A stretch of 64,000 nt of DNA. It comes from a virus. Positions 1 through 64,000 of the stretch are shown here, piece by piece. Every line of letters starts with the position of its first letter. Within the stretch, counting starts at the first letter, position 1. The notes beneath the pieces are model-generated. The model saw nothing but the letters and a program-made list of their open reading frames with translations. It did no database searches and was not told the DNA's origin. The DNA lies in the UHGV virus genome UHGV-1351569. One strand, 5' to 3'. Made by a program: the position numbers and the translations under genes.

Positions 1-123
1 GAAAATATTGATAGGGCGTATAAAGGTTTACCTCCTATTCAACCCAAGAAATCGATTATCGTTGAATTTTTAAAAGCTCGTAAAGCTAAAGTATGTCCTG
101 TTATTGAATATAAGGCTGAATGA
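1..123 (+). CDS. 3' end of an upstream gene running off the window start (partial)
   Basis: Open frame from nt 1 to TGA at 121-123; stop overlaps the next ATG (ATGA junction). Confidence 0.4.
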   Translation, partial: ENIDRAYKGLPPIQPKKSIIVEFLKARKAKVCPVIEYKAE

Positions 124-1133
124 TGAAAACAGTAATGAAAAGCTATTTTGGTAGTCATCTTTATGGAACTTCTACCCCAGAATCTGATGTAGATTTTAAA
201 GAAATCTTTGTTCCTCCTGCTCGCGATATTCTTATCGGAAATGTCAAAGAGCATATGAGTAAAAACACTAACAACACATCATCTAAAAACACTAAAGATG
301 ATATTGACCATGAACTATACAGTCTTAAGTATTTCTTTAAATTAGCAGCAGATGGTGAAACCGTAGCATTGGATATGCTCCACACTCCACCTGAGCTAGT
401 GGTTAAATCTGATTTACCTGATGTATGGAAATTTATCCAAGACAATCGTTCACGGTTTTATACAACTAACATGAAATCCTATTTAGGATATGTCCGCAAG
501 CAAGCTTCTAAATACGGTGTCAAGGGTTCTCGTTTGGCCGCATTACGTGATGTATTGAAAGTAGTTAATCAAATCCCTGAGCAATGGGTTGATTACCAAG
601 AAGACGGCTCCATTAAGCAGCGTCGCACTAAAGTTGAAGATATTAAGCATCGTCTTCCAGAGAACGAATTCTGTGAATGGGTATTCCATAATCATGAGAA
701 AACAGGTCCACAAACGTTCTACACTGTGTTGGGTCGTAAATATCAAACAACGCTTTCTCTTATTGAGCTTAAGCAGTCACTGAATAAATTAGATGCTGAA
801 TACGGCGAACGTGCTCGTAAGGCTGAAGCGAATGAGGGCATCGACTGGAAAGCTCTGAGTCATGCTTGTCGTGGTGGACTCCAACTATTGGAAATTTACA
901 AAACTGGTGACTTAGTCTATCCACTTCAAGACGCTCCATTTATTCTCGACGTGAAGTTGGGTAAACATCCATTTAAAACTGTTCAAGAGTTTTTGGAAGA
1001 TGTGGTCGATCAAGTAGAAGCAGCATCCATTGAAGCTTCTAAGAACGGTATGCAGCAAAAAGTAGACATGGGTTTCTGGGATGACTTCCTTGAGAGGGTT
1101 TATCTTGAAAACCACCGAAGTTATTATAAATGA
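120..1133 (+). CDS. Nucleotidyltransferase-fold protein (Pol-beta superfamily motif), 337 aa, function unknown
   Basis: N-terminal GSHLYGTSTPESDVDF matches the G-S-x(9-13)-D-x-D minimal nucleotidyltransferase signature; hairpin terminator follows. Confidence 0.65.
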   Translation: MMKTVMKSYFGSHLYGTSTPESDVDFKEIFVPPARDILIGNVKEHMSKNTNNTSSKNTKDDIDHELYSLKYFFKLAADGETVALDMLHTPPELVVKSDLPDVWKFIQDNRSRFYTTNMKSYLGYVRKQASKYGVKGSRLAALRDVLKVVNQIPEQWVDYQEDGSIKQRRTKVEDIKHRLPENEFCEWVFHNHEKTGPQTFYTVLGRKYQTTLSLIELKQSLNKLDAEYGERARKAEANEGIDWKALSHACRGGLQLLEIYKTGDLVYPLQDAPFILDVKLGKHPFKTVQEFLEDVVDQVEAASIEASKNGMQQKVDMGFWDDFLERVYLENHRSYYK

Positions 1134-1135
1134 TA

Positions 1136-1159
1136 GGGAGCCTTCGGGCTCCCTTTTTT
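1136..1159 (+). terminator. Intrinsic terminator hairpin (GGGAGCC-TTCG-GGCTCCC) plus T6
   Basis: Perfect 7-bp GC stem, UUCG tetraloop, T-run. Confidence 0.7.
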
Positions 1160-1183
1160 ATTTCAAAATTTTTTCACAAAACG

Positions 1184-1213
1184 GTTTACAAGCATAAAGC
1201 TTTATGGTACTAT
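1184..1213 (+). promoter_or_regulatory. T4-type early promoter (GTTTAC ... TGGTACTAT), cassette copy A
   Basis: GTTTACA -35, about 17 bp spacer, extended -10 TGGTACTAT; preceded by AT-rich TTTTTTCACAAAAC UP-like element. Confidence 0.6.
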
Positions 1214-1247
1214 ACAACTATCAACTGATACGGATTTGGAGAATAAA

Positions 1248-1994
1248 ATGAAAACTGTAACTATCAATAAGGGTATCTACTTCGGTAAAGAAATCTCTGG
1301 AACTTTTGAGCTCTTAGGCGAATGGTTCCCAGATAATGCTCCGGTAGATGCACAAGGAGATGGTAAAGTTTTTGTTGAAATTGACGGTAAACGTCGCGGT
1401 GTTTGGGTTTACAAATCAGATATTTCATATGATGGTGTAAAAGTTGAAGAAGTTAAAGAATCGTATGAAGATATGAAAACCCGCATTAATAAAAGATTTA
1501 ATGTTATGGGAATGATGACGAATGGTATTATTAATGGAAATATTCGTTCATTGATTATCTCTGGTGCAGCAGGTATTGGTAAAACGTATTCTTTAGATAA
1601 AGCTTTAAATAAAGCAAATGATATTGGATACATTGAATATAAAAGCATTAATGGTAAAATCTCTGGTATTGGTCTTTATGAGCAGCTTTGGAATAATCGT
1701 GAAGAGAATTCTGTCCTTTTGATTGATGATGTGGATGTTTTCTCTGATATGGACATTCTTAATCTTCTAAAAGCTGCTCTGGACACTGGAGAGACCCGTA
1801 AAGTCTGCTGGAGCACGGCGTCTTCTTACTTAGAAGAAAAAGGCATTGAGCGTGAGTTTGAATTTAAAGGAACGATTGTTTTTATCACAAACGTTGACAT
1901 TGACCGCGAATTAGACCGTGGTACTAAACTTGCCCCCACACTTACAAGCATTAGTGTCCCGCTCGGTTTATTTGGATTTAGGCGTTCACACTAA
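1248..1994 (+). CDS. P-loop ATPase, N-terminal part (Walker A GAAGIGKT, Walker B LLIDDVD); frame ends shortly after a C5 run
   Basis: ORF track 1236..1994 with ATG at 1248 behind a GGAG RBS; Walker motifs read directly from the translation. Confidence 0.65.
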   Translation: MKTVTINKGIYFGKEISGTFELLGEWFPDNAPVDAQGDGKVFVEIDGKRRGVWVYKSDISYDGVKVEEVKESYEDMKTRINKRFNVMGMMTNGIINGNIRSLIISGAAGIGKTYSLDKALNKANDIGYIEYKSINGKISGIGLYEQLWNNREENSVLLIDDVDVFSDMDILNLLKAALDTGETRKVCWSTASSYLEEKGIEREFEFKGTIVFITNVDIDRELDRGTKLAPTLTSISVPLGLFGFRRSH

Positions 1995-2217
1995 TGAAGA
2001 AATTATGGTCAGGGTTGAAGATGTTATTCTTTCAACTGACATGATGCAAAAGCGCGGTCTTTCTGATGAAGAAACTTATAAAGCATTATCATGGATGAAA
2101 GTTAATGTTAATCGTTTACGCAATGTTTCACTGCGTACTGCTCTTTATCTTGCTGACTTTATTATGACCGACAAAAACGGTTGGGAAGAAATTGCTGAGG
2201 TTACTCTTCTGAAATAA
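1918..2217 (+). CDS. Probable C-terminal continuation of the ATPase in the +1 frame (frameshifted gene or pseudogene)
   Basis: 99-codon open frame overlapping the 3' end of the previous ORF, no separate ATG or RBS; frames switch around CCCCC at about 1933-1937. Confidence 0.45.
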   Translation: MVLNLPPHLQALVSRSVYLDLGVHTNEEIMVRVEDVILSTDMMQKRGLSDEETYKALSWMKVNVNRLRNVSLRTALYLADFIMTDKNGWEEIAEVTLLK

Positions 2218-2306
2218 TTCATAAGAGGACTTCTATGACAAAAAGGCAGTTCAGAAATAGATTATATGGACTGCCATTAAAAAGATGACTAGAATTAAAC
2301 TGGTGA

Positions 2307-2621
2307 ATGGAGGTAATGATGTTATACTCAAAGGCTCGTGAAATTTACGAAACTAAAATTAAAGAAGCAGTATTTCAGTTCGCAACAACGATGCGATGGA
2401 CAAATGATTGGGAGTATTCAAAAAATCATAAGAAGCCCATGGTGACAAGAAAGGCTCATATGTTAGTGTTAATAGACCGTGAGCAGATTAAAGCCCGAGA
2501 AGCCCTCCAGAATCATAAAAAGGCTGCCTTTGAATGGTTTATGGATAACACTGCTCCTGAGACTAAGAAAGCAGTGAGCGCCTGGTTCAGTGGAAAAAAT
2601 TGTGAAAGAAGTTTCTTTTAG
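2307..2621 (+). CDS. Hypothetical early protein (about 101-104 aa)
   Basis: ORF track; GGAGG RBS upstream of in-frame ATGs at 2316/2319. Confidence 0.55.
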   Translation: MEVMMLYSKAREIYETKIKEAVFQFATTMRWTNDWEYSKNHKKPMVTRKAHMLVLIDREQIKAREALQNHKKAAFEWFMDNTAPETKKAVSAWFSGKNCERSFF

Positions 2622-2623
2622 TG

Positions 2624-2653
2624 GTTTACAAGACTGTTCCTCTGTGGTACTAT
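2624..2653 (+). promoter_or_regulatory. T4-type early promoter, cassette copy D
   Basis: GTTTACA, spacer, TGGTACTAT; identical leader ...ATCAACTACGGAGGAACAGAAAATG. Confidence 0.6.
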
Positions 2654-2681
2654 ACAACTATCAACTACGGAGGAACAGAAA

Positions 2682-3209
2682 ATGAACGCTAAAGATATTT
2701 TCAACTTGGTAAATTACAACGATGGTAAATTTAAATCTGAAGCACAAAGCAAGTTCTTTAACGACATCTCAATCGGAGGTGAAATTACTGTTGATGGAGG
2801 ACAAATTTACAAATCCCGTTGGAATTGGATCGTTATTATCGATGAGATTGGTATTGTAGAAATTTACAAGAATACGAATAAAAATCGTACATTACACTGG
2901 TCTCGTGATACTAATGAACAGTACAAAAAGGATAAAGCATCTAAATTATCTCGTGTAACTCAAGAAGATATTGAGTTCATCAAGAAAGATATTTTAATGT
3001 ATGATAACTTAATTGCTGAAGAGCAAGCTGTTATTGATAAATTTGACGAGATTAAAGCTTCTCGTGAAATTCCTGATTTTATGAAAGAATCAGTAAATGA
3101 ACGATACTCTCTCATTTCAGAGCGTATTGAAACTTACAAAAAGCAAAGAGCTGAACGCCAAAATACTCTTCGGAAGTTTGAAGAACGGTTAAAGACGGTA
3201 CTCGCATAA
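2682..3209 (+). CDS. Hypothetical protein, 175 aa
   Basis: ORF track; GGAGG RBS 7 nt upstream of ATG. Confidence 0.65.
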   Translation: MNAKDIFNLVNYNDGKFKSEAQSKFFNDISIGGEITVDGGQIYKSRWNWIVIIDEIGIVEIYKNTNKNRTLHWSRDTNEQYKKDKASKLSRVTQEDIEFIKKDILMYDNLIAEEQAVIDKFDEIKASREIPDFMKESVNERYSLISERIETYKKQRAERQNTLRKFEERLKTVLA

Positions 3210-3264
3210 CCGCTTTATACCAAGGATGGTATAATGGTTCTAAGCCCTTTTAATTGAGATTGTT

Positions 3265-3669
3265 ATGAAACAGTTGATAATTAAAAGATTGAATTTATTG
3301 ATATGTTGTTTATGTATAGTAATTGCATATGGTTATTACGCAATTAATGATTATATGCATTATAAAGATTATGATGTTACTGTAGTTAATACCTTTACAG
3401 GAACTCAAGGAAAGGGGTCTAGTTTATCGTTTATTGCTGTATATGAACTCAAAGACGGTTATAGATTTAGCGAATATATTTCACCAGAGATGTATTCATC
3501 AATAGAAAAAGGCGATAATATTACTGTAAGTTTACGTCCTTTCGACGTAAAACAGACATTGTTTGATAATATTGTTTGGTTCTTTGGAATGGTATTAGTT
3601 CAATCTGTATGCGGTGCTTATATAGTCTTTTCCATCATATTCTGCATATTTAGTAAAATTGAAAATTGA
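3265..3669 (+). CDS. Hypothetical membrane protein, 134 aa (N- and C-terminal hydrophobic segments)
   Basis: ORF track; hydrophobic stretches LLICCLCIVIAYGYYAI and IVWFFGMVLVQSVCGAYIVFSIIFCIF. Confidence 0.6.
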   Translation: MKQLIIKRLNLLICCLCIVIAYGYYAINDYMHYKDYDVTVVNTFTGTQGKGSSLSFIAVYELKDGYRFSEYISPEMYSSIEKGDNITVSLRPFDVKQTLFDNIVWFFGMVLVQSVCGAYIVFSIIFCIFSKIEN

Positions 3670-3680
3670 GTGAGGAAAAT

Positions 3681-4568
3681 ATGTCAGTAGTAATTAATAA
3701 TGTCAATGCAGTAATTAAATCTTTAGTTAATAAAAAATTGAATGAATGGACTGTACTTCGTCGTGGAGAGCCAGATAAATTTTTTCATAGATTTAACCCA
3801 ACTTTGGATTTGAATGTTATTGACAGAGATGTTCATGCTGAAATTTTAGATAAATTTAAAGTTGATATTGGGTTTGGATTAGATAAACATTTACAACGAA
3901 CAAACGGGTCTGGAATGGGTTTATCTAATCGCATCATGAAAGCCCTTAATAAAATTGGAGCGTTGTCTCGTATTAATGCGAGTGAAATCCTTCGTAATTA
4001 TAATAAAGGATATGACCTTTATGGTCGACTAATGCCAAAATTATCATTCGATCAAATGATTGCGGATTTGTGGGAAAATCAACGACGATTATTAGCATTG
4101 GGAGCTCGATTAGCTAAAGGTCTAGATAAACAAATGATTTTTAAGACCAATAATACAGAAGACCTTAAATGCTTTAAATTTAGTATTCGTGGCGATGATT
4201 ATTACATCAGAACTCGCTCCACAGATTATGTCAATATGGGCCATCATCTCTGTTTAGCTTTTGAAGTTTTAAAAGAAGCTGGAACATTAGAATATACGTC
4301 TGGTACTAAATGCCCGATTGGTTCAAATTGTATTTTGATTTATCGCCCGGATGAATCCAGTTCAACTAAATTGCCTACGAAACCTGTACCAGTTCGTAGT
4401 AATGAAAAACATTCTGAACAAATTGATTATTTTAATAAGCAAATTGAAGAGCTGAATATTTCTATTCAACAGTATGACGATGAAATTTTCAGACTATCTG
4501 GATTGAGTAGTAAAGCTAAATCTGAGCGTGAAAAGTTAATTAAAATTGTCGATTTACTTAAATCTTAA
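3681..4568 (+). CDS. Member 1 of a tandem array of proteins with a C-terminal coiled-coil tail (295 aa)
   Basis: ORF track 3666..4568; start moved to ATG 3681 behind TGAGGAAAAT; C-terminal heptad-like segment QIEELNISIQQYDDEIFRL...EREKLIKIVDLLKS. Confidence 0.65.
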   Translation: MSVVINNVNAVIKSLVNKKLNEWTVLRRGEPDKFFHRFNPTLDLNVIDRDVHAEILDKFKVDIGFGLDKHLQRTNGSGMGLSNRIMKALNKIGALSRINASEILRNYNKGYDLYGRLMPKLSFDQMIADLWENQRRLLALGARLAKGLDKQMIFKTNNTEDLKCFKFSIRGDDYYIRTRSTDYVNMGHHLCLAFEVLKEAGTLEYTSGTKCPIGSNCILIYRPDESSSTKLPTKPVPVRSNEKHSEQIDYFNKQIEELNISIQQYDDEIFRLSGLSSKAKSEREKLIKIVDLLKS

Positions 4569-4576
4569 GGAACACC

Positions 4577-5605
4577 ATGAAAACTCGTTCTCAAATTGAA
4601 GATATGGTTCGTAACGCCAGCTATACTCGTGATGTTATGACATTTTTGTGCCAAAATAATTTAGACCCTGATAAAGTTAATCGTGTTATTCATCACTTTA
4701 AGTATACGAATAGCAGTGAATGGGTGCGTAATTTTAGTAAAGCGGGGTATATTACACAAATGACTGCTCGTGAGCAGCTCACCGATTTCTGTAAAACTAT
4801 TGATTATAAAAATCCTCTATTTGTTCAAGGCGTTGGTCAAAGTAAGGTCGATTTATCAACAGGATTTTTTAATCCAAATCATTATCGTATTGAATGGAGA
4901 TTTATTGCTCTATTCCGTAAACAATTAAAGCAAATTTTGTCTACTGCTAGTCGATTAAAAGGTTCTGATATTAACTTAAAGAATCTGAAATTTGATGGTT
5001 ATACTCTTCAGATGGAAGTAAGACCATTAAAAGAAAATAACAGAACTGCACGAATTAGCTTTAAACCTAATACAAAAAATTCTCTTTCAATTTGCGAATG
5101 CCTTAAATCGCAGTTGACAGAAGCATTTAAGTATATGGATGTTGTTGCTGCTGTTCAGTCTAAGATTTCACAACATTTCGAACGATTTAAATTAGACACA
5201 ACAACATATGAACTTGATATGATCGTTTCATTTAAATATGAATTTTTGAGAAAGGACGAAGTTACACAAGAGAAAAAGCAAGAAGTGCAAGATAACTTAA
5301 ATTTAAATTTATCCAATTACTCATCAAACGATCCTAAATTTTGGATGTATAGTTCAGGTAATAAGGATGCATGGAAATTCAATAAAGTGAATTTTCTTCC
5401 TGTTGAAAATCCGAGTCTTAAACCTGTTGAAAAATGGCATGCAGATGCGATTGAGAAGTCTATCAAGGCAGTAGATGATGAACTCGTTAAAGCAACTAAT
5501 GAAGTGCTAGAAGCTGAAAAGATGCTAGAAAAAGCTCAAGAAAAAGTCAAAAATCTCACGAAGCAACGTTCTAAACTGAACAATGCACTAAATGCACTGA
5601 ACTAG
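4577..5605 (+). CDS. Member 2 of the coiled-coil-tailed array (342 aa)
   Basis: ORF track; C-terminal coiled-coil-like tail ...LEAEKMLEKAQEKVKNLTKQRSKLNNALNALN. Confidence 0.65.
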   Translation: MKTRSQIEDMVRNASYTRDVMTFLCQNNLDPDKVNRVIHHFKYTNSSEWVRNFSKAGYITQMTAREQLTDFCKTIDYKNPLFVQGVGQSKVDLSTGFFNPNHYRIEWRFIALFRKQLKQILSTASRLKGSDINLKNLKFDGYTLQMEVRPLKENNRTARISFKPNTKNSLSICECLKSQLTEAFKYMDVVAAVQSKISQHFERFKLDTTTYELDMIVSFKYEFLRKDEVTQEKKQEVQDNLNLNLSNYSSNDPKFWMYSSGNKDAWKFNKVNFLPVENPSLKPVEKWHADAIEKSIKAVDDELVKATNEVLEAEKMLEKAQEKVKNLTKQRSKLNNALNALN

Positions 5606-5634
5606 TTTACTTTACCACAGGGATGTGGTATAAT
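5605..5634 (+). promoter_or_regulatory. T4-type early promoter (GTTTAC ... TGGTATAAT)
   Basis: Consensus -35 GTTTAC and extended -10 TGGTATAAT with 17-bp spacing, starting right after the preceding stop codon. Confidence 0.65.
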
Positions 5635-5662
5635 GTTCTTACTTTCTACTGAGGAGATTAAT

Positions 5663-6664
5663 ATGACTCGTAACGAATATATCAAATCATTCAATAGCGT
5701 TATTGATGATAAAGCTATACCGATGTTTGGCCAAAATAGCGTTCTTTCTATTATCAATCAATGGCTCAATAGTGTTGATGCAAGTATTGTTTCTTCTACT
5801 AAATTTATTCATGAAATTCGTAAAATTTCTAGCCGTGTAGATAAAGATGTTATCAAGAAAACCTTTAAAGAGTCTCGTCTTCTTTCATATTTGGTTAATC
5901 GGGATATTCTTGGTAATTTTGGGAAAGAAATTAAACGAACCAAAGATGTAGTAGGATATAATTGGTTCGGTGATGTTAATTCTTATCATCTTAATAATAA
6001 AGAAGACCCTGAGAATATTTTTACTCGTCGTTGGATTAGTAATTTCAGACTTTTCAAAGGACAGATTCTAAAATCAGCTTCTAAATTATGTTATGGCGAT
6101 TATCGTCAAATTCATCCTTTGGCTTCTGATATGATTATCATAAAAGAATATGAACTTGATAAAAATAAAGTATCTATTTTTGTGAATTATGGATTTTTTA
6201 CACCAGAAACTAACCAAAAGAATATTAATAAATTTTTCTCAATTGCTAGCACTATAACTCGTCAATTAGAGACCGCATTACTTTGTATGGAAACAGTAGA
6301 AAATATTCATACATATCCTTTTAAGAATATATGCGGATGGGAAGGATATAAAATTGTAATTAGTCTTCGTGAAGTGAAATGTGCTTATTCACCTACTGAT
6401 AAAGAAATTTATCAACAAAAATGTGAGGAAATTGTGAATACTCCTAAAGAAGAAACTACCCTTGAGGAACTAATGGAATGTCTTGATGATTCACCTGAAC
6501 CGGTAGAAATTCGTCCAGAAGTTATTGCATTAGAAAAAGCTTATAAAGAAGTTCTAGAAATTTCTAATAAAGCGCAGAAAGAATATGAGCAGGCTAAAAG
6601 GATTTGGGAAGAATCTGTTAATCGTCTTGATCGTCTGGAACAAGCTTTACAGTTAATTAAGTAA
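5663..6664 (+). CDS. Member 3 of the coiled-coil-tailed array (333 aa)
   Basis: ORF track 5633..6664; the 5633 ATG lies inside the promoter -10, so start moved to ATG 5663 behind GAGGAG; C-terminal tail ...QKEYEQAKRIWEESVNRLDRLEQALQLIK. Confidence 0.65.
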   Translation: MTRNEYIKSFNSVIDDKAIPMFGQNSVLSIINQWLNSVDASIVSSTKFIHEIRKISSRVDKDVIKKTFKESRLLSYLVNRDILGNFGKEIKRTKDVVGYNWFGDVNSYHLNNKEDPENIFTRRWISNFRLFKGQILKSASKLCYGDYRQIHPLASDMIIIKEYELDKNKVSIFVNYGFFTPETNQKNINKFFSIASTITRQLETALLCMETVENIHTYPFKNICGWEGYKIVISLREVKCAYSPTDKEIYQQKCEEIVNTPKEETTLEELMECLDDSPEPVEIRPEVIALEKAYKEVLEISNKAQKEYEQAKRIWEESVNRLDRLEQALQLIK

Positions 6665-6716
6665 TTTAAAGCCAAGGATGGCTCGGAGTATAAACTATTA
6701 ACCAAGTGAGAAGAAC

Positions 6717-7643
6717 ATGAAAACTCGTAAACATTATATTGATTATTTTGACAGTCTTATTACTAAACATCGTAATTATCAGATAGGACACAGAGCAGTA
6801 ATCAATAATATTCTTCGTGATTTTTTAGACTATATTGGATGGGAAAACCATATTTGTAAAGATACACAAAATGCGTATTCACATTCTCTTGGTTCTTTGC
6901 TCGAGTGGTTCAAACGTTCCCGATTACTATCTTCTGTGATAGCTGTTAATAATGTTAAAAAATTTATGTATCCAAGCTACATTGAGACTAATGTATCAAA
7001 TGCTAGTGTTGTTACATTTAATATTATTAACGACGTGAAAAGAACTTATTTAGAAGAATGGTTTTCTAAAGATAGTAAAGAAAAATTTGCCAGTGAGTTT
7101 TCACACGAATTTAATAATAATGTGAATATGCTTTTTAAGCATTCTCGTAGACTGTTTTGTCATGGCGATGACCGTACTATTAATGTAAATGTAAAAGATT
7201 GGGTTACGGCTAAATTCATTCCATCATCACAGAATGGACCATTTGAATTGTCAATTATTGTTTGTGCTCCGCATGAAATATATAAAAATATTCCATATAT
7301 GAAACCATGTGAAGCTAATAAACATAATAAAACGATTCGTTCTTTGACTTATAATCTTCGTACGTTATTGTCTAAAATGGACGTAGTTGAATCCTTTGAT
7401 GATAATACGAATTATGGTCTTTCACTATTTGAAACTAAAGTTGTTATTAAGTTAAAGGACCCTAGTAAATTTAAACCTACGCCAAAGCCCAATCGTGGGA
7501 ATGATACTATGAAAGAAGAACGCGAATATCTCAGTGCTCGTTTGATTGAAGTTGAAAAACAGATTGAAGAGCATACTAAAGTTATTAAGGCTTTAACTGC
7601 CAAAGCAAATGGTTTACGTGATGCTATTGAGGTACTGAAATGA
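6717..7643 (+). CDS. Member 4 of the coiled-coil-tailed array (308 aa)
   Basis: ORF track; C-terminal tail ...[42 protein letters not shown]. Confidence 0.65.
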   Translation: MKTRKHYIDYFDSLITKHRNYQIGHRAVINNILRDFLDYIGWENHICKDTQNAYSHSLGSLLEWFKRSRLLSSVIAVNNVKKFMYPSYIETNVSNASVVTFNIINDVKRTYLEEWFSKDSKEKFASEFSHEFNNNVNMLFKHSRRLFCHGDDRTINVNVKDWVTAKFIPSSQNGPFELSIIVCAPHEIYKNIPYMKPCEANKHNKTIRSLTYNLRTLLSKMDVVESFDDNTNYGLSLFETKVVIKLKDPSKFKPTPKPNRGNDTMKEEREYLSARLIEVEKQIEEHTKVIKALTAKANGLRDAIEVLK

Positions 7644-7957
7644 AAAAGCGTTTATTAGAAGATATTGCAGCTTCAAGTAATTCCAGTCTAATTAAAATTA
7701 TTATGGCTGGTGAAGAAGACGATCTGGAAATGCGTGGAAAGATTCATGGTTGTGACGATTTAGATTTTAAACCTCCAGCTTGGGATGCCATTATGGCTAT
7801 GGTTGAACGTCGCGAAAGGGCTTCTAAAAGCGTTCCTAATTGTCCTGAATGCGGTACTGAACAGGTTCAATTAGTCCATTGGCAGACTAGTAATCTTCGT
7901 TATAAATGCCGTCATTGCAAACACCGATTTAACCGAGAAGAAAATGACCAAGCGTAA
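7640..7957 (+). CDS. Hypothetical protein with C-terminal zinc-ribbon (CPECG...CRHCKH), 105 aa
   Basis: ORF track; ATGA overlap with upstream stop; two CxxC pairs. Confidence 0.6.
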
Positions 7958-8171
7958 AGAATATATGGAGATTGCTGAAAAGGCAGTACGTGAATTAGCA
8001 ATAGCATATTATAATGAACATGGTAAATTTCCTGATAGATACAGCGTGCTTAAATCTGCTTTAACTCGTTCATATAAAAATATGCTATCAGAAGTAAGTG
8101 ATATTATTACAAACATAAAGAACAAACGGGCCAAAGTCTTGATTACGACGAGACTTTTAAACAAGTACTAG
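7944..8171 (+). CDS. Hypothetical protein, 75 aa
   Basis: ORF track; overlaps upstream gene end. Confidence 0.5.
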
Positions 8172-8186
8172 GAATTAAGGAATAAT

Positions 8187-8450
8187 ATGTTTAAAGTATA
8201 TGGTTATGATAGCAACATCCATAAATGTGTGTATTGCGATAATGCAAAACGTCTTTTGACTGTGAAGAAACAGCCGTTTGAATTTATCAATATTATGCCG
8301 GAAAAAGGTGTTTTTGATGATGAGAAAATCGCTGAGCTTCTGACGAAACTAGGTCGTGATACTCAAATTGGTTTGACAATGCCACAAGTATTTGCTCCTG
8401 ATGGAAGTCATATTGGCGGATTTGACCAATTGCGGGAATACTTTAAATGA
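8187..8450 (+). CDS. nrdC: Glutaredoxin/thioredoxin NrdC (87 aa)
   Basis: Sequence MFKVYGYDSNIHKCVYCDNAKRLL... with CVYC active site matches recalled T4 NrdC; length 87 aa. Confidence 0.9.
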   Translation: MFKVYGYDSNIHKCVYCDNAKRLLTVKKQPFEFINIMPEKGVFDDEKIAELLTKLGRDTQIGLTMPQVFAPDGSHIGGFDQLREYFK

Positions 8451-8662
8451 TGCTCGAAGGAACTGATTATATCCATGACTACCGCGGAAGCGCGGTATAT
8501 GTAGGTGATGAGGTTGCAGTTTATTACGGGTATGGAACTTTGATGACAGCAAAGGTTATTCAAATTAAAAATAACCGTGCTAAACTCGAAGTTTATTATT
8601 CTAATGGTGAAAAGTCTATTTCTAAGTGGAAATACGGCGATTGCATGGTCAAACTGGGGTAA
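8447..8662 (+). CDS. Hypothetical protein, 71 aa
   Basis: ORF track; ATGA overlap with nrdC stop. Confidence 0.5.
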   Translation: MMLEGTDYIHDYRGSAVYVGDEVAVYYGYGTLMTAKVIQIKNNRAKLEVYYSNGEKSISKWKYGDCMVKLG

Positions 8663-8664
8663 AT

Positions 8665-8835
8665 ATGATTTACGATATTAATGTAGCAAGAGCTCCGTCA
8701 ATGGTTACTATTCCAGCTGAAGAATTAGATCGTCTTCAGAAAATTGAAGAGCTTCTTTGGGAAATTGAATCTGATTTGCCATCAGGACTAGAATCCTGGA
8801 TTGATTATGAAGAACTTAATAAATTGCGAAATTAA
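8665..8835 (+). CDS. Hypothetical small protein (about 56 aa)
   Basis: ORF track 8626..8835; in-frame ATG at 8665 right after the upstream stop. Confidence 0.4.
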   Translation: MIYDINVARAPSMVTIPAEELDRLQKIEELLWEIESDLPSGLESWIDYEELNKLRN

Positions 8836-8845
8836 TTGGTGAAAA

Positions 8846-9166
8846 ATGAATATTGAAAATAAATTAGATGTTGATGCAGTTCTGAGCGAAATCATCGAAG
8901 ACCATGATGCATTTTCAGAAAATTATGATTTCGATTTTTCGGATTATCTTAAACCTGTCGAAATAGAAGACTGGGTGCAAGATGGTAAATGCCAATATCG
9001 TCAGTGTGTTTATTTTAGTCCAAAACATAACGTTCATGTGTCTGTAAATGAATCTCGTTCAGGTTCTTACCATTCTGACTGGTATTATGCAGTTCCGACT
9101 GTTGAACTAGTCGAGCCCCGTGAACGTGTAGTAACTCAGACAGTACGAGAATGGATTACGCTATAA
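8846..9166 (+). CDS. Hypothetical acidic protein, 106 aa
   Basis: ORF track. Confidence 0.55.
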   Translation: MNIENKLDVDAVLSEIIEDHDAFSENYDFDFSDYLKPVEIEDWVQDGKCQYRQCVYFSPKHNVHVSVNESRSGSYHSDWYYAVPTVELVEPRERVVTQTVREWITL

Positions 9167-9219
9167 AACCTTGGTGGGCGGCTAGATGGGAAACAGTAGA
9201 GCCAGAGCCGGAAGAACCG

Positions 9220-9249
9220 GTTTACACTGATGAAGAAACAGTATATAAT
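9220..9249 (+). promoter_or_regulatory. T4-type early promoter (GTTTAC ... TATATAAT)
   Basis: GTTTACA and TATAAT 17 bp apart in a non-coding gap. Confidence 0.5.
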
Positions 9250-9289
9250 GAACCAACAATAAATGACTTAATTGATATGGAGATGGGAC

Positions 9290-9736
9290 ATGATTACAGT
9301 AGATAAGTGGTTTAGAATTAATCGTGCTGATAAAGGGCTGTGTAATTACTGGCCGGAACTTAGTGCAGGTACTGTCTTTAAAGTTCGTGAACTTGCAAAA
9401 GAATGCGAAGATGATATAGAACCTGATACTGGAATTATTGAAATTGAACTTTCTGATGGAAAGATTATTAACATCTATGATAAGCCAATTACATATTGGT
9501 GCTTGTGGAATACCGAATCAGTAGAAAATGGCGAAATTGAAGAAGTTGTAGAACGAGTTGATCAAGCTATTCATAAACCTAAAGCCGCTTTTCAAGGTGA
9601 ACGCATTTCATATGCATTATCTAAATCGGCGTTGAAAAAAGATATTGATGATTACGAAGGAAATTTAATGCAAGCCGCGGCAGAATATATTGAATGGCTT
9701 GAAACTCAAATTTCTTTTTCTGACCGAGCGTTTTAA
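9290..9736 (+). CDS. Hypothetical protein (about 148 aa); by position possibly the pin homolog
   Basis: ORF track 9272..9736 (TTG); in-frame ATG 9290 behind a GGAG RBS; the name is a positional guess only. Confidence 0.5.
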   Translation: MITVDKWFRINRADKGLCNYWPELSAGTVFKVRELAKECEDDIEPDTGIIEIELSDGKIINIYDKPITYWCLWNTESVENGEIEEVVERVDQAIHKPKAAFQGERISYALSKSALKKDIDDYEGNLMQAAAEYIEWLETQISFSDRAF

Positions 9737-9912
9737 TGAAAACCGAATTAATTTATACTGAAAAGTTAAATGGTGGTAAGGTTTGGAAACTTTTTATTAA
9801 AGGAAGTCCTACTGACCCTAATATGACCACTTGTATAGGAACTTATTCTCGTCCTACTAAAAAGATGATTCGACAATATAAGCGATTGCATCGAATGTTT
9901 TACAATACTTGA
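9736..9912 (+). CDS. Hypothetical small protein, 58 aa
   Basis: ATG overlapping upstream TAA (TAATG); open frame to TGA at 9910-9912; not in ORF track (below 60 aa). Confidence 0.35.
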   Translation: MKTELIYTEKLNGGKVWKLFIKGSPTDPNMTTCIGTYSRPTKKMIRQYKRLHRMFYNT

Positions 9913-9916
9913 AAAT

Positions 9917-9948
9917 AATAAATACCCTTATCTATTCAAGGTAAGGGT
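9917..9948 (+). promoter_or_regulatory. Late-promoter-like AATAAATA box plus hairpin (ACCCTTA/TAAGGGT) that sequesters the gene 49 RBS
   Basis: Perfect 7-bp inverted repeat at 9924-9930 and 9942-9948 whose 3' arm holds the SD (TAAGGG) 6 nt before the ATG at 9954. Confidence 0.45.
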
Positions 9949-9953
9949 TTATT

Positions 9954-10427
9954 ATGTTATTGACTGGCAAATTATATAAAGAAGAAAAACAGAAATTTTA
10001 TGATGCGCAAAACGGTAAATGCTTAATTTGCCAACGAGAACTAAATCCTGATGTTCAAGCTAATCACCTTGACCATGACCATGAATTAAATGGACCAAAA
10101 GCAGGAAAGGTACGTGGATTGCTCTGTAATCTCTGTAATGCTGCAGAAGGTCAAATGAAGCATAAATTCAATCGTTCTGGCTTAAAGGGACAAGGTGTTG
10201 ATTATCTTGAATGGCTAGAAAATTTACTTACTTATTTAAAATCCGATTACACCCAAAATAATATTCACCCTAACTTCGTTGGAGATAAATCAAAGGAATT
10301 TTCTCGTTTAGGAAAAGAGGAAATGATGGCTGAGATGCTTCAAAGAGGATTTGAATATAATGAATCTGACACTAAAACACAATTAATAGCTTCATTTAAG
10401 AAGCAGCTTAGAAAGAGTTTAAAATGA
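9954..10427 (+). CDS. 49: Recombination endonuclease VII (Holliday junction resolvase), 157 aa
   Basis: MLLTGKLYKEEKQKFYDAQNGKCLICQ...HLDHDHELNG matches recalled T4 gp49; length identical. Confidence 0.9.
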   Translation: MLLTGKLYKEEKQKFYDAQNGKCLICQRELNPDVQANHLDHDHELNGPKAGKVRGLLCNLCNAAEGQMKHKFNRSGLKGQGVDYLEWLENLLTYLKSDYTQNNIHPNFVGDKSKEFSRLGKEEMMAEMLQRGFEYNESDTKTQLIASFKKQLRKSLK

Positions 10428-13286
10428 CAATTGAAAAAGAAATTGAAGGATTGATTCATAAAACTAATAAAGACCTTTTAAACGAGAATGCTAATAAAGA
10501 TTCTCGTGTTTTTCCAACTCAACGGGACCTTATGGCTGGTATTGTGTCTAAACACATTGCCAAAAATATGGTCCCGTCTTTTATTATGAAAGCGCATGAA
10601 AGCGGAATTATCCATTTCCATGATATTGATTATTCCCCTGCTCTTCCATTTACTAATTGCTGTTTAGTAGATTTAAAAGGAATGCTTGAAAACGGATTTA
10701 AGCTCGGTAATGCACAGATTGAAACTCCTAAATCAATCGGCGTTGCTACTGCAATTATGGCACAAATTACTGCACAGGTTGCTTCCCACCAATATGGCGG
10801 AACGACTTTTGCGAATGTAGATAAAGTACTTTCTCCTTATGTTAAACGCACCTATGCAAAACATATTGAGGATGCAGAAAAATGGCAAATCGCTGATGCG
10901 TTGAATTATGCTCAATCCAAAACAGAAAAAGATGTCTATGATGCATTCCAGGCGTATGAGTTAATTTAATTCAGGCTCATGTAAAACCGGTCTAAACGGG
11001 GAACCTCTCTAGTAGACAATCCCGTGCTAAATGTTCTTTTGAACTAAATGCCTAACGACTAACCGTGATGAATGTAGCGGTGTAGAATAGAAGCTAATGC
11101 TATTCGAAACGGCCGGCATCGAAAGATGAAGATATAGTCTAATCTGCATGGCGACATGCAGCAGTCATCTTGTATAAATAAGATTATCTTATGAATACGA
11201 GGTGAAACAATGAAATGGATAAAAAGACGTTGTACTAAAATAAAAGATAAAGACGCATTTACATACTTAGTTAAGTTTTCTAATGGCGACATTTATATCG
11301 GTTATAAAAAAGTTAGAACAATTAAAAACAAGCCCACAAACTGGAAAACTTACACAACGTCATCTAAGTATATAAATGAACGCTTAAAAACTGATACACC
11401 TACTAAATGGATAATTTTAAAAACATTTGATAGTTATAAAGACGCATTAAAACATGAAGAAGAGGTCATACGTAAATATTTTTATAGCAAAAAATGTTTA
11501 AATAAATCCATAGGCGGTAAAAAGTTTTATAAGCATCCGGATACTGAAGAACATATTCAAAAATTAAGAGATGCTCATAAGGGTAAAGTGTTATCCGAAT
11601 CTCATAAAAACAATATAAAATCTTCTGTAGCTGAATATTATGCTAAAAACGGAAGATCTAAGGAACATGTGCAAAATAATATCAATAGTCGAAAAAGTAA
11701 AAAACAAGTATCGATAAAGCTTAAAAATAAAACTTTTAGAAGTTTTAAAAAAGCGGCGGAATATTTAAATTGCACTGAAAGTGAAGTCGAAACTCATCCT
11801 CTTGTTTTGAGTATTAAGACTACTATTCATAAAGTTCCTGAATATGTGGTTGTTGACGGTATTAAGTATACGTCTTATATAGAAGCAGCTAAAGCGCTAA
11901 ATTTTCATCCTAGCACTATAAAAGAACGTTGCGTATCTATGGACTATCCAAATTTTGTTGTTTCATATAAACGGGCATGAATTTGCGACTCATGCCGAAT
12001 ATAATGATGAAGTAAATACACTTTTCAGCTCTAATGGACAAACGCCTTTTGTAACAATTACGTTTGGTACGGGAACTGACTGGACTGAACGAATGATTCA
12101 GAAAGCAATTCTGAAAAATCGTATTAAAGGTCTTGGTCGCGATGGGATAACTCCTATTTTCCCTAAGCTTGTTATGTTCGTTGAAGAAGGTGTTAATCTT
12201 TATAAAGATGACCCGAACTATGATATTAAACAGCTTGCTCTAGAGTGCGCAAGCAAAAGAATGTATCCTGACATCATTTCGGCTAAGAACAATAAAGCTA
12301 TCACCGGTTCATCTATTCCTGTTTCTCCAATGGGTTGCCGCAGTTTCTTGAGCGTATGGAAAGATTCGACTGGTAATGAAATTCTTGATGGACGTAATAA
12401 TCTTGGCGTTGTAACACTGAATCTTCCTCGCATCGCGTTAGATTCTTATATTGGAACACAGTTCAATGAACAGAAATTTGCCGAATTGTTCAATGAACGA
12501 ATGGATTTATGTTTTGAAGCTTTGATGTGTAGAATTAGTTCCTTAAAAGGAGTTAAAGCGACTGTTGCTCCTATTCTTTATCAAGAAGGTGCATTCGGGG
12601 TTCGTCTTAAACCAGATGACGACATAATTGAGTTATTTAAAAACGGTAGAAGTTCAGTGTCTTTGGGATACATTGGTATTCACGAATTGAATATTCTTGT
12701 CGGTCGTGATATTGGGCAGGAAATTTTGACTAAAATGAATGCTCATCTTAAGCAGTGGACTGAAAGAACCGGTTTTGCTTTTAGTTTGTATTCTACACCT
12801 GCTGAAAACCTGTGCTATCGCTTCTGTAAACTTGATACCGAAAAATATGGAAGTGTAAAGGATGTTACTGATAAAGGCTGGTACACTAACAGTTTCCATG
12901 TTTCAGTAGAAGAAAATATCACTCCGTTTGAAAAGATTTCTCGTGAAGCGCCATATCATTTCATTGCGACAGGTGGTCACATTTCTTATGTTGAACTTCC
13001 TGATATGAAAAATAACTTAAAAGGTCTTGAGGCTGTATGGGATTATGCTGCACAACATTTAGATTATTTTGGCGTTAACATGCCAGTAGATAAATGTTTT
13101 ACGTGTGGAAGTACCCATGAAATGACTCCTACTGAAAACGGGTTTGTTTGTTCTATTTGTGGAGAAACTGATCCTAAAAAGATGAACACAATAAGAAGAA
13201 CTTGTGGTTATTTGGGAAATCCGAACGAACGTGGATTTAATCTTGGCAAAAATAAAGAAATCATGCATAGGGTTAAACACCAATGA
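10424..13286 (+). CDS. nrdD: Anaerobic ribonucleotide reductase NrdD, interrupted by a group I intron (exon 1 10424..about 10961, exon 2 about 11995..13286)
   Basis: Exon 1 (181 codons) and exon 2 (C-terminal about 430 codons) match recalled T4 NrdD; frame breaks with TAA at 10967; splice points are inferred from the recalled 1033-nt T4 intron length. Confidence 0.8.
11173..11180 (+). promoter_or_regulatory. Late promoter box TATAAATA upstream of the intron ORF
   Basis: Exact TATAAATA about 30 nt upstream of the endonuclease ATG. Confidence 0.45.
11210..11980 (+). CDS. Intron-encoded GIY-YIG homing endonuclease (I-TevII-like), 256 aa
   Basis: N-terminal YLVKFSNGDIYIGYKK (GIY...YIG motif); sits inside the nrdD intron as I-TevII does in T4. 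Confidence 0.8.
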   Translation: MKWIKRRCTKIKDKDAFTYLVKFSNGDIYIGYKKVRTIKNKPTNWKTYTTSSKYINERLKTDTPTKWIILKTFDSYKDALKHEEEVIRKYFYSKKCLNKSIGGKKFYKHPDTEEHIQKLRDAHKGKVLSESHKNNIKSSVAEYYAKNGRSKEHVQNNINSRKSKKQVSIKLKNKTFRSFKKAAEYLNCTESEVETHPLVLSIKTTIHKVPEYVVVDGIKYTSYIEAAKALNFHPSTIKERCVSMDYPNFVVSYKRA

Positions 13287-13753
13287 ATTATGATAGATTT
13301 TATCCTTGCGATTTTGTGAATGGCCCTGGATGCAGGGTCGTTCTTTTCGTTACAGGTTGTTTGCATAAATGTGAAGGGTGTTATAATAAATCAACATGGA
13401 ATGCTAGAAATGGCGTTCCATTCACTGGTGAAACACTAGAACAATTAATTGAATGTTTGAATAATGATTATATAGAAGGATTAACTATAACTGGAGGTGA
13501 CCCTCTTTATCCTGATAACCGAGATGTTATTCATTGCATTGTTCAAACAGTAAAAAATCTTTATCCGAATAAAAGCATTTGGTTGTGGACCGGATATAAG
13601 TTTGAGGATATTAAACAACTAGAAATGCTTAAATATGTTGATGTTATTATTGATGGGAAGTATGAGAAAAATCTTCCGACCAAAAAGCTGTGGCGAGGAT
13701 CAGATAATCAGCGACTTTGGTCAAATACCGATGGGGTGTGGAAACATGATTAA
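13283..13753 (+). CDS. nrdG: Anaerobic RNR activating protein NrdG (radical SAM), 156 aa
   Basis: CDFVNGPGCRVVLFVTGCLHKCEGC cysteine cluster; length and position match T4 NrdG. Confidence 0.85.
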   Translation: MNYDRFYPCDFVNGPGCRVVLFVTGCLHKCEGCYNKSTWNARNGVPFTGETLEQLIECLNNDYIEGLTITGGDPLYPDNRDVIHCIVQTVKNLYPNKSIWLWTGYKFEDIKQLEMLKYVDVIIDGKYEKNLPTKKLWRGSDNQRLWSNTDGVWKHD

Positions 13754-13867
13754 ATTGAATTATATTATGGACACTATAAATGATATGATTTTTCATTTTG
13801 GTCCAGAATTTTATTCGCAATATAGTTTAGTGCTTATCAATGCTTGGTTAATCAATTAAGGGTAAAT

Positions 13868-14080
13868 ATGTATAAATTTCGTAAAGGTTTAGCTGATTTT
13901 CTTACAACCGTAACGTTCTTTTTGTTTATGGCAGTTGGTGCTATTTTTCTTATTCCTTTTATTGCTATATTTTTCGTGATTAGCTTAATTTCTCCAGAAA
14001 AAGGCTTATCTTCTAGCGAATTCAATGAGCGTCTGGATAAAATTACTAACAAGCTTAATGCTGCTCTTAGTAAGGAATAG
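13868..14080 (+). CDS. Hypothetical small membrane protein (about 70 aa)
   Basis: ORF track 13844..14080; ATG 13868 behind AAGGG; hydrophobic core FFLFMAVGAIFLIPFIAIFFVISLI. Confidence 0.5.
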   Translation: MYKFRKGLADFLTTVTFFLFMAVGAIFLIPFIAIFFVISLISPEKGLSSSEFNERLDKITNKLNAALSKE

Positions 14081-14082
14081 TT

Positions 14083-14391
14083 GTGAAACAAAACAAGATT
14101 GAAGTCTATGGAATTCCAGATGAAGTAGGTCGTTGTCCTGGATGTCAATCAGTTACAAAACTTTTAAAGGAGCTCAATGCTCCTTTTACTTTCTATAAAG
14201 TTCTTACAAATAATGGTAAGATTGAGTATGATCGTCCACTGATTGTATCTCTTGCTAAACGAGCTGGATTCGCATCTCTTAGCATTCGTTATCCAGTCAT
14301 TTTCATCAATGATTCTAGACAAAAGAACATTAAACACTTCAAAGAAACTCTCATTTCACTTGGATATGATAGAGATATCATAGAAGACTAA
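14083..14391 (+). CDS. nrdH: Glutaredoxin-like protein NrdH, 102 aa
   Basis: CPGC redox motif; position between nrdG and gene 55 as in T4; apparent GTG start behind AAGGA. Confidence 0.7.
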   Translation: MKQNKIEVYGIPDEVGRCPGCQSVTKLLKELNAPFTFYKVLTNNGKIEYDRPLIVSLAKRAGFASLSIRYPVIFINDSRQKNIKHFKETLISLGYDRDIIED

Positions 14392-14394
14392 GAC

Positions 14395-14415
14395 GGGCCC
14401 TCTGGGCCTTTCTTT
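14395..14415 (+). terminator. Hairpin (GGCCC-tct-GGGCC) followed by a T-rich run
   Basis: Inverted repeat directly after the nrdH stop. Confidence 0.45.
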
Positions 14416-14489
14416 CTCACATTCTGTATATTACCATTCTAAGCTATCGTTCCCTTCTTATCGTTCCCTAAAATAATTTTCACAAAGTT

Positions 14490-14519
14490 GTTTACAAGAA
14501 GTTCAAACTGTGGTATTAT
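14490..14519 (+). promoter_or_regulatory. T4-type early promoter (GTTTAC ... TGGTATTAT)
   Basis: Consensus elements with UP-like AATAATTTTCACAAAG upstream. Confidence 0.6.
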
Positions 14520-14549
14520 TAACATATGAATTGCCTTTGAGGAATTGAT

Positions 14550-14726
14550 ATGGTTGATAAAGAGATTAAAAGGGATCAGTATTATCGTGTTAACGGACAT
14601 ATTGTTATTGTTACAGCAGTAGATGATCTAGATGTTCATTATACTGTACTTAAATGGAACAAACGCATGATTTGTGATCGTGCTGTATTTAGTTCAGTTG
14701 CTAAGGAAATTAAACTCCATGGGTAA
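14550..14726 (+). CDS. Hypothetical small protein, 58 aa
   Basis: ATG to TAA open frame read from sequence; below the ORF-track size cutoff. Confidence 0.35.
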   Translation: MVDKEIKRDQYYRVNGHIVIVTAVDDLDVHYTVLKWNKRMICDRAVFSSVAKEIKLHG

Positions 14727-14940
14727 AACGTATCGTCGTAAAGATTTAAAAGTACGTGATTATGACTATTTCGGAAAGCGTAAAGCTCCTGATGGTGTAA
14801 GTCATAAAGATATGGTTGAAAACATTTTTCGCTCTGATAAATGGCGTAGAATGAAAGGCATTGATTCAGAAGTTAAAGATGAGTTAAATCGTCAATTGCG
14901 TGGTGAAGTAAGAAAGTTGAAAAAAATCAGTTTACATTGA
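14719..14940 (+). CDS. Hypothetical basic protein (about 73 aa)
   Basis: ORF track 14674..14940; in-frame ATG at 14719. Confidence 0.5.
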   Translation: MGKTYRRKDLKVRDYDYFGKRKAPDGVSHKDMVENIFRSDKWRRMKGIDSEVKDELNRQLRGEVRKLKKISLH

Positions 14941-15152
14941 CGATGATTTTGATTACAATACTTCTCAACGAGTTGCTAAGCGTAAATCAAACGAGTGCTA
15001 TCGTTACAGCTGAGGAAAATATGAATATCAAACGCATGCTTTTTAAACAAGGATTATACACTTTAAATATTGCTCCAAAAGGCGATACGACCAAGTGGTC
15101 AGTAAATGACTGGATTAAATTCATTGATGAAAACGGTAACTGGAAAATTTAA
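14937..15152 (+). CDS. Hypothetical small protein (start may be ATG 15021 behind TGAGGAAAAT)
   Basis: ORF track; strong RBS before the internal ATG at 15021. Confidence 0.4.
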   Translation: MTMILITILLNELLSVNQTSAIVTAEENMNIKRMLFKQGLYTLNIAPKGDTTKWSVNDWIKFIDENGNWKI

Positions 15153-15353
15153 ATGAATCCTGAATCTAAATTATCACAACGAATTGCCGAAGCTCGTCGT
15201 CAGTTCTTTGAAAATATGATAGCCCAAGGTATTGATGACGAAGTTTTTCTGAACTGGTTTTGGAATCACAAATATTCAAAATGCGCAGGAGCAATATTAA
15301 TATCAGCTGCAATGATGTACGAAGGCTGGAAGGGTGCCAAACGGTTTAGCTAA
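15153..15353 (+). CDS. Hypothetical protein, 66 aa
   Basis: ORF track; followed by terminator hairpin. Confidence 0.5.
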   Translation: MNPESKLSQRIAEARRQFFENMIAQGIDDEVFLNWFWNHKYSKCAGAILISAAMMYEGWKGAKRFS

Positions 15354-15370
15354 GGGCTTCGGCCCTTTTT
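15353..15370 (+). terminator. Terminator hairpin AGGGC-TTCG-GCCCT plus T5
   Basis: GC stem, UUCG loop, T-run. Confidence 0.65.
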
Positions 15371-15405
15371 GGATAATAAAATTTTAACGTAATTGAGGAT
15401 AATGT

Positions 15406-15732
15406 ATGACTATTCAAATTAAAAACGCCATCAATTCTTATGCATATGATAAAGTAGTTTCTTTGCTAGAAAAAGGCGATATTGTAACTCCTCAAATTTT
15501 GGATAAATGGGAAAAAGAGCTTCATCAGACGATGAAACAGAATGATCAGAAAATTGGACGCAATACTGTCCGTGAATTGTTGGTTCAATATATCTTGTCA
15601 GAATTTGATGTTAAAGCTTTTGGCGTAGAATCTAAAGCTTATCAAAAGCATGAAATTTCTGATAAAACTATTCGTCGTATGAAAAATCAACGCAAGAAAA
15701 AATTTGCTGATCTGAAAATTACTAAGGCATAA
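15406..15732 (+). CDS. Hypothetical protein, 108 aa
   Basis: ORF track; GAGGATAATGTATG RBS. Confidence 0.55.
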   Translation: MTIQIKNAINSYAYDKVVSLLEKGDIVTPQILDKWEKELHQTMKQNDQKIGRNTVRELLVQYILSEFDVKAFGVESKAYQKHEISDKTIRRMKNQRKKKFADLKITKA

Positions 15733-15734
15733 TT

Positions 15735-15950
15735 ATGAATGAAGCTCTTATTAACGATTTACGTCTTGCTGGGTATGAAGTAAATACAAATGGCATTGGT
15801 TTAACTCAAATTGAAGGAAACGGATTCATCCTTGAGTATGAATTTAGCCAATGGTGGTTATACGCTAATTACGGCGAATTGATTGAATACGTTGACCAAT
15901 TTGATTCACTAGATGCAGCTCTCGAAGCGGCTAAGTTGATGAATGTATGA
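15735..15950 (+). CDS. Hypothetical protein, 71 aa
   Basis: ORF track. Confidence 0.5.
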   Translation: MNEALINDLRLAGYEVNTNGIGLTQIEGNGFILEYEFSQWWLYANYGELIEYVDQFDSLDAALEAAKLMNV

Positions 15951-16216
15951 AATTTATTAATATTTCTATTACTATTGAAAATTATGGAATTTTCTATGTT
16001 GATCAATACATGAAAATTTCATTTTTCCCAAATAAGACTGGTGTTGGATATTGGGAAAGCCATGTTTCTGAATTAAATGAAAGCGAATATGTTAGCACAC
16101 ATGAAAAGTTTTTAGACTTTTTATATCATGCTGATTTAACTAGTCATTATATAGATATTCATGAATTTAAAAAGATGATGGAGAAAGTATTCCAAGCATA
16201 CTGTTTACTTAGATAA
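15947..16216 (+). CDS. Hypothetical protein, 89 aa
   Basis: ORF track; ATGA overlap. Confidence 0.5.
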   Translation: MKFINISITIENYGIFYVDQYMKISFFPNKTGVGYWESHVSELNESEYVSTHEKFLDFLYHADLTSHYIDIHEFKKMMEKVFQAYCLLR

Positions 16217-16227
16217 CTGATATCCTC

Positions 16228-16257
16228 TATGCTTTAAGATAGATCTTCAAATATTAT
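16228..16257 (+). promoter_or_regulatory. Putative middle promoter (MotA box TATGCTTTA about 12 bp upstream of TATTAT)
   Basis: MotA-box-like TGCTTTA centred near -30 relative to a -10-like hexamer. Confidence 0.4.
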
Positions 16258-16294
16258 GATATAATAGATCTATGAATTGAGCTAAGAGGTGAAA

Positions 16295-16852
16295 ATGTCA
16301 GAAACTAAGCCTAAATATAATTACGTAAACAATAAAGAGCTTTTACAAGCTATTATTGATTGGAAAACAGAATTAGCAAATAATAAAGACCCAAATAAAG
16401 TAGTTCGTCAGAATGATACTATCGGATTAGCCATTATGCTTATTGCAGAAGGCTTATCTAAACGTTTCAACTTTTCAGGATACACCCAATCCTGGAAACA
16501 AGAAATGATTGCAGATGGTATAGAAGCTTCTATTAAGGGGCTTCATAATTTTGATGAAACGAAATATAAAAACCCACATGCGTATATAACTCAAGCTTGT
16601 TTTAATGCATTCGTCCAACGTATTAAAAAAGAACGTAAGGAAGTTGCAAAGAAATATAGTTACTTCGTTCACAATGTCTATGACAGTCGTGACGACGATA
16701 TGGTTGCGTTAGTAGATGAAACTTTTATTCAAGACATCTACGATAAAATGACGCATTACGAAGAATCAACCTATAGAACACCGGGGGCTGAAAAGAAAAG
16801 TGTTGTAGACGATTCTCCTAGTTTGGATTTTTTATATGAGGCTAACGATTAA
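16295..16852 (+). CDS. 55: Late-transcription sigma factor gp55, 185 aa
   Basis: [24 protein letters not shown]... matches recalled T4 gp55; start moved from GTG 16289 to ATG 16295. Confidence 0.9.
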
Positions 16853-17054
16853 CCTCTCCGGATTCTTGGAAGAAATACCCGAAGTTGAAGCTATTCCCTA
16901 TTTACTTAAAATGTATCTCAGGGAAGTTTTAGCTCTTGACATTGATATTGATCCAGAAAATCCGTATGATACCGCTTTTAAATCTAATGGTGTAGAATTA
17001 AACTATCGGTATCATTTAACAGATGATGATTTTTATTTTATATTAGAGAAATAA
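16836..17054 (+). CDS. Hypothetical protein, 72 aa
   Basis: ORF track; overlaps gp55 3' end. Confidence 0.45.
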
Positions 17055-17055
17055 T

Positions 17056-17373
17056 ATGACTGATAAACCCGAAATTAATGATGAAGTGGAAAAGCTTATT
17101 TCTTCTATTGAAGAAAAGAACCGTCTTGAAGCAGAAAGAAAAGCAAATAAGTTATTGTCTAAAAACAAACGCGAACTGAACCGTCTCTATAAGCACGCTC
17201 AGATTGCAGCTGAAAACAATAATTTTGCTCAATACGAATATGCTATCAAGAAAAGTCGGGATATTCTAAAACAGCCATATAACGATGAACTCATTAGTAT
17301 TCTTTGGAAGACTACTAGATCGCAGATTGAGGATATGATTGATGCTTACACGCGTAAAATTCAAGCGTCTTAA
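17056..17373 (+). CDS. Hypothetical protein, 105 aa
   Basis: ORF track. Confidence 0.55.
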   Translation: MTDKPEINDEVEKLISSIEEKNRLEAERKANKLLSKNKRELNRLYKHAQIAAENNNFAQYEYAIKKSRDILKQPYNDELISILWKTTRSQIEDMIDAYTRKIQAS

Positions 17374-17545
17374 AATTAATGCAGGATTTACTGAATCTTT
17401 GAATGGTCATCTTTGCGTGAAAATTTCTGAAAAGGAATACCATGATAGTTCAATTAAAGAAGTTAATCCTCCTATTGTAAGAGCAGACCCTAATATGAAA
17501 GTGTGGGTTGATTCCTATCAAGTCAAAAAATGGTGGCAACTGTGA
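17339..17545 (+). CDS. Hypothetical protein, 68 aa
   Basis: ORF track. Confidence 0.4.
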   Translation: MMLTRVKFKRLKINAGFTESLNGHLCVKISEKEYHDSSIKEVNPPIVRADPNMKVWVDSYQVKKWWQL

Positions 17546-17548
17546 AAG

Positions 17549-17722
17549 ATGAACACCCAGACTTCTGAAATAGATTATAATAAAATTCGTTCCTCTAAAG
17601 TAGAAATGATGAGACGCTTTAAAGAGTCTCATGATAAAGCTAAAGCAGAAGGAACTATAACATATAAGCGTATAAAATTTAGAAGCTCTAATGAGCCTCT
17701 GTATGGTGTATTATGCGGATAG
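17549..17722 (+). CDS. Hypothetical small protein, 57 aa
   Basis: ATG to TAG open frame read from sequence; below the ORF-track cutoff. Confidence 0.4.
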   Translation: MNTQTSEIDYNKIRSSKVEMMRRFKESHDKAKAEGTITYKRIKFRSSNEPLYGVLCG

Positions 17723-17735
17723 GAGCTTCGGCTCC
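17722..17735 (+). terminator. Hairpin GGAGC-TTCG-GCTCC
   Basis: GC stem with UUCG loop; weak T-run. Confidence 0.45.
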
Positions 17736-17740
17736 TATAT

Positions 17741-17764
17741 TGCTTTACAAATTTTTGGTAAAAT
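17741..17764 (+). promoter_or_regulatory. Putative middle promoter (MotA box TTGCTTTA, -10 TAAAAT)
   Basis: TGCTTTA 11 bp upstream of a -10-like hexamer before alpha-gt. Confidence 0.4.
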
Positions 17765-17788
17765 AAACCAAAACAATGAGGATATTAA

Positions 17789-18991
17789 ATGAAAGTATGC
17801 ATTTTTATGGCTCGAGGTCTTGAAGGTTGCGGTGTAACTAAATTTTCTCTTGAGCAACGTGATTGGTTTATTAAAAACGGTCATGAAGTAACTTTAGTTT
17901 ATGCTAAAGATAAATCATTTACCCGTAATTGCGCGCATGATTATAAATCATTTTCAATTCCGGTTTTATTGGCAAAAGAATACGATAAAACACTTAAGCT
18001 GGTAAATGATTGTGATATTCTAATTATCAATTCAGTTCCTGCTACTTCAGTCGAAGAAGACACTATTAATAACTATAAAAAAATTATTGATAACATTAAA
18101 CCTTCGGTTCGTGTTGTAGTTTATCAACATGACCATTCTTCTCTTTCTTTGCGTCGAAATTTGGGATTAGAAGAAACTGTTCGCCGAGCTGATGTTATTT
18201 TTAGTCATTCTGATAATGGTGATTTTAATAAAGTTCTGATGAAAGAATGGTATCCAGAAACTGTTTCACTGTTTGATGATATTGAAGAAGCACCGACCGT
18301 ATACAACTTTCAGCCTCCTATGGATATTGCGAAGGTTCGATCAACCTACTGGAAAGATGTTTCTGAAATTAACATGAATATCAACCGTTGGATTGGTCGT
18401 ACGACTACATGGAAAGGTTTTTATCAGATGTTTGATTTTCACGAAAAACATCTTAAACCTGCAGGACTAAGTACTATTATGGAAGGTCTGGAACGTTCTC
18501 CAGCGTTCATTCCTATTAAAGAAAAAGGAATTCCATACGAGTATTATCGTCTTCATCAAGTAGACCAAATTAAAATTGCTCCTAATTTGCCAACGCAAAT
18601 TCTTGACCGTTATGTAAATAGCGAAATGCTTGAACGCATGAGTAAATCCGGATTTGGTTATCAGCTGAGTAAATTAGATAAAAAATATCTACAACGTTCT
18701 TTAGAATATACTCATCTCGAGCTTGGTGCATGTGGAACAATTCCAGTATTTTGGAAATCTACTGGCGAAAATTTAAAATTCCGTGTTGATAATACTCCGT
18801 TAATTTCTCATGATAGCGGTATCGTTTGGTTTGATGAAAATGACATGGAATCAACATTTGAGCGTATTAAAGAACTGTCATCTGACCGAGCTCTTTATGA
18901 CCGTGAACGCGAAAAAGCTTATGAATTTTTGTATCAGCATCAAGATTCAAGCTTCTGCTTTAAAGAACAGTTTGACATTATTACAAAATAA
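17789..18991 (+). CDS. agt: DNA alpha-glucosyltransferase, 400 aa
   Basis: Length and position (between 55 and 47) match T4 alpha-gt; GAGGA RBS. Confidence 0.85.
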   Translation: MKVCIFMARGLEGCGVTKFSLEQRDWFIKNGHEVTLVYAKDKSFTRNCAHDYKSFSIPVLLAKEYDKTLKLVNDCDILIINSVPATSVEEDTINNYKKIIDNIKPSVRVVVYQHDHSSLSLRRNLGLEETVRRADVIFSHSDNGDFNKVLMKEWYPETVSLFDDIEEAPTVYNFQPPMDIAKVRSTYWKDVSEINMNINRWIGRTTTWKGFYQMFDFHEKHLKPAGLSTIMEGLERSPAFIPIKEKGIPYEYYRLHQVDQIKIAPNLPTQILDRYVNSEMLERMSKSGFGYQLSKLDKKYLQRSLEYTHLELGACGTIPVFWKSTGENLKFRVDNTPLISHDSGIVWFDENDMESTFERIKELSSDRALYDREREKAYEFLYQHQDSSFCFKEQFDIITK

Positions 18992-19007
18992 AGGGCTTCG
19001 GCCCTTT
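18992..19007 (+). terminator. Terminator hairpin AGGGC-TTCG-GCCCT
   Basis: Directly after the alpha-gt stop. Confidence 0.6.
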
Positions 19008-19030
19008 AGCTTTATACGGAGTTTGATATA

Positions 19031-19171
19031 ATGATATTTCTTGGATATGTGATACTTTTTCTCGCATTTTATCTATTCACTAGAGCATGTTGGATTGGGT
19101 TCTTTAGCACTCCAGATGGATTTATTTCAATAATTTTATTTTGCATTTCAATGACGGTTCTTGATATATGA
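19031..19171 (+). CDS. Hypothetical small membrane protein, 46 aa
   Basis: ATG to TGA frame; hydrophobic; TGA overlaps gene 47 ATG. Confidence 0.35.
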   Translation: MIFLGYVILFLAFYLFTRACWIGFFSTPDGFISIILFCISMTVLDI

Positions 19172-20187
19172 AAATTTTAAATTTAGGTGATTGGCATTTA
19201 GGCGTTAAAGCTGATGATGAATGGATTCGCGGTATTCAAATTGATGGAATTAAGCAAGCGATAGAATATTCTAAGAAAAATGGAATTACTGTATGGATTC
19301 AATACGGTGATATTTTTGATGTACGAAAAGCGATCACGCATAAAACTATGGAGTTTGCTCGTGAGATAGTTCAAATGCTTGATGACGCTGGAATCACATT
19401 ACATACTATTGTAGGAAATCACGATCTCCACTATAAAAATGTAATGCATCCAAATGCTTCTACTGAGCTTTTGGCTAAATATCCTAATGTTAAAGTATAT
19501 GATAAGCCTACTACAGTAGATTTTGACGGATGTTTGATTGATTTAATTCCTTGGATGTGCGAAGAAAATACTGGTGAAATTCTTGAACACATCAAAACTT
19601 CATCTGCTTCTTTTTGTGTTGGTCACTGGGAACTGAATGGATTTTATTTTTATAAAGGAATGAAATCTCACGGTCTTGAACCTGATTTCCTTAAGACTTA
19701 TAAAGAGGTGTGGTCTGGTCACTTCCATACTATCTCTGAGGCTGCTAACGTCAGATATATTGGGACACCATGGACACTAACTGCAGGTGACGAGAATGAC
19801 CCTCGTGGGTTCTGGATGTTTGATACAGAAACAGAACGAATGGAATTTATTCCAAACAACACCACCTGGCATCGTCGAATTCAATATCCATTTAAGGGAA
19901 AAATTGACTATAAAGATTTTACAAATTTATCAGTACGTGTTATAGTAACTGAGGTAGACAAAAATCTAACGAAGTTCGAATCTGAACTAGAAAAAGTTGT
20001 GCATTCATTACGAGTTGTGTCAAAGATTGATAACTCTGTCGAGTCAGATGATAGTGAAGAAGTTGAAGTTCAATCTCTTCAGACGTTGATGGAAGAATAC
20101 ATTAATGCAATTCCAGACATCACTGATTCTGACCGCGAAGCACTTATTCAATATGCAAATCAGTTATATGTAGAGGCAACACAATGA
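19168..20187 (+). CDS. 47: Recombination nuclease subunit gp47 (Mre11-like phosphoesterase), 339 aa
   Basis: Phosphoesterase motifs (LGDWHLG, GNHD, GHWE/GHFH); length and position as T4 gp47. Confidence 0.9.
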   Translation: MKILNLGDWHLGVKADDEWIRGIQIDGIKQAIEYSKKNGITVWIQYGDIFDVRKAITHKTMEFAREIVQMLDDAGITLHTIVGNHDLHYKNVMHPNASTELLAKYPNVKVYDKPTTVDFDGCLIDLIPWMCEENTGEILEHIKTSSASFCVGHWELNGFYFYKGMKSHGLEPDFLKTYKEVWSGHFHTISEAANVRYIGTPWTLTAGDENDPRGFWMFDTETERMEFIPNNTTWHRRIQYPFKGKIDYKDFTNLSVRVIVTEVDKNLTKFESELEKVVHSLRVVSKIDNSVESDDSEEVEVQSLQTLMEEYINAIPDITDSDREALIQYANQLYVEATQ

Positions 20188-20447
20188 CTTTTGATGAATT
20201 TAAAAATGTTATGATGAGTCAGCATTTTGAATGTGAAGTAAAAGATGATATTGGGCATAAAGAAATTATTGAATATTGGTTTGAACCGCTAGAGGTTGAA
20301 GATAATTGTATTAAAAAGGTCACGGTCTGCACTGACTGGGCTGTATCTTTTAACTTCAACATTTTAGATAATGACACACCTAAATCATTACAAGATATGG
20401 CTGTATCTTGTATTAAGGATGCATACTGTGAAGTTTTCGACATTTGA
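20184..20447 (+). CDS. Hypothetical protein, 87 aa
   Basis: ORF track; ATGA overlap with the gene 47 stop. Confidence 0.5.
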   Translation: MTFDEFKNVMMSQHFECEVKDDIGHKEIIEYWFEPLEVEDNCIKKVTVCTDWAVSFNFNILDNDTPKSLQDMAVSCIKDAYCEVFDI

Positions 20448-20634
20448 CATTAACGATGAATTCATAGCAAATATTGATTACACCGAAGAAGATTCTAGAT
20501 ATGTTGGAATAATTTATATCACATCAAAAGCAGCACAAGGTGTTGTTTGCATGGCTGAATTTGATGAATACTTTTTAGATTATGATGATATGATAGAATG
20601 GTCTAAAAGATACATTAAAAGGAATCTTTTGTGA
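20371..20634 (+). CDS. Hypothetical protein (start uncertain; likely ATG 20419 or GTG 20428)
   Basis: ORF track; overlaps the previous ORF in another frame. Confidence 0.4.
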   Translation: MTHLNHYKIWLYLVLRMHTVKFSTFDINDEFIANIDYTEEDSRYVGIIYITSKAAQGVVCMAEFDEYFLDYDDMIEWSKRYIKRNLL

Positions 20635-22313
20635 AGAATTTTAAACTAAACCGAGTTAGGTATCAAAATATAATGTCAGTAGGTGGAAATCCTATTGACA
20701 TTCAATTAGATAAGGTTCAAAAAACTCTTATTACTGGACGAAATGGCGGTGGTAAGTCTACTATGTTAGAAGCCATCACATTTGGGCTTTTTGGCAAGCC
20801 ATTTCGTGATGTAAAGAAAGGTCAATTAATAAACAGCACAAATAAGAAAGAACTTTTAGTTGAACTGTGGATGGAATATGATGAGAAAAAGTACTATATC
20901 AAAAGAGGACAAAAACCAAACGTTTTCGAAATCACCGTTAACGGTACACGTCTTAATGAATCTGCCAGCAGTAAAGATTTCCAAGCAGAATTTGAACAGC
21001 TTATCGGAATGTCATATGCCAGTTTCAAGCAGATTGTTGTTCTTGGTACAGCAGGGTATACCCCTTTCATGGGTTTGTCGACCCCTGCACGAAGAAAGCT
21101 TGTGGAAGACCTGCTTGAGGTAGGAACATTAGCTGAAATGGATAAGCTTAATAAAGCACTAATACGTGAATTAAATTCACAAAACCAAGTGCTTGATGTT
21201 AAAAAAGATAGTATTATCCAACAAATTAAAATATATAATGATAACGTTGAACGCCAGAAAAAATTAACTGGTGATAACCTTACTCGTCTGCAGAATATGT
21301 ATGATGATTTGGCAAAAGAAGCTAGAACGTTAAAATCGGAAATAGAAGAAGCTAATGAAAGATTAGTTAATATTGTTTTGGATGAAGACCCGACTGATGC
21401 ATTTAATAAAATCGGTCAAGAAGCATTTTTGATTAAATCAAAAATTGACTCGTATAATAAAGTCATTAATATGTATCACGAAGGTGGATTATGTCCAACC
21501 TGTTTGTCACAATTAAGTTCCGGCGATAAAGTTGTTTCTAAAATTAAAGATAAAGTTTCTGAATGCACGCATTCGTTTGAACAGCTTTCAACACATCGTG
21601 ATAATTTAAAAGTTCTTGTTGATGAATACCGAGATAATATTAAAACCCAACAGTCGTTGGCGAATGATATTCGCAATAAAAAGCAATCTCTAATCACGAC
21701 TGTAGATAAAGCTAAAAAAGTTAAAGCGGCTATAGAAAAAGCATCTTCTGAGTTTATTGACCATGCTGATGAAATAGCACTGCTTCAAGAAGAACTTGAT
21801 AAAATTGTTAAGACAAAAACTAATTTAGTAATGGAAAAATACCATAGAGGAATTTTGACTGATATGCTCAAAGATTCTGGTATTAAAGGTGCTATTATTA
21901 AAAAGTACATTCCATTATTTAATAAGCAAATTAACCATTATCTTAAAATAATGGAAGCGGATTATGTGTTTACATTAGATGAAGAATTTAATGAGACAAT
22001 TAAATCCCGTGGTCGTGAAGATTTTAGTTATGCTTCATTTAGTCAAGGTGAAAAAGCACGAATTGATATTGCTCTTTTATTTACTTGGCGTGATATTGCT
22101 GAAAAAGTTTCAGGTGTTAAAATAAACACACTAATTCTTGATGAAGTTTTTGATTCAGCAACCGATGTTGAAGGTGTAAAAGCTATTTCAACTATTTTAG
22201 ATAGTTTAAAAAATACTAATGTTTTTGTTATTTCACATAGAGACCATGACCCACAGGCATATGGTCAGCATCTCCAAATGAAGAAAGTTGGTCGATTTAC
22301 TGTAATGGTTTAA
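20631..22313 (+). CDS. 46: Recombination ATPase gp46 (Rad50/SbcC-like), 560 aa
   Basis: N-terminal Walker A GRNGGGKST, central coiled-coil with CPTC zinc hook, C-terminal signature/Walker B (LILDEVFD); length as T4 gp46. Confidence 0.9.
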   Translation: MKNFKLNRVRYQNIMSVGGNPIDIQLDKVQKTLITGRNGGGKSTMLEAITFGLFGKPFRDVKKGQLINSTNKKELLVELWMEYDEKKYYIKRGQKPNVFEITVNGTRLNESASSKDFQAEFEQLIGMSYASFKQIVVLGTAGYTPFMGLSTPARRKLVEDLLEVGTLAEMDKLNKALIRELNSQNQVLDVKKDSIIQQIKIYNDNVERQKKLTGDNLTRLQNMYDDLAKEARTLKSEIEEANERLVNIVLDEDPTDAFNKIGQEAFLIKSKIDSYNKVINMYHEGGLCPTCLSQLSSGDKVVSKIKDKVSECTHSFEQLSTHRDNLKVLVDEYRDNIKTQQSLANDIRNKKQSLITTVDKAKKVKAAIEKASSEFIDHADEIALLQEELDKIVKTKTNLVMEKYHRGILTDMLKDSGIKGAIIKKYIPLFNKQINHYLKIMEADYVFTLDEEFNETIKSRGREDFSYASFSQGEKARIDIALLFTWRDIAEKVSGVKINTLILDEVFDSATDVEGVKAISTILDSLKNTNVFVISHRDHDPQAYGQHLQMKKVGRFTVMV

Positions 22314-22345
22314 TTTATTAGAGATTATGCTTTAATTTATTAGAG
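22309..22345 (+). repeat. Two 15-bp direct repeats (TTTAATTTATTAGAG) flanking a MotA box
   Basis: Identical 15-mers at 22309-22323 and 22331-22345. Confidence 0.6.
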
Positions 22346-22351
22346 TATAAT
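22328..22351 (+). promoter_or_regulatory. Putative middle promoter (MotA box TGCTTTA, 11 bp, TATAAT)
   Basis: Consensus MotA box centred near -30 of an exact TATAAT. Confidence 0.5.
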
Positions 22352-22368
22352 CTCTATGGAGGAAAAAC

Positions 22369-22557
22369 ATGGAATATTCAACTGGACAGCATCTATTAAC
22401 TATTCCTGAAATAAAACGATATATTCTGAGAAATAATTTTTCTAATGAAGAGCATATAGTTACTGAATCTATGCTTAAGAATGCATTTAAATCAGAATAT
22501 ACGAAAATAATGTCCAACAGGAATGAAGCTTGGACTGTTACTGATTATTATGACTAA
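22369..22557 (+). CDS. Hypothetical protein, 62 aa
   Basis: ORF track; GGAGG RBS. Confidence 0.55.
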   Translation: MEYSTGQHLLTIPEIKRYILRNNFSNEEHIVTESMLKNAFKSEYTKIMSNRNEAWTVTDYYD

Positions 22558-22566
22558 AGGTGTATT

Positions 22567-22956
22567 ATGACTAAAATTACTGTGAATTATACTGTTGATG
22601 TAAAAGATATTCAGCCAAAACACGTGCGTTCTGAATCAAATCCACAAAACCAAAATAAAATTCGTCGAGCATGGGTTTTGTCTCTTTCTGATAATGCAAT
22701 GGAAGTTATTCAGAACAAAATTAAATCTGCACCTGCTCGTCATGCGTATTATGAAGCTATTGATCGTGAAGTGAGTGATAAATGGATTGAACTGATGCGC
22801 AAACATACGGCAGAATCTCTAAACGCTGGTGCCAAATTTATTATGACTTCATGTGGTGAACGCCTTGAAGATGATTACTGCGGTAATGCAGATGAACGTC
22901 TAATTGTTGCTGCTCAAATTGTTGCTGAAACAATTGCTGCTGATTTTAATCGTTAA
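22567..22956 (+). CDS. rpbA: RNA polymerase binding protein RpbA, 129 aa
   Basis: Length and position (between 46 and 45) as in T4. Confidence 0.7.
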
Positions 22957-23011
22957 TTGCTTTATTAAATTAGTTATAAAATTAAATCTCATTTGAATTG
23001 AAGGAAATTAC

Positions 23012-23698
23012 ATGAAACTGTCTAAAGATACTACTGCTCTGCTTAAAAATTTCGCTACTATTAACTCTGGTATTATGCTTAAATCCGGTCAATTTATTAT
23101 GACTCGCGCAGTTAATGGTACAACTTATGCGGAAGCAAATATTTCTGACACTATTGATTTTGATGTAGCGATTTACGATTTGAACGGTTTTCTCGGTATT
23201 CTGTCTCTAGTTAATGACGATGCAGAAATTTCCCAGTCAGAAGATGGAAATATTAAAATTGCTGATGCCCGTTCAACAATTTTTTGGCCAGCAGCTGATC
23301 CGAGTACAGTAGTTGCTCCTAATAAACCAATTCCATTCCCGGTAGCATCTGTTGTTACCGAAATTAAAGCTGAAGACCTTCAACAGCTGTTGCGTGTATC
23401 TCGCGGTCTGCAGATTGATACAATTGCTATCACAGTAAAAGAAGGTAAAATTGTAATTAACGGTTTTAACAAAGTAGAAGATTCTGCTTTGACCCGTGTT
23501 AAATATTCTTTGACTCTTGGTGATTATGATGGTGAAAATACATTTAATTTCATTATCAATATGGCAAATATGAAAATGCAACCAGGAAATTATAAACTTC
23601 TTCTCTGGGCAAAAGGTAAACAAGGCGCTGCTAAATTTGAAGGTGAACATGCGAATTATGTAGTAGCTCTTGAAGCTGATTCTACCCACGATTTTTAA
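23012..23698 (+). CDS. 45: Sliding clamp gp45, 228 aa
   Basis: MKLSKDTTALLKNFATINSGIMLKSG... matches recalled T4 gp45. Confidence 0.95.
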   Translation: MKLSKDTTALLKNFATINSGIMLKSGQFIMTRAVNGTTYAEANISDTIDFDVAIYDLNGFLGILSLVNDDAEISQSEDGNIKIADARSTIFWPAADPSTVVAPNKPIPFPVASVVTEIKAEDLQQLLRVSRGLQIDTIAITVKEGKIVINGFNKVEDSALTRVKYSLTLGDYDGENTFNFIINMANMKMQPGNYKLLLWAKGKQGAAKFEGEHANYVVALEADSTHDF

Positions 23699-23701
23699 TA
23701 A

Positions 23702-23715
23702 AGGGCTTCGGCCCT
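23702..23715 (+). terminator. Hairpin AGGGC-TTCG-GCCCT
   Basis: Directly after the gene 45 stop. Confidence 0.55.
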
Positions 23716-23749
23716 TTATAATTTACACTAAAACTTGAATGAGGAAATT

Positions 23750-24709
23750 ATGATTACTGTAAATGAAAAAGAACACATTCTTGAACAGAAATATCGTCCA
23801 TCTACTATCGATGAATGTATTCTTCCCGCCTTTGATAAAGAAACCTTTAAATCTATTACAAGTAAAGGTAAAATTCCACATATTATTCTTCATTCTCCTT
23901 CTCCAGGAACAGGTAAAACAACCGTAGCAAAAGCATTGTGTCATGATGTAAATGCTGATATGATGTTTGTGAATGGATCAGACTGTAAAATTGATTTCGT
24001 TCGTGGTCCTTTGACTAATTTTGCTAGTGCAGCTTCATTTGATGGTCGTCAAAAAGTAATCGTTATTGATGAATTTGACCGTTCAGGGTTAGCAGAGTCT
24101 CAGCGACATCTTCGTTCCTTTATGGAAGCTTATAGTTCAAACTGTAGTATTATTATTACTGCTAACAATATTGATGGTATTATTAAACCGCTTCAGTCAC
24201 GCTGTCGAGTTATTACATTCGGTCAACCGACCGATGAAGATAAAATTGAAATGATGAAGCAGATGATTCGTCGATTGACTGAAATCTGCAAGCATGAAGG
24301 AATTGCTATAGCTGATATGAAAGTTGTAGCAGCTTTGGTTAAAAAGAATTTTCCTGATTTTCGTAAAACTATTGGCGAGCTCGATAGTTATTCATCTAAA
24401 GGTGTTTTGGATGCTGGTATTTTATCACTGGTTACTAACGATCGTGGTGCTATTGATGATGTTCTTGAGTCTCTCAAAAATAAAGATGTTAAACAACTCA
24501 GAGCTTTAGCACCAAAATATGCAGCTGATTATTCGTGGTTCGTAGGTAAACTTGCCGAAGAAATCTATACACGCGTAACTCCGCAAAGTATTATTCGTAT
24601 GTATGAAATTGTTGGTGAAAATAACCAGTATCATGGAATTGCGGCTAATACTGAATTACATTTAGCATATCTTTTCATTCAATTGGCATGTGAAATGCAG
24701 TGGAAGTGA
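23750..24709 (+). CDS. 44: Clamp loader large subunit gp44 (AAA+), 319 aa
   Basis: [22 protein letters not shown]...[10 protein letters not shown] matches recalled T4 gp44; start moved to ATG 23750 behind TGAGGAAATT. Confidence 0.95.
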
Positions 24710-24710
24710 T

Positions 24711-25274
24711 ATGAGCTTATTTCAAGATGATATTCAATTAAACGAGCATCAAGTTGCTTGGTATTCAAAAGATTGGACAGCTGTCCAATCCGCTGCTGAT
24801 TCTTTTAAAGAAAAAGCTGAAAATGAATTTTTTGAAATAATTGGAGCTATTAATAATAAAACTAAATGCTCTATTGCTCAAAAAGATTATTCAAAATACA
24901 TGGTTGAGAATGCATTATCACAATTTCCTGAATGCATGCCAGCTGTATATGCTATGAATTTAATTGGATCAGGTTTAAGCGATGAAGCCCATTTTAATTA
25001 CCTGATGGCTGCTGTTCCTCGGGGTAAAAGATATGGTAAATGGGCAAAACTGGTCGAAGATTCTACTGAAGTATTGATTATTAAGTTACTTGCTAGGCGG
25101 TATCAAGTTAATACAAATGATGCAATTAACTATAAATCAATTCTTACTAAAAATGGAAAACTTCCTTTAGTATTAAAAGAACTAAAAGGTTTAGTCACGG
25201 ATGATTTTTTAAAAGAAGTGACTAAGAATGTAAAAGAACAGAAACAACTCAAAAAACTAGCATTGGAATGGTAA
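24711..25274 (+). CDS. 62: Clamp loader small subunit gp62, 187 aa
   Basis: [22 protein letters not shown]... matches recalled T4 gp62; ATG 1 nt after the gene 44 TGA. Confidence 0.9.
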
Positions 25275-25275
25275 A

Positions 25276-25644
25276 ATGATTGAAATTACTCTTAAAAAAC
25301 CTGAAGATTTTCTGAAAGTAAAAGAAACTTTGACTCGTATGGGAATTGCTAATAATAAAGATAAAGTTCTGTATCAGTCCTGTCATATTCTTCAGAAAAA
25401 AGGACTATACTATATCGTTCATTTTAAAGAAATGCTTCGTATGGATGGTCGTCAAGTTGAAATGACAGAAGAAGATGAAGTTCGTCGTGATTCGATTGCA
25501 TGGTTGTTAGAAGATTGGGGACTGATTGAAATCGTTCCTGGTCAAAGAACTTTTATGAAAGATTTAACTAATAACTTCCGAGTTATTTCTTTTAAACAAA
25601 AACATGAATGGAAACTCGTTCCTAAATATACGATTGGTAATTAA
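25276..25644 (+). CDS. regA: Translational repressor RegA, 122 aa
   Basis: Length and position as T4 RegA. Confidence 0.9.
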   Translation: MIEITLKKPEDFLKVKETLTRMGIANNKDKVLYQSCHILQKKGLYYIVHFKEMLRMDGRQVEMTEEDEVRRDSIAWLLEDWGLIEIVPGQRTFMKDLTNNFRVISFKQKHEWKLVPKYTIGN

Positions 25645-25645
25645 T

Positions 25646-25867
25646 ATGACTGCTATAACTCCACAAGAATACATGGCGTCTCTTAAAGAAAAATATAATC
25701 TTTCTGCAACAGAAACACTTTTCGATTTACCAGAAAACCTTCAACTAAAATTTCAGGTAGAATTTCAAAAATTAATTCACCCAGAACAAAAACACTTTAC
25801 TGCGGTCGTTAAGTCAATTAATGCAGATGGAATGACAATTTTTCACCGACAAATAGTACTAATTTAA
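25646..25867 (+). CDS. Hypothetical protein (about 73 aa)
   Basis: ORF track 25604..25867; ATG 25646 right after the regA stop. Confidence 0.5.
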   Translation: MTAITPQEYMASLKEKYNLSATETLFDLPENLQLKFQVEFQKLIHPEQKHFTAVVKSINADGMTIFHRQIVLI

Positions 25868-25870
25868 GCA

Positions 25871-25888
25871 AGGGGCTTCGGCCCCTTA
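25871..25888 (+). terminator. Hairpin GGGGC-TTCG-GCCCC
   Basis: GC-rich stem, UUCG loop, T-rich tail. Confidence 0.6.
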
Positions 25889-25909
25889 TTTGGAGTATAA
25901 TATATCAAG

Positions 25910-25927
25910 AGCCTAATAACTCGGGCT
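25910..25927 (+). promoter_or_regulatory. gp43 translational operator hairpin (AGCCU-AAUAACUC-GGGCU) just upstream of the gene 43 RBS
   Basis: 5-bp stem with 8-nt loop AAUAACUC 8-10 nt before SD AAGGA, matching the classic T4 DNA polymerase autoregulatory RNA site. Confidence 0.65.
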
Positions 25928-25945
25928 ATAAACTAAGGAATATCT

Positions 25946-28642
25946 ATGAAAGAATTTTATATCTCTATCGAAACAGTCGGAAATAACATTGTTGAACGTT
26001 ATATTGATGAAAACGGAAAGGAACGTACTCGTGAAGTAGAATATCTTCCGACTATGTTTAGACATTGTAAGGAAGAGTCAAAATACAAAGACATCTATGG
26101 TAAAAATTGTGCTCCTCAAAAATTTCCATCAATGAAAGATGCACGAGATTGGATGAAGCGGATGGAAGACATCGGTCTCGAAGCTCTCGGTATGAACGAT
26201 TTTAAACTCGCTTATATCAGTGATACATATGGTTCAGAAATTGTTTATGACCGAAAATTTGTTCGTGTAGCTAACTGTGACATTGAGGTTACTGGTGATA
26301 AATTTCCTGACCCAATGAAAGCAGAATATGAAATTGATGCTATCACTCATTATGATTCAATTGACGATCGTTTTTATGTTTTCGACCTTTTGAATTCAAT
26401 GTACGGTTCAGTATCAAAATGGGATGCAAAGTTAGCTGCTAAGCTTGACTGTGAAGGTGGTGATGAAGTTCCTCAAGAAATTCTTGACCGAGTAATTTAT
26501 ATGCCATTTGATAATGAGCGTGATATGCTCATGGAATATATTAATCTCTGGGAACAGAAACGACCTGCTATTTTTACTGGTTGGAATATTGAGGGATTTG
26601 ACGTTCCGTATATCATGAATCGTGTTAAAATGATTCTAGGCGAACGCAGTATGAAACGTTTCTCTCCAATCGGTCGAGTAAAATCTAAACTAATTCAAAA
26701 TATGTACGGCAGCAAAGAAATTTATTCTATTGATGGCGTATCTATTCTTGATTATTTAGATTTGTACAAGAAATTCGCTTTTACTAATTTGCCGTCATTC
26801 TCTTTGGAATCAGTTGCTCAACATGAAACCAAAAAAGGTAAATTGCCGTACGATGGTCCTATTAATAAACTTCGTGAGACTAATCATCAACGATACATTA
26901 GTTATAACATCATTGACGTAGAATCAGTTCAAGCAATTGATAAAATTCGTGGGTTTATCGATCTAGTTTTAAGTATGTCTTATTACGCTAAAATGCCTTT
27001 TTCTGGTGTAATGAGTCCTATTAAAACTTGGGATGCTATTATTTTTAACTCGTTGAAAGGTGAACATAAGGTTATTCCTCAACAAGGTTCGCACGTTAAG
27101 CAGAGTTTTCCAGGCGCATTTGTGTTTGAACCTAAACCGATTGCTCGTCGATACATTATGAGTTTTGACTTGACGTCTCTGTATCCTAGCATTATTCGTC
27201 AGGTTAACATTAGTCCTGAGACTATTCGTGGACAGTTCAAAGTTCATCCAATTCATGAATATATCGCAGGAACAGCTCCTAAGCCAAGTGATGAATATTC
27301 TTGTTCTCCGAATGGATGGATGTATGATAAGCACCAAGAAGGTATTATTCCAAAGGAAATCGCTAAAGTATTTTTCCAGCGTAAAGACTGGAAAAAGAAA
27401 ATGTTCGCGGAAGAAATGAATGCCGAAGCTATTAAAAAGATTATTATGAAAGGTGCAGGGTCTTGCTCAACTAAACCAGAAGTTGAACGATATGTTAAGT
27501 TCAATGATGATTTCTTAAACGAATTATCGAATTACACCGAATCTGTTCTTAATAGTCTGATCGAAGAATGTGAAAAAGCAGCTACACTTGCTAACACAAA
27601 TCAGCTGAACCGTAAAATTCTTATCAACAGTCTTTATGGTGCTCTTGGTAATATTCATTTCCGTTACTATGATTTGCGAAATGCTACTGCTATCACAATT
27701 TTTGGTCAAGTCGGTATTCAGTGGATTGCTCGTAAAATTAATGAATATCTGAATAAAGTATGCGGAACTAATGGTGAAGATTTCATCGCAGCAGGTGATA
27801 CTGATTCAGTATATGTTTGTGTAGATAAAGTTATTGAAAAAGTAGGTCTTGACCGCTTTAAAGAACAAAATGATTTAGTTGAATTCATGAATCAGTTTGG
27901 TAAGAAAAAGATGGAACCTATGATTGATGTTGCATATCGTGAGTTATGTGATTATATGAATAACCGCGAGCATCTGATGCATATGGACCGTGAAGCTATT
28001 TCTTGCCCTCCGCTTGGTTCAAAGGGTGTTGGTGGATTTTGGAAAGCGAAAAAACGTTATGCTCTGAACGTTTATGATATGGAAGATAAGCGATTTGCTG
28101 AACCGCATCTAAAAATCATGGGTATGGAAACTCAGCAGAGTTCAACGCCAAAAGCAGTACAAGAAGCTCTCGAAGAAAGTATTCGTCGCATTCTTCAGGA
28201 AGGCGAAGAGTCTGTCCAAGAATACTATAAGAACTTTGAGAAAGAATATCGTCAACTTGATTATAAAGTTATTGCTGAAGTAAAAACTGCGAACGATATA
28301 GCGAAATATGATGATAAAGGTTGGCCAGGGTTTAAATGCCCGTTCCATATTCGTGGTGTACTAACTTATCGTCGAGCTGTTAGTGGTTTAGGTGTAGCTC
28401 CAATTTTGGATGGAAATAAGGTAATGGTTCTTCCGTTACGTGAGGGAAATCCATTTGGTGACAAGTGCATTGCTTGGCCATCGGGTACGGAACTTCCAAA
28501 AGAAATTCGTTCTGACGTACTGTCTTGGATTGACTACTCAACTTTGTTCCAAAAATCGTTTGTTAAACCACTTGCGGGCATGTGTGAATCGGCAGGTATG
28601 GACTATGAGGAAAAAGCTTCGTTAGACTTCCTGTTTAGCTGA
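25946..28642 (+). CDS. 43: DNA polymerase gp43 (family B), 898 aa
   Basis: MKEFYISIETVGNNIVERYIDENGKER... matches recalled T4 gp43 along its length; exonuclease and polymerase motifs (DTDS) present. Confidence 0.97.
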   Translation: MKEFYISIETVGNNIVERYIDENGKERTREVEYLPTMFRHCKEESKYKDIYGKNCAPQKFPSMKDARDWMKRMEDIGLEALGMNDFKLAYISDTYGSEIVYDRKFVRVANCDIEVTGDKFPDPMKAEYEIDAITHYDSIDDRFYVFDLLNSMYGSVSKWDAKLAAKLDCEGGDEVPQEILDRVIYMPFDNERDMLMEYINLWEQKRPAIFTGWNIEGFDVPYIMNRVKMILGERSMKRFSPIGRVKSKLIQNMYGSKEIYSIDGVSILDYLDLYKKFAFTNLPSFSLESVAQHETKKGKLPYDGPINKLRETNHQRYISYNIIDVESVQAIDKIRGFIDLVLSMSYYAKMPFSGVMSPIKTWDAIIFNSLKGEHKVIPQQGSHVKQSFPGAFVFEPKPIARRYIMSFDLTSLYPSIIRQVNISPETIRGQFKVHPIHEYIAGTAPKPSDEYSCSPNGWMYDKHQEGIIPKEIAKVFFQRKDWKKKMFAEEMNAEAIKKIIMKGAGSCSTKPEVERYVKFNDDFLNELSNYTESVLNSLIEECEKAATLANTNQLNRKILINSLYGALGNIHFRYYDLRNATAITIFGQVGIQWIARKINEYLNKVCGTNGEDFIAAGDTDSVYVCVDKVIEKVGLDRFKEQNDLVEFMNQFGKKKMEPMIDVAYRELCDYMNNREHLMHMDREAISCPPLGSKGVGGFWKAKKRYALNVYDMEDKRFAEPHLKIMGMETQQSSTPKAVQEALEESIRRILQEGEESVQEYYKNFEKEYRQLDYKVIAEVKTANDIAKYDDKGWPGFKCPFHIRGVLTYRRAVSGLGVAPILDGNKVMVLPLREGNPFGDKCIAWPSGTELPKEIRSDVLSWIDYSTLFQKSFVKPLAGMCESAGMDYEEKASLDFLFS

Positions 28643-28655
28643 TAGAATAAATCTA

Positions 28656-28676
28656 GGGACCTCCGGGTCCCTTTTT
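28656..28676 (+). terminator. Terminator hairpin GGGACC-TCCG-GGTCCC plus T5
   Basis: Directly after the gene 43 stop. Confidence 0.65.
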
Positions 28677-28759
28677 CATATAAGTAATATAAATCTATAC
28701 TTATGAAAAAGAGATGATTCTGGACCTTTTGGATTCATTAAAAATTTTTTCACAAAACT

Positions 28760-28789
28760 GTTTACATCTCTGTTCTTCCATGGTACTAT
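28760..28789 (+). promoter_or_regulatory. T4-type early promoter, cassette copy C
   Basis: GTTTACA ... TGGTACTAT with the same leader as copy D. Confidence 0.6.
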
Positions 28790-28817
28790 ACAACTATCAA
28801 CTACGGAGGAACAGAAA

Positions 28818-29069
28818 ATGAAAAATATTCAAACTAATTTTATTCAAAATTTAAAAGTTGTTAACGCAGAAAAAGCGAATAAACTTTTTAAAGTTAAAGA
28901 ATTTGAAAATGAAGGTAACACTTACGGTATTATAGAACAAAATGGAATGGTGACTGGATTAGAAATTTATAATGGTAAAGGAAAATTTCAGTCACAGCCA
29001 ATTTCTGTTATGGGTGTAAGAAAAGGAATTAAAACTGAAGATGCTTTAAAGTTATTTGTTAAGTTTTAA
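28818..29069 (+). CDS. Hypothetical protein, 83 aa
   Basis: ORF track; GGAGG RBS. Confidence 0.6.
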   Translation: MKNIQTNFIQNLKVVNAEKANKLFKVKEFENEGNTYGIIEQNGMVTGLEIYNGKGKFQSQPISVMGVRKGIKTEDALKLFVKF

Positions 29070-29081
29070 GAGGAAATTATT

Positions 29082-29462
29082 ATGAAAATCGCTATTTTGG
29101 TTATTGCATTAGGTCTTACTGGTTGTGTAGCTCAAGGACCGGTAGTAAATCAGTCTGATGTAGGAAAAATTGTAAACTGTTCAAGCAAGTTTTATAATCC
29201 TAATGTCAAGTGTTATAAAGAAGCTCCAAAACAGACAGTAGAACAAATGCAGGCGAATTTTGACGAAGCTATTCGTCCAGATGAATCTGCTCAAGCATAT
29301 CGTAATTCGGATGTAATTACACGCGAAGAAAAAATTGAAAACTACTGCGCAGAACTTTGGGCAAATTGGGCTAATAATTACCAATGGCGTACTGGTAAAA
29401 ATGCTCCGATGGAGTATGTAGTGAATTCTTATAATTCATGTGTAAAAAATTTGACTAAGTGA
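29082..29462 (+). CDS. Putative lipoprotein, 126 aa (signal MKIAILVIALGLTGC)
   Basis: Lipobox-like LTGC after a hydrophobic signal peptide. Confidence 0.6.
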   Translation: MKIAILVIALGLTGCVAQGPVVNQSDVGKIVNCSSKFYNPNVKCYKEAPKQTVEQMQANFDEAIRPDESAQAYRNSDVITREEKIENYCAELWANWANNYQWRTGKNAPMEYVVNSYNSCVKNLTK

Positions 29463-29469
29463 GGAAAAC

Positions 29470-29721
29470 ATGGAAACTTTAGTAGCAGGTTCAATTTTTA
29501 TGGTTTTAGTTTCAGGTGTGTTGGCTATTATTATATACATGCTTCCATGGTTTATCGCCTTGATGCGTGGGTCAAAATCGACAGTAGGAATCTTTTTCAC
29601 ATCTTTACTGTTTAACTGGTCAATTATTGGTTGGTTTATTACATTTATTTGGTCAATTGCAGGTGAAACTAAAAAGTCTGCACAGCCAAATCAGGTAATT
29701 ATCATCAGAGAGAAGGAATGA
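29470..29721 (+). CDS. imm: Immunity to superinfection membrane protein Imm, 83 aa
   Basis: Two hydrophobic helices; length and position (between 43 and 42) as T4 Imm. Confidence 0.8.
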   Translation: METLVAGSIFMVLVSGVLAIIIYMLPWFIALMRGSKSTVGIFFTSLLFNWSIIGWFITFIWSIAGETKKSAQPNQVIIIREKE

Positions 29722-29867
29722 AAAGCAAAATTATAACAGTGTTGCTTTTAATCTTGATGATTATAATAAGTATATACTATAGTGTAACGGTTCCTCTTAT
29801 GATTCCAACTATTATTTTAGGTTGGGGTTTATTACTGTTACAAGTTAAATATGAATGTATCAATTGA
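29718..29867 (+). CDS. Hypothetical small membrane protein, 49 aa
   Basis: ATG overlapping the imm TGA; hydrophobic; below the ORF-track cutoff. Confidence 0.35.
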   Translation: MKSKIITVLLLILMIIISIYYSVTVPLMIPTIILGWGLLLLQVKYECIN

Positions 29868-29874
29868 GGTTTAA

Positions 29875-30615
29875 ATGATTAGTGACTCTATGACAGTTGA
29901 AGAAATCCGTCTTCATTTGGGACTTGCATTAAAAGAAAAAGATTTCGTAGTTGATAAAACTGGCGTTAAAACTATTGAAATTATTGGCGCATCATTTGTA
30001 GCAGATGAACCGTTTATTTTTGGCGCTCTTAATGATGAATACATTCAGCGTGAACTTGAATGGTATAAATCTAAAAGCTTGTTCGTTAAAGATATTCCAG
30101 GTGAAACACCGAAGATTTGGCAACAAGTAGCATCTTCTAAAGGTGAAATTAACTCGAATTATGGTTGGGCTATCTGGTCAGAAGATAACTATGCCCAGTA
30201 TGATATGTGTTTAGCTGAACTTGGTCAAAATCCTGATTCTCGACGTGGTATCATGATTTATACTCGTCCATCCATGCAATTTGACTACAATAAAGATGGC
30301 ATGTCAGATTTCATGTGTACTAATACAGTACAGTACCTGATTCGTGATAAGAAAGTCAATGCAGTAGTAAGCATGCGCTCAAATGATGTGGTCTTCGGAT
30401 TCCGTAATGATTATGCATGGCAAAAATACGTATTAGATAAATTAGTATCTGATTTGAATGCAGGCGATTCAACTCGTCAGTATAAAGCAGGTTCTATTAT
30501 ATGGAATGTTGGAAGTCTTCATGTATATTCTCGTCATTTTTACTTGGTTGATCATTGGTGGAATACTGGCGAAACTCATATTGTGAAAAAAGATTATAAC
30601 GGTGAGTGGAAATGA
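29875..30615 (+). CDS. 42: dCMP hydroxymethylase gp42, 246 aa
   Basis: Thymidylate-synthase-like fold sequence matching recalled T4 gp42. Confidence 0.9.
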   Translation: MISDSMTVEEIRLHLGLALKEKDFVVDKTGVKTIEIIGASFVADEPFIFGALNDEYIQRELEWYKSKSLFVKDIPGETPKIWQQVASSKGEINSNYGWAIWSEDNYAQYDMCLAELGQNPDSRRGIMIYTRPSMQFDYNKDGMSDFMCTNTVQYLIRDKKVNAVVSMRSNDVVFGFRNDYAWQKYVLDKLVSDLNAGDSTRQYKAGSIIWNVGSLHVYSRHFYLVDHWWNTGETHIVKKDYNGEWK

Positions 30616-31454
30616 TTCAATTCGTAATTCCAAGCTATCAACGCGTAGGGGCAGTTTCTGCCCTTGATATGTTTCCGACTGATTATGAACCTCATATTGT
30701 AGTACGTGAACACGAAGAAAAAGCTTATTATGACGCTTACGGGTCTAGGGCTAAAATTATAACTATTCCTGATGATGTAAACGGAATTGCCGGTACTCGT
30801 AAAGCAATTACTGATATGTATGCAGGTCAACGAATCTGGATGATTGACGATGATACTACTATTCGTATGAGTTCAATGCGAAAAAGAGATGATCGTCGTT
30901 GTGTAGATAAAGTCAATCAATTGACTCGTGAACAGTTCTATGAATTGATTCAATATGTTGAGGATGCCATGGATTGTGGGTATTATCATGGCCATGCTCG
31001 TCTACCTATTTTTAAAATTACTTCATCTTGGGGTAATTATCGTGAAAATTCATATGGATTCACGAATACATGGTATGACCTCGGAAAACTTACTACAGAA
31101 CAAATTGGGTATGGAAAAATTGATTTATGCGAAGATATGTATGCATTTCTCAATTTAATTAATCAAGGTTATCCGCATTTGGCCTTGTTCAAATATCTGG
31201 TTGTATCTGGAAAAGCACAAGCTCCTGGCGGGTGTAGTTCAATTCGTAGTAATTCTAAACATAATAGAGCGCTTGAGCAAATCAATAGAGAGTTTCCAGA
31301 GCAAGCTCGTTGGAAAACTTCTAATATTGAAAAACGAAAATCGTTGGGTGAAGAAGACGAGCCATTAAAGGTTCTTCGTATGTGTGTTTCGCGTAAAGAA
31401 AAATCAGAAGCATTTCATAAGTTTAATGCTATTCATCCAATAGCAGTTGATTAA
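30612..31454 (+). CDS. GT-A-fold glycosyltransferase (DxD motif) in the beta-gt slot; probably a T2/T6-type beta-alpha-glucosyltransferase
   Basis: VIPSYQR and WMIDDDTT (DxD) motifs typical of GT-A; unlike the recalled T4 beta-gt sequence (MKIAIINMGNN...); ATG overlaps the gene 42 TGA. Confidence 0.6.
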   Translation: MIQFVIPSYQRVGAVSALDMFPTDYEPHIVVREHEEKAYYDAYGSRAKIITIPDDVNGIAGTRKAITDMYAGQRIWMIDDDTTIRMSSMRKRDDRRCVDKVNQLTREQFYELIQYVEDAMDCGYYHGHARLPIFKITSSWGNYRENSYGFTNTWYDLGKLTTEQIGYGKIDLCEDMYAFLNLINQGYPHLALFKYLVVSGKAQAPGGCSSIRSNSKHNRALEQINREFPEQARWKTSNIEKRKSLGEEDEPLKVLRMCVSRKEKSEAFHKFNAIHPIAVD

Positions 31455-31479
31455 TGCCTAAATTTATTGTGTTATAATT
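31453..31479 (+). promoter_or_regulatory. Putative middle promoter upstream of uvsX (MotA-box-like ATGCCTAAA, TATAAT)
   Basis: Imperfect MotA box 12 bp upstream of an exact TATAAT. Confidence 0.3.
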
Positions 31480-31531
31480 ACCCTATCTTTAACCAGTGAG
31501 GAAAATATAATGATGCCTATGGAAAAAATGA

Positions 31532-32713
31532 ATGTCTATTGCAGATTTAAAATCCCGTTTGATTAAAGCTTCCACTTCTAAAATGACTGCTGAACTGACT
31601 ACATCTAAATTCTTTAATGAAAAGGATGTAATCCGTACAAAAATCCCAATGCTTAATATCGCTATTTCAGGTGCGATTGACGGTGGTATGCAGTCTGGTT
31701 TAACCATTTTTGCAGGTCCTTCTAAACACTTTAAATCAAATATGTCTTTGACTATGGTTGCGGCGTATTTGAACAAATATCCTGACGCGGTATGTCTATT
31801 CTATGATAGCGAATTTGGTATTACACCAGCTTATTTGCGATCCATGGGAGTTGACCCGGAACGAGTAATTCATACACCAATTCAGTCAGTTGAACAGCTG
31901 AAAATTGATATGGTGAATCAGCTTGAAGCTATTGAGCGTGGTGAAAAAGTTATTGTATTCATCGACTCAATCGGTAATATGGCTTCTAAGAAAGAAACGG
32001 AAGATGCCTTGAATGAAAAATCTGTGGCAGATATGACTCGTGCTAAATCACTGAAGTCATTATTCCGTATTGTTACTCCTTATTTTAGTATTAAAAACAT
32101 TCCATGTGTTGCGGTTAACCATACAATTGAAACAATTGAAATGTTTAGTAAAACCGTGATGACAGGTGGTACAGGCGTAATGTATTCGGCTGATACTGTA
32201 TTCATTATCGGTAAGCGCCAGATTAAAGATGGTTCTGATCTTCAGGGGTATCAATTTGTTCTAAATGTAGAAAAATCTCGTACCGTTAAAGAAAAAAGTA
32301 AATTCTTTATTGATGTTAAATTTGATGGTGGTATCGATCCTTATTCTGGATTGCTAGATATGGCTCTAGAATTAGGATTTGTAGTAAAACCTAAGAATGG
32401 TTGGTATGCTCGTGAATTTCTTGATGAAGAAACCGGCGAGATGATTCGCGAAGAAAAATCTTGGCGTGCAAAAGATACCAACTGCACTACATTCTGGGGT
32501 CCTTTATTTAAGCATCAACCATTCCGAGATGCTATTAAACGTGCTTATCAGTTAGGTGCTATTGATAGTAATGAAATTGTTGAAGCTGAAGTTGACGAAT
32601 TGATTAACTCAAAGGTTGAAAAATTTAAATCTCCAGAAAGTAAAAGTAAATCAGCAGCTGATTTAGAAACTGACCTAGAACAGTTAAGTGATATGGAAGA
32701 ATTTAATGAATAA
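31532..32713 (+). CDS. uvsX: Recombinase UvsX (RecA/Rad51 family), 393 aa
   Basis: ...DLKSRLIKASTSK...GPSKHFKSN... matches recalled T4 UvsX. Confidence 0.92.
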   Translation: MSIADLKSRLIKASTSKMTAELTTSKFFNEKDVIRTKIPMLNIAISGAIDGGMQSGLTIFAGPSKHFKSNMSLTMVAAYLNKYPDAVCLFYDSEFGITPAYLRSMGVDPERVIHTPIQSVEQLKIDMVNQLEAIERGEKVIVFIDSIGNMASKKETEDALNEKSVADMTRAKSLKSLFRIVTPYFSIKNIPCVAVNHTIETIEMFSKTVMTGGTGVMYSADTVFIIGKRQIKDGSDLQGYQFVLNVEKSRTVKEKSKFFIDVKFDGGIDPYSGLLDMALELGFVVKPKNGWYAREFLDEETGEMIREEKSWRAKDTNCTTFWGPLFKHQPFRDAIKRAYQLGAIDSNEIVEAEVDELINSKVEKFKSPESKSKSAADLETDLEQLSDMEEFNE

Positions 32714-33050
32714 AGATGATTTAGATTTAGATCTAGAAATTATCGATGAATCCCCCTCTTCGGAGGGGGAAGAAGAAAGAAAAGAACGTCTTTTTAATGA
32801 ATCTCTTAAGATAATTAAATCTGCCATGGAAAATGTTATCCAGGAGATTGTCATTAAACTAGAAGATGGTTCTACACATATAGTGTATGTAACTAAACTG
32901 GATTGGGTTGATGGAAAGGTTGTAATGGACTTTGCTGTTCTTGACCAAGAAAGAAAAGCTGAGTTAGCTCCTCATGTAGAAAAATGTATTACAATGCAAC
33001 TACAAGATGCATTTAATAAAAGGTCAAAGAAAAAATTTAAATTCTTTTAA
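32688..33050 (+). CDS. 40: gp40-position protein (head vertex assembly chaperone in T4), 120 aa
   Basis: Position between uvsX and 41; acidic N-terminus; name by synteny only. Confidence 0.55.
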   Translation: MIWKNLMNKDDLDLDLEIIDESPSSEGEEERKERLFNESLKIIKSAMENVIQEIVIKLEDGSTHIVYVTKLDWVDGKVVMDFAVLDQERKAELAPHVEKCITMQLQDAFNKRSKKKFKFF

Positions 33051-33059
33051 GGAGTAAGT

Positions 33060-34487
33060 GTGGTAGAAATTATTCTTTCTCATCTCATATTTGATCAAGC
33101 TTATTTTTCAAAAGTTTGGCCATATATGGATTCAGAATATTTTGAAAGTGGTCCAGCTAAAAATACATTCAAATTAATTAAATCTCATGTCAATGAGTAT
33201 CATAGCGTTCCATCTATTAATGCGTTAAATGTTGCATTAGAAAATAGTTCATTTACTGAAACAGAATATTCTGGTGTAAAAACACTTATTTCAAAACTGG
33301 CTGATTCTCCGGAAGACCACAGCTGGTTAGTAAAAGAAACAGAAAAATATGTTCAGCAAAGGGCGATGTTTAATGCTACGTCTAAAATAATCGAAATTCA
33401 AACTAATGCTGAGCTTCCTCCGGAAAAACGAAATAAGAAAATGCCAGATGTAGGTGCTATTCCTGACATCATGCGCCAAGCATTATCAATTTCATTTGAT
33501 AGCTACGTTGGTCATGATTGGATGGATGACTACGAAGCACGTTGGCTATCTTATATGAATAAAGCTCGTAAGGTTCCATTTAAACTCAAAATTCTAAATA
33601 AAATTACTAAAGGCGGAGCTGAAACTGGAACACTGAACGTTTTAATGGCTGGTGTTAACGTTGGTAAGTCATTAGGATTGTGTTCATTGGCAGCAGATTA
33701 TTTGCAGCTCGGACACAATGTTCTTTACATTTCCATGGAAATGGCAGAAGAAGTCTGTGCTAAGCGTATTGACGCTAATATGCTCGATGTTTCTCTTGAT
33801 GACATTGATGATGGGCATATTTCTTACGCTGAATATAAAGGAAAAATGGAAAAATGGCGTGAGAAATCTACTCTCGGTCGTTTAATCGTTAAACAGTATC
33901 CTACTGGTGGAGCAGACGCTAATACATTTCGTTCTCTTTTGAACGAATTGAAGCTCAAGAAGAATTTTGTTCCAACAATCATTATTGTTGACTATCTGGG
34001 TATTTGTAAATCTTGCCGCATCAGAGTTTATTCAGAAAATAGTTACACAACTGTTAAAGCTATCGCAGAAGAATTACGTGCTCTGGCTGTTGAAACCGAA
34101 ACTGTTCTTTGGACCGCAGCACAGGTTGGTAAACAAGCTTGGGATTCTTCTGATGTTAACATGAGCGATATTGCAGAATCTGCCGGTCTTCCAGCAACAG
34201 CCGATTTTATGCTTGCGGTCATTGAAACCGAGGAGCTAGCAGCTGCTGAACAACAACTAATTAAGCAAATCAAATCACGATATGGCGATAAGAATAAGTG
34301 GAATAAGTTTTTGATGGGTGTTCAAAAAGGAAATCAGAAATGGGTAGAAATTGAACAAGATTCTACTCCAACTGAAGTGAACGAAGTAGCAGGTTCACAA
34401 CAGATTCAGGCTGAGCAGAATCGCTATCAAAGAAATGAATCTACTCGAGCCCAGTTAGATGCTTTGGCGAATGAATTAAAATTTTAG
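33060..34487 (+). CDS. 41: Replicative DNA helicase gp41 (DnaB-like), 475 aa
   Basis: MVEIILSHLIFDQAYFSKVWPYMD... matches recalled T4 gp41; GTG start. Confidence 0.92.
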   Translation: MVEIILSHLIFDQAYFSKVWPYMDSEYFESGPAKNTFKLIKSHVNEYHSVPSINALNVALENSSFTETEYSGVKTLISKLADSPEDHSWLVKETEKYVQQRAMFNATSKIIEIQTNAELPPEKRNKKMPDVGAIPDIMRQALSISFDSYVGHDWMDDYEARWLSYMNKARKVPFKLKILNKITKGGAETGTLNVLMAGVNVGKSLGLCSLAADYLQLGHNVLYISMEMAEEVCAKRIDANMLDVSLDDIDDGHISYAEYKGKMEKWREKSTLGRLIVKQYPTGGADANTFRSLLNELKLKKNFVPTIIIVDYLGICKSCRIRVYSENSYTTVKAIAEELRALAVETETVLWTAAQVGKQAWDSSDVNMSDIAESAGLPATADFMLAVIETEELAAAEQQLIKQIKSRYGDKNKWNKFLMGVQKGNQKWVEIEQDSTPTEVNEVAGSQQIQAEQNRYQRNESTRAQLDALANELKF

Positions 34488-34516
34488 TTTACAAGCTGAC
34501 GAGACTATGGTATAGT
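34487..34516 (+). promoter_or_regulatory. T4-type early promoter (GTTTAC ... TGGTATAGT)
   Basis: Starts at the gene 41 stop codon. Confidence 0.55.
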
Positions 34517-34545
34517 AGTCTTGTTGGTTAAATGAGGAGATTGTT

Positions 34546-34728
34546 ATGGAATTGGTAAAGGTAGTTTTTATGGGGTGGTTTAAGAATGAAAGCATGTTTA
34601 CTAAAGAAACCACAATGATGAAAGATGACGTTCAATGGGCTACTACTCAGTATGCTGAAGTTAATAAAGCGCTAGTTAAAGCTTTCATTGATGACAAAAA
34701 AGTATGCGAAGTGGATTGCCGAGGATAA
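34546..34728 (+). CDS. dmd: Dmd antitoxin (inhibitor of the host RnlA/LsoA RNase toxins), 60 aa
   Basis: MELVKVVFMGWFKNESMFTKE...KKVCEVDCRG matches recalled T4 Dmd. Confidence 0.85.
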   Translation: MELVKVVFMGWFKNESMFTKETTMMKDDVQWATTQYAEVNKALVKAFIDDKKVCEVDCRG

Positions 34729-34729
34729 T

Positions 34730-34987
34730 ATGCATATCGTTTTATTTAAACCTACTCCGTATAACGTCAGGAAAAATACTCAATTCAAAGCACTTATTGC
34801 AGATACGTGGGAATTGGTGTTAGATATTCCAGCAGAAGAAAGTCCTCCATTTGGTCGAGTGGAATTTATTAAGTTTGCTGTGCGCCCTACGAAGCGACAG
34901 ATTCGCCAATGCAAAAGATACTTTCGTAAAATCGTCAAGTTAGAGAAACAGTTTGTAACATGTGATTACGCAGAAGTTTTAAAATAA
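34730..34987 (+). CDS. Hypothetical protein (about 85 aa)
   Basis: ORF track 34688..34987; ATG 34730 behind GAGGA. Confidence 0.5.
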   Translation: MHIVLFKPTPYNVRKNTQFKALIADTWELVLDIPAEESPPFGRVEFIKFAVRPTKRQIRQCKRYFRKIVKLEKQFVTCDYAEVLK

Positions 34988-35045
34988 CTGTTTACTTTTG
35001 TTGAAAATTGAGATACTATAAACATAAACTACTGAGGAGATTATC

Positions 35046-35339
35046 ATGAAAAAATTTATCTTTGCTGCAATTTTTGCTTTATCTTCTTGCGCTGCTCAGC
35101 CTGCTATGGCGGGTTATGACAAAGATTTGTGTGAATGGTCTATGACCGCAGATCAGACTGAAGTTGAAACTCAAATTGAAGCGGATATTATGAATATCGT
35201 TGAGCGTGATCGTCCTGAAATGAAAGCTGAAGTGCAAAAACAGCTTAAGTCTGGTGGTGTAATGCAGTATAATTACGTTCTGTATTGTGATAAAAACTTC
35301 AATAATAAAAATATCATCGCTGAAGTGGTAGGTGAGTAA
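35046..35339 (+). CDS. sp: Spackle periplasmic protein Sp, 97 aa
   Basis: Signal peptide MKKFIFAAIFALSSCAAQPAMA; length and position as T4 sp. Confidence 0.75.
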   Translation: MKKFIFAAIFALSSCAAQPAMAGYDKDLCEWSMTADQTEVETQIEADIMNIVERDRPEMKAEVQKQLKSGGVMQYNYVLYCDKNFNNKNIIAEVVGE

Positions 35340-35351
35340 ATAGAGGTTAGT

Positions 35352-35708
35352 ATGTATAGTTCTGAATTTTCATATTTAAAAATGGAAAAAATTTCATACG
35401 ATTTTATAGATGAAAAGGTTTATTATAGTTTCCATGAACCACGTTTTAACAGTGAAGTCGGTTTTATTGTAGTAAAAGATAATTTCATTTTAAAAATATA
35501 TTCGGCATTAAAGGATTTTCACTACGAAAATATTAACCTAAAATTTGATAAAGAAAACGTTCATAATTGTGCAGTAACAATTACAGGAAATAAAGGTACA
35601 TGTGTTATGCTATCTGATGAAATTAATGATTTGTTAAATGATGTAGAAAAGGTTGCTGTTCCATCAATTGATGACCAAATTTTTAACGCTTTTATGAATA
35701 GAGGTTAA
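35352..35708 (+). CDS. Hypothetical protein, 118 aa
   Basis: ORF track. Confidence 0.5.
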   Translation: MYSSEFSYLKMEKISYDFIDEKVYYSFHEPRFNSEVGFIVVKDNFILKIYSALKDFHYENINLKFDKENVHNCAVTITGNKGTCVMLSDEINDLLNDVEKVAVPSIDDQIFNAFMNRG

Positions 35709-35709
35709 T

Positions 35710-35874
35710 ATGAAAACATATAAAGAATTTATTAAAGAAGATGTGGTAGCTGGAGATTCAGGTGGTAATCCTGAAAATATCTCTACTGGAACAACAACAG
35801 GTGCTGTAGTAAATAAAGGTCCTGAACAGATTCCTAAAAAGAAAAAAGAGGAATCTAAAGAAAAAGAAGAGTAA
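35710..35874 (+). CDS. Hypothetical small protein, 54 aa (Lys/Glu-rich tail)
   Basis: ATG to TAA frame between the previous ORF and gene 61. Confidence 0.4.
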   Translation: MKTYKEFIKEDVVAGDSGGNPENISTGTTTGAVVNKGPEQIPKKKKEESKEKEE

Positions 35875-35876
35875 AA

Positions 35877-36905
35877 ATGTCATCAATACCTTGGATTGAT
35901 AATGAGTTTGCATACCGTGCATTGGCTCATTTACCTAAATTCACACAAGTAAATAATAGTTCAACTTTTAAATTGCGGTTTAGATGCCCTGTTTGTGGAG
36001 ATTCAAAAACCGACCAAAATAAAGCTCGTGGATGGTATTACGGTGATAATAATGAAGGAAATATTCATTGTTATAACTGTAACTATCATGCACCAATCGG
36101 AATATATTTAAAGGAGTTTGAACCTGATTTATATCGTGAGTATATCTTTGAAATAAGAAAAGAAAAAGGTAAAAGTCGTCCAGTAGAAAAACCTAAAGAA
36201 CTTCCTAAGCGACCTGAGAAGAAAATAATTAAATCTCTTCCGTCATGTGTTAGATTAGATAAACTGGCGGAAGACCATCCAATTATAAAATATGTAAAAG
36301 CTCGTTGTATTCCAAAGGATAAATGGAAATATCTTTGGTTTACAACCGAATGGCCTAAATTAGTTAATAGTATAGCACCGGGAACATACAAAAAGGAAAT
36401 ACCTGAGCCTCGTCTTGTTATTCCAATTTATAATGCTAATGGAAAAGCTGAGTCTTTTCAAGGCCGTGCGTTAAAGAAAGATGCTCCTCAAAAATATATC
36501 ACCATCAAAGCTTATCCTGAGGCAACAAAAATCTATGGAGTCGAACGAGTCAAAGATGGTGATGTATATGTTCTAGAAGGACCTATAGATTCACTTTTTA
36601 TTGAAAATGGTATAGCTATTACAGGTGGTCAATTAGACCTAGAAATTGTTCCATTTAAAGATAGACGTGTATGGGTTTTAGATAATGAACCTCGTCATCC
36701 TGACACTATTAAACGAATGACTAAATTAGTTGATGCAGGAGAAAGGGTTATGTTTTGGGATAAATCTCCCTGGAAATCAAAAGATGTTAATGATATGATT
36801 AGAAAGGAAGGTGCAACCCCTGAACAAATTATGGAATATATGAAAAATAATATTGCCCAGGGGTTAATGGCTAAAATGCGGCTATCTAAATATGCCAAGA
36901 TTTAA
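35877..36905 (+). CDS. 61: DNA primase gp61, 342 aa
   Basis: N-terminal zinc ribbon CPVCGDS...CYNC and TOPRIM-like core; length as T4 gp61. Confidence 0.9.
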   Translation: MSSIPWIDNEFAYRALAHLPKFTQVNNSSTFKLRFRCPVCGDSKTDQNKARGWYYGDNNEGNIHCYNCNYHAPIGIYLKEFEPDLYREYIFEIRKEKGKSRPVEKPKELPKRPEKKIIKSLPSCVRLDKLAEDHPIIKYVKARCIPKDKWKYLWFTTEWPKLVNSIAPGTYKKEIPEPRLVIPIYNANGKAESFQGRALKKDAPQKYITIKAYPEATKIYGVERVKDGDVYVLEGPIDSLFIENGIAITGGQLDLEIVPFKDRRVWVLDNEPRHPDTIKRMTKLVDAGERVMFWDKSPWKSKDVNDMIRKEGATPEQIMEYMKNNIAQGLMAKMRLSKYAKI

Positions 36906-37102
36906 ATTAACCCAACCAAAGCAAATGCTAAATCTACGAATGTATCAAGAGTAACTACTGGAATATTAATACCATGCGCAATAGCTACTGGCGATAAAAC
37001 AAAATTCCAAAGTAAAATTCCTATCATAGCAGAAATAGTAAAAGCTATACGTTTTTTATTACCTTTGATGGCATTAACAAGTGCCATTAATTTTTGTACC
37101 AT
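36902..37102 (-). CDS. Antisense-oriented small hydrophobic protein, 66 aa
   Basis: Complement-strand ORF with a near-perfect SD (AAGGAGG) 4 nt upstream of the ATG; predicted membrane helices; sits in the 61-56 intergenic gap. Confidence 0.5.
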   Translation of the reverse strand: MVQKLMALVNAIKGNKKRIAFTISAMIGILLWNFVLSPVAIAHGINIPVVTLDTFVDLAFALVGLI

Positions 37103-37115
37103 ATGTCCTCCTTAT

Positions 37116-37139
37116 TGCTTTATATATTTATTGTATAAT
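37116..37139 (+). promoter_or_regulatory. Putative middle promoter for gene 56 (MotA box TGCTTTA, 11 bp, TATAAT)
   Basis: Consensus MotA box and exact -10. Confidence 0.5.
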
Positions 37140-37173
37140 TAATCTACTAACCCATGAATTGAAAGGAAAAATA

Positions 37174-37692
37174 ATGGCTTACTTTAACGAATGTTCACAA
37201 CTGATTGAAGGCGCTGATAAAGCTCAAAATGAATATTGGGATATTCTCGGCGATGAAAAAGACCCACTACAGGTTATGCTTGATATGCAGAAATCTCTGC
37301 AGGTTCGTTTAGCTAAAGATAAACCTGAATATAACCGTCATCCTGATGATTTGGCTACCGCAGGTGAAGTTGTTGATTGGCTGCGCAATCAGAAAGATTA
37401 TATTGACGATGAATTCCGTGAACTTCTGACTTCTCTTGGTGGTATGAGTAATGGTGAAAAAGACGCATCTGCTGTATGGAAACCTTGGAAGTCGCAGCAT
37501 GGTGAACGTCGTGAAACTCTGATTACTGATTTGTCTCCGCAAGACCAGTTAGAAATTAAATTTGAAATGATTGATATTCTTCATTTCGTTCTGAACATGT
37601 TCCAAGGTCTCGGTCTTACGGCTGAAGAAATCTTTAAACTTTATTATCTAAAAAATGCTGAAAACTTCGCTCGTCAAGACAGAGGTTATTAA
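37174..37692 (+). CDS. 56: dCTPase/dCDPase gp56, 172 aa
   Basis: MAYFNECSQLIEGADKAQNEYWDILGDEKDPLQVMLDMQ... matches recalled T4 gp56; the ORF track extends upstream but the RBS supports ATG 37174. Confidence 0.9.
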   Translation: MAYFNECSQLIEGADKAQNEYWDILGDEKDPLQVMLDMQKSLQVRLAKDKPEYNRHPDDLATAGEVVDWLRNQKDYIDDEFRELLTSLGGMSNGEKDASAVWKPWKSQHGERRETLITDLSPQDQLEIKFEMIDILHFVLNMFQGLGLTAEEIFKLYYLKNAENFARQDRGY

Positions 37693-37736
37693 TGGCTCGT
37701 TTATTTAAACGACGACTTAAAAGCCGCGAGAATTAT

Positions 37737-37744
37737 TATAAATA
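37737..37744 (+). promoter_or_regulatory. Late promoter TATAAATA for soc
   Basis: Exact late-promoter octamer about 30 nt upstream of the soc ATG. Confidence 0.6.
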
Positions 37745-37774
37745 ATCATGTAATTTAAATAAAAGGAGAATTAC

Positions 37775-38020
37775 ATGGCTAGTACTCGCGGTTATGTTAA
37801 TATCAAAACGTTTGAGCAGAAATTAGATGGAAATAAGAAAATTGAAGGAAAGGAAATTTCTGTAGCTTTCCCTCTTTATTCTGACGTTCACAAAATTTCT
37901 GGCGCTCATTACCAGACATTCCCTTCAGAAAAAGCAGCATATACTACTGTATATGAAGAAAATCAACGCGCTGCGTGGATTGCTGCAAACGAAGATTTGT
38001 GGAAAGTAACTGGTGAATAA
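37775..38020 (+). CDS. soc: Small outer capsid protein Soc, 81 aa
   Basis: MASTRGYVNIKTFEQKLDGNKKIEGKEISVAFPLYSDVHKISGAHYQTFPSEKAAYTT... matches recalled T4 Soc. Confidence 0.92.
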   Translation: MASTRGYVNIKTFEQKLDGNKKIEGKEISVAFPLYSDVHKISGAHYQTFPSEKAAYTTVYEENQRAAWIAANEDLWKVTGE

Positions 38021-38026
38021 ATTCAG

Positions 38027-38050
38027 GGACTCCTTCGGGAGTCCTTTTTT
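38027..38050 (+). terminator. Terminator hairpin GGACTCC-TTCG-GGAGTCC plus T6
   Basis: Strong intrinsic terminator after soc. Confidence 0.7.
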
Positions 38051-38060
38051 CATTTTACCG

Positions 38061-38090
38061 GTTTACTTTCCACAATGAGTATGGTATAAT
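38061..38090 (+). promoter_or_regulatory. T4-type early promoter (GTTTAC ... TGGTATAAT)
   Basis: Consensus elements. Confidence 0.6.
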
Positions 38091-38116
38091 AGAATTATCT
38101 TATAGAGGAGAGCACT

Positions 38117-38329
38117 ATGTTAAATCGTTGGATTAAACCAAATGAAGACCTCCAGAAGGTTCTTGATAAAGCTATCTCTGATAAATGGGGTATGAAAAGC
38201 TGGGATTGTGATGTCGTCACGCATTCATTCATGATGCATGCAGATGGTTCAGTCGAGTTCAATGCTGAAATGCGATACACTGACTGGGGTGGATTTCAAA
38301 GAGTCGAATTTCAAAGAGGCTTTTTGTAA
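38117..38329 (+). CDS. Hypothetical protein, 70 aa
   Basis: ORF track; GAGGAG RBS. Confidence 0.55.
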   Translation: MLNRWIKPNEDLQKVLDKAISDKWGMKSWDCDVVTHSFMMHADGSVEFNAEMRYTDWGGFQRVEFQRGFL

Positions 38330-38670
38330 TGTTTATCTTTAATTGGTTTAAAAGTTTCTTTACGGATTTTTTCTCTACAGCTCCTGGAGAAGGTGTAGTT
38401 CCTATTTCAAACGACTACCTTCCTTTAACTGTAGTTGAATATGTTTATATGGGAGATGGAACAGTAGAAGCAGTTACTATGACTTATGAAGAAGCCCAGG
38501 AATATTATAAAAATCCTTGGCGCTGGTCAACACCTACTACATCATCTAATGCACAGAATACACAGTCTAGTTCTGATTCATATGACACTAATGTTCCTGT
38601 TCATGTATGGACGGGCGATTCGTGTGGAAGTTCTTGTGATTCTAGTTGTTCATCTACATCTTGCGATTGA
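38329..38670 (+). CDS. Hypothetical protein with Ser/Cys-rich C-terminus ([17 protein letters not shown]), 113 aa
   Basis: ORF track; low-complexity Cys/Ser tail. Confidence 0.5.
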
Positions 38671-38678
38671 GGAAAATT

Positions 38679-39164
38679 ATGGAAGCGATTTTGTTTGAAA
38701 TGTATATTAGCAGTAATAGTATGTCGTTTGCTAAAGATGTTCCAATTACAGTAGCAGTAATGATTGATAAGGGTTATTGTGACCCAATGTATCTCGTAGA
38801 AAATTTCGTTTCAATGCCAGTTCCAGAAGATGCTGAAATAAAACTTAAAAAGATTGGTATCATTGAAACTGTACCAAATATTCCGTTTAGAGCAATTGAA
38901 GCATTTACTAAATCCGAATACATTAATGTTAGCGCAGAACAATATAATGATAAGCCTTTATCTTTTTATTCGTACGATTCACTATATAGTTGGAAAATAG
39001 ATAAAGGAAATAAATTTATAATTGCAAGTGAAGATGCTTTATCATACTTTATTTCTTCTGTATGGAATAGTTTACATCCAAATTTGCTAAAAATTCATGA
39101 ATTTGATGATGCTCCTACTGTTGTTTTAGGTAAAACAAATGAAAGTTCTGAAGAAAATGTTTGA
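38679..39164 (+). CDS. Hypothetical protein (about 161 aa)
   Basis: ORF track 38646..39164; ATG 38679 behind GAGGAAAATT. Confidence 0.55.
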
Positions 39165-39342
39165 ATGGTTCAATAGACCAAACTCAATGTATATTGATGA
39201 TGGTTGGGTTGAACAAGCAAATAAAGAAATGCAGAACGAATCAGAAGAATGGATGAAATCAATGATTAGTGCTGAGAAAGAAAAGAAATTAGAGCGCTCA
39301 GCGCTTAAATTGATGAGAGACATCTATGGGGATAAATCATGA
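39139..39342 (+). CDS. Hypothetical protein, 67 aa
   Basis: ORF track. Confidence 0.45.
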
Positions 39343-39503
39343 ACAAAGATATGACGTTAGAAGAGGCAAAGGCTAAAGCAAATGAAGCATTGGATTTGCT
39401 TCTTAAAATCGGTAGTAAAATGATGGAAGAAAATGAGAAATACATTCAGGAAAACAAAATTCCTGACGGTCCATTAGTAGGCAAAAGGAAATCACATGAT
39501 TGA
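39339..39503 (+). CDS. Hypothetical small protein, 54 aa
   Basis: ATGA overlap with the upstream stop; open to TGA; below the ORF-track cutoff. Confidence 0.35.
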
Positions 39504-39966
39504 AGTAGCAAAACATTATTCAATAGAATTTATGTCCAAAGAAGGTAAATCAGTAAATACACTTGATAAAAAATGCTCATTAATTATTCCTTTAGCAGAA
39601 AATCCGGATTTTTTAATTAAAGATATAAAAGAAAGAAAATATCCAGAAAATGTTATTCTAATTATAAAGCATACTGAAGATATTTTGCAGAATACAGATT
39701 CACCATTTTCTTCTTCTGAAGCTTTAACTATTAAAGGCTATAAAAGAGCTCACGAATATGGTCTTTTTGACATGTTTGAAGACGATAAAGTTAAATTAGC
39801 GAGTCAACCTTCTAAAAGTAAAACATTCATTATTGAAGATATTAAAGATATAAATGCATTTGTTAGGATGGTCTGGGCTCATTTTGATGTTGGACTACGC
39901 TGGAGAATGTCCGAAGAAGAAAGAAAGATTATTGAAGCTAATCGTCACTTTGGTTTTTATCGCTAG
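39496..39966 (+). CDS. Hypothetical protein, 156 aa
   Basis: ORF track. Confidence 0.55.
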
Positions 39967-39974
39967 GAATTAAT

Positions 39975-40157
39975 ATGGATTTATTTGAGATGTTAGAAGA
40001 TAATCATTCTACGAATATCCAGAATGATTCTAGTGATTATAAGAAAGAGTACCGTATAGTATTACAGAATTATGGAATTGAAGCCCCAGATGCTCTTCTA
40101 GAAGAACTAGCTTCATACCATCTTGACCCTCCGCCCTGGGCTCCCTGGGCAAAATAA
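39975..40157 (+). CDS. Hypothetical protein, 60 aa
   Basis: ORF track. Confidence 0.45.
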   Translation: MDLFEMLEDNHSTNIQNDSSDYKKEYRIVLQNYGIEAPDALLEELASYHLDPPPWAPWAK

Positions 40158-40167
40158 TTCAAAAAGT

Positions 40168-40198
40168 TGTTTACTTTCCTTCCTAACAATGATATGAT
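40168..40198 (+). promoter_or_regulatory. T4-type early promoter (GTTTAC ... TATGAT)
   Basis: GTTTACT with a -10-like hexamer 18 bp downstream. Confidence 0.45.
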
Positions 40199-40224
40199 AG
40201 CTTCTGAAGTATACGGAGGCTATC

Positions 40225-40848
40225 ATGATTATTAATCCTGCAGATGTTGAACAGTTATCTATAAAAGCTGAAAGCGTTGATTTTCAATATGATATGTATA
40301 AAAAAGTCTGTGAAAAATTTACTGACTTTGAGCAGTCTGTTCTTTGGCAATGTATGGAAGCCAAAAAGAATGAAGCTCTCCATCGGCAGTTGAATAAAAT
40401 CGTTAAAAAGCATTTAACTAAATCACCTTATCAGCTATATCGTGGTATATCAAAATCGACAAAAGAACTCATTAAAGATTTACAAGTTGGAGAAGTGTTT
40501 TCAACGAACAGAGTAGATTCATTTACTACTAGTTTGCATACAGCGTGTTCTTTTTCTTATGCTGAATATTTCACTGAAATAGTACTTCGCTTAAAAACTG
40601 ATAAAGCTTTTAATTACTCTGACCATATCAGCGATATTATACTTTCTTCTCCTAATACTGAGTTTAAGTATACATATGAAGATACTGATGGATTAGATTC
40701 AGAGCGTACTGATAACTTAATGATGATTGTACGTGAACAAGAATGGATGATTCCAATTGGAAAGTATAAAATAACTTCTATTTCAAAAGAAAAATTACAC
40801 GATTCATTTGGAACATTTAAAGTGTATGATATTGAGGTAGTTGAATGA
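40225..40848 (+). CDS. modB: ADP-ribosyltransferase ModB-like, 207 aa
   Basis: ART motifs (LYRG arginine, STS-like FSTNRVDSFTTS, EQEWMIP catalytic Glu); length as T4 ModB. Confidence 0.7.
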   Translation: MIINPADVEQLSIKAESVDFQYDMYKKVCEKFTDFEQSVLWQCMEAKKNEALHRQLNKIVKKHLTKSPYQLYRGISKSTKELIKDLQVGEVFSTNRVDSFTTSLHTACSFSYAEYFTEIVLRLKTDKAFNYSDHISDIILSSPNTEFKYTYEDTDGLDSERTDNLMMIVREQEWMIPIGKYKITSISKEKLHDSFGTFKVYDIEVVE

Positions 40849-41447
40849 AATATTCAGCAATGCAATTAAAAGATTTTAAAATCAAATCAATGGATGCATC
40901 GGTGCGTGCTTCTATTCGTGAAGAATTACTTTCTGAAGGATTTAATTTATCTGAAATTGAACTTTTAATTCATTGTATTACTAATAAGCCAGACGACCAC
41001 TCTTGGTTAAATGAAATAATCAAATCTCGTTTGGTTCCAAACGATAAACCTCTTTGGAGAGGTGTTCCAGTTGAGACTAAGCAGGTGTTAAATCAAGGAA
41101 TTGATATTATTACATTTGATAAAGTAGTATCAGCTTCATATGATAAAAATATAGCTCTACATTTTGCTTCTGGTTTAGAGTATAACACACAAGTTATTTT
41201 TGAATTCAAAGCTCCTATGGTATTTAATTTCCAGGAGTATGCTATAAAAGCTCTACGTTGTAAAGAATATAGTCCGAGTTTTAAGTTTCCGGATAGCCAT
41301 CGCTATCGTAATATGGAATTAGTTTCAGATGAACAAGAAGTAATGATACCAGCTGGAAGTGTATTTAGAATTGCAGATAGATATGAGTATAAAAAGTATT
41401 CAACATACACTATCTATACTCTTGATTTTGAAGGATTTAATCTATAA
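40845..41447 (+). CDS. modA: ADP-ribosyltransferase ModA-like, 200 aa
   Basis: Paralog of the previous gene (LWRG, EQEVMIP); length as T4 ModA. Confidence 0.7.
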   Translation: MKYSAMQLKDFKIKSMDASVRASIREELLSEGFNLSEIELLIHCITNKPDDHSWLNEIIKSRLVPNDKPLWRGVPVETKQVLNQGIDIITFDKVVSASYDKNIALHFASGLEYNTQVIFEFKAPMVFNFQEYAIKALRCKEYSPSFKFPDSHRYRNMELVSDEQEVMIPAGSVFRIADRYEYKKYSTYTIYTLDFEGFNL

Positions 41448-41504
41448 TGGAAGGACTTAGATTCATTATACCATGAAATTTTTAAAGCATTTTTACATAA
41501 AGTT

Positions 41505-41534
41505 GTTTACAAGTTAAGGTAAAAATGTTATAGT
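41505..41534 (+). promoter_or_regulatory. T4-type early promoter (GTTTAC ... TGTTATAGT)
   Basis: 17-bp spacing. Confidence 0.5.
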
Positions 41535-41563
41535 ATAAGTAGTTAACCGTTCGTGAGAAAAAT

Positions 41564-42310
41564 ATGAAACTGTCTAATAATCAAATTCGTAAAATTACAC
41601 GTCGTCTAGAGCATACTCAGGCATCAGCTAAAAGACGTTCTAAAGATTTTAACTTAGACTTCAATTACATTAAGAACATTTTAGATCAGAAAGTTTGCGC
41701 TTACTCAGGAGAACCTTTTGATAATCGTATTGAAGGAGAGAAATTATCGTTAGAACGTTTTGATAATAACGTTGGATATATTAAAGGGAATGTTATTGCA
41801 GTAAAGAAAAAGTATAATACATTTCGTTCTGATTATACTTTAGAAGAGTTGATTGAAAAGCGTGATTTATTTGCTTTGCGAATTGGTCGTTCATCTGCGA
41901 AAAAAGTTCATAAACTAAATTTAGATGAAAAGAAATGGGCTAAAATCAAAAAGACTTATAATCAAATTAAATCTATACAGAAAAAACGTGAAAACCGAAT
42001 TGAGCACATTTCTCAGCTTTCTAAATCAAAACAAACTTCTGACGTTAAGCTAACGATTATAGCACTTAAAGCTCGTATTGATGGTTCTCGTATAGCAGAA
42101 GGCGCTGAAGTTGTTAAATTGAACGTTCTTCTTAAAGGCTCGGATTGGAAAACCGTGAAAAAGTTGTCAGAAGCAGAAATGCAATATGATATGTGTGATA
42201 AAATTATTCAAGGTGTAGAGCGGTATCAAAACTTGTCTTTTATTGATAAACTTAAACTGAAAAGAGGATACCCGCTAAATTGTTCAATTTTTAAACTTAT
42301 CCGAGGATAA
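41564..42310 (+). CDS. Hypothetical protein, 248 aa (by position possibly Srd)
   Basis: ORF track; basic N-terminus; the name is a positional guess only. Confidence 0.55.
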   Translation: MKLSNNQIRKITRRLEHTQASAKRRSKDFNLDFNYIKNILDQKVCAYSGEPFDNRIEGEKLSLERFDNNVGYIKGNVIAVKKKYNTFRSDYTLEELIEKRDLFALRIGRSSAKKVHKLNLDEKKWAKIKKTYNQIKSIQKKRENRIEHISQLSKSKQTSDVKLTIIALKARIDGSRIAEGAEVVKLNVLLKGSDWKTVKKLSEAEMQYDMCDKIIQGVERYQNLSFIDKLKLKRGYPLNCSIFKLIRG

Positions 42311-42311
42311 T

Positions 42312-42623
42312 ATGTTTTATGTATATGCGATAGTGTATAGAGATAAAGATGGATTTGCGGTGCCTGTTCCTCTTGATGAACATCGTCCTGCTGTATTTTT
42401 TGAAAGGGAGATTGCTGATAAAGTATTTACAACTCTTAAAGAGCAGTATCGACTAGCTTTAGGTATGGGAATTCCGAGATTAGTTGAGACTCCACGCAAG
42501 TTTTGGTTTAATAAAATAGAAGTTAAACACGTTAAGCCTGATGTAGACACACAAAGATTATATCGGCGAATTTTAGATACTGGGCGTATTGTTAGTATAC
42601 CAATTGCAGGGAATTTACGATGA
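42312..42623 (+). CDS. Hypothetical protein, 103 aa
   Basis: ORF track; ATGA overlap with dda. Confidence 0.5.
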   Translation: MFYVYAIVYRDKDGFAVPVPLDEHRPAVFFEREIADKVFTTLKEQYRLALGMGIPRLVETPRKFWFNKIEVKHVKPDVDTQRLYRRILDTGRIVSIPIAGNLR

Positions 42624-43939
42624 CATTTGATGATTTGACCGAAGGCCAGAAAAATGCCTTTAACATCGTTATGAGGGCTATCAAAGAAAAGAAACATCAT
42701 GTAACTATTAATGGACCTGCTGGTACTGGTAAGACTACTCTTACTAAGTTCATCATTGAAGCTTTAATATCTACGGGCGAAACTGGAATTATTTTAGCAG
42801 CTCCTACACATGCAGCTAAAAAGATTCTTTCAAAACTATCAGGGAAAGAAGCGAGTACTATTCACAGTATTCTTAAAATTAACCCAGTAACATACGAAGA
42901 AAACGTTCTTTTTGAACAAAAAGAAGTACCAGATTTAGCTAAATGCAGGGTATTAATTTGCGACGAAGTGTCAATGTATGATAGAAAGCTATTTAAAATT
43001 CTGCTTTCAACTATCCCGCCGTGGTGTACTATAATTGGAATAGGTGATAATAAGCAAATTAGACCTGTTGACCCAGGAGAAAATACTGCTTATATCAGTC
43101 CATTCTTTACACACAAAGATTTTTATCAGTGTGAACTTACTGAAGTTAAACGTAGTAATGCTCCTATTATTGATGTAGCTACTGATGTTCGCAACGGTAA
43201 GTGGATTTATGATAAAATTGTTGACGGGCATGGAGTACGTGGATTTACTGGTGATACCGCTTTACGCGATTTTATGGTAAATTATTTTTCAATCGTCAAA
43301 TCGCTAGATGATTTGTTTGAAAATCGTGTAATGGCATTTACGAATAAATCCGTTGACAAGTTAAATAGCATTATTCGCAAAAAGATTTTTGAAACTGATA
43401 AAGATTTTATCGTTGGTGAAATTATTGTAATGCAGGAACCATTAATTAAAACATATAAAATTGATGGAAAGCCTGTGTCAGAAATTATTTTTAATAACGG
43501 ACAATTAGTTCGTATTATAGAAGCAGAGTATACATCAACGTTTGTTAAAGCTCGTGGTGTTCCTGGAGAATATCTAATTCGTCATTGGGATTTAACAGTA
43601 GAAACTTACGGCGATGATGAATATTATCGTGAAAAGATTAAAATAATTTCGTCTGATGAAGAGCTGTATAAGTTTAACTTATTTTTAGGTAAAACGGCAG
43701 AAACTTATAAAAATTGGAATAAAGGTGGAAAAGCTCCGTGGAGTGATTTTTGGGATGCTAAATCACAGTTTAGTAAAGTGAAAGCACTTCCTGCATCAAC
43801 ATTCCATAAAGCTCAGGGTATGTCTGTAGACCGTGCTTTCATTTATACGCCTTGTATTCATTATGCAGATGCTGAATTGGCCCAACAACTTCTTTATGTT
43901 GGTGTTACCCGTGGTCGTTATGATGTGTTTTATGTGTGA
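42620..43939 (+). CDS. dda: DNA helicase Dda (SF1B), 439 aa
   Basis: MTFDDLTEGQKNAFNIVM...INGPAGTGKTT... near-identical to recalled T4 Dda. Confidence 0.97.
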   Translation: MTFDDLTEGQKNAFNIVMRAIKEKKHHVTINGPAGTGKTTLTKFIIEALISTGETGIILAAPTHAAKKILSKLSGKEASTIHSILKINPVTYEENVLFEQKEVPDLAKCRVLICDEVSMYDRKLFKILLSTIPPWCTIIGIGDNKQIRPVDPGENTAYISPFFTHKDFYQCELTEVKRSNAPIIDVATDVRNGKWIYDKIVDGHGVRGFTGDTALRDFMVNYFSIVKSLDDLFENRVMAFTNKSVDKLNSIIRKKIFETDKDFIVGEIIVMQEPLIKTYKIDGKPVSEIIFNNGQLVRIIEAEYTSTFVKARGVPGEYLIRHWDLTVETYGDDEYYREKIKIISSDEELYKFNLFLGKTAETYKNWNKGGKAPWSDFWDAKSQFSKVKALPASTFHKAQGMSVDRAFIYTPCIHYADAELAQQLLYVGVTRGRYDVFYV

Positions 43940-43945
43940 GGCTAT

Positions 43946-44206
43946 ATGATTAACATCAATTCAAAATATTTAAATCGTCTAATAGATGGTATAAAGAAGC
44001 ATACTGATAAGCAAGATAATCTCAGTGTTATGGTAACAGGAGCTGAGCTCCTTTATAAGCTTAATCTTATAAGTGATACTATACTAGCAATTAAACGAAT
44101 TGAAAAACAATCATATCATAGTAATACAGACACTGTAATTGCATTAGATGAAAGTGTCTGTAAATTACTAATTAAATTTGAGGAAGCTATTCGTGGAAAT
44201 AACTAA
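43946..44206 (+). CDS. Hypothetical small protein, 86 aa (first of three tandem small ORFs)
   Basis: ORF track; GAGG RBS. Confidence 0.5.
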   Translation: MININSKYLNRLIDGIKKHTDKQDNLSVMVTGAELLYKLNLISDTILAIKRIEKQSYHSNTDTVIALDESVCKLLIKFEEAIRGNN

Positions 44207-44438
44207 AGACCAGTTTTATCTGCTTCAAGATAAAGTGAGCGAAATTTATGAAATAGCTTATAGTAAAAATCGCAAAAACGTGAAAATTGAATCGGGCAAA
44301 TTAATGCTTCAATTGGAAGAAATTGAACGAGATTTGATTGCATTAGAATTCTTTTGCGGTGAAGTGAAAACTGTTACAATCAGTGATTATGTTTTAGGTG
44401 AAATTAGCCATCTTTATAAGGCGGTTATTAATGATTGA
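44178..44438 (+). CDS. Hypothetical small protein (second of three; start likely GTG 44193)
   Basis: ORF track; shares C-terminal pattern (LEEIxxDI...I.DY.LG.I) with the next ORF. Confidence 0.45.
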   Translation: MRKLFVEITKDQFYLLQDKVSEIYEIAYSKNRKNVKIESGKLMLQLEEIERDLIALEFFCGEVKTVTISDYVLGEISHLYKAVIND

Positions 44439-44673
44439 ATTAAGTTTGCAGCAGTTTAAATCTCTTATGACAAATGTTAAAGCTGTCATTCAAGAAAATT
44501 CGGGACCTGATAATGTTACTATTCGCGAAAAAGCTTTAAAGATAGTATACAGTCTTGAAGAGATACAAAAAGATATTGAATCTATGGCAAAATTTATTGA
44601 TGAGCCCATTAATAAAGTTTATATCCAAGATTATACTGTAGGTCAAATTCGCGATTTAGCGAGGAAAATTTAA
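44431..44673 (+). CDS. Hypothetical small protein (about 80 aa), third of three
   Basis: ORF track 44398..44673; ATG 44431 behind AAGGCGG. Confidence 0.5.
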   Translation: MIELSLQQFKSLMTNVKAVIQENSGPDNVTIREKALKIVYSLEEIQKDIESMAKFIDEPINKVYIQDYTVGQIRDLARKI

Positions 44674-45356
44674 TGTTTGATTTTATTATAGATTTTGAAA
44701 CAATGGGAAACGGTGAAAAGGCAGCTGTTATTGATTTGGCTGTTATTGCCTTTGACCCTAATCCAGAAGTAGTTGAAACATTTGATGAATTAGTTTCACG
44801 CGGCATTAAAATCAAGTTTGATTTAAAAAGCCAAAAAGGACATCGTCTTTTTACTAAAAGCACTATCGAATGGTGGAAAAATCAGTCTCCTGAAGCTCGA
44901 AAAAATATTGCACCATCAGATGAAGATGTAAGCACTATCGATGGTATTGCAAAATTTAATGATTACATCAATGCACATAACATTGATCCTTGGAAATCTC
45001 AAGGCTGGTGTCGTGGAATGTCGTTTGATTTTCCAATTTTAGTCGATCTCATTCGCGATATTCAACGTCTTAATGGCGTTTCTGAGAATGAGCTTGACAC
45101 ATTTAAGTTAGAACCATGTAAATTCTGGAATCAGCGTGATATTCGTACCAGAATTGAAGCACTTTTGCTTGTTCGTGATATGACCACATGTCCTCTTCCA
45201 AAGGGAACTTTAGATGGATTCGTTGCACATGATTCTATTCATGACTGTGCGAAAGACATTCTGATGATGAAGTATGCTTTGCGATATGCTATGGGTCTTG
45301 AAGATGCTCCATCAGAGGAAGAGTGCGATCCTCTGTCTCTTCCAACAAAACGATAA
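44673..45356 (+). CDS. dexA: Exonuclease A (DnaQ-like 3'-5' exonuclease) DexA, 227 aa
   Basis: DEDD-type motif FDFIIDFETMG; length and position as T4 DexA. Confidence 0.9.
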   Translation: MFDFIIDFETMGNGEKAAVIDLAVIAFDPNPEVVETFDELVSRGIKIKFDLKSQKGHRLFTKSTIEWWKNQSPEARKNIAPSDEDVSTIDGIAKFNDYINAHNIDPWKSQGWCRGMSFDFPILVDLIRDIQRLNGVSENELDTFKLEPCKFWNQRDIRTRIEALLLVRDMTTCPLPKGTLDGFVAHDSIHDCAKDILMMKYALRYAMGLEDAPSEEECDPLSLPTKR

Positions 45357-45362
45357 AAAGTT

Positions 45363-45392
45363 GTTTACTTCCTCGGTTAGTTGTGGTATTAT
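45363..45392 (+). promoter_or_regulatory. T4-type early promoter (GTTTAC ... TGGTATTAT)
   Basis: Consensus elements right after the dexA stop. Confidence 0.55.
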
Positions 45393-45419
45393 AATACCAT
45401 AGCTACTGAGGATAATAAA

Positions 45420-45917
45420 ATGAAAATTTATCGTGTTGAATCATCGTTTAGTATTCTTGATTATGAAGATGCTATAACAATACGTCGAAATCTTTGTGTT
45501 CAAATAACACCGTACAGGAGTATAATAGATTCATGGAGCGAAGAGTGGCTATTACACGTAGGTTATGACAGACCTAATTTTATGCATCATAACGATAATA
45601 AAAGAATTCCTTTACCACACGAAGATAAACTATTAGTTAAAAACGCTAATATAGTAATTAATACTAAGTTCAAGAAAGATTATGTTGGAGTAGAATATCA
45701 TATTCCAGGATGGTTTATAGCTCTTTATCATTTTGCTTTCGCTAGTGAATATGATATGATGAGATGGTTCACACGAGAAGAGCGGGAAGAATTATCTTCT
45801 AAAGGATTTTATCTCGCTGTATACGAAGTTCCTGAAGATGAAGTTATCATTGGCGGGCACCAAGTAATGTTCCGCAAATCGCATGCTGAACTCATAGATT
45901 TTATTGAAATGAGATAA
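45420..45917 (+). CDS. Hypothetical protein (about 165 aa)
   Basis: ORF track 45381..45917; ATG 45420 behind GAGGATAATAAA. Confidence 0.55.
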   Translation: MKIYRVESSFSILDYEDAITIRRNLCVQITPYRSIIDSWSEEWLLHVGYDRPNFMHHNDNKRIPLPHEDKLLVKNANIVINTKFKKDYVGVEYHIPGWFIALYHFAFASEYDMMRWFTREEREELSSKGFYLAVYEVPEDEVIIGGHQVMFRKSHAELIDFIEMR

Positions 45918-45919
45918 TT

Positions 45920-46459
45920 ATGAAATTTAATTATAATCCTGAATACACACCAAATCCGGTAGCTAAACTGATTGATTTTGATGTTGTAAGCACTTATGTA
46001 TGCCCTGTTAAACCACTGGAAATTAAGGAACCTACTATGACTACCGCTATTGAAATCGGCAAAATCTACAAACTGGCTGAAACTGAAATTAAAACTACTG
46101 AACTAAATTTGGGTTATAAAGCATTGACTAATGTTTTTGGTGAAGGCGAGTTTGTGGTTAAAAGCTTTTCAAAAAGTAACTGGCATGATAAGAATAAAGC
46201 TTACGTGATTCGAGTGCACCGTTTAGATAATGATGAAGTAATTAAAACTATAGTTTTTGAAGCAGAGTTCATCCTCTTTCAAGAATGCGATCCTACTGAC
46301 CTTCTAACTCGTGCGGTAGCTATCAAGACTCCATTTATTTCGGTCTGTGGTTGGGTAACAGACCAATGGATTGAAGATGGTGTTGAACTTCTGAACGTTG
46401 TTCATGCAGGTGATTTTAGTGTAGTACCTCGTAGTGCGGTGGTAGCTATTTTAAATTAA
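45920..46459 (+). CDS. Hypothetical protein, 179 aa; paralog of the next gene
   Basis: Shares C-terminal block CGW(V)TDQW(I)EDGVEL(L)NVV with 46536..47024. Confidence 0.6.
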   Translation: MKFNYNPEYTPNPVAKLIDFDVVSTYVCPVKPLEIKEPTMTTAIEIGKIYKLAETEIKTTELNLGYKALTNVFGEGEFVVKSFSKSNWHDKNKAYVIRVHRLDNDEVIKTIVFEAEFILFQECDPTDLLTRAVAIKTPFISVCGWVTDQWIEDGVELLNVVHAGDFSVVPRSAVVAILN

Positions 46460-46462
46460 TAG

Positions 46463-46497
46463 TTTACAAACTCTTGGGACCAGAGTATAATGGTCCC
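46463..46497 (+). promoter_or_regulatory. T4-type early promoter (GTTTAC ... TATAAT) with the -10 embedded in an inverted repeat GGGACC/GGTCCC
   Basis: GTTTACA, 17-bp spacer, TATAAT; 6-bp inverted repeat flanks the -10. Confidence 0.5.
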
Positions 46498-46535
46498 GTG
46501 GAGTATAAAATCTTTTTAACAAGTGAGAGATAACT

Positions 46536-47024
46536 ATGATTATTAATATTGGTGAAATTGCTCGTGTATCTGATAAATCCCGTTCTAAAGCAGCAGGAAA
46601 ATTGGTTGAAATTGTAAGCATTCAGCTTAAACACGGTGTTAAAGATGAAGATTCTGAAGTAAAAGTGCGTATCATTCCTAAAGATGGAAAGTCTAAACCT
46701 CAGTTTGGCTATGTTCGTGCGAAATTTCTTGAGTCTGCGTTTTTGAAAGCTGTTCCTGCTAAAGGAATTAAAACGATTGATACTTCGCATGTAGGTGTAG
46801 ACTTTAAGTGGAAACTCGGTCAATCTATTAAGTTCATTGCTCCTTGTGAATTTAAATTCATCCCAGATGATGGAAAGGCTGTTTATACTCGTGCTATGTG
46901 TGGATACATTACCGATCAATGGGTAGAAGACGGTGTTAAGTTGTACAACGTGGTATTTTTAGGAACATACAAAGTCATTCCTGAAAGTTGGATTAAACAC
47001 TATAGAAATGCGCTCTATGCATAA
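46536..47024 (+). CDS. Hypothetical protein, 162 aa (by length/position possibly MotB-like)
   Basis: ORF track; paralogous C-terminal block CGYITDQWVEDGVKLYNVV. Confidence 0.6.
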   Translation: MIINIGEIARVSDKSRSKAAGKLVEIVSIQLKHGVKDEDSEVKVRIIPKDGKSKPQFGYVRAKFLESAFLKAVPAKGIKTIDTSHVGVDFKWKLGQSIKFIAPCEFKFIPDDGKAVYTRAMCGYITDQWVEDGVKLYNVVFLGTYKVIPESWIKHYRNALYA

Positions 47025-47048
47025 AATTTAAAATTTTTTCATAAAACT

Positions 47049-47078
47049 ATATACATCAGTAGTTGATTATGGTACTAT
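47049..47078 (+). promoter_or_regulatory. Early promoter, cassette copy G (degenerate -35, TGGTACTAT)
   Basis: Same -10/leader module as copies A and F. Confidence 0.45.
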
Positions 47079-47121
47079 ATCAATATCAACTACTGATACA
47101 GAAAACAACTTGGAGAATAAA

Positions 47122-47391
47122 ATGGAAAACTTAATTATCATCGAACAATCTTTCAACGATTATGGTATGGCTTACGGTTATCGTGCGATAATGGAAGATT
47201 CTCGTGGATGTGTTATCGATATTGCTGAATGTAAAGATTTACTGCAGCTTTTGAAGATTGTTCGCAAAAATTGGGATTGTGAAAACATTAAAGTTCGTGT
47301 TGTAACGGAAGAAGAAACTATTTTTCATGATGTAAAATTTGCCAAAGGTGCTGCTACTCTTCTGAAACGCATCGCTCCACTGTTCAATTAA
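47122..47391 (+). CDS. Hypothetical protein (about 89 aa)
   Basis: ORF track 47110..47391; ATG 47122 behind the shared TGGAGAATAAA leader. Confidence 0.55.
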   Translation: MENLIIIEQSFNDYGMAYGYRAIMEDSRGCVIDIAECKDLLQLLKIVRKNWDCENIKVRVVTEEETIFHDVKFAKGAATLLKRIAPLFN

Positions 47392-47404
47392 TGAGGAAAT
47401 TGTA

Positions 47405-47620
47405 ATGAAACGTAAAATTGTTCAGAATTGCACTAATGACGAATTTGAAGATGTATTATTCGATCCAGATTTGGTAGTAGTTCAAAAGGAACACACTGCT
47501 AAGTTTACTCACTTGACTTCGGTTTATGTGTATGAAAAGGTTGGTGATAAACAACCAATTTACGGTGTATTCCGTGAAATCACCGAAGACGGTACAACTT
47601 ACTGGAAGGAAATTTATTAA
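47405..47620 (+). CDS. Hypothetical protein, 71 aa
   Basis: ORF track; TGAGGAAATTGTA RBS. Confidence 0.5.
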
Positions 47621-48039
47621 TGGCTATTAAATTTGAAGTTAATAAATGGTATCAATTTAAAAATAAACAAGCTCAAGAAAATTTTATTAAAGACCATACT
47701 GATAACGGAATCTATGCGCGGCGTTTAGGTATGGAACCTTTTAAAATTTTAGATGTTGACTATTACGGGCGTCCTACTAAAATTGTGACATCTACTGGCA
47801 TAGTTGGATATTCATCACGAGGTACAGTCATTGACGAAAACTTTATCTGGCTTTGTACTAACGAAGCTGGGTTCTTTGATGAAGTGGAAAATCCATACCA
47901 AGCAGCTGAAGAGCAAGAGCAGGAAGAGCAAGAACAAATAGAAGATTTCACAGAATTTCCTGCCATGAAAGTTACTATTGAAAATAATGAACAGGCATGG
48001 TCCTTGTATCAGATGTTGAAAGCACACTTTAAGGAATAA
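47620..48039 (+). CDS. Hypothetical protein, 139 aa, with acidic [10 protein letters not shown] stretch
   Basis: ORF track; ATG overlaps the upstream TAA. Confidence 0.55.
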
Positions 48040-48041
48040 TT

Positions 48042-48218
48042 ATGCCAATGTATGATTATAAATGCCAATCCGAAGATTGCGGGCATGAATATGAAAAAAT
48101 TAAAAAGATTTCTGAACGAGAAAATGATGTTTGCCCTAAATGTCATCGTCTGTCTATTCGTCGGCCTTCTGCTCCTAAGCATGTGAATGGTGGATTTTAC
48201 GACTTACTTAAAGGGTAA
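48042..48218 (+). CDS. Small zinc-ribbon protein, 58 aa (CxxC...CxxC)
   Basis: MPMYDYKCQSEDCGH...CPKCHRLS; AAGGA RBS; below the ORF-track cutoff. Confidence 0.45.
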   Translation: MPMYDYKCQSEDCGHEYEKIKKISERENDVCPKCHRLSIRRPSAPKHVNGGFYDLLKG

Positions 48219-48220
48219 TT

Positions 48221-48505
48221 ATGTTTAAAATCGGTAAGAAATATCGCATTCGCGAAGGTGAAGAAAAGAAATATCTATCTTCTGCTATTTATAGGAATGG
48301 TTCTATTAATGCCGTAATATCTACAAGCGAATTTATCGTTGAAGATATGAAAGGTCATAACGTTACAATGATTAGTACAGCAACTAGCAGAAATGCTGGA
48401 AAAATTCTTCACAGTCTTCGGAGTGAAGTTTTAATTTATGATGAAGAATTTGACTTCTTCGAAGAAGTTCCCGAAGATTTTGATTTGAATGTACTATCAC
48501 TATGA
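48221..48505 (+). CDS. Hypothetical protein, 94 aa
   Basis: ORF track. Confidence 0.5.
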   Translation: MFKIGKKYRIREGEEKKYLSSAIYRNGSINAVISTSEFIVEDMKGHNVTMISTATSRNAGKILHSLRSEVLIYDEEFDFFEEVPEDFDLNVLSL

Positions 48506-48598
48506 AATCTGGTGACCCTCTTTCTTTTACAGTTAAAGATGAAAGAAGTCGTTTAAGAATTATTAGTCTCCTTCAAGCCATTAAATTTGAGTGAAATT

Positions 48599-48859
48599 AT
48601 GAAATATGTTAATCGTTCTATCGCGGCATTAGTATTAGCAGTGTCTTTAGCAGGATGTACTGATGCTGATAATGCAACCAAAGTTTTGTCTTCAAGTGGT
48701 TTTACTAATATTGAAATCACTGGATATAATTGGTTCGGTTGCTCTGAAAATGATTTCCAGCATACTGGATTTCGTGCTATTGGACCTACCGGACAGAAAG
48801 TAGAAGGAACAGTATGTTCTGGTCTATTCTTCAAGGATTCGACTATCCGTTTTAAATAA
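48599..48859 (+). CDS. Putative lipoprotein (about 86 aa), signal MKYVNRSIAALVLAVSLAGC
   Basis: ORF track 48587..48859; lipobox LAGC. Confidence 0.55.
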   Translation: MKYVNRSIAALVLAVSLAGCTDADNATKVLSSSGFTNIEITGYNWFGCSENDFQHTGFRAIGPTGQKVEGTVCSGLFFKDSTIRFK

Positions 48860-48876
48860 AAGGCCTTCGGGCCTTT
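48860..48876 (+). terminator. Hairpin AGGCC-TTCG-GGCCT
   Basis: Directly after the lipoprotein stop. Confidence 0.55.
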
Positions 48877-48928
48877 AGCTTTATGATTACCGGAGTATAA
48901 TATTCCCGAAACCAAACGAGGATAAGTG

Positions 48929-50746
48929 ATGATTAAGAATGAAATTAAAATTCTGAGCGATATTGAACATATCAAAAAGCGTAGCGGCATGTACATTGGT
49001 TCTTCTGCTAATGAAATGCATGAGCGCTTTCTGTTTGGTAAATGGGAAAGTGTTCAGTATGTACCTGGTCTTGTTAAGCTTATTGATGAAATTATCGATA
49101 ACTCAGTAGATGAAGGTATTCGTACTAAGTTTAAATTCGCGAATAAAATTAATGTTACTATTAAAAACAATCAAGTAACAGTTGAAGATAACGGTCGTGG
49201 TATTCCACAAGCGATGGTTAAAACACCTACTGGTGAAGAAATTCCTGGTCCTGTTGCCGCCTGGACTATTCCAAAAGCAGGTGGTAACTTTGGTGATGAT
49301 AAAGAACGCGTCACTGGCGGTATGAACGGTGTTGGTTCTAGTTTAACTAACATTTTTTCTGTGATGTTTGTCGGTGAAACTGGTGATGGTCAAAATAATA
49401 TTGTAGTTCGTTGTTCAAATGGCATGGAAAATAAATCGTGGGAAGATATTCCTGGAAAATGGAAAGGAACTCGCGTTACTTTCATTCCTGATTTTATGTC
49501 ATTTGAAACTAATGAGCTATCTCAGGTTTATCTTGACATTACACTAGATCGTCTCCAGACACTTGCAGTAGTTTATCCTGATATTCAATTTACCTTTAAT
49601 GGTAAAAAGGTTCAGGGTAATTTTAAGAAATATGCACGTCAATATGATGAGCATGCTATCGTTCAAGAACAAGAAAACTGTTCTATTGCGGTCGGTCGTT
49701 CACCTGATGGTTTTCGTCAATTAACGTACGTCAATAACATTCATACTAAGAATGGTGGCCATCATATTGACTGTGTTATGGATGATATTTGTGAAGACCT
49801 TATTCCACAAATCAAACGCAAGTTCAAAATTGATGTAACTAAAGCACGTGTTAAAGAATGTTTGACTATCGTTATGTTTGTTCGTGATATGAAAAACATG
49901 CGATTTGATTCTCAAACTAAAGAGCGTTTGACTTCTCCATTTGGTGAAATTCGCAGTCATATTCAGCTTGATGCTAAAAAGATTTCACGTGCTATTCTAA
50001 ATAATGAAGCAATTTTAATGCCAATTATTGAAGCTGCCTTGGCTCGTAAATTGGCGGCAGAAAAAGCAGCAGAAACTAAAGCAGCTAAAAAGGCTTCTAA
50101 AGCTAAGGTTCATAAACATATTAAAGCGAATCTTTGTGGTAAAGATGCTGACACTACTCTTTTCTTGACTGAGGGTGATTCTGCTATCGGATATCTTATT
50201 GATGTTCGTGATAAAGAACTTCATGGTGGTTATCCATTACGTGGTAAAGTTCTCAACAGTTGGGGTATGTCATATGCTGATATGCTTAAAAACAAAGAAC
50301 TGTTTGATATTTGCGCAATCACTGGATTAGTTCTTGGTGAAAAAGCCGAAAACTTGAATTATCATAATATCGCAATTATGACCGATGCTGACCACGATGG
50401 TCTAGGAAGCATTTATCCTTCTCTGCTCGGATTTTTTAGTAATTGGCCAGAATTGTTTGAACAAGGAAGAATTCGCTTTGTCAAAACTCCTGTAATCATC
50501 GCTCAGGTCGGTAAAAAACAAGAATGGTTTTATACAGTCGCTGAATATGAGAGTGCCAAAGATGCTCTACCTAAACATAGCATCCGTTATATTAAAGGAC
50601 TTGGCTCTTTGGAAAAATCTGAATATCGTGAGATGATTCAAAACCCAGTATATGATGTTGTTAAACTTCCTGAGAACTGGAAAGAGCTTTTTGAAATGCT
50701 CATGGGAGATAATGCTGACCTTCGTAAAGAATGGATGAGCCAGTAG
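48929..50746 (+). CDS. 39: DNA topoisomerase II large subunit (GyrB-like ATPase plus TOPRIM), unsplit, about 605 aa
   Basis: MIKNEIKILSDIEHIKKRSGMYIGS... matches recalled T4 gp39 N-terminus; a single continuous frame includes the C-terminal part that T4 encodes separately as gene 60. Confidence 0.9.
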   Translation: MIKNEIKILSDIEHIKKRSGMYIGSSANEMHERFLFGKWESVQYVPGLVKLIDEIIDNSVDEGIRTKFKFANKINVTIKNNQVTVEDNGRGIPQAMVKTPTGEEIPGPVAAWTIPKAGGNFGDDKERVTGGMNGVGSSLTNIFSVMFVGETGDGQNNIVVRCSNGMENKSWEDIPGKWKGTRVTFIPDFMSFETNELSQVYLDITLDRLQTLAVVYPDIQFTFNGKKVQGNFKKYARQYDEHAIVQEQENCSIAVGRSPDGFRQLTYVNNIHTKNGGHHIDCVMDDICEDLIPQIKRKFKIDVTKARVKECLTIVMFVRDMKNMRFDSQTKERLTSPFGEIRSHIQLDAKKISRAILNNEAILMPIIEAALARKLAAEKAAETKAAKKASKAKVHKHIKANLCGKDADTTLFLTEGDSAIGYLIDVRDKELHGGYPLRGKVLNSWGMSYADMLKNKELFDICAITGLVLGEKAENLNYHNIAIMTDADHDGLGSIYPSLLGFFSNWPELFEQGRIRFVKTPVIIAQVGKKQEWFYTVAEYESAKDALPKHSIRYIKGLGSLEKSEYREMIQNPVYDVVKLPENWKELFEMLMGDNADLRKEWMSQ

Positions 50747-50775
50747 TTTACTTTACCACAAGGATGTGGTATAAT
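50746..50775 (+). promoter_or_regulatory. T4-type early promoter (GTTTAC ... TGGTATAAT)
   Basis: Near-identical to the promoter at 5605. Confidence 0.6.
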
Positions 50776-50800
50776 TAATTGGGCAAATGAGGATATTGAA

Positions 50801-51004
50801 ATGAAATCATATAAAGTAAATTTAGAACTTTTTGATAAAGCAGTTCATCGAGAATATAGAATCATTCAACGCTTTTTCGATATGGGAGAAGCCGAAGAGT
50901 TTAAAAACCGCTTTAAGGATATTAGAGATAAAATTCAATCCGACACTGCAACTAAAGATGAACTACTAGAAGTTGCTGAAGTTATTAAACGCAATATGAA
51001 TTAA
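50801..51004 (+). CDS. Hypothetical protein, 67 aa
   Basis: ORF track; GAGGA RBS. Confidence 0.55.
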
Positions 51005-51014
51005 TGAGGAAATT

Positions 51015-53192
51015 ATGATTATCACCACTGAAAAAGAAACAATTCTTGGTAATGGTTCTAAATCAAAAGCATTTAGCATCACAGCATCTCCTAAAGTATT
51101 TAAAATTCTGTCATCTGATTTGTATACAAACAAGATTCGCGCAGTAGTCCGCGAATTGATTACCAACATGATTGATGCCCATGCTCTCAATGGAAATCCT
51201 GAAAAATTTATCATTCAAGTTCCAGGACGATTAGATCCGCGATTTGTTTGCCGAGATTTTGGTCCGGGTATGAGCGATTTTGATATTCAAGGTGATGATA
51301 ATTCTCCTGGGTTGTATAATTCATACTTTAGTTCATCTAAAGCCGAATCTAACGATTTCATTGGTGGATTTGGTTTAGGTTCTAAATCTCCGTTTAGTTA
51401 TACTGATACGTTTAGTATTACTTCGTACCATAAAGGTGAAATTCGTGGTTATGTAGCTTACATGGATGGTGATGGTCCACAGATTAAACCTACATTCGTA
51501 AAAGAAATGGGTCCAGACGATAAAACTGGTATTGAAATCGTAGTTCCAGTTGAAGAAAAAGACTTTAGAAACTTTGCTTATGAAGTTTCTTATATCATGC
51601 GACCATTCAAAGATTTGGCTATCATTAATGGTCTTGACCGTGAAATTGATTATTTTCCGGATTTTGATGACTATTACGGTGTAAATCCAGAAAGATACTG
51701 GCCAGATCGTGGTGGATTGTATGCTATCTATGGCGGTATTGTTTATCCTATTGATGGTGTTATTAGAGACCGTAACTGGTTAAGCATCCGCAATGAAGTG
51801 AATTATATTAAGTTTCCAATGGGTTCACTTGATATTGCTCCATCGCGTGAGGCTCTTTCACTGGACGATCGTACTCGTAAAAATATTATTGAGCGCGTTA
51901 AAGAGCTTAGTGAGCGGGCATTCAATGAAGATGTAAAACGATTTAAAGAATCTACATCTCCTCGTCATACATATCGTGAATTGATGAAAATGGGATATTC
52001 TGCTCGAGATTATATGATTAGCAATTCAGTCAAATTCACGACTAAAAATCTGTCATATAAAAAGATGCAGAGCATGTTTGAACCTGACAGTAAGTTATGC
52101 AATGCAGGGGTTGTGTATGAAGTAAATCTTGACCCTCGACTGAAACGCATTAAACAAAGTCATGAAACTTCAGCCGTTGCGTCAAGCTATCGTCTGTTTG
52201 GTATTAATACGACAAAAATTAATATTGTTATTGATAATACTAAAAATCGTGTTAATATTGTCCGTGGATTAGCACGTGCATTAGATGATAGTGAATTTAA
52301 TAACACCTTAAATATTCATCACAATGAGCGGCTTCTGTTTATTAATCCAGAAGTAGAATCGCAGATTGATTTGCTTCCTGATATTATGGCAATGTTTGAA
52401 AGTGATGAAGTTAACATTCATTATTTGTCAGAAATTGAAGCTTTAGTTAAAAGTTATATTCCAAAGGCAGTAAAAAGTACAGCTCCTCGTCCTAAAGCTG
52501 CTACTGCATTTAAGTTTGAAATTAAAGACGGGCGCTGGGAAAAAGAGGAATTGTTTACACTTACGTCAGAAGCAGATGAAATTACTGGTTATGTAGCATA
52601 CATGCATCGTTCTGATATTTTCTCTATGGATGGTACTACATCGCTTTGTCATCCATCTATGAATATTTTGATTCGTATGGCTAATCTTATTGGCATTAAT
52701 GAATTTTATGTTATTCGTCCGCTTTTACAGAAAAAGGTAAAAGAACTTGGTCAGTGCCAATGTATTTTTGAAACTTTGCGTGATTTATATGTAGATGCTT
52801 TTGATGATGTAGATTATGATAAGTATGTAGGTTATTCAAGTTCAGCTAAACGATATATTGATAAAATTATCAAGTATCCTGAGTTAGATTTTATGATGAA
52901 GTACTTCAGTGTAGATGAAGTTTCTGAAGAATATACACGACTCGCTAATATGGTTAGTTCATTACAGGGTGTATATTTCAACGGTGGAAAAGATACCATC
53001 GGTCATGACATCTGGACAGTAACTAATCTTTTTGATGTATTATCAAATAATGCTTCAAAAAATAGTGATAAAATGGTTGCTGAGTTTACCAAGAAATTCC
53101 GTATTGTTTCCGACTTCATCGGTTATCGCAGCTCTTTAAGTGATGATGAAGTTTCTCAAATCGCTAAAACTATGAAGGCCCTTGCGGCCTAA
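51015..53192 (+). CDS. rIIA: rIIA protein, 725 aa
   Basis: Exact T4 rIIA length; N-terminal ATPase-like region; followed by rIIB. Confidence 0.9.
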
Positions 53193-53203
53193 TAAGGAAA
53201 ATT

Positions 53204-54142
53204 ATGTACAATATTAAATGCCTGACCAAAAACGAACAAGCTGAAATTGTCAAACTGTATTCAAGTGGTAATTATACCCAGCAGGAATTGGCTGATTGGC
53301 AAGGTGTATCGGTGGACACAATCCGTCGTGTTTTGAAAAATGCTGAAGAAGCTGAGCGTTCCAAAGTTACCATTAGCGGTGACATTACAGTTGAAGTTAA
53401 GAGTGATGTAGCCATTGCTCCAGTTGCTAAATCTGACATTATTTGGAATGCATCTAAAAAATTCATTTCAATTACTGTTGATGGCGTAACTTATAACGCA
53501 ACTCCTAATACTCATTCAAACTTCCAGGAAATTCTTAATCTGCTTGTTGCAGATAAATTGGAAGAAGCAGCGCAAAAAATTAATGTTCGCCGCGCTGTTG
53601 AAAAATATATTTCTGGTGATGTTCGAATTGAAGGTGGAAGCTTGTTCTATCAAAACATTGAATTACGGTCTGGTTTAGTTGATCGTATTCTCGATTCGAT
53701 GGAAAAAGGCGAAAACTTTGAATTTTATTTTCCGTTCTTGGAAAATCTGTTGGAAAACCCGAGCCAAAAAGCGGTATCTCGACTCTTTGATTTCTTGGTA
53801 GCAAACGATATTGAAATTACAGAAGACGGTTACTTCTATGCTTGGAAAGTAGTTCGCAGTAATTACTTTGACTGCCATTCAAATACTTTTGATAACAGTC
53901 CTGGTAAAGTAGTTAAAATGCCACGTACTCGTGTGAATGACGATGATACACAAACTTGTTCTCGTGGTCTGCATGTGTGTTCTAAATCTTATATTCGTCA
54001 CTTTGGCAGTTCAACCAGTCGAGTTGTAAAAGTTAAAGTACATCCTCGCGATGTAGTATCAATTCCGATTGATTACAACGATGCTAAAATGCGTACTTGC
54101 CAATACGAAGTAGTTGAAGACGTTACTGAACAATTTAAATAA
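53204..54142 (+). CDS. rIIB: rIIB protein, 312 aa
   Basis: Exact T4 rIIB length; adjacent to rIIA. Confidence 0.85.
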   Translation: MYNIKCLTKNEQAEIVKLYSSGNYTQQELADWQGVSVDTIRRVLKNAEEAERSKVTISGDITVEVKSDVAIAPVAKSDIIWNASKKFISITVDGVTYNATPNTHSNFQEILNLLVADKLEEAAQKINVRRAVEKYISGDVRIEGGSLFYQNIELRSGLVDRILDSMEKGENFEFYFPFLENLLENPSQKAVSRLFDFLVANDIEITEDGYFYAWKVVRSNYFDCHSNTFDNSPGKVVKMPRTRVNDDDTQTCSRGLHVCSKSYIRHFGSSTSRVVKVKVHPRDVVSIPIDYNDAKMRTCQYEVVEDVTEQFK

Positions 54143-54157
54143 GGGCTTCGGCCCTTA
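54142..54157 (+). terminator. Hairpin AGGGC-TTCG-GCCCT
   Basis: Directly after rIIB. Confidence 0.55.
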
Positions 54158-54170
54158 ACTAAGGAAAATT

Positions 54171-54365
54171 ATGTTAGGTTATCAAGCACGAGTAAAAGAA
54201 GAATACGATCAATTAATGCTCAAAATTAATGCACTGAGCAAATTTTTAGAAAGCACAAAGTTTCTAACGATTAATGAAGTTGAGCAAGAATTGCTGCTTT
54301 CACAATTCATCTCAATGAAATCTTACGCAGATTGTTTAGAAAAAAGAATTGCACAATTCAAATAA
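54171..54365 (+). CDS. Hypothetical protein, 64 aa
   Basis: ORF track; AAGGA RBS. Confidence 0.5.
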   Translation: MLGYQARVKEEYDQLMLKINALSKFLESTKFLTINEVEQELLLSQFISMKSYADCLEKRIAQFK

Positions 54366-54369
54366 AATA

Positions 54370-54388
54370 AGGGGCTTCGGCCCTTTTG
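54370..54388 (+). terminator. Hairpin GGGGC-TTCG-GCCC plus T4
   Basis: GC stem, UUCG loop. Confidence 0.55.
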
Positions 54389-54452
54389 TTTTAAGGAAAA
54401 ATTATGATTTATTGTATGAATATCAGTGATTCCGACGTAAAAGGAAAGTTTA

Positions 54453-55010
54453 ATGCAGAAAACGAATCCGGGTTTACAGAGACTATTTCAGATTCCGACA
54501 TTTACCCTATCGAACAGTGACTTGACTAGTGAAATGAAGGTCAAAATTGCTGATACAGCAAGATACTCTTTAAAACAAAACCCGAACCAGGATAAAGCAG
54601 AAGTTATTGAAAGATGTCGTATCGCGGTGTACGCAGAGTTTTTTGTAGCAGATTGGCTAAGCGGGTATGTTAACAAAGGCCAAGAGGATGTTAATGACCC
54701 GTATACATACGCATGGGATGTATTGGCGCATCCAAGATATTGCGGGCTTCGTGTAGAAGTTAAGACACACCAAACTGACTCACGTTGGATTTCGGTAACA
54801 ACCGGATGCAGCGGAGAGTATCCATACGGTTCTGGAATAAATCTAGGGCCCATTCTGAATCACCAAGTCGCTGACTGTATAATTATATTCAACACTAAAG
54901 AAATTCATCCAGGTGTCATCCAGTACACTCCGAAGTTCATCGGTGATAGAGAAGACCTTCGTAAAGTTGTAAGAAAAAGCAACTACAACGGATGGTATCT
55001 TTCCATTTAA
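54453..55010 (+). CDS. denB: Endonuclease IV DenB-position protein, 185 aa
   Basis: Length and position (between rIIB and ndd) as T4 denB; name by synteny. Confidence 0.65.
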   Translation: MQKTNPGLQRLFQIPTFTLSNSDLTSEMKVKIADTARYSLKQNPNQDKAEVIERCRIAVYAEFFVADWLSGYVNKGQEDVNDPYTYAWDVLAHPRYCGLRVEVKTHQTDSRWISVTTGCSGEYPYGSGINLGPILNHQVADCIIIFNTKEIHPGVIQYTPKFIGDREDLRKVVRKSNYNGWYLSI

Positions 55011-55027
55011 AAAAATTTCACAAAACA

Positions 55028-55057
55028 GTTTACATACCACAAGGACTGTGGTACTAT
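55028..55057 (+). promoter_or_regulatory. T4-type early promoter, cassette copy F
   Basis: GTTTACA ... TGGTACTAT with the same leader as copy A. Confidence 0.6.
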
Positions 55058-55091
55058 ATAACTATCAACTGATACGGATTTGGAGAATAAA

Positions 55092-55298
55092 ATGTTTACT
55101 ACAGCTGAATTAAAACGAGCAAAAGCTAAGAAAGGGCAAGGAAAATATAAAGCTGAATTAGTTAAAGAACTTCAGTTTGCTGAGGCTGAATTGAATTCAA
55201 TGATTATTCAAAATGCTCCAGAAACTGAAATTGCTCTTAAACGTATTGCGAATAAGTGTCTTCGTGATGCAATCGTCGATCTTTTAGCGGATTATTGA
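55092..55298 (+). CDS. Hypothetical protein (about 68 aa)
   Basis: ORF track 55080..55298; ATG 55092 behind the shared leader. Confidence 0.5.
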   Translation: MFTTAELKRAKAKKGQGKYKAELVKELQFAEAELNSMIIQNAPETEIALKRIANKCLRDAIVDLLADY

Positions 55299-55303
55299 GT
55301 AAA

Positions 55304-55567
55304 ATGAAATTTAAATTTTATTACGCTAAACATAAAATAACTGATGAGTTTGTGTCAGTTGAATATTCTAGCGATGATGAAGGTATGATTTATACTCGCT
55401 TAGGGTTATCGCACTGGGAGTCTGATACGCCTTATTTTTCAACTCCTGAAGAAATTACACGTTTAGTTAATGGTCATATGAATGACCACTGGAATGTAAT
55501 TCTTTCAGATAGTCTTAAAGCGGCTATTAATAGTAATGAAATGAAAATCGCTGAGATTGAACTATGA
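55304..55567 (+). CDS. Hypothetical protein (about 87 aa)
   Basis: ORF track 55295..55567; ATG 55304. Confidence 0.5.
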   Translation: MKFKFYYAKHKITDEFVSVEYSSDDEGMIYTRLGLSHWESDTPYFSTPEEITRLVNGHMNDHWNVILSDSLKAAINSNEMKIAEIEL

Positions 55568-55753
55568 GTTCATTATGGTGGTGTTTTGTTTGGTTAATTA
55601 GTATTCCATTGATTTGTTTAGTATTTACTTTTGTGATGAGGTTATTATGAAAATTTTGAATTCTGTACTTATTGCTTGTGCATGGTGGGTTGCACAGGTT
55701 TCAGCGGTAGTAGTTGGTATTCACATTTATTACGAATATTTTTAAAAAAGTTG

Positions 55754-55782
55754 TTTACAAGACTGTTCTTCCGTGGTACTAT
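55754..55782 (+). promoter_or_regulatory. T4-type early promoter, cassette copy E
   Basis: GTTTACA ... TGGTACTAT with the same leader as copies C and D. Confidence 0.6.
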
Positions 55783-55810
55783 TACCCTATCAACTACGGA
55801 GGAACAGAAA

Positions 55811-55924
55811 ATGAAAAAGATTGTTAAAGCTATATGGAATGTAGTTATAATACTAATAGTTTTGAGTATATTCCCAATCGTTTTAATGATTGATGTATTA
55901 AACGTTTACTTTGGATTTATGTGA
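55811..55924 (+). CDS. Small membrane peptide, 37 aa
   Basis: ATG behind the shared GGAGGAACAGAAA leader; hydrophobic (IWNVVIILIVLSIFPIVLMI); the track ORF 55676..55924 starts inside the promoter. Confidence 0.4.
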   Translation: MKKIVKAIWNVVIILIVLSIFPIVLMIDVLNVYFGFM

Positions 55925-55931
55925 GGAAAAT

Positions 55932-56129
55932 ATGAAGCGTAAACGCAGTGCTTTTACATTTATTGAATGGTTTTTCGATAATATTTTTCCGGCTTTATTC
56001 ATTTTCATGCTGATTTTTGCCTTAGGTTCAGTTGTAGTTGGAATCTATTTGATGGCGGTAGTCGGAATGGATATTCATCAAAATGGTTTAAAATCCGTAG
56101 TTGAAACAATTTGGAATGGTGTAAAATAA
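55932..56129 (+). CDS. Small membrane protein (about 65 aa)
   Basis: ORF track 55911..56129; ATG 55932 behind TGAGGAAAAT; hydrophobic core. Confidence 0.45.
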   Translation: MKRKRSAFTFIEWFFDNIFPALFIFMLIFALGSVVVGIYLMAVVGMDIHQNGLKSVVETIWNGVK

Positions 56130-56244
56130 TGAATTTACTAAACATTTGGTTTTATATTCTCATGTTTTACATTGGCGCAAATTTTCCATATTGGATGGGA
56201 TGGTCAACAACTGCATTTGGATTTTATACTCCTTGAGGTGAATT

Positions 56245-56460
56245 ATGAAAAGTTTTAAAGATGTAAAAGTTGGTGAAATTTTCTGTTTAGATAATGGTGA
56301 TCAGTTAATTCGTATTTCACCTCTTAAGAGCACTAGCGAGAAAATGACAGTTAACGCTACTTTAGCAAATAACAGCAATGAACGTTTCTGTATTGAAAAT
56401 GATACTGAAACTTATACTGTAGAAGAGTTCTGGGAATTGAGCGTCGACTGCGACGATTAA
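56245..56460 (+). CDS. Hypothetical protein, 71 aa
   Basis: ORF track; GAGG RBS. Confidence 0.45.
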   Translation: MKSFKDVKVGEIFCLDNGDQLIRISPLKSTSEKMTVNATLANNSNERFCIENDTETYTVEEFWELSVDCDD

Positions 56461-56520
56461 TTTATCGGCCGTATGTATTCATGCGGCCTTGGAGTAGAAA
56501 ATAATTTAGAGGAAATTAAA

Positions 56521-56979
56521 ATGAAATATATGACTGTTACTGATCTGAATAATGCAGGCGCAACTGTTATTGGTACAATCAAGGGCGGTGAATGGGTTTT
56601 TGGAACTCCGCATAAAGACATTTTGTCTAACCCTGGATTTTACTTTTTAGTGAGTAAATTAGATGGTCGTCCATTTGGTAGTCGATGTGTATCTGCACGA
56701 TTTTATGTAGGTAATCAACGTTCTAAGCAAGGATTCAGCGCAGTTCTAAGTCATATTCGTCAGCGTCGGTCTCAGCTTGCGCGTACTATTGCAAATAACA
56801 ATGTTCCATACACAGTATTTTATTTGCCTGCTTCTAAGATGAAACCTCTGACGACGGGATTTGGAAAAGGTCAGTTAGCTTTGGCGTTTACTCGTAATCA
56901 TCATTCTGAATATCAAACACTTGAAGAAATGAACCGTATGTTGGCTGATAACTTTAAATTTGTTTTGCAGGCATATTAA
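56521..56979 (+). CDS. ndd: Nucleoid disruption protein Ndd, 152 aa
   Basis: [25 protein letters not shown]... matches recalled T4 Ndd; the track ORF starts further upstream. Confidence 0.8.
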
Positions 56980-57059
56980 TGAGTAATTTCCATAACGAAC
57001 ACGTGATGCAGTTCTATCGTAACAATCTTAAAACTAAAGGCATCTTCGGACGCCAGTGA
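56979..57059 (+). CDS. stp: Stp peptide (26 aa)
   Basis: [26 protein letters not shown] matches recalled T4 Stp; ATG overlaps the ndd TAA. Confidence 0.75.
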
Positions 57060-57066
57060 GGAAAAT

Positions 57067-57222
57067 ATGAATATTGCAAAACTATTAGGAGTTATTTCAT
57101 TTATTTGTTGGATAGTAGCATGTGTTTTAACTATCTGTATAGATGCTAGCAGTGTGTTTTCACAAGCTTTAGCCCAGGGTATGTGTGCATATTTAACATT
57201 TGTGCTGTTATCTAATGATTAA
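57067..57222 (+). CDS. ac: Small membrane protein (51 aa), likely Ac (acridine sensitivity)
   Basis: TGAGGAAAATATG start; hydrophobic; size and position as T4 ac. Confidence 0.55.
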   Translation: MNIAKLLGVISFICWIVACVLTICIDASSVFSQALAQGMCAYLTFVLLSND

Positions 57223-57355
57223 GAAAATCTTGGGCTATTCATTAGCCCTTGCTACTTTATTGGTAGCACTATATTATGGAGTAATGTTCGGATTAATTCA
57301 AGTCGTGCTTTTCATTTCTGATGTTATTATGGCACTACATTCACTAGTATGGTAA
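57215..57355 (+). CDS. Small hydrophobic peptide, 46 aa
   Basis: ATG to TAA frame overlapping the ac stop and gene 52 start region. Confidence 0.3.
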   Translation: MIKKILGYSLALATLLVALYYGVMFGLIQVVLFISDVIMALHSLVW

Positions 57356-57359
57356 ATTT

Positions 57360-58688
57360 ATGCAACTGAATAATCGTGATTTAAAAAGTATCATTGATAA
57401 TGAAGCATTGGCTTATGCTATGTACACGGTTGAAAATCGTGCTATTCCAAATATGATTGATGGATTTAAGCCAGTCCAACGATTTGTTATTGCTCGAGCT
57501 CTTGATTTGGCGCGAGGAAATAAAGATAAGTTTCACAAACTCGCTTCTATTGCAGGTGGTGTAGCTGACCTTGGATATCATCATGGTGAAAACTCTGCAC
57601 AAGATGCGGGGGCTTTGATGGCTAACACTTGGAATAATAACTTTCCTTTGTTAGATGGTCAAGGAAACTTTGGTTCTCGTACCGTTCAAAAAGCAGCAGC
57701 AAGTCGTTATATTTTTGCTCGTGTAAGTAAAAATTTCTATAACGTATATAAAGATACTGAATATGCTCCGGTACATCAAGATAAAGAACACATTCCGCCT
57801 GCTTTCTATTTGCCTATTATTCCTACCGTTCTTCTTAATGGTGTTTCCGGTATTGCAACTGGTTATGCAACTTACATTCTTCCTCATAGCGTTTCTTCTG
57901 TTAAGAAAGCTGTACTACAAGCTCTTCAAGGAAAGAAAGTAACTAAACCGAAGGTAGAATTCCCAGAATTTCGCGGTGAAGTCGTTGAAATTGACGGTCA
58001 ATATGAAATTCGTGGAACGTACAAGTTTACTTCACGAACCCAAATGCATATCACTGAGATTCCGTATAAGTATGATCGTGAAACTTACGTGAGTAAAATC
58101 TTAGACCCGCTTGAAGATAAAGGCTTCATTACGTGGGATGATGCTTGTGGTGAGCATGGCTTTGGCTTTAAAGTTAAATTCCGCAAAGAATATTCTTTGA
58201 GTGATAATGAAGAAGAACGCCATGCAAAAATCATGAAAGACTTCGGGTTGATTGAGCGTCGTTCCCAAAATATTACAGTCATCAACGAGAAAGGAAAACT
58301 GCAAGTTTACGATAACGTAGTTGATTTAATCAAAGACTTCGTTGAAGTTCGTAAAACTTATGTTCAAAAACGAATTGATAACAAAATCAAAGAAACTGAA
58401 TCAGCATTTCGTTTAGCCTTTGCCAAGGCACATTTCATTAAGAAAGTAATTTCAGGTGAAATCGTTGTACAGGGTAAAACTCGCAAAGAACTGACCGAAG
58501 AACTTTCTAAAATTGATATGTATTCTTCTTATGTTGATAAACTAGTCGGAATGAATATTTTTCATATGACTTCCGATGAAGCAAAGAAACTTGCTGAAGA
58601 AGCTAAAGCTAAGAAAGAAGAAAACGAATATTGGAAAACTACTGATGTAGTTACAGAATACACCAAAGATTTAGAGGAAATCAAATGA
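57360..58688 (+). CDS. 52: DNA topoisomerase II medium subunit gp52 (GyrA-like), 442 aa
   Basis: GyrA-like N-terminus (NMIDGFKPVQRFV...), active-site Tyr region; exact T4 gp52 length. Confidence 0.9.
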   Translation: MQLNNRDLKSIIDNEALAYAMYTVENRAIPNMIDGFKPVQRFVIARALDLARGNKDKFHKLASIAGGVADLGYHHGENSAQDAGALMANTWNNNFPLLDGQGNFGSRTVQKAAASRYIFARVSKNFYNVYKDTEYAPVHQDKEHIPPAFYLPIIPTVLLNGVSGIATGYATYILPHSVSSVKKAVLQALQGKKVTKPKVEFPEFRGEVVEIDGQYEIRGTYKFTSRTQMHITEIPYKYDRETYVSKILDPLEDKGFITWDDACGEHGFGFKVKFRKEYSLSDNEEERHAKIMKDFGLIERRSQNITVINEKGKLQVYDNVVDLIKDFVEVRKTYVQKRIDNKIKETESAFRLAFAKAHFIKKVISGEIVVQGKTRKELTEELSKIDMYSSYVDKLVGMNIFHMTSDEAKKLAEEAKAKKEENEYWKTTDVVTEYTKDLEEIK

Positions 58689-58834
58689 GTCCATTCATAG
58701 GTATTACAAGCGCTGCATTAGTATCTGGTAGCATTTTACTGGCGGGTTTAGGCGTTGTTCCAGCTGTAGCAGGAGGTCTTCTTGCGTTCGGAATTCAACG
58801 TGTTATCATGACAGTTATCACAGTCATGCAGTAA
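58685..58834 (+). CDS. Small membrane peptide, 49 aa
   Basis: ATGA overlap with the gene 52 stop; Gly/Ala-rich hydrophobic. Confidence 0.4.
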   Translation: MSPFIGITSAALVSGSILLAGLGVVPAVAGGLLAFGIQRVIMTVITVMQ

Positions 58835-58840
58835 TTTTAG

Positions 58841-58866
58841 GGAGAGCTGAGGCTCTCCCTTTTTTA
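58841..58866 (+). terminator. Terminator hairpin GGGAGAGC-TGAG-GCTCTCCC plus T6
   Basis: 8-bp stem; same flanking sequence as the terminator at 1136. Confidence 0.7.
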
Positions 58867-58892
58867 TTTCAAAAAATTTTTTCACAAAACGG

Positions 58893-58922
58893 TTTACAAC
58901 CAAAGCATACTGTGGTACTATA
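58893..58922 (+). promoter_or_regulatory. T4-type early promoter, cassette copy B
   Basis: TTTTTTCACAAAACGGTTTACA ... TGGTACTAT, nearly identical to copy A. Confidence 0.6.
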
Positions 58923-58962
58923 CAACTATCAACTACTGATACAGAATTACGGAGATTAGAAA

Positions 58963-59598
58963 ATGTCTAAAGTAACTTACATCATCAAAGCTTCTAACGA
59001 TGTTCTGAATGAAAAAACTGCTGCGATTTTAATTACCATTGCTAAGAAAGATTTCATTACAGCTGCAGAAGTTCGTGAGGTGCATCCAGATTTAGGTAAT
59101 GCAGTAGTTAATAGTAATATTGGGGTATTGATTAAAAAAGGCCTGGTGGAGAAATCTGGTGATGGATTAATCATTACTGGTGAAGCTCAGGATATTATTT
59201 CAAATGCAGCAACTTTATACGCACAGGAAAACGCTCCGGAACTGCTGAAAAAACGAGCAACCCGTAAAGCTCGCGAGATTACTTCTGATATGGAAGAAGA
59301 TAAAGACTTCATGTTAAAACTTTTAGATGAAAATGGATTTGTTCTTAAAAAGGTTGAAACTTATCGTAGTAACTATCTTGCTATTTTAGAAAAACGCACT
59401 CACGGAATTCGTAATTTTGAAATTAACAACAATGGAAATATGCGAATTTTTGGATACAAAATGATGGAACATCATATTCAGAAATTTACTGATATCGGAA
59501 TGTCATGTAAAATCGCTAAAAACGGTAATGTGTATCTTGACATTAAACGCTCGGCAGAAAACATTGAAGCAGTAATCACCGTAGCATCTGAACTGTGA
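58963..59598 (+). CDS. motA: Middle-transcription activator MotA, 211 aa
   Basis: Exact T4 MotA length; position between 52 and asiA. Confidence 0.85.
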   Translation: MSKVTYIIKASNDVLNEKTAAILITIAKKDFITAAEVREVHPDLGNAVVNSNIGVLIKKGLVEKSGDGLIITGEAQDIISNAATLYAQENAPELLKKRATRKAREITSDMEEDKDFMLKLLDENGFVLKKVETYRSNYLAILEKRTHGIRNFEINNNGNMRIFGYKMMEHHIQKFTDIGMSCKIAKNGNVYLDIKRSAENIEAVITVASEL

Positions 59599-59608
59599 GG
59601 AATAAATA

Positions 59609-59938
59609 ATGAACAAGTTAGAAATTGTTAATGAACTTCGCCGTTGTGCAGAACCTACTCAAGAGGGTTGGGACATCTGGTATCATGGAGCTTATCTTGG
59701 AACTATCGTAAAGATTAAGACTGGTAAATACATGATTATTCGTGAAAGTAAAGATGCTCCAGTAGGTATTCGCAATAATTTTATGGCAGCGATAAGTTCA
59801 TTTACGGATGCAGCTTACGAAATTTACCTTGCTGATTATAAAGAATTCCAGGAATCTCAACCAGTTATTCGCTCAATTGGTGTTAACAAAGCTCAACAGA
59901 AAACTTTGTGGCAGCGTATTAAAGGATGGTTTAAATGA
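59609..59938 (+). CDS. Hypothetical protein, 109 aa
   Basis: ORF track; GAGGAATAAATA RBS. Confidence 0.55.
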
Positions 59939-60396
59939 AAACTTTTAAAGAACGTTTAGCTCTGTTAGATAAAGCTTTGTCACGTGAGACTCCAGAAAGT
60001 CTGGCTGCTAAATTAGCTTCTTACAGTGGTGAATACACAGAACAAAATGTTTTAGATGAAGTTCCTGAAATTTGTTGGCAGACTGCGTACTGGGATGAAA
60101 ACCAAAAGTATCAACGACGGATTGTCTGTGCAGCCAACCGTTTTAAATTAAAAGATGGACGAACTCTTATCATTCCAGGTGCTCGTCATTATTCTAAAGA
60201 TATGGCAGAAGTTTTAGATGTAGTTAAACCTCAATTAGTCACTCAACAAGTTTGTGATGATGACCAAGGGTTTATTGACCAATATAGTAATTATTGGACA
60301 CGTGAAGAAGCAATGATTATTGCAACTTACGCTGGACAAGTACGTATTGAACGTGGTGGTAGTGAAAAAGAACTTTATTCTGAGGACCTTTACTAA
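59935..60396 (+). CDS. Hypothetical protein, 153 aa
   Basis: ORF track; ATGA overlap. Confidence 0.55.
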
Positions 60397-60692
60397 TGAA
60401 TATTAAAAAGTTTCAAATTGATGGAATTATGAATCAAATACAGGCATTGGAATATGCCAATAAAATGATGTCAACTAATTGGGGAATTTATGCCAATGAA
60501 CCGGCATTTCAGTTTTGTGATATGGAATTCGCCAAAAAGCTCGTAGGAAAAGATTATGTATGCCCATTTAGTTCTCCGGTAAATGGAATGCTAAAACCTG
60601 CTTTACGCGATCTTTATATTGCGATGAACGAAGAAATGATAAAAGAATTAAAACGTCAACTGAAGGTGATTCAATTTGGCCAGGGAAATTAA
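60396..60692 (+). CDS. Hypothetical protein, 98 aa
   Basis: ORF track. Confidence 0.5.
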   Translation: MNIKKFQIDGIMNQIQALEYANKMMSTNWGIYANEPAFQFCDMEFAKKLVGKDYVCPFSSPVNGMLKPALRDLYIAMNEEMIKELKRQLKVIQFGQGN

Positions 60693-60894
60693 TTCAAAAT
60701 CCGATTATTTTAATTCTCTCAATGATAAAGATAAAAATCTAATACGGCATTTTATTGTTGAGATGGGATATACTGACACACGTGATTTAAGAGAACATAT
60801 ATTTGAATGTGGTGTAGCTAAAAAGTTTTCATTCACATGCAAATGTTTAAGAGAGGTAATTCAGCACTATGAACAATTTAGTCGCAAAACATAA
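60676..60894 (+). CDS. Hypothetical protein, 72 aa
   Basis: ORF track. Confidence 0.45.
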   Translation: MAREINSKSDYFNSLNDKDKNLIRHFIVEMGYTDTRDLREHIFECGVAKKFSFTCKCLREVIQHYEQFSRKT

Positions 60895-60977
60895 TTTTAA
60901 TAAAGCTTCTGTTCATAAGGATAAGAAGAAAGCGTTTAAAGAATCTAATCGCAAACAGAAACATAAGGGGAAGGTCT

Positions 60978-61256
60978 ATGATTATTGATTCTCAATCTGT
61001 GGTTCAATACACAATTAAAATTGATATTCTAGAAAAGCTATATAAGTTTCTACCAAATTTATACCACTCAATTGTTAATGAATTAGTTGAAGAACTACAT
61101 CTCGAGAATAATGATTTCTTGGTTGGAACTTATAAAGACCTCTCAAAAGCAGGATATTTTTACGTAATTCCAGCTCCAGGAAAAAGTATTGATGATGTAT
61201 TAAAAATTATAATGATTTATGTCCATGATTACGAAATTGAAGATTATTTTGAATGA
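60978..61256 (+). CDS. arn: Probable Arn (anti-restriction nuclease, McrBC inhibitor in T4), 92 aa
   Basis: Length (92 aa) and position just upstream of asiA as in T4; acidic protein. Confidence 0.55.
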   Translation: MIIDSQSVVQYTIKIDILEKLYKFLPNLYHSIVNELVEELHLENNDFLVGTYKDLSKAGYFYVIPAPGKSIDDVLKIIMIYVHDYEIEDYFE

Positions 61257-61405
61257 GTCATAATCTTGAAAAGGTAATCGAGCATAATGTAGCTCAGGAA
61301 CGCGAGTCGTTCAAGGAATTCGTAGAAAAAATTTTTGAAGAAAATAACACAGACCAGTTTACAAATCAAGCGTCTGATGATATTATAACAAAGTCAACTA
61401 ATTGA
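61253..61405 (+). CDS. Hypothetical small protein, 50 aa
   Basis: ATGA overlap with the arn stop; below the ORF-track cutoff. Confidence 0.35.
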   Translation: MSHNLEKVIEHNVAQERESFKEFVEKIFEENNTDQFTNQASDDIITKSTN

Positions 61406-61417
61406 GTGGTATAGTTA

Positions 61418-61690
61418 ATGAATAAAAACATTGATACAGTTCGTGAAATTATTACTGTTGCGTCTATTTTGATTAAATTTTCCAGAGAAGATATTGTTGA
61501 GAATCGTGCTAATTTTATTGCATTTCTGAATGAGATTGGAGTAACACATGAAGGCAGAAAGTTAAACCAGAATTCATTCCGTAAAATTGTTTCTGAATTA
61601 ACTCAAGAAGATAAGAAAACCCTCATCGACGAATTCAACGAGGGTTTTGAGGGTGTATATCGATATCTAGAGATGTATACAAACAAATAA
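61418..61690 (+). CDS. asiA: Anti-sigma-70 factor AsiA, 90 aa
   Basis: MNKNIDTVREIITVASILIKFSREDIVENRANFIAFLNEIGVTHEGRKLNQNSFRKIVSELTQEDKKTLIDEFNEGFEGVYRYLEMYTNK matches recalled T4 AsiA. Confidence 0.92.
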   Translation: MNKNIDTVREIITVASILIKFSREDIVENRANFIAFLNEIGVTHEGRKLNQNSFRKIVSELTQEDKKTLIDEFNEGFEGVYRYLEMYTNK

Positions 61691-62347
61691 TTATTTAGCC
61701 CTTCCTAATATTCTGGCCGCCTGAGCACATATTGATTCAAGGCGGTCATTACTTATATGATCATTTCTATACCAGTACATGGTTATCGTTCCAGCATAGA
61801 TATTATCCAAATTAAAATATGGACAACTGTACATGTAGTTTATTTCGGGAGTAGGCTTTTTAGTTGGTAAAAAAGCAAATTTTGAGTTGGAATAATAATG
61901 ACGTCCATTTAAATGAACTGTATATTCATCCATAGTTTTATCAACAGGATATCCTCCAAGTGATTTTTCACTTATTGTTGAAGGTAATTTTCCTTCGTAT
62001 GCTATAATATCAACAAAATAGTTTAAGTTTTTAGGGCGGAAAGAATATACCGCACTAAAGTCTGCCTCAGATGATATATGAACTATCTGGAGTTGTTCCA
62101 GGGCGACAGATTCAAAGCGTGCATTTCTTTCCTTTTCAATAATTTCACTGTATGTTTCATACTTTGATTGCTTATAGTACTCAAAGAAACTATCTCCCCT
62201 ATACCAAACAATCGCCATCATAAATAAAAGAATTACGACAGCTACCCGGGAAGCAAGAACTTTCCCGGTAGCGTTATCTTTGAACAAGCGATCTAGAACA
62301 CCAAACAGAATATCAGAGGGCGAAAATGATATTCTAGGTGCTGCCAT
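61691..62347 (-). CDS. t: Holin T, 218 aa
   Basis: MAAPRISFSPSDILFGVLDRLFKDNATGKVLASR... matches recalled T4 holin; strong AAGGAGG RBS; single TM segment. Confidence 0.92.
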   Translation of the reverse strand: MAAPRISFSPSDILFGVLDRLFKDNATGKVLASRVAVVILLFMMAIVWYRGDSFFEYYKQSKYETYSEIIEKERNARFESVALEQLQIVHISSEADFSAVYSFRPKNLNYFVDIIAYEGKLPSTISEKSLGGYPVDKTMDEYTVHLNGRHYYSNSKFAFLPTKKPTPEINYMYSCPYFNLDNIYAGTITMYWYRNDHISNDRLESICAQAARILGRAK

Positions 62348-62378
62348 AGACCCTCCTTTTAAGGATATTTATTCAAAA

Positions 62379-63185
62379 TTATACTCTTGGACCATATATT
62401 GCTCCAACATTTTGCCATGTTGGAGCAGACCCTATGACAGCATAACCAGCAGCTCCGCCGGCACCGACTTTGAGTACTTTACCTCCGTCATACCAGGCAT
62501 TTTGCCCATTTGCGCCAGCATCACCACCCTGGCCAGAGTGAGCATTACCATAATTATAACCACCTCCTGGGCCATCATAAGAAGCTGCGCCGCCGGAATA
62601 ACCTCCGCCTCCTCCTGGGCCAAATGGTCTTCCTCCACCACCACCAATATCTTGCCAATTTGCACCAGAGTGAGGACGATAAGCGATACCGCCTCCACCT
62701 CCACCTCCACCGCAAATTACTCCACCGTTATTAATTCTTAATCGTCCACCGATGTCATTTTGAATACAATGACCACCTTGTTGACCATTACCATCTCCGC
62801 CAGAATGAGTCCATCCACCTTGTCCACCTCTACCCCACATATGGACGCCTCCACCAATATTCAATTGAACATATTCATTAGGTGTATCTCCATACATAAA
62901 GAATAAAGGAACGTCTCTAGAATATGATACCAAATTTCCGGTAATATTAAACACTATAGGTGCACTACCTGCCTCAAAACATCTATCTCGGAACCATTGA
63001 CCATTGAAGTTATGGTCCGCTCCAAGGGTGTGAATTACTTCAACAGATCGACCTATCATATTACTCATCCAGAACGGAATGCCCATTCTTAATCGTTGGG
63101 CCGCACCACCCATCCAATTTTGTCCTGTATTAACTACTGCAGACCATCCTACCCACGGTCCTTCAACTGCCATATAAACCTCCAA
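62379..63185 (-). CDS. 38: gp38 tail-fibre adhesin, T2/T6 type with glycine-rich motifs, 268 aa
   Basis: Poly-Gly blocks ([27 protein letters not shown]) separated by variable segments; sits between t and 37. Confidence 0.75.
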
Positions 63186-63200
63186 GGGGCCGAAGCCCCT
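63186..63200 (-). terminator. Hairpin GGGGC-TTCG-GCCCC between gene 37 and gene 38 (function uncertain)
   Basis: Stable hairpin 2 nt upstream of the gene 38 RBS; may stabilise or attenuate the transcript. Confidence 0.35.
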
Positions 63201-63204
63201 CTTA

Positions 63205-64000
63205 TTATTTTAACAATGATTTAACTAATGCTTTAAGTTCTTCAATTTCTGATTTAAGTTCCGCAATTTCTGCAGTATGCTCATTGATTGCAGCTGTATT
63301 TAAACCAATTACACCGTTATAGTTCAAACGAAGTAAAGCTTCGCCATCAGGGTCACCTTCAACTAATTCAGGTAAAATAGCTTGAACTTCTTGAGCTATC
63401 AAACCTGCGTTAGGTTCCCATTTCTGATTGCCTTCTTCATCTAGGCCTCGCTTCTGCATATAAGTGTAACCGTTAATTTTAGAAAGCTTCTGAGAAGCAT
63501 TTTCAAATTTAACAAGGTCTTTTTTAACGCGAATATCAGAACGGACATAAACATCACGGACAAACGTTGAATAACTATCATTTGCCTGAACGAGATGCCC
63601 ATGAGAAACGATAGCTCTTCCAGTTTCTGTCCAAAAAGCACCGGTTGAATCCCAAAGCCCAGGATGAGATTGATAGCCTGCTCCCCAGTTTGCAATATGT
63701 ATACCATTGGCAACCATATTGATTCGGCCGTCACCACCATGAACTAATCCAGTATCATTATCACCAATAACAAGACATGGTCCAGTCCACACCGGGTCAC
63801 CACCGCCAGCTGATAGTCTTGCTCCAGTTTGAACCATATTAGGAGCATACAGAACTCCATTGTGGTGGAATTCATAGATAGCTTGCGGATCGCTAGCATT
63901 TTCCTGGTTACCAACACGGATAATAGCCTGAGCCCATTGGTTAGTGGTACGGCGCATACCAAAATCTACGCCTGATACGTATCCTTCGTTAGTAATGACA
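63205..64000 (-). CDS. 37: Long tail fibre distal subunit gp37, C-terminal part (partial; continues beyond the window)
   Basis: Frame stays open to the window edge upstream of the first Met; C-terminus has an intramolecular-chaperone-like motif ([10 protein letters not shown]...) and terminal coiled coil. Confidence 0.8.

Follow-up and report, generated by a model that had tools for sequence, protein, structure and literature searches.

Five T4-type ndd genes between denB and ndd of a Tequatrovirus genome as probable early single-pass membrane micro-proteins

The window analysed here, a stretch of 64,000 nucleotides from the virus genome UHGV-1351569, is from a Tequatrovirus, and the five very short reading frames that it carries between denB and ndd are orthologues of T4 ndd.6, ndd.5, ndd.4, ndd.3/ndd.2a (one 65-aa gene) and ndd.2. 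Judged by sequence conservation, all five are real genes that code for protein and evolve under purifying selection, the shortest of 28 codons included. The best explanation of the data as a whole, which we hold to be probable, is that they are five separate translated T4-type ndd genes for early accessory micro-proteins, each passing through the inner membrane once. The genes are already known; they have stood in T4 annotation for decades and are present in PHROGs and Pfam.

The initial annotation of this DNA described a cluster of very small hydrophobic peptide genes between denB and ndd, lying beside the listed open reading frames. Its five start positions are exact and all open ATG frames, the frames are 29-66 codons long when counted with the stop, in line with the lengths it gave, and the interval is flanked by denB and ndd as it said (Table 1). 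The frames that it set apart from the listed ones are real, but they are not unannotated, as all five are annotated in T4-family records. Its view of such membrane-peptide genes as largely uncharacterised agrees with Kutter et al. 2018 (PMC6071114), where ndd.1 to ndd.6 are described as genes with unknown products.

Identity and layout of the five genes

The gene order in the window is denB, the five small genes, ndd.1, ndd, stp, ac, 52.1 and gene 52, and the strand and order of the five between denB and ndd.1/ndd match those of T4. The genes follow one another head to tail, and at their junctions the stop codon of one overlaps the start of the next (ATGA, TAATG) or a Shine-Dalgarno sequence lies in between. 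In T4 (NC_000866), the four comparable genes are equal in length from the shared ATG and show 86-100% amino-acid identity, and the early promoter of the ndd cluster is the same as in the window. The re-sequenced T4T (HM137666) is annotated with the same structure (28, 32, 37, 65 and 36 aa). Between denB and ndd.6, the window has two additional genes, of 68 aa and 87 aa, which are missing from T4. In addition, the T4 reference annotates ndd.4 from a longer, 42-aa start, which is unusable in the window because the codon there is ACG.

Table 1. Features of the denB-ndd interval and its flanks in the window
Feature	Position	Strand	Remarks
denB	54453-55010		upstream flank
Putative T4-type early promoter with conserved leader	55028-55091	+	leader brings a Shine-Dalgarno sequence and ATG
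ndd.6	55564-55650	+	ATG; 28 aa; MSSLWWCFVWLISIPLICLVFTFVMRLL
ndd.5	55647-55745	+	32 aa; MKILNSVLIACAWWVAQVSAVVVGIHIYYEYF
Second putative early promoter with leader	55753-55810	+	Shine-Dalgarno GGAGGA
ndd.4	55811-55924	+	37 aa; MKKIVKAIWNVVIILIVLSIFPIVLMIDVLNVYFGFM
65-aa gene (ndd.3/ndd.2a)	55932-56129	+	65 aa
ndd.2	56129-56236	+	35 aa; MNLLNIWFYILMFYIGANFPYWMGWSTTAFGFYTP
ndd.1	56245-56460		downstream flank
ndd	56521-56979		downstream flank

All five frames match PHROG profiles over their full length (E 5e-16 to 3e-30), and two of the five fall in Pfam families, the 65-aa gene in PF23906 (DUF7248) and ndd.4 in PF26889 by way of its homologue in the genome L022. The matches to PF23906, PF26889 and PHROGs 8851, 5011, 3098, 2401 and 4135 are full-length and above threshold; none of the two Pfam and five PHROG families has a functional annotation, and the PHROG labels 'outer membrane protein' and 'periplasmic protein' go back to old predictions of localisation and do not report findings.

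The start of ndd.6 overlaps the stop of the 87-aa gene (ATGA), and its product, with one transmembrane-length span, is identical to T4 Ndd.6 at 26 of 28 residues (92.9%) and matches phrog_8851 over its full length (E 4.8e-16). Its pN/pS is 0.15 in frame vs 0.60 and 3.4 in the other frames. By tblastn, 594 phage records contain it, about 100 of which show less than 60% identity, and homologues are present in Gaprivervirus RZ and L022. ndd.5, which overlaps ndd.6 (ATGA) and is preceded by the Shine-Dalgarno sequence GAGG, likewise encodes one transmembrane-length span. It is identical to T4 ndd.5 at 32 of 32 residues and matches phrog_5011 (E 3.6e-26), with variable sites distributed 1/1/9 over the three codon positions and a pN/pS of 0.08. 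Every one of its 408 records shows at least 90% identity; it is therefore found in Tequatrovirus only. With an N-flank of charge +3, an uncharged span of 21 residues and a proline conserved in mid-helix, the product of ndd.4 is predicted to be a single-pass protein with its N-terminus inside. It shares 36 of 37 residues with T4 Ndd.4 and matches phrog_3098 (E 2.9e-21), and its L022 homologue matches PF26889 (Phage_T4_Y16N). About 100 of its 597 records come from other genera, at 60-80% identity. The product of ndd.2, whose start overlaps the stop of the 65-aa gene (TAATG), has zero charged residues and is 34% aromatic. Identical to T4 Ndd.2 at 32 of 35 residues, it matches phrog_4135 (E 3.1e-23) and occurs in 519 records, with variable sites at 6/3/15 by codon position and a pN/pS of 0.11. 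Its L022 homologue lies at 1763-1885, ahead of the L022 homologue of the 65-aa gene.

The 65-aa protein has a basic N-terminus (KRKR), an amphipathic helix at residues 5-17, a transmembrane helix at about 19-45 and a conserved amphipathic C-terminal tail at 46-65. It scores 71.9 bits against PF23906 (cut-off 27) and matches phrog_2401; its gene occurs in 495 records, with variable sites at 7/3/22 and a pN/pS of 0.08. An AlphaFold2 model (pLDDT 80.5) places helices at 5-17 and 19-64 in what is a single bent helix. In a 55%-identical homologue, FIEWFFDNIFP and NGLKSV.ET.WNG.K are retained and the transmembrane core has diverged. This conservation of the juxtamembrane helix and C-terminal tail, and not of the transmembrane core, suggests a membrane-anchored binding module. 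A homologue search among 5.8 billion proteins returned only 8 clusters, all phage-like and without a functional lead.

T4T lists the gene as ndd.3, and ime09 and RB51 list it as ndd.2a; a comparison of annotations shows the same 198-nt CDS in T4T and T4 OZ209023. In the T4 reference, the gene is broken by a 1-nt deletion in codon 2 and stands as two, an out-of-frame ndd.3 of 26 aa and an ndd.2a of 40 aa. The deletion appears in 3 of 411 records, all of the same T4 reference sequence. This indicates, as far as the compared records go, that the split is peculiar to one reference sequence and that what is conserved is one undivided gene of 65 aa.

Two further ideas about this protein were rejected. 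It might have been the precursor of a secreted protein, cut by signal peptidase at V-V-G before M; its hydrophobic span of about 28 residues has signal-anchor length, and the 55%-identical homologue does not keep the candidate site. An 'IWN' motif shared by the Ndd.4 N-terminus and the 65-aa C-terminus might have pointed to paralogy, but it is too short to test, and an N-in topology would put the two copies on opposite sides of the membrane.

Codon-level selection and early expression

For the codon-level analysis, the window and 20 further genomes including T4 (21 genomes) were compared column by column. In frame, pN/pS is 0.08-0.15 for ndd.6, ndd.5, the 65-aa gene and ndd.2, and 0.10 likewise for ndd.1; the alternative frames give 0.5-6.7 and contain many stops. 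The variable sites of the same four genes, pooled, are distributed 19/8/51 by codon position, and starts and stops are kept in the 21 genomes with few exceptions. For ndd.4, the within-genus pN/pS is only 0.60 and rests on 11 variable sites, and the case is upheld by other genera, with a dN/dS of 0.13 against Gaprivervirus RZ and a pN of 0.20 with a pS of 0.90 against L022. Except for ndd.5, the genes keep their protein sequence in distant relatives despite near-saturated synonymous sites. Conservation therefore extends to the frames and not merely to the nucleotides, one of the points on which the initial annotation had made its proposal depend.

The same data bear on the view that these are chance frames in T-rich promoter, leader or spacer DNA from which no functional peptide is made. 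T-rich DNA does give many hydrophobic frames, since 26 hydrophobic ATG ORFs of 25-70 aa lie on the plus strand of the window, many of them out of frame within larger genes, and T4 mass spectrometry saw none of Ndd.2 to Ndd.6. Hydrophobicity alone is weak evidence because the T-rich genome has many such ORFs, and our argument rests on tiling and conservation. The five hydrophobic ATG ORFs tile 92% of 721 nt, a result reached in 0 of 2000 dinucleotide-preserving shuffles, the best of which gave 4 ORFs and 70% cover. Frame-specific purifying selection, kept starts and stops, and amino acids maintained across genera at near-saturated synonymous sites all contradict chance, to which we give next to no probability.

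Two exact matches to the consensus GTTTACA-N15-GGTACTAT are located in the interval. One, at 55028-55057, belongs to a cassette of about 75 nt that is found again at 1184. The other, at 55753-55782, lies directly upstream of ndd.4 and is followed by the Shine-Dalgarno sequence GGAGGA; its cassette recurs at 2624 and 28760. The window holds 18 occurrences of the consensus, all on the plus strand, vs 2.1 expected. From their sequence, the cassettes are likely sigma-70-type T4 early promoters. The 55028 promoter would head a transcription unit of the 68-aa gene, the 87-aa gene, ndd.6 and ndd.5, and the 55753 promoter would drive ndd.4, the 65-aa gene, ndd.2 and ndd.1, and probably ndd as well. 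The promoter cassette that the initial annotation had reported before the frame at 55811 is thus an exact early consensus, and TGAGGAAAATATG, which it had reported upstream of 55932, is present.

In T4 itself, where the class was measured, the RNAs of ndd.2 to ndd.6 are placed in Class_Tx 'early', and Ndd.2 to Ndd.6 were undetected by proteomics (Class_P = NA; PMC9697503 Table S2). Peptides so short and hydrophobic are hard to detect by proteomics. A literature search found no T4 ribosome-profiling study.

Membrane character and proposed role

The products are strongly hydrophobic, as first described, with a GRAVY of 0.64-1.94, an uncharged span of 21-35 residues in each of the five and one transmembrane-length span each. 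We propose that, in the first minutes after infection begins, every product enters the inner membrane of the host as one helix. By the positive-inside rule, Ndd.5, Ndd.4 and the 65-aa protein would be oriented N-in, C-out, and if an N-in topology is assumed for the 65-aa protein, its C-terminal tail would be periplasmic. The five may act as accessory micro-proteins that modulate proteins or lipids of the host envelope by binding to them, perhaps much as the small membrane-protein regulators of bacteria do, and T4 Ac, which is encoded nearby. The bacterial inner-membrane regulators MgrB, AcrZ, MgtS and KdpF are alike in size, in their single transmembrane helix and in the proposed binding of larger membrane proteins. 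They have no sequence relationship to the ndd peptides; the likeness is one of possible action, not of membership. T4 Ac (51 aa) and 52.1 (46 aa) are also similar in size, with a single transmembrane helix and no sequence relationship; their genes lie 0.8-1.1 kb downstream, within the same early region.

An accessory role fits the distribution of the genes. Their homologues occur in 408-597 phage records, are patchy across genera, and are shuffled in order in the genomes L021 and L022. Natural knock-outs include a stop in the 65-aa gene of T2, a frameshift in ndd.6 of G8 and loss of the ATG of ndd.2 in YwIITB1. Such patchiness, shuffling and knock-outs fit an accessory role, and the several knock-outs show weak or conditional selection on the single genes. 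The diversity was drawn from the GenBank phage collection because an IMG/VR scan anchored on Ndd gave only 5 loci. In T4, phage yield stays at 50% of wild type in sa-delta-9, a deletion that spans 52.1 through denB (PMC6071114), and ndd.1 to ndd.6 were scored 'Not Fit' by CRISPRi-ART (PMC11879866).

The initial annotation had suggested that the peptides could be holins or antiholins. Their small size, hydrophobicity and one transmembrane-length span would suit holin, antiholin or pinholin-like peptides for lysis timing, but the promoters are early rather than late, the T4 RNAs belong to the early class, and a separate gene at 61691-62347 on the minus (late) strand encodes the canonical T4 holin t. 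No endolysin lies next to the five genes, no holin family appears among Pfam hits at E up to 0.1, and the PHROG hits have no lysis category. A charged C-terminal domain is missing from four of the peptides (C-flanks RLL in Ndd.6, EYF in Ndd.5, DVLNVYFGFM in Ndd.4 and none in Ndd.2), and only the 65-aa protein has a polar tail, of net charge 0. In addition, the whole region can be deleted with phage still being produced (PMC6071114). A lysis role is therefore extremely unlikely, and we expect that the five products are not lysis proteins. A 2025 in-silico 'holin' paper deals with Phage_holin_2_1 proteins, which are unrelated to the ndd peptides.

Alternatively, the peptides might depolarise the membrane for early host shut-off, like the type I toxins TisB, Ldr, Ibs and Hok, which they resemble in size (28-37 aa) and composition. 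We regard this as very unlikely. No toxin family matches at E up to 0.1 (in Pfam, zero hits for ndd.6, ndd.5, ndd.4 and ndd.2), phage yield is little affected by knock-down or deletion, and T4 needs an energised membrane in the early period.

Exclusion, counter-defence and host lipid synthesis

The initial annotation also named exclusion-type modulators. A special case of the accessory micro-protein explanation, and not a true alternative to it, is that one or more of the peptides are early superinfection-exclusion factors, blocking the entry of secondary-phage DNA as Imm does, or counter-defence factors, neutralising an abortive-infection system in the host membrane as the nearby rII genes do with RexAB. 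The early promoters, the membrane location and the nearby host-interaction genes (rIIB, denB, ndd, stp, ac) are consistent with this, as is the dispensability on laboratory strains which, with the patchy and shuffled occurrence, is typical of conditional accessory genes. T4 Imm and Sp are, like the ndd peptides, early, small, envelope-located and non-essential. Imm has 83 aa and two transmembrane segments, and Sp has 97 aa and is secreted. Against this, the peptides share no homology with Imm, Sp or PADLOC/Pfam families of known role, no phenotype is reported, and we know of no exclusion phenotype mapped to the denB-ndd interval. We consider this case unlikely. The PADLOC defence-system models gave no family at E up to 0.1, and sequence searches of NCBIfam, PADLOC and PDB gave no matches. 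In a literature search by gene name, the phage papers naming these genes assign them no function, and no paper was found for 'ndd.2a'; the anti-defence-gene preprint of Ojima et al. does not mention the denB-ndd region.

The peptides might also stimulate host phosphatidylglycerol (PG) synthesis after infection, directly or indirectly. PG stimulation is abolished by sa-delta-9, which includes ndd.1 to ndd.6, and is absent from the partly overlapping deletion rII-delta-DD2 as well; the same study noted the several hydrophobic, probably membrane-located products of the region (Kutter et al. 2018, PMC6071114). However, sa-delta-9 takes out about a dozen genes and nothing maps the effect to single ones. 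Mutants lacking only dCTPase, endonuclease IV (denB) and Alc also show no PG stimulation (PMC6071114), which points away from the small peptides. We regard this idea as quite improbable.

Returning to the accessory micro-protein explanation, it is rather unlikely, though conceivable, that at least one of the peptides is the determinant of the unmapped denB-52 phenotype, PG stimulation, or neutralises a membrane-associated defence or exclusion system of the host through direct binding to one of its inner-membrane proteins. The best candidates for such a determinant would be ndd.4, which is widely conserved, and the DUF7248 protein of 65 aa, whose tail is conserved.

As a discovery, the five genes matter little. 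With ac and 52.1 they make up a tightly packed group of at least seven genes for predicted early membrane proteins with a single helix, and the ndd genes, ac and 52.1 provide a small, tractable list of candidates for the documented but unexplained change in host lipid synthesis that is lost when the region is deleted.

Five hydrophobic frames behind early promoters

The initial annotation had placed a cluster of very small hydrophobic peptide genes with RBS-like signals between denB and ndd. Each of its five start coordinates is the A of an ATG opening a frame (A to E), and the products are strongly hydrophobic, with GRAVY values of 0.64-1.94 and an uncharged span of 21-35 residues in every one. 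GAGG lies upstream of B, GGAGGA precedes C, and TGAGGAAAATATG precedes D. The packing is in the usual style of T4 early genes: ATGA overlaps join the 87-aa gene to A and A to B, and a TAATG overlap joins D to E. Five hydrophobic ATG-ORFs cover 92% of 721 nt, which was reached in none of 2000 dinucleotide-preserving shuffles (best shuffle, four ORFs with 70% cover). Hydrophobicity by itself is weak evidence: 26 hydrophobic ORFs of 25-70 aa are present on the window's + strand, many within other genes.

Features of the denB-ndd region (ORF map of the window)
Feature	Coordinates	Strand	Remarks
rIIB	53204-54142	+
64-aa gene	54171-54365	+	between rIIB and denB
denB	54453-55010	+
68-aa gene	55092-55298	+
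87-aa gene	55304-55567	+
A	55564-55650	+	ATG, 28 aa
B	55647-55745	+	ATG, 32 aa
C	55811-55924	+	ATG, 37 aa
D	55932-56129	+	ATG, 65 aa
E	56129-56236	+	ATG, 35 aa
ndd.1	56245-56460	+
ndd	56521-56979	+
stp	56979-57059	+
ac	57067-57222	+	51 aa; small single-helix membrane gene
52.1	57215-57355	+	46 aa; Pfam DUF7396; small single-helix membrane gene
gene 52	from 57360	+
49-aa ORF after gene 52	58685-58834		small single-helix membrane gene

The promoter cassette noticed before C is real, with an exact GTTTACA-N15-GGTACTAT match at 55753-55782, and another exact match is present at 55028-55057. With three or fewer mismatches tolerated, the window has 18 copies of the pattern where 2.1 would be expected, and all are on the + strand. 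The promoters carry conserved leaders that provide a Shine-Dalgarno sequence and an ATG, and two leader classes are repeated (1184 and 55028; 2624, 28760 and 55753). These cassettes of about 75 nt (early promoter, leader, Shine-Dalgarno, ATG) are near-identical within a class and precede unrelated early genes. Their recurrence is consistent with the promoter-mediated shuffling of modules reported in T4-like phages. Comeau et al. 2014 (PMC4122927) cite ndd.4/.5 to illustrate how cassettes are exchanged in this hyperplastic region.

The window follows the T4 map read on the complementary strand, and the 562 phage records matching the 3-kb stretch around the frames (best, 96-97% identical) are all Tequatrovirus, T4-like phages infecting Escherichia, Shigella and Yersinia. 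With ac, 52.1 and the 49-aa ORF just downstream, the denB-to-motA stretch is unusually dense in early membrane micro-proteins. The T4 reference (NC_000866) lacks the 68-aa and 87-aa genes found between denB and ndd.6 in the window (55092-55567). It retains an 8-codon remnant, MKIAEIEL (3520-3494, - strand), in which the ATG of the leader cassette is fused to the final 8 codons of the 87-aa gene, with the ATGA coupling to ndd.6 retained. The 64-aa gene matches PF21825 (69.7 bits), named crAss001_48-related in the local Pfam copy and 'Sequestin' in the precomputed match of its homologue in L022, a divergent T4-like Logan contig. GC-rich hairpins at 56442-56490, spanning the ndd.1 end and the ndd.1-ndd spacer (CGTCGACTGCGACG; GGCCGTATGTATTCATGCGGCC), show small 1-2-nt indels in several genomes and may be a partial terminator or RNA processing site before ndd.

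Conservation of the frames

The interval was aligned with 20 other Tequatrovirus genomes at 88-97% nucleotide identity. Starts and stops of A-E are intact in nearly all of them. The few exceptions are a 1-nt deletion in codon 2 of D (T4 reference), a stop at codon 45 of D (T2), a 2-nt insertion at the 3' end of A (G8), an in-frame 3-nt insertion in A (ESh18), a 1-nt deletion at the stop of E (ZCEC14), and an ATG-to-ATA change in E (YwIITB1). Substitutions cluster at third codon positions, and for A, B, D and E pooled the variable sites number 19/8/51 (chi-square against equal thirds, about 38). The neighbouring soluble gene ndd.1 has a pN/pS of 0.10. Read in either of the other two frames, the nucleotides of the five genes yield 0.5-6.7 and many stops. 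Because of this codon analysis, chance ORFs are excluded. C is uninformative inside the genus, since it has only 11 variable sites.

Conservation and families of the five frames (variable sites given for codon positions 1/2/3; tblastn run on 50,697 phage records)
Frame	T4 gene	PHROG (full-length)	Variable sites	In-frame pN/pS	tblastn records	Identity or source
A	ndd.6	8851	5/1/5	0.15	594	about 100 at <60%
B	ndd.5	5011	1/1/9	0.08	408	all at least 90%
C	ndd.4	3098	5/1/5	0.60	597	about 100 from other genera
D	ndd.3/ndd.2a	2401	7/3/22	0.08	495
E	ndd.2	4135	6/3/15	0.11	519

Gaprivervirus RZ (NC_070780) has a C homologue, MKKLLKAIWNMFVLFVVLSIFPIVFMIDHVRVFFNF, behind its own early promoter (22/36 identical, dN/dS 0.13), and an A homologue, MSSKTWCLIWMLCIPVICVCFSLLLLNLA. 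Both are unannotated in the RefSeq record (ndd.6, 2388-2477; ndd.4, 2537-2647), where the ndd.4 homologue overlaps at its 3' end with an annotated CDS (2622-2804). The more divergent L022 has homologues between denB and ndd in the order A, C, 87-aa gene, E, D, with synonymous sites near saturation (pS 0.69-0.90; pN 0.20-0.42); its ndd.6 homologue (1263-1349) is not called as a gene. These distant phages settle C as a conserved frame. The codon-position pattern, pN/pS and distant homologues together show that the frames are conserved, and not the nucleotides alone; the cluster thus passes the refuting condition on frame conservation that the initial annotation had set. The five genes are translationally coupled, under purifying selection and behind early promoters.

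Known genes and their annotation

The five genes are already known. A, B, C and E are annotated T4 genes, and all five frames have PHROG or Pfam families, so they are not new. D is a single 65-aa gene, named ndd.3 in T4T (re-sequenced T4, HM137666) and ndd.2a in ime09 and RB51, and it matches Pfam DUF7248 with 71.9 bits (cut-off 27); PF26889 (Phage_T4_Y16N) is found on the C homologue of a divergent phage. Shigella phage Sf25 gp120 (P0007, 62 aa) is a natural chimera of the N-terminal two-thirds of ndd.4 and the C-terminal half of the DUF7248 protein, and bears both Pfam families.

The T4 reference lacks one nucleotide in codon 2 of D (its 3049-3129, the counterpart of window 55932-56129), and this 1-nt deletion divides the gene into an out-of-frame ndd.3 of 26 aa and an ndd.2a of 40 aa that starts at an internal Met. 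Of 411 matching records, only three carry the deletion, and these (X75802, AF158101, NC_000866) are one sequence lineage. The extra base is present in re-sequenced T4 (HM137666, OZ209023, OZ209057), and the annotation of T4T and OZ209023 has the gene intact. The split probably reflects either an error in sequencing the reference or a mutation specific to its stock. The source that lists ndd.3 as a PHROG singleton is Adler et al. 2025 (PMC11879866). For ndd.4, the T4 annotation starts at an upstream ATG overlapping the GGAGGA Shine-Dalgarno (window 55796-55813; T4 3250-3265) and gives 42 aa; the codon for this start is ACG in the window. The downstream ATG, used in T4T, is kept in 21 of 21 genomes, and the conserved product is 37 aa.

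Several GenBank records carry wrong product names (e.g. ime09 F413_gp006, ZCEC14 UVD33569/UVD33570): ndd.4 appears as 'naphthalene 1,2-dioxygenase', the 65-aa gene and ndd.2 as 'DnaB-like helicase' and 'tail fibers protein', and the 28-35-aa helical peptides as 'outer membrane protein'. Labels such as this and 'periplasmic protein' are old localisation predictions; to our knowledge, helical peptides of 28-35 residues cannot form outer-membrane barrels.

Membrane peptides and their possible roles

The sole charged residue of A is R26, and E has none and is 34% aromatic. B has K2 on its N side and E30 on its C side. C begins with MKKIVK and continues with 21 uncharged residues, among them an invariant proline ('VLSIFPIV'), before D28. 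The positive-inside rule predicts an N-in, C-out orientation for B, C and D. An AlphaFold2 model of D (6-sequence alignment, pLDDT 80.5) has helix 5-17 and a long helix 19-64, with a kink at Phe19-Pro20. The stretch between the amphipathic helices 5-17 and 46-64 (muH 0.52 and 0.42) is uniformly hydrophobic. A homologue with 55% identity retains FIEWFFDNIFP and NGLKSV.ET.WNG.K and differs in the transmembrane core, suggesting that the functional surfaces lie in the juxtamembrane parts.

Each product would insert as a single helix in the host inner membrane minutes after infection, and may there modulate envelope proteins or lipids of the host in an accessory role, much as the small membrane proteins of bacteria and the neighbouring Ac do. 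The patchy distribution, shuffled order, natural knock-outs and Sf25 chimera fit conditionally useful host-interaction genes. In T4, ndd.2 to ndd.6 RNAs are classed as early; their proteins were not detected, whereas Ndd and Ndd.1 were, as early proteins (Wolfram-Schauerte et al. 2022, PMC9697503, Table S2). The knock-down table of Adler et al. scores ndd.1 to ndd.6 'Not Fit', which we read as no measurable fitness effect.

The suggestion of holins or antiholins is very probably wrong: the promoters and the T4 RNA class are early, the canonical holin t is separate on the late strand (61691-62347), the peptides match no holin family, four of the five lack a charged tail at the C-terminus, and the region is deletable. 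The initial interpretation stands in part: these are real membrane micro-protein genes, and Kutter et al. 2018 (PMC6071114) describe the ndd.1-6 products as unknown. For type I-toxin-like peptides, only size and composition speak in favour. Candidate roles in exclusion or counter-defence are compatible with the data, as is a putative part in the lipid-synthesis phenotype. The sa-delta-9 deletion, which removes 52.1, ac, stp, ndd, ndd.1-6 and denB, still yields about 50% of wild-type phage. With it, the rise in phospholipid synthesis that T4 induces, most of all in phosphatidylglycerol, is abolished; the stimulation of phosphatidylglycerol is also lost in mutants lacking only dCTPase, endonuclease IV and Alc (PMC6071114). 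As a modest exception to its low interest, the block provides a short candidate list for this unmapped phenotype of the denB-52 region.

Follow-up and report, generated by a model that had tools for sequence, protein, structure and literature searches.

The end of the window, as we call the whole 64-kb stretch of DNA analysed here, very probably encodes the distal end of the long tail fibre of a Tequatrovirus, a T4-like coliphage, in the form of a host-recognition module like those of T2, T6, RB32 and S16, with the E. coli outer-membrane protein OmpA as its most likely receptor. The assignment draws on what was observed in the window itself, namely family membership, conserved residues for catalysis and docking, the order of the genes, purifying selection and loop identity. 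By analogy with the homologues, from which cleavage, stoichiometry and receptor are taken, gp37 would be synthesised with a C-terminal 111-residue Peptidase S74 intramolecular chaperone, and its terminal helices would trimerise and nucleate the folding of the beta-helical shaft. A Ser154-Lys159 dyad would then cleave the chain at the Arg153/Ser154 bond and so free the chaperone. The exposed DVYVR face would be capped by one gp38, plugged in via its N-terminal W7, W20 and W35, with a presumed gp37:gp38 stoichiometry of 3:1, and the rest of gp38 would form a beta-helix with a polyglycine-II sandwich made from glycine-rich motifs, the hypervariable loops between these motifs binding the receptor.

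DNA searches assigned the phage to Tequatrovirus, with the last 25 kb of the window sharing ∼96% identity with many isolates but matching none exactly, and the nearest relative of the 2.4-kb fibre module was vB_EcoM_CE1 (CE1 below; 94.4% DNA identity). Over the last 2.3 kb, the minus strand carries in order the 3' end of gene 37, a hairpin, a GGAGG, gene 38 and holin gene t (Table 1). The placement of gene 38 between gene 37 and t is common to T2, T6, S16, RB32, FL08, AV119 and CE1, and T4 shares with the window both the gene 37-38-t order and the fibre position. Genes 37 (visible part) and 38 are intact, with conserved C-termini. The plus strand carries asiA, identified by its translation and in agreement with the T4 annotation. 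Judging by the gene order in T4, T2, T6 and S16, the next ORFs would be motA and gene 52.

Table 1. Features at the fibre-gene end of the window (gp37 residues are numbered within the 264-residue fragment inside the window, which is the last 264 residues of gp37 only).
Feature	Position	Strand	Basis or remark
Holin gene t, 218 aa, directly downstream of gene 38	61691..62347	-	PF11031 (Phage_holin_T), E 2e-117
Gene 38, tail-fibre adhesin, 264 aa + stop	62379..63173	-	PF05268, PF21721, 9V85, 6F45_D
gp38 glycine-rich motifs alternating with hypervariable segments; receptor-specificity core, residues 106-246	62436..62858	-	Gly runs; conserved blocks; 133/135 identical to RB32
gp38 N-terminal attachment domain, residues 1-47, with W7/W20/W35	63033..63173	-	Gp38_N over residues 1-40; Trp conservation
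GGAGG Shine-Dalgarno of gene 38	63179..63183	-	Direct reading; 6 bases upstream of ATG 63173
GGGGCUUCGGCCCC hairpin, 14 nt, UUCG tetraloop, between gene 37 stop and gene 38 ribosome-binding site	63186..63199	-	Sequence; fold
Gene 37 3' end (long tail fibre distal subunit)	63205..64000	-	ORF and translation; 264 codons + stop visible, gene continues past the window
gp37 C-terminal heptad-repeat helix, ∼residues 231-264, predicted trimeric coiled coil	63208..63309	-	Heptad pattern; MYRF ICA helix alignment
gp37 intramolecular chaperone / Peptidase_S74 domain, 111 aa; release predicted once the trimer has folded	63208..63540	-	PF13884
gp37 10-residue motif, residues 152-161, spanning R153/S154	63517..63546	-	Position; alignment
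gp37 part predicted to be kept in the mature fibre, residues 1-153, ending DVYVR	63541..64000	-	Aligns with S16 gp37 tip in 6F45
Overlapping ORF, 153 aa	62280..62741	+	ORF list
Overlapping ORF, 92 aa	62432..62710	-	ORF list
Overlapping ORF	62510..62734	+	ORF list
Overlapping ORF	62575..62715	-	ORF list

The gene 38 product matched the Pfam family GP38 (PF05268; 232 bits against a cut-off of 25, E 9e-69, full profile 1-218) and, with residues 1-40, Gp38_N (PF21721; 73 bits against a cut-off of 25, E 2e-20), as well as the solved receptor-binding domain of PP01 gp38 (9V85; E 1.3e-73) and the solved S16 gp38 (6F45_D; E 5.1e-51, residues 1-261). Match scores at this level, together with that of the gp37 tail described below (E 3e-13), indicate that the gp38 and gp37 features are not due to chance. 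Overall identity of gp38 was 70% to T6, 50% to S16 and 46–48% to T2, and T6 and T2 carry the same adhesin class and the same gp37 S74 domain as the window. The adhesin-type architecture that the initial annotation had claimed for gp38 is borne out by these family and structure matches and by the homology to T6 and T2. The gene name and the position between gene 37 and t, both the same as in T4, might instead suggest a T4-like assembly chaperone that is absent from the virion, a reading that we consider hardly credible: BLASTP found no similarity between the window gp38 and T4 gp38 (best E 0.78; the 24% identity of the pair is the product of a forced alignment), T4 gp38 matched no Pfam family, including GP38, when run as a control, and the T4 RefSeq annotation calls T4 gp38 and the adhesin-type gp38 unrelated, whereas the window protein matches the adhesin families as well as two adhesins of known structure. 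The alignment that had been proposed as a check for the short T4 chaperone type thus speaks for an adhesin. T4 differs from the window in both proteins: its gp38 is a chaperone unrelated to the window adhesin, and its gp37, which has no S74 domain, bears a receptor-binding tip of its own with Collar and fibre repeats.

Within gp38, the N-terminal attachment domain contains three tryptophans, W7, W20 and W35, that were invariant in alignments with S16, T6 and T2. In S16, three tryptophans anchor gp38 in pockets of the trimeric gp37 (PMC6851490), and the three window residues correspond to these docking tryptophans. The window protein has a fourth tryptophan near them, at residue 10 (PWVGWSA; 63144-63146, minus strand), a position occupied by Trp also in AV119 and by Ser in CE1, FL08, RB32, T6 and S16.

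The remainder of the protein is rich in glycine, which makes up 38% of residues 95-232 versus 12% of residues 1-94. Runs of at least two glycines lie at nt 62454-62855 and include one G8 (62688-62711) and two G5, so that the poly-Gly blocks with intervening variable segments noted earlier at ∼62480-62890 were real and their coordinates about right. The motifs GRGGxGG, G8, GGGGGRPFG, GxGG and GGAAG were invariant in alignments with T2, T6 and S16, while the segments between them varied. In S16 gp38, the glycine-rich motifs build a polyglycine-II sandwich of three layers, with the variable loops projecting from it (PMC6851490). The S16 gp37-gp38 complex (PDB 6F45; Dunne et al. 2018), with an S74 domain cleaved before Ser, docking via three tryptophans and a polyglycine-II sandwich that includes a G8 helix, has the same architecture as the window module. 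However, the window gp37 tip has a ∼12-residue insertion relative to S16, and S16 targets Salmonella OmpC, whereas OmpA is predicted for the window.

The start of gene 38 required a correction. The initial annotation gave gp38 a length of 268 aa, which is that of a mechanical ORF (62379..63185) opening at a TTG that overlaps the Shine-Dalgarno; we rejected this start in favour of the ATG at 63173 behind the GGAGG, which yields a protein of 264 aa starting MAVEG and matches the annotation in FL08, AV119 and CE1. Upstream of the ribosome-binding site, the hairpin between genes 37 and 38 folded at -15.8 kcal/mol (z-score -1.9), and its position is conserved in T4, T2, FL08, AV119 and CE1. A terminator was considered and rejected, since no T-run follows the hairpin and its fold z-score is only -1.9; it is a conserved intercistronic UUCG hairpin. 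In all, the window has seven C(UUCG)G tetraloop hairpins with a G/C clamp shortly after stop codons, at 15354, 18993, 23703, 25872, 54143 and 54371 on the plus strand and at 63186-63199 on the minus strand, and we take them to be the stable hairpins well known from between the cistrons of T-even phages. In other frames or on the opposite strand, the glycine-rich stretch of gene 38 is overlapped by several ORFs of 46–153 aa (Table 1), which look like by-products of GGN/NCC-rich repeats rather than genes.

The C-terminus of gp37 matched Peptidase_S74 (PF13884) at 50.2 bits (cut-off 22; E 3e-13) over profile positions 1-57 of 58 and residues 154-213 of the fragment. As controls, the gp37 tails of T2, T6 and RB32 matched the same family, while that of T4 had no PF13884 match and showed only Collar and fibre repeats. 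The gp37 fragment as a whole matched the S16 gp37 chain 6F45_A (E 8e-44) and was 89–91% identical to gp37 of CE1, FL08 and AV119, and identity of the chaperone domain was 100% to CE1, 56% to S16, 35% to T2 and 32% to T6. Across the window, CE1, FL08, AV119, S16, T2 and T6, the pattern S-D-x-R-x-K was invariant (7/7), and DVYVR^SDIRVKK of the window aligned with DLNVS^SDRRIKK of S16. S16 gp37 is reported to remove its own last 113 residues by autocleavage at this site, which exposes the docking face for gp38 (PMC7917993), and cleavage of gp37 before capping by gp38 is likewise reported for T2 and T6 (PMC3157838).

A profile built from the seven gp37 tails (118 positions) and searched against the PDB found four solved chains: S16 gp37 (E 7.5e-52), the MYRF ICA domain 7DC3 (E 6.6e-10, profile positions 8-115 of 118, nearly full length), the phage tail-fibre chain 8JOV (E 4e-7) and the released GA-1 neck-appendage chaperone domain 3GUD (E 1.6e-3). 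S154 aligned with the first residue of 3GUD and with A49 of 7DC3, which is the MYRF S587A position, and K159 aligned with K54 of 7DC3 (MYRF K592). In MYRF, S587 and K592 form a catalytic dyad equivalent to S911/K916 of the endosialidase endoNF, cleavage falls just before the Ser, and a C-terminal triple coiled coil of the ICA domain drives trimerisation (PMC8326128). By analogy, we predict that gp37 would cleave itself between R153 and S154 with S154/K159 as the dyad, releasing 111 residues, and that the resulting DVYVR end would be the docking face for gp38, the role of the last five residues being taken from PMC7917993. The profile alignment extends through the C-terminal helix of the MYRF ICA domain, and in the best register the last ∼34–40 residues of gp37 have I/L/V at 8 of 11 a/d heptad positions, compared with 1–6 in other registers. 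The motif followed by a terminal coiled coil that had been read from the sequence was therefore confirmed, with the motif at 63517-63546 and the 8/11 heptad count, and the suggested resemblance to Ser-Lys autoproteolytic chaperone domains held as well, given the PF13884 match, the 7DC3, 8JOV and 3GUD matches and the Ser and Lys in register. A single-sequence AlphaFold2 model of the last 131 gp37 residues was almost all helix and of low confidence (pLDDT 52.7, pTM 0.30), and support for the chaperone fold consequently comes only from sequence homology.

Comparison with CE1 showed that gp38 and the chaperone domain are under purifying selection, which is strict for the latter. gp38 had 28 synonymous and 6 non-synonymous differences (dS 0.166, dN 0.010, dN/dS ∼0.06), the chaperone domain had 8 synonymous and 0 non-synonymous differences (dS 0.12, dN 0, dN/dS 0), and the retained gp37 shaft, which differs by ∼10% between CE1 and the window, was more divergent than its neighbours (dN 0.10). 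This pattern bears on the idea that the S74-like domain is a non-cleaving relic kept on the fibre, with gp38 attaching otherwise or not at all, to which the uninformative single-sequence structure model would lend some room. Such a relic seems very unlikely to us, as it is opposed by the chaperone domain's lack of amino acid change relative to CE1, by the invariance of the motif's Ser, Asp, Arg and Lys, by the conserved docking tryptophans of gp38 and by the S16 domain, 56% identical, for which cleavage is reported (PMC7917993). We thus retain a cleavable chaperone domain as the predicted state of the window gp37.

For the receptor, we compared gp38 domain by domain, taking residues 1-47 as attachment and residues 106-240 as the core of glycine-rich motifs and hypervariable segments. 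RB32 was 60% identical to the window in the attachment domain and 99% (133/135) in the core, CE1 94% and 99%, FL08 94% and 93%, and AV119 91% and 93%, the FL08 and AV119 cores having 125–126 of 135 residues identical to the window. Corresponding values were 57% and 57% for T6 and 47% and 47% for T2. Over residues 48-264, the window and RB32 were identical at 214 of 217 positions, a stretch that includes all hypervariable segments, and the three differences were N172K, Y228H and A258V, of which N172K and Y228H lie in or next to hypervariable loops. The gp38 of RB32/RB33 is dependent on OmpA and LPS (Trojet et al. 2011, PMC3157838). For RB32, OmpA is indispensable and LPS composition matters, and moving the RB32 hypervariable-segment block into RB5 also moves this specificity (PMC3157838). 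FL08 and AV119, whose gp38 is 94–95% identical overall to that of the window, do not infect when ompA is deleted, and are classed as broad "type 1" OmpA binders (Lutz et al. 2025, PMC12032242). Their attachment-domain type, gp37 tip and chaperone domain are as in the window, and the arginine of "IAYR" and the aspartate of "GGDAG" are conserved; these two residues should be R165 and D217 of PMC12032242, a match made by position only, with the numbering unmapped. The FL08/AV119 core differs from the window by ∼10 substitutions (including G108I, V110A, P167V, D200V, G201A, N207Q, A221G and Y228S), and the proteins differ by one residue in length.

Because the gp38 loops are virtually those of RB32 and close to those of the OmpA-dependent FL08 and AV119, OmpA is predicted as the receptor and is, on loop identity, most likely the protein recognised, rather than Tsx or FadL/OmpF; sensitivity to LPS core composition is possibly present alongside. 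Recognition of Tsx, as in T6, or of FadL/OmpF, as in T2, we regard as quite unlikely. It could appeal to the 70% overall identity to T6 gp38, to the finding that Tsx binders, rather than type 2 OmpA binders, are the nearer phylogenetic neighbours of type 1 OmpA adhesins (Lutz et al., PMC12032242), and to few point changes being enough to alter gp38 specificity (PMC3157838), but core identity falls to 57% for T6 and 47% for T2 against 99% for RB32 and 93% for FL08/AV119, and every variable segment of T6 differs from the window in both length and sequence. The "T2/T6-type" label that the module had first been given is hence appropriate for its class, an adhesin gp38 with an S74 gp37, and not for its receptor segments, which are of the RB32 (OmpA) type. 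A literature search for receptor data on the close relatives KIT03 and wV7 returned nothing useful.

In gp38 adhesins, host range is known to shift on single changes within hypervariable segments. There is a small chance that the substitutions at N172, Y228 and W10 shift the OmpA loop variants or the enterobacterial hosts recognised, and if they did, host range would not be predictable from RB32, FL08 or AV119. With OmpA kept as the most likely receptor, the fibre locus matters for annotation and host-range prediction only: the phage can be annotated as having, in contrast to T4, a cleavable gp37 together with an adhesin-type gp38, and its receptor, OmpA perhaps with LPS dependence, becomes predictable via near-identity to characterised adhesins.

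Sequences nearly identical to the window gp38 are common, with more than 20 database phages at least 95% identical. The Escherichia phages CE1, Sa45lw, KIT03, wV7, SH7 and HY03 were 96–98% identical over the full length (98% for CE1 and Sa45lw), and CE1, which has the same chaperone domain, gene order and intercistronic hairpin as the window, differed in gp38 by five residue changes (E4T, W10S, V46I, N172K and A258V). T6 gp37 is without the ∼90 residues before the cleavage site that the window has, and RB32, for all its likeness in the gp38 core, has a T6-type gp37 tip and chaperone domain, unlike the window. The type of attachment domain thus tracks the type of gp37 tip and chaperone, S16-like in the window, CE1 and FL08 and T6-like in RB32. 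This pairing is known modular mosaicism, and exchange at the locus has been described (PMC3157838). The module, its mechanism and its structures are already known, there is nothing new in the window locus, and the fibre module raises no new question. Descriptions of the module and its structure, of the self-cleaving chaperone domain and of what the variable loops do go back to the 1980s, and structures followed in 2018 and 2026.

Elsewhere in the window, the topoisomerase II large subunit is encoded by one 606-aa ORF (48926-50746, plus strand) with HATPase_c, DNA_gyraseB and TOPRIM_C domains. In T4, this subunit is split into genes 39 and 60, with translational bypass, and the split with bypass appears to be absent from the window phage. 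An ARAGORN scan of all 64 kb (1-64000) turned up no tRNA genes, and the only Rfam match at gathering score was a group I intron (RF00028, 75 bits, 10930-11161). The intron lies between the exons of nrdD (anaerobic ribonucleotide reductase), which is split at 10424-13286 on the plus strand into an exon 1 ORF (10424-10969) and an exon 2 ORF (11955-13286), both matching Pfam NRDD and the second additionally Gly_radical. The intron also contains a GIY-YIG/NUMOD1 homing-endonuclease ORF (11210-11980), and resembles the T4 nrdD (sunY) intron with I-TevII.
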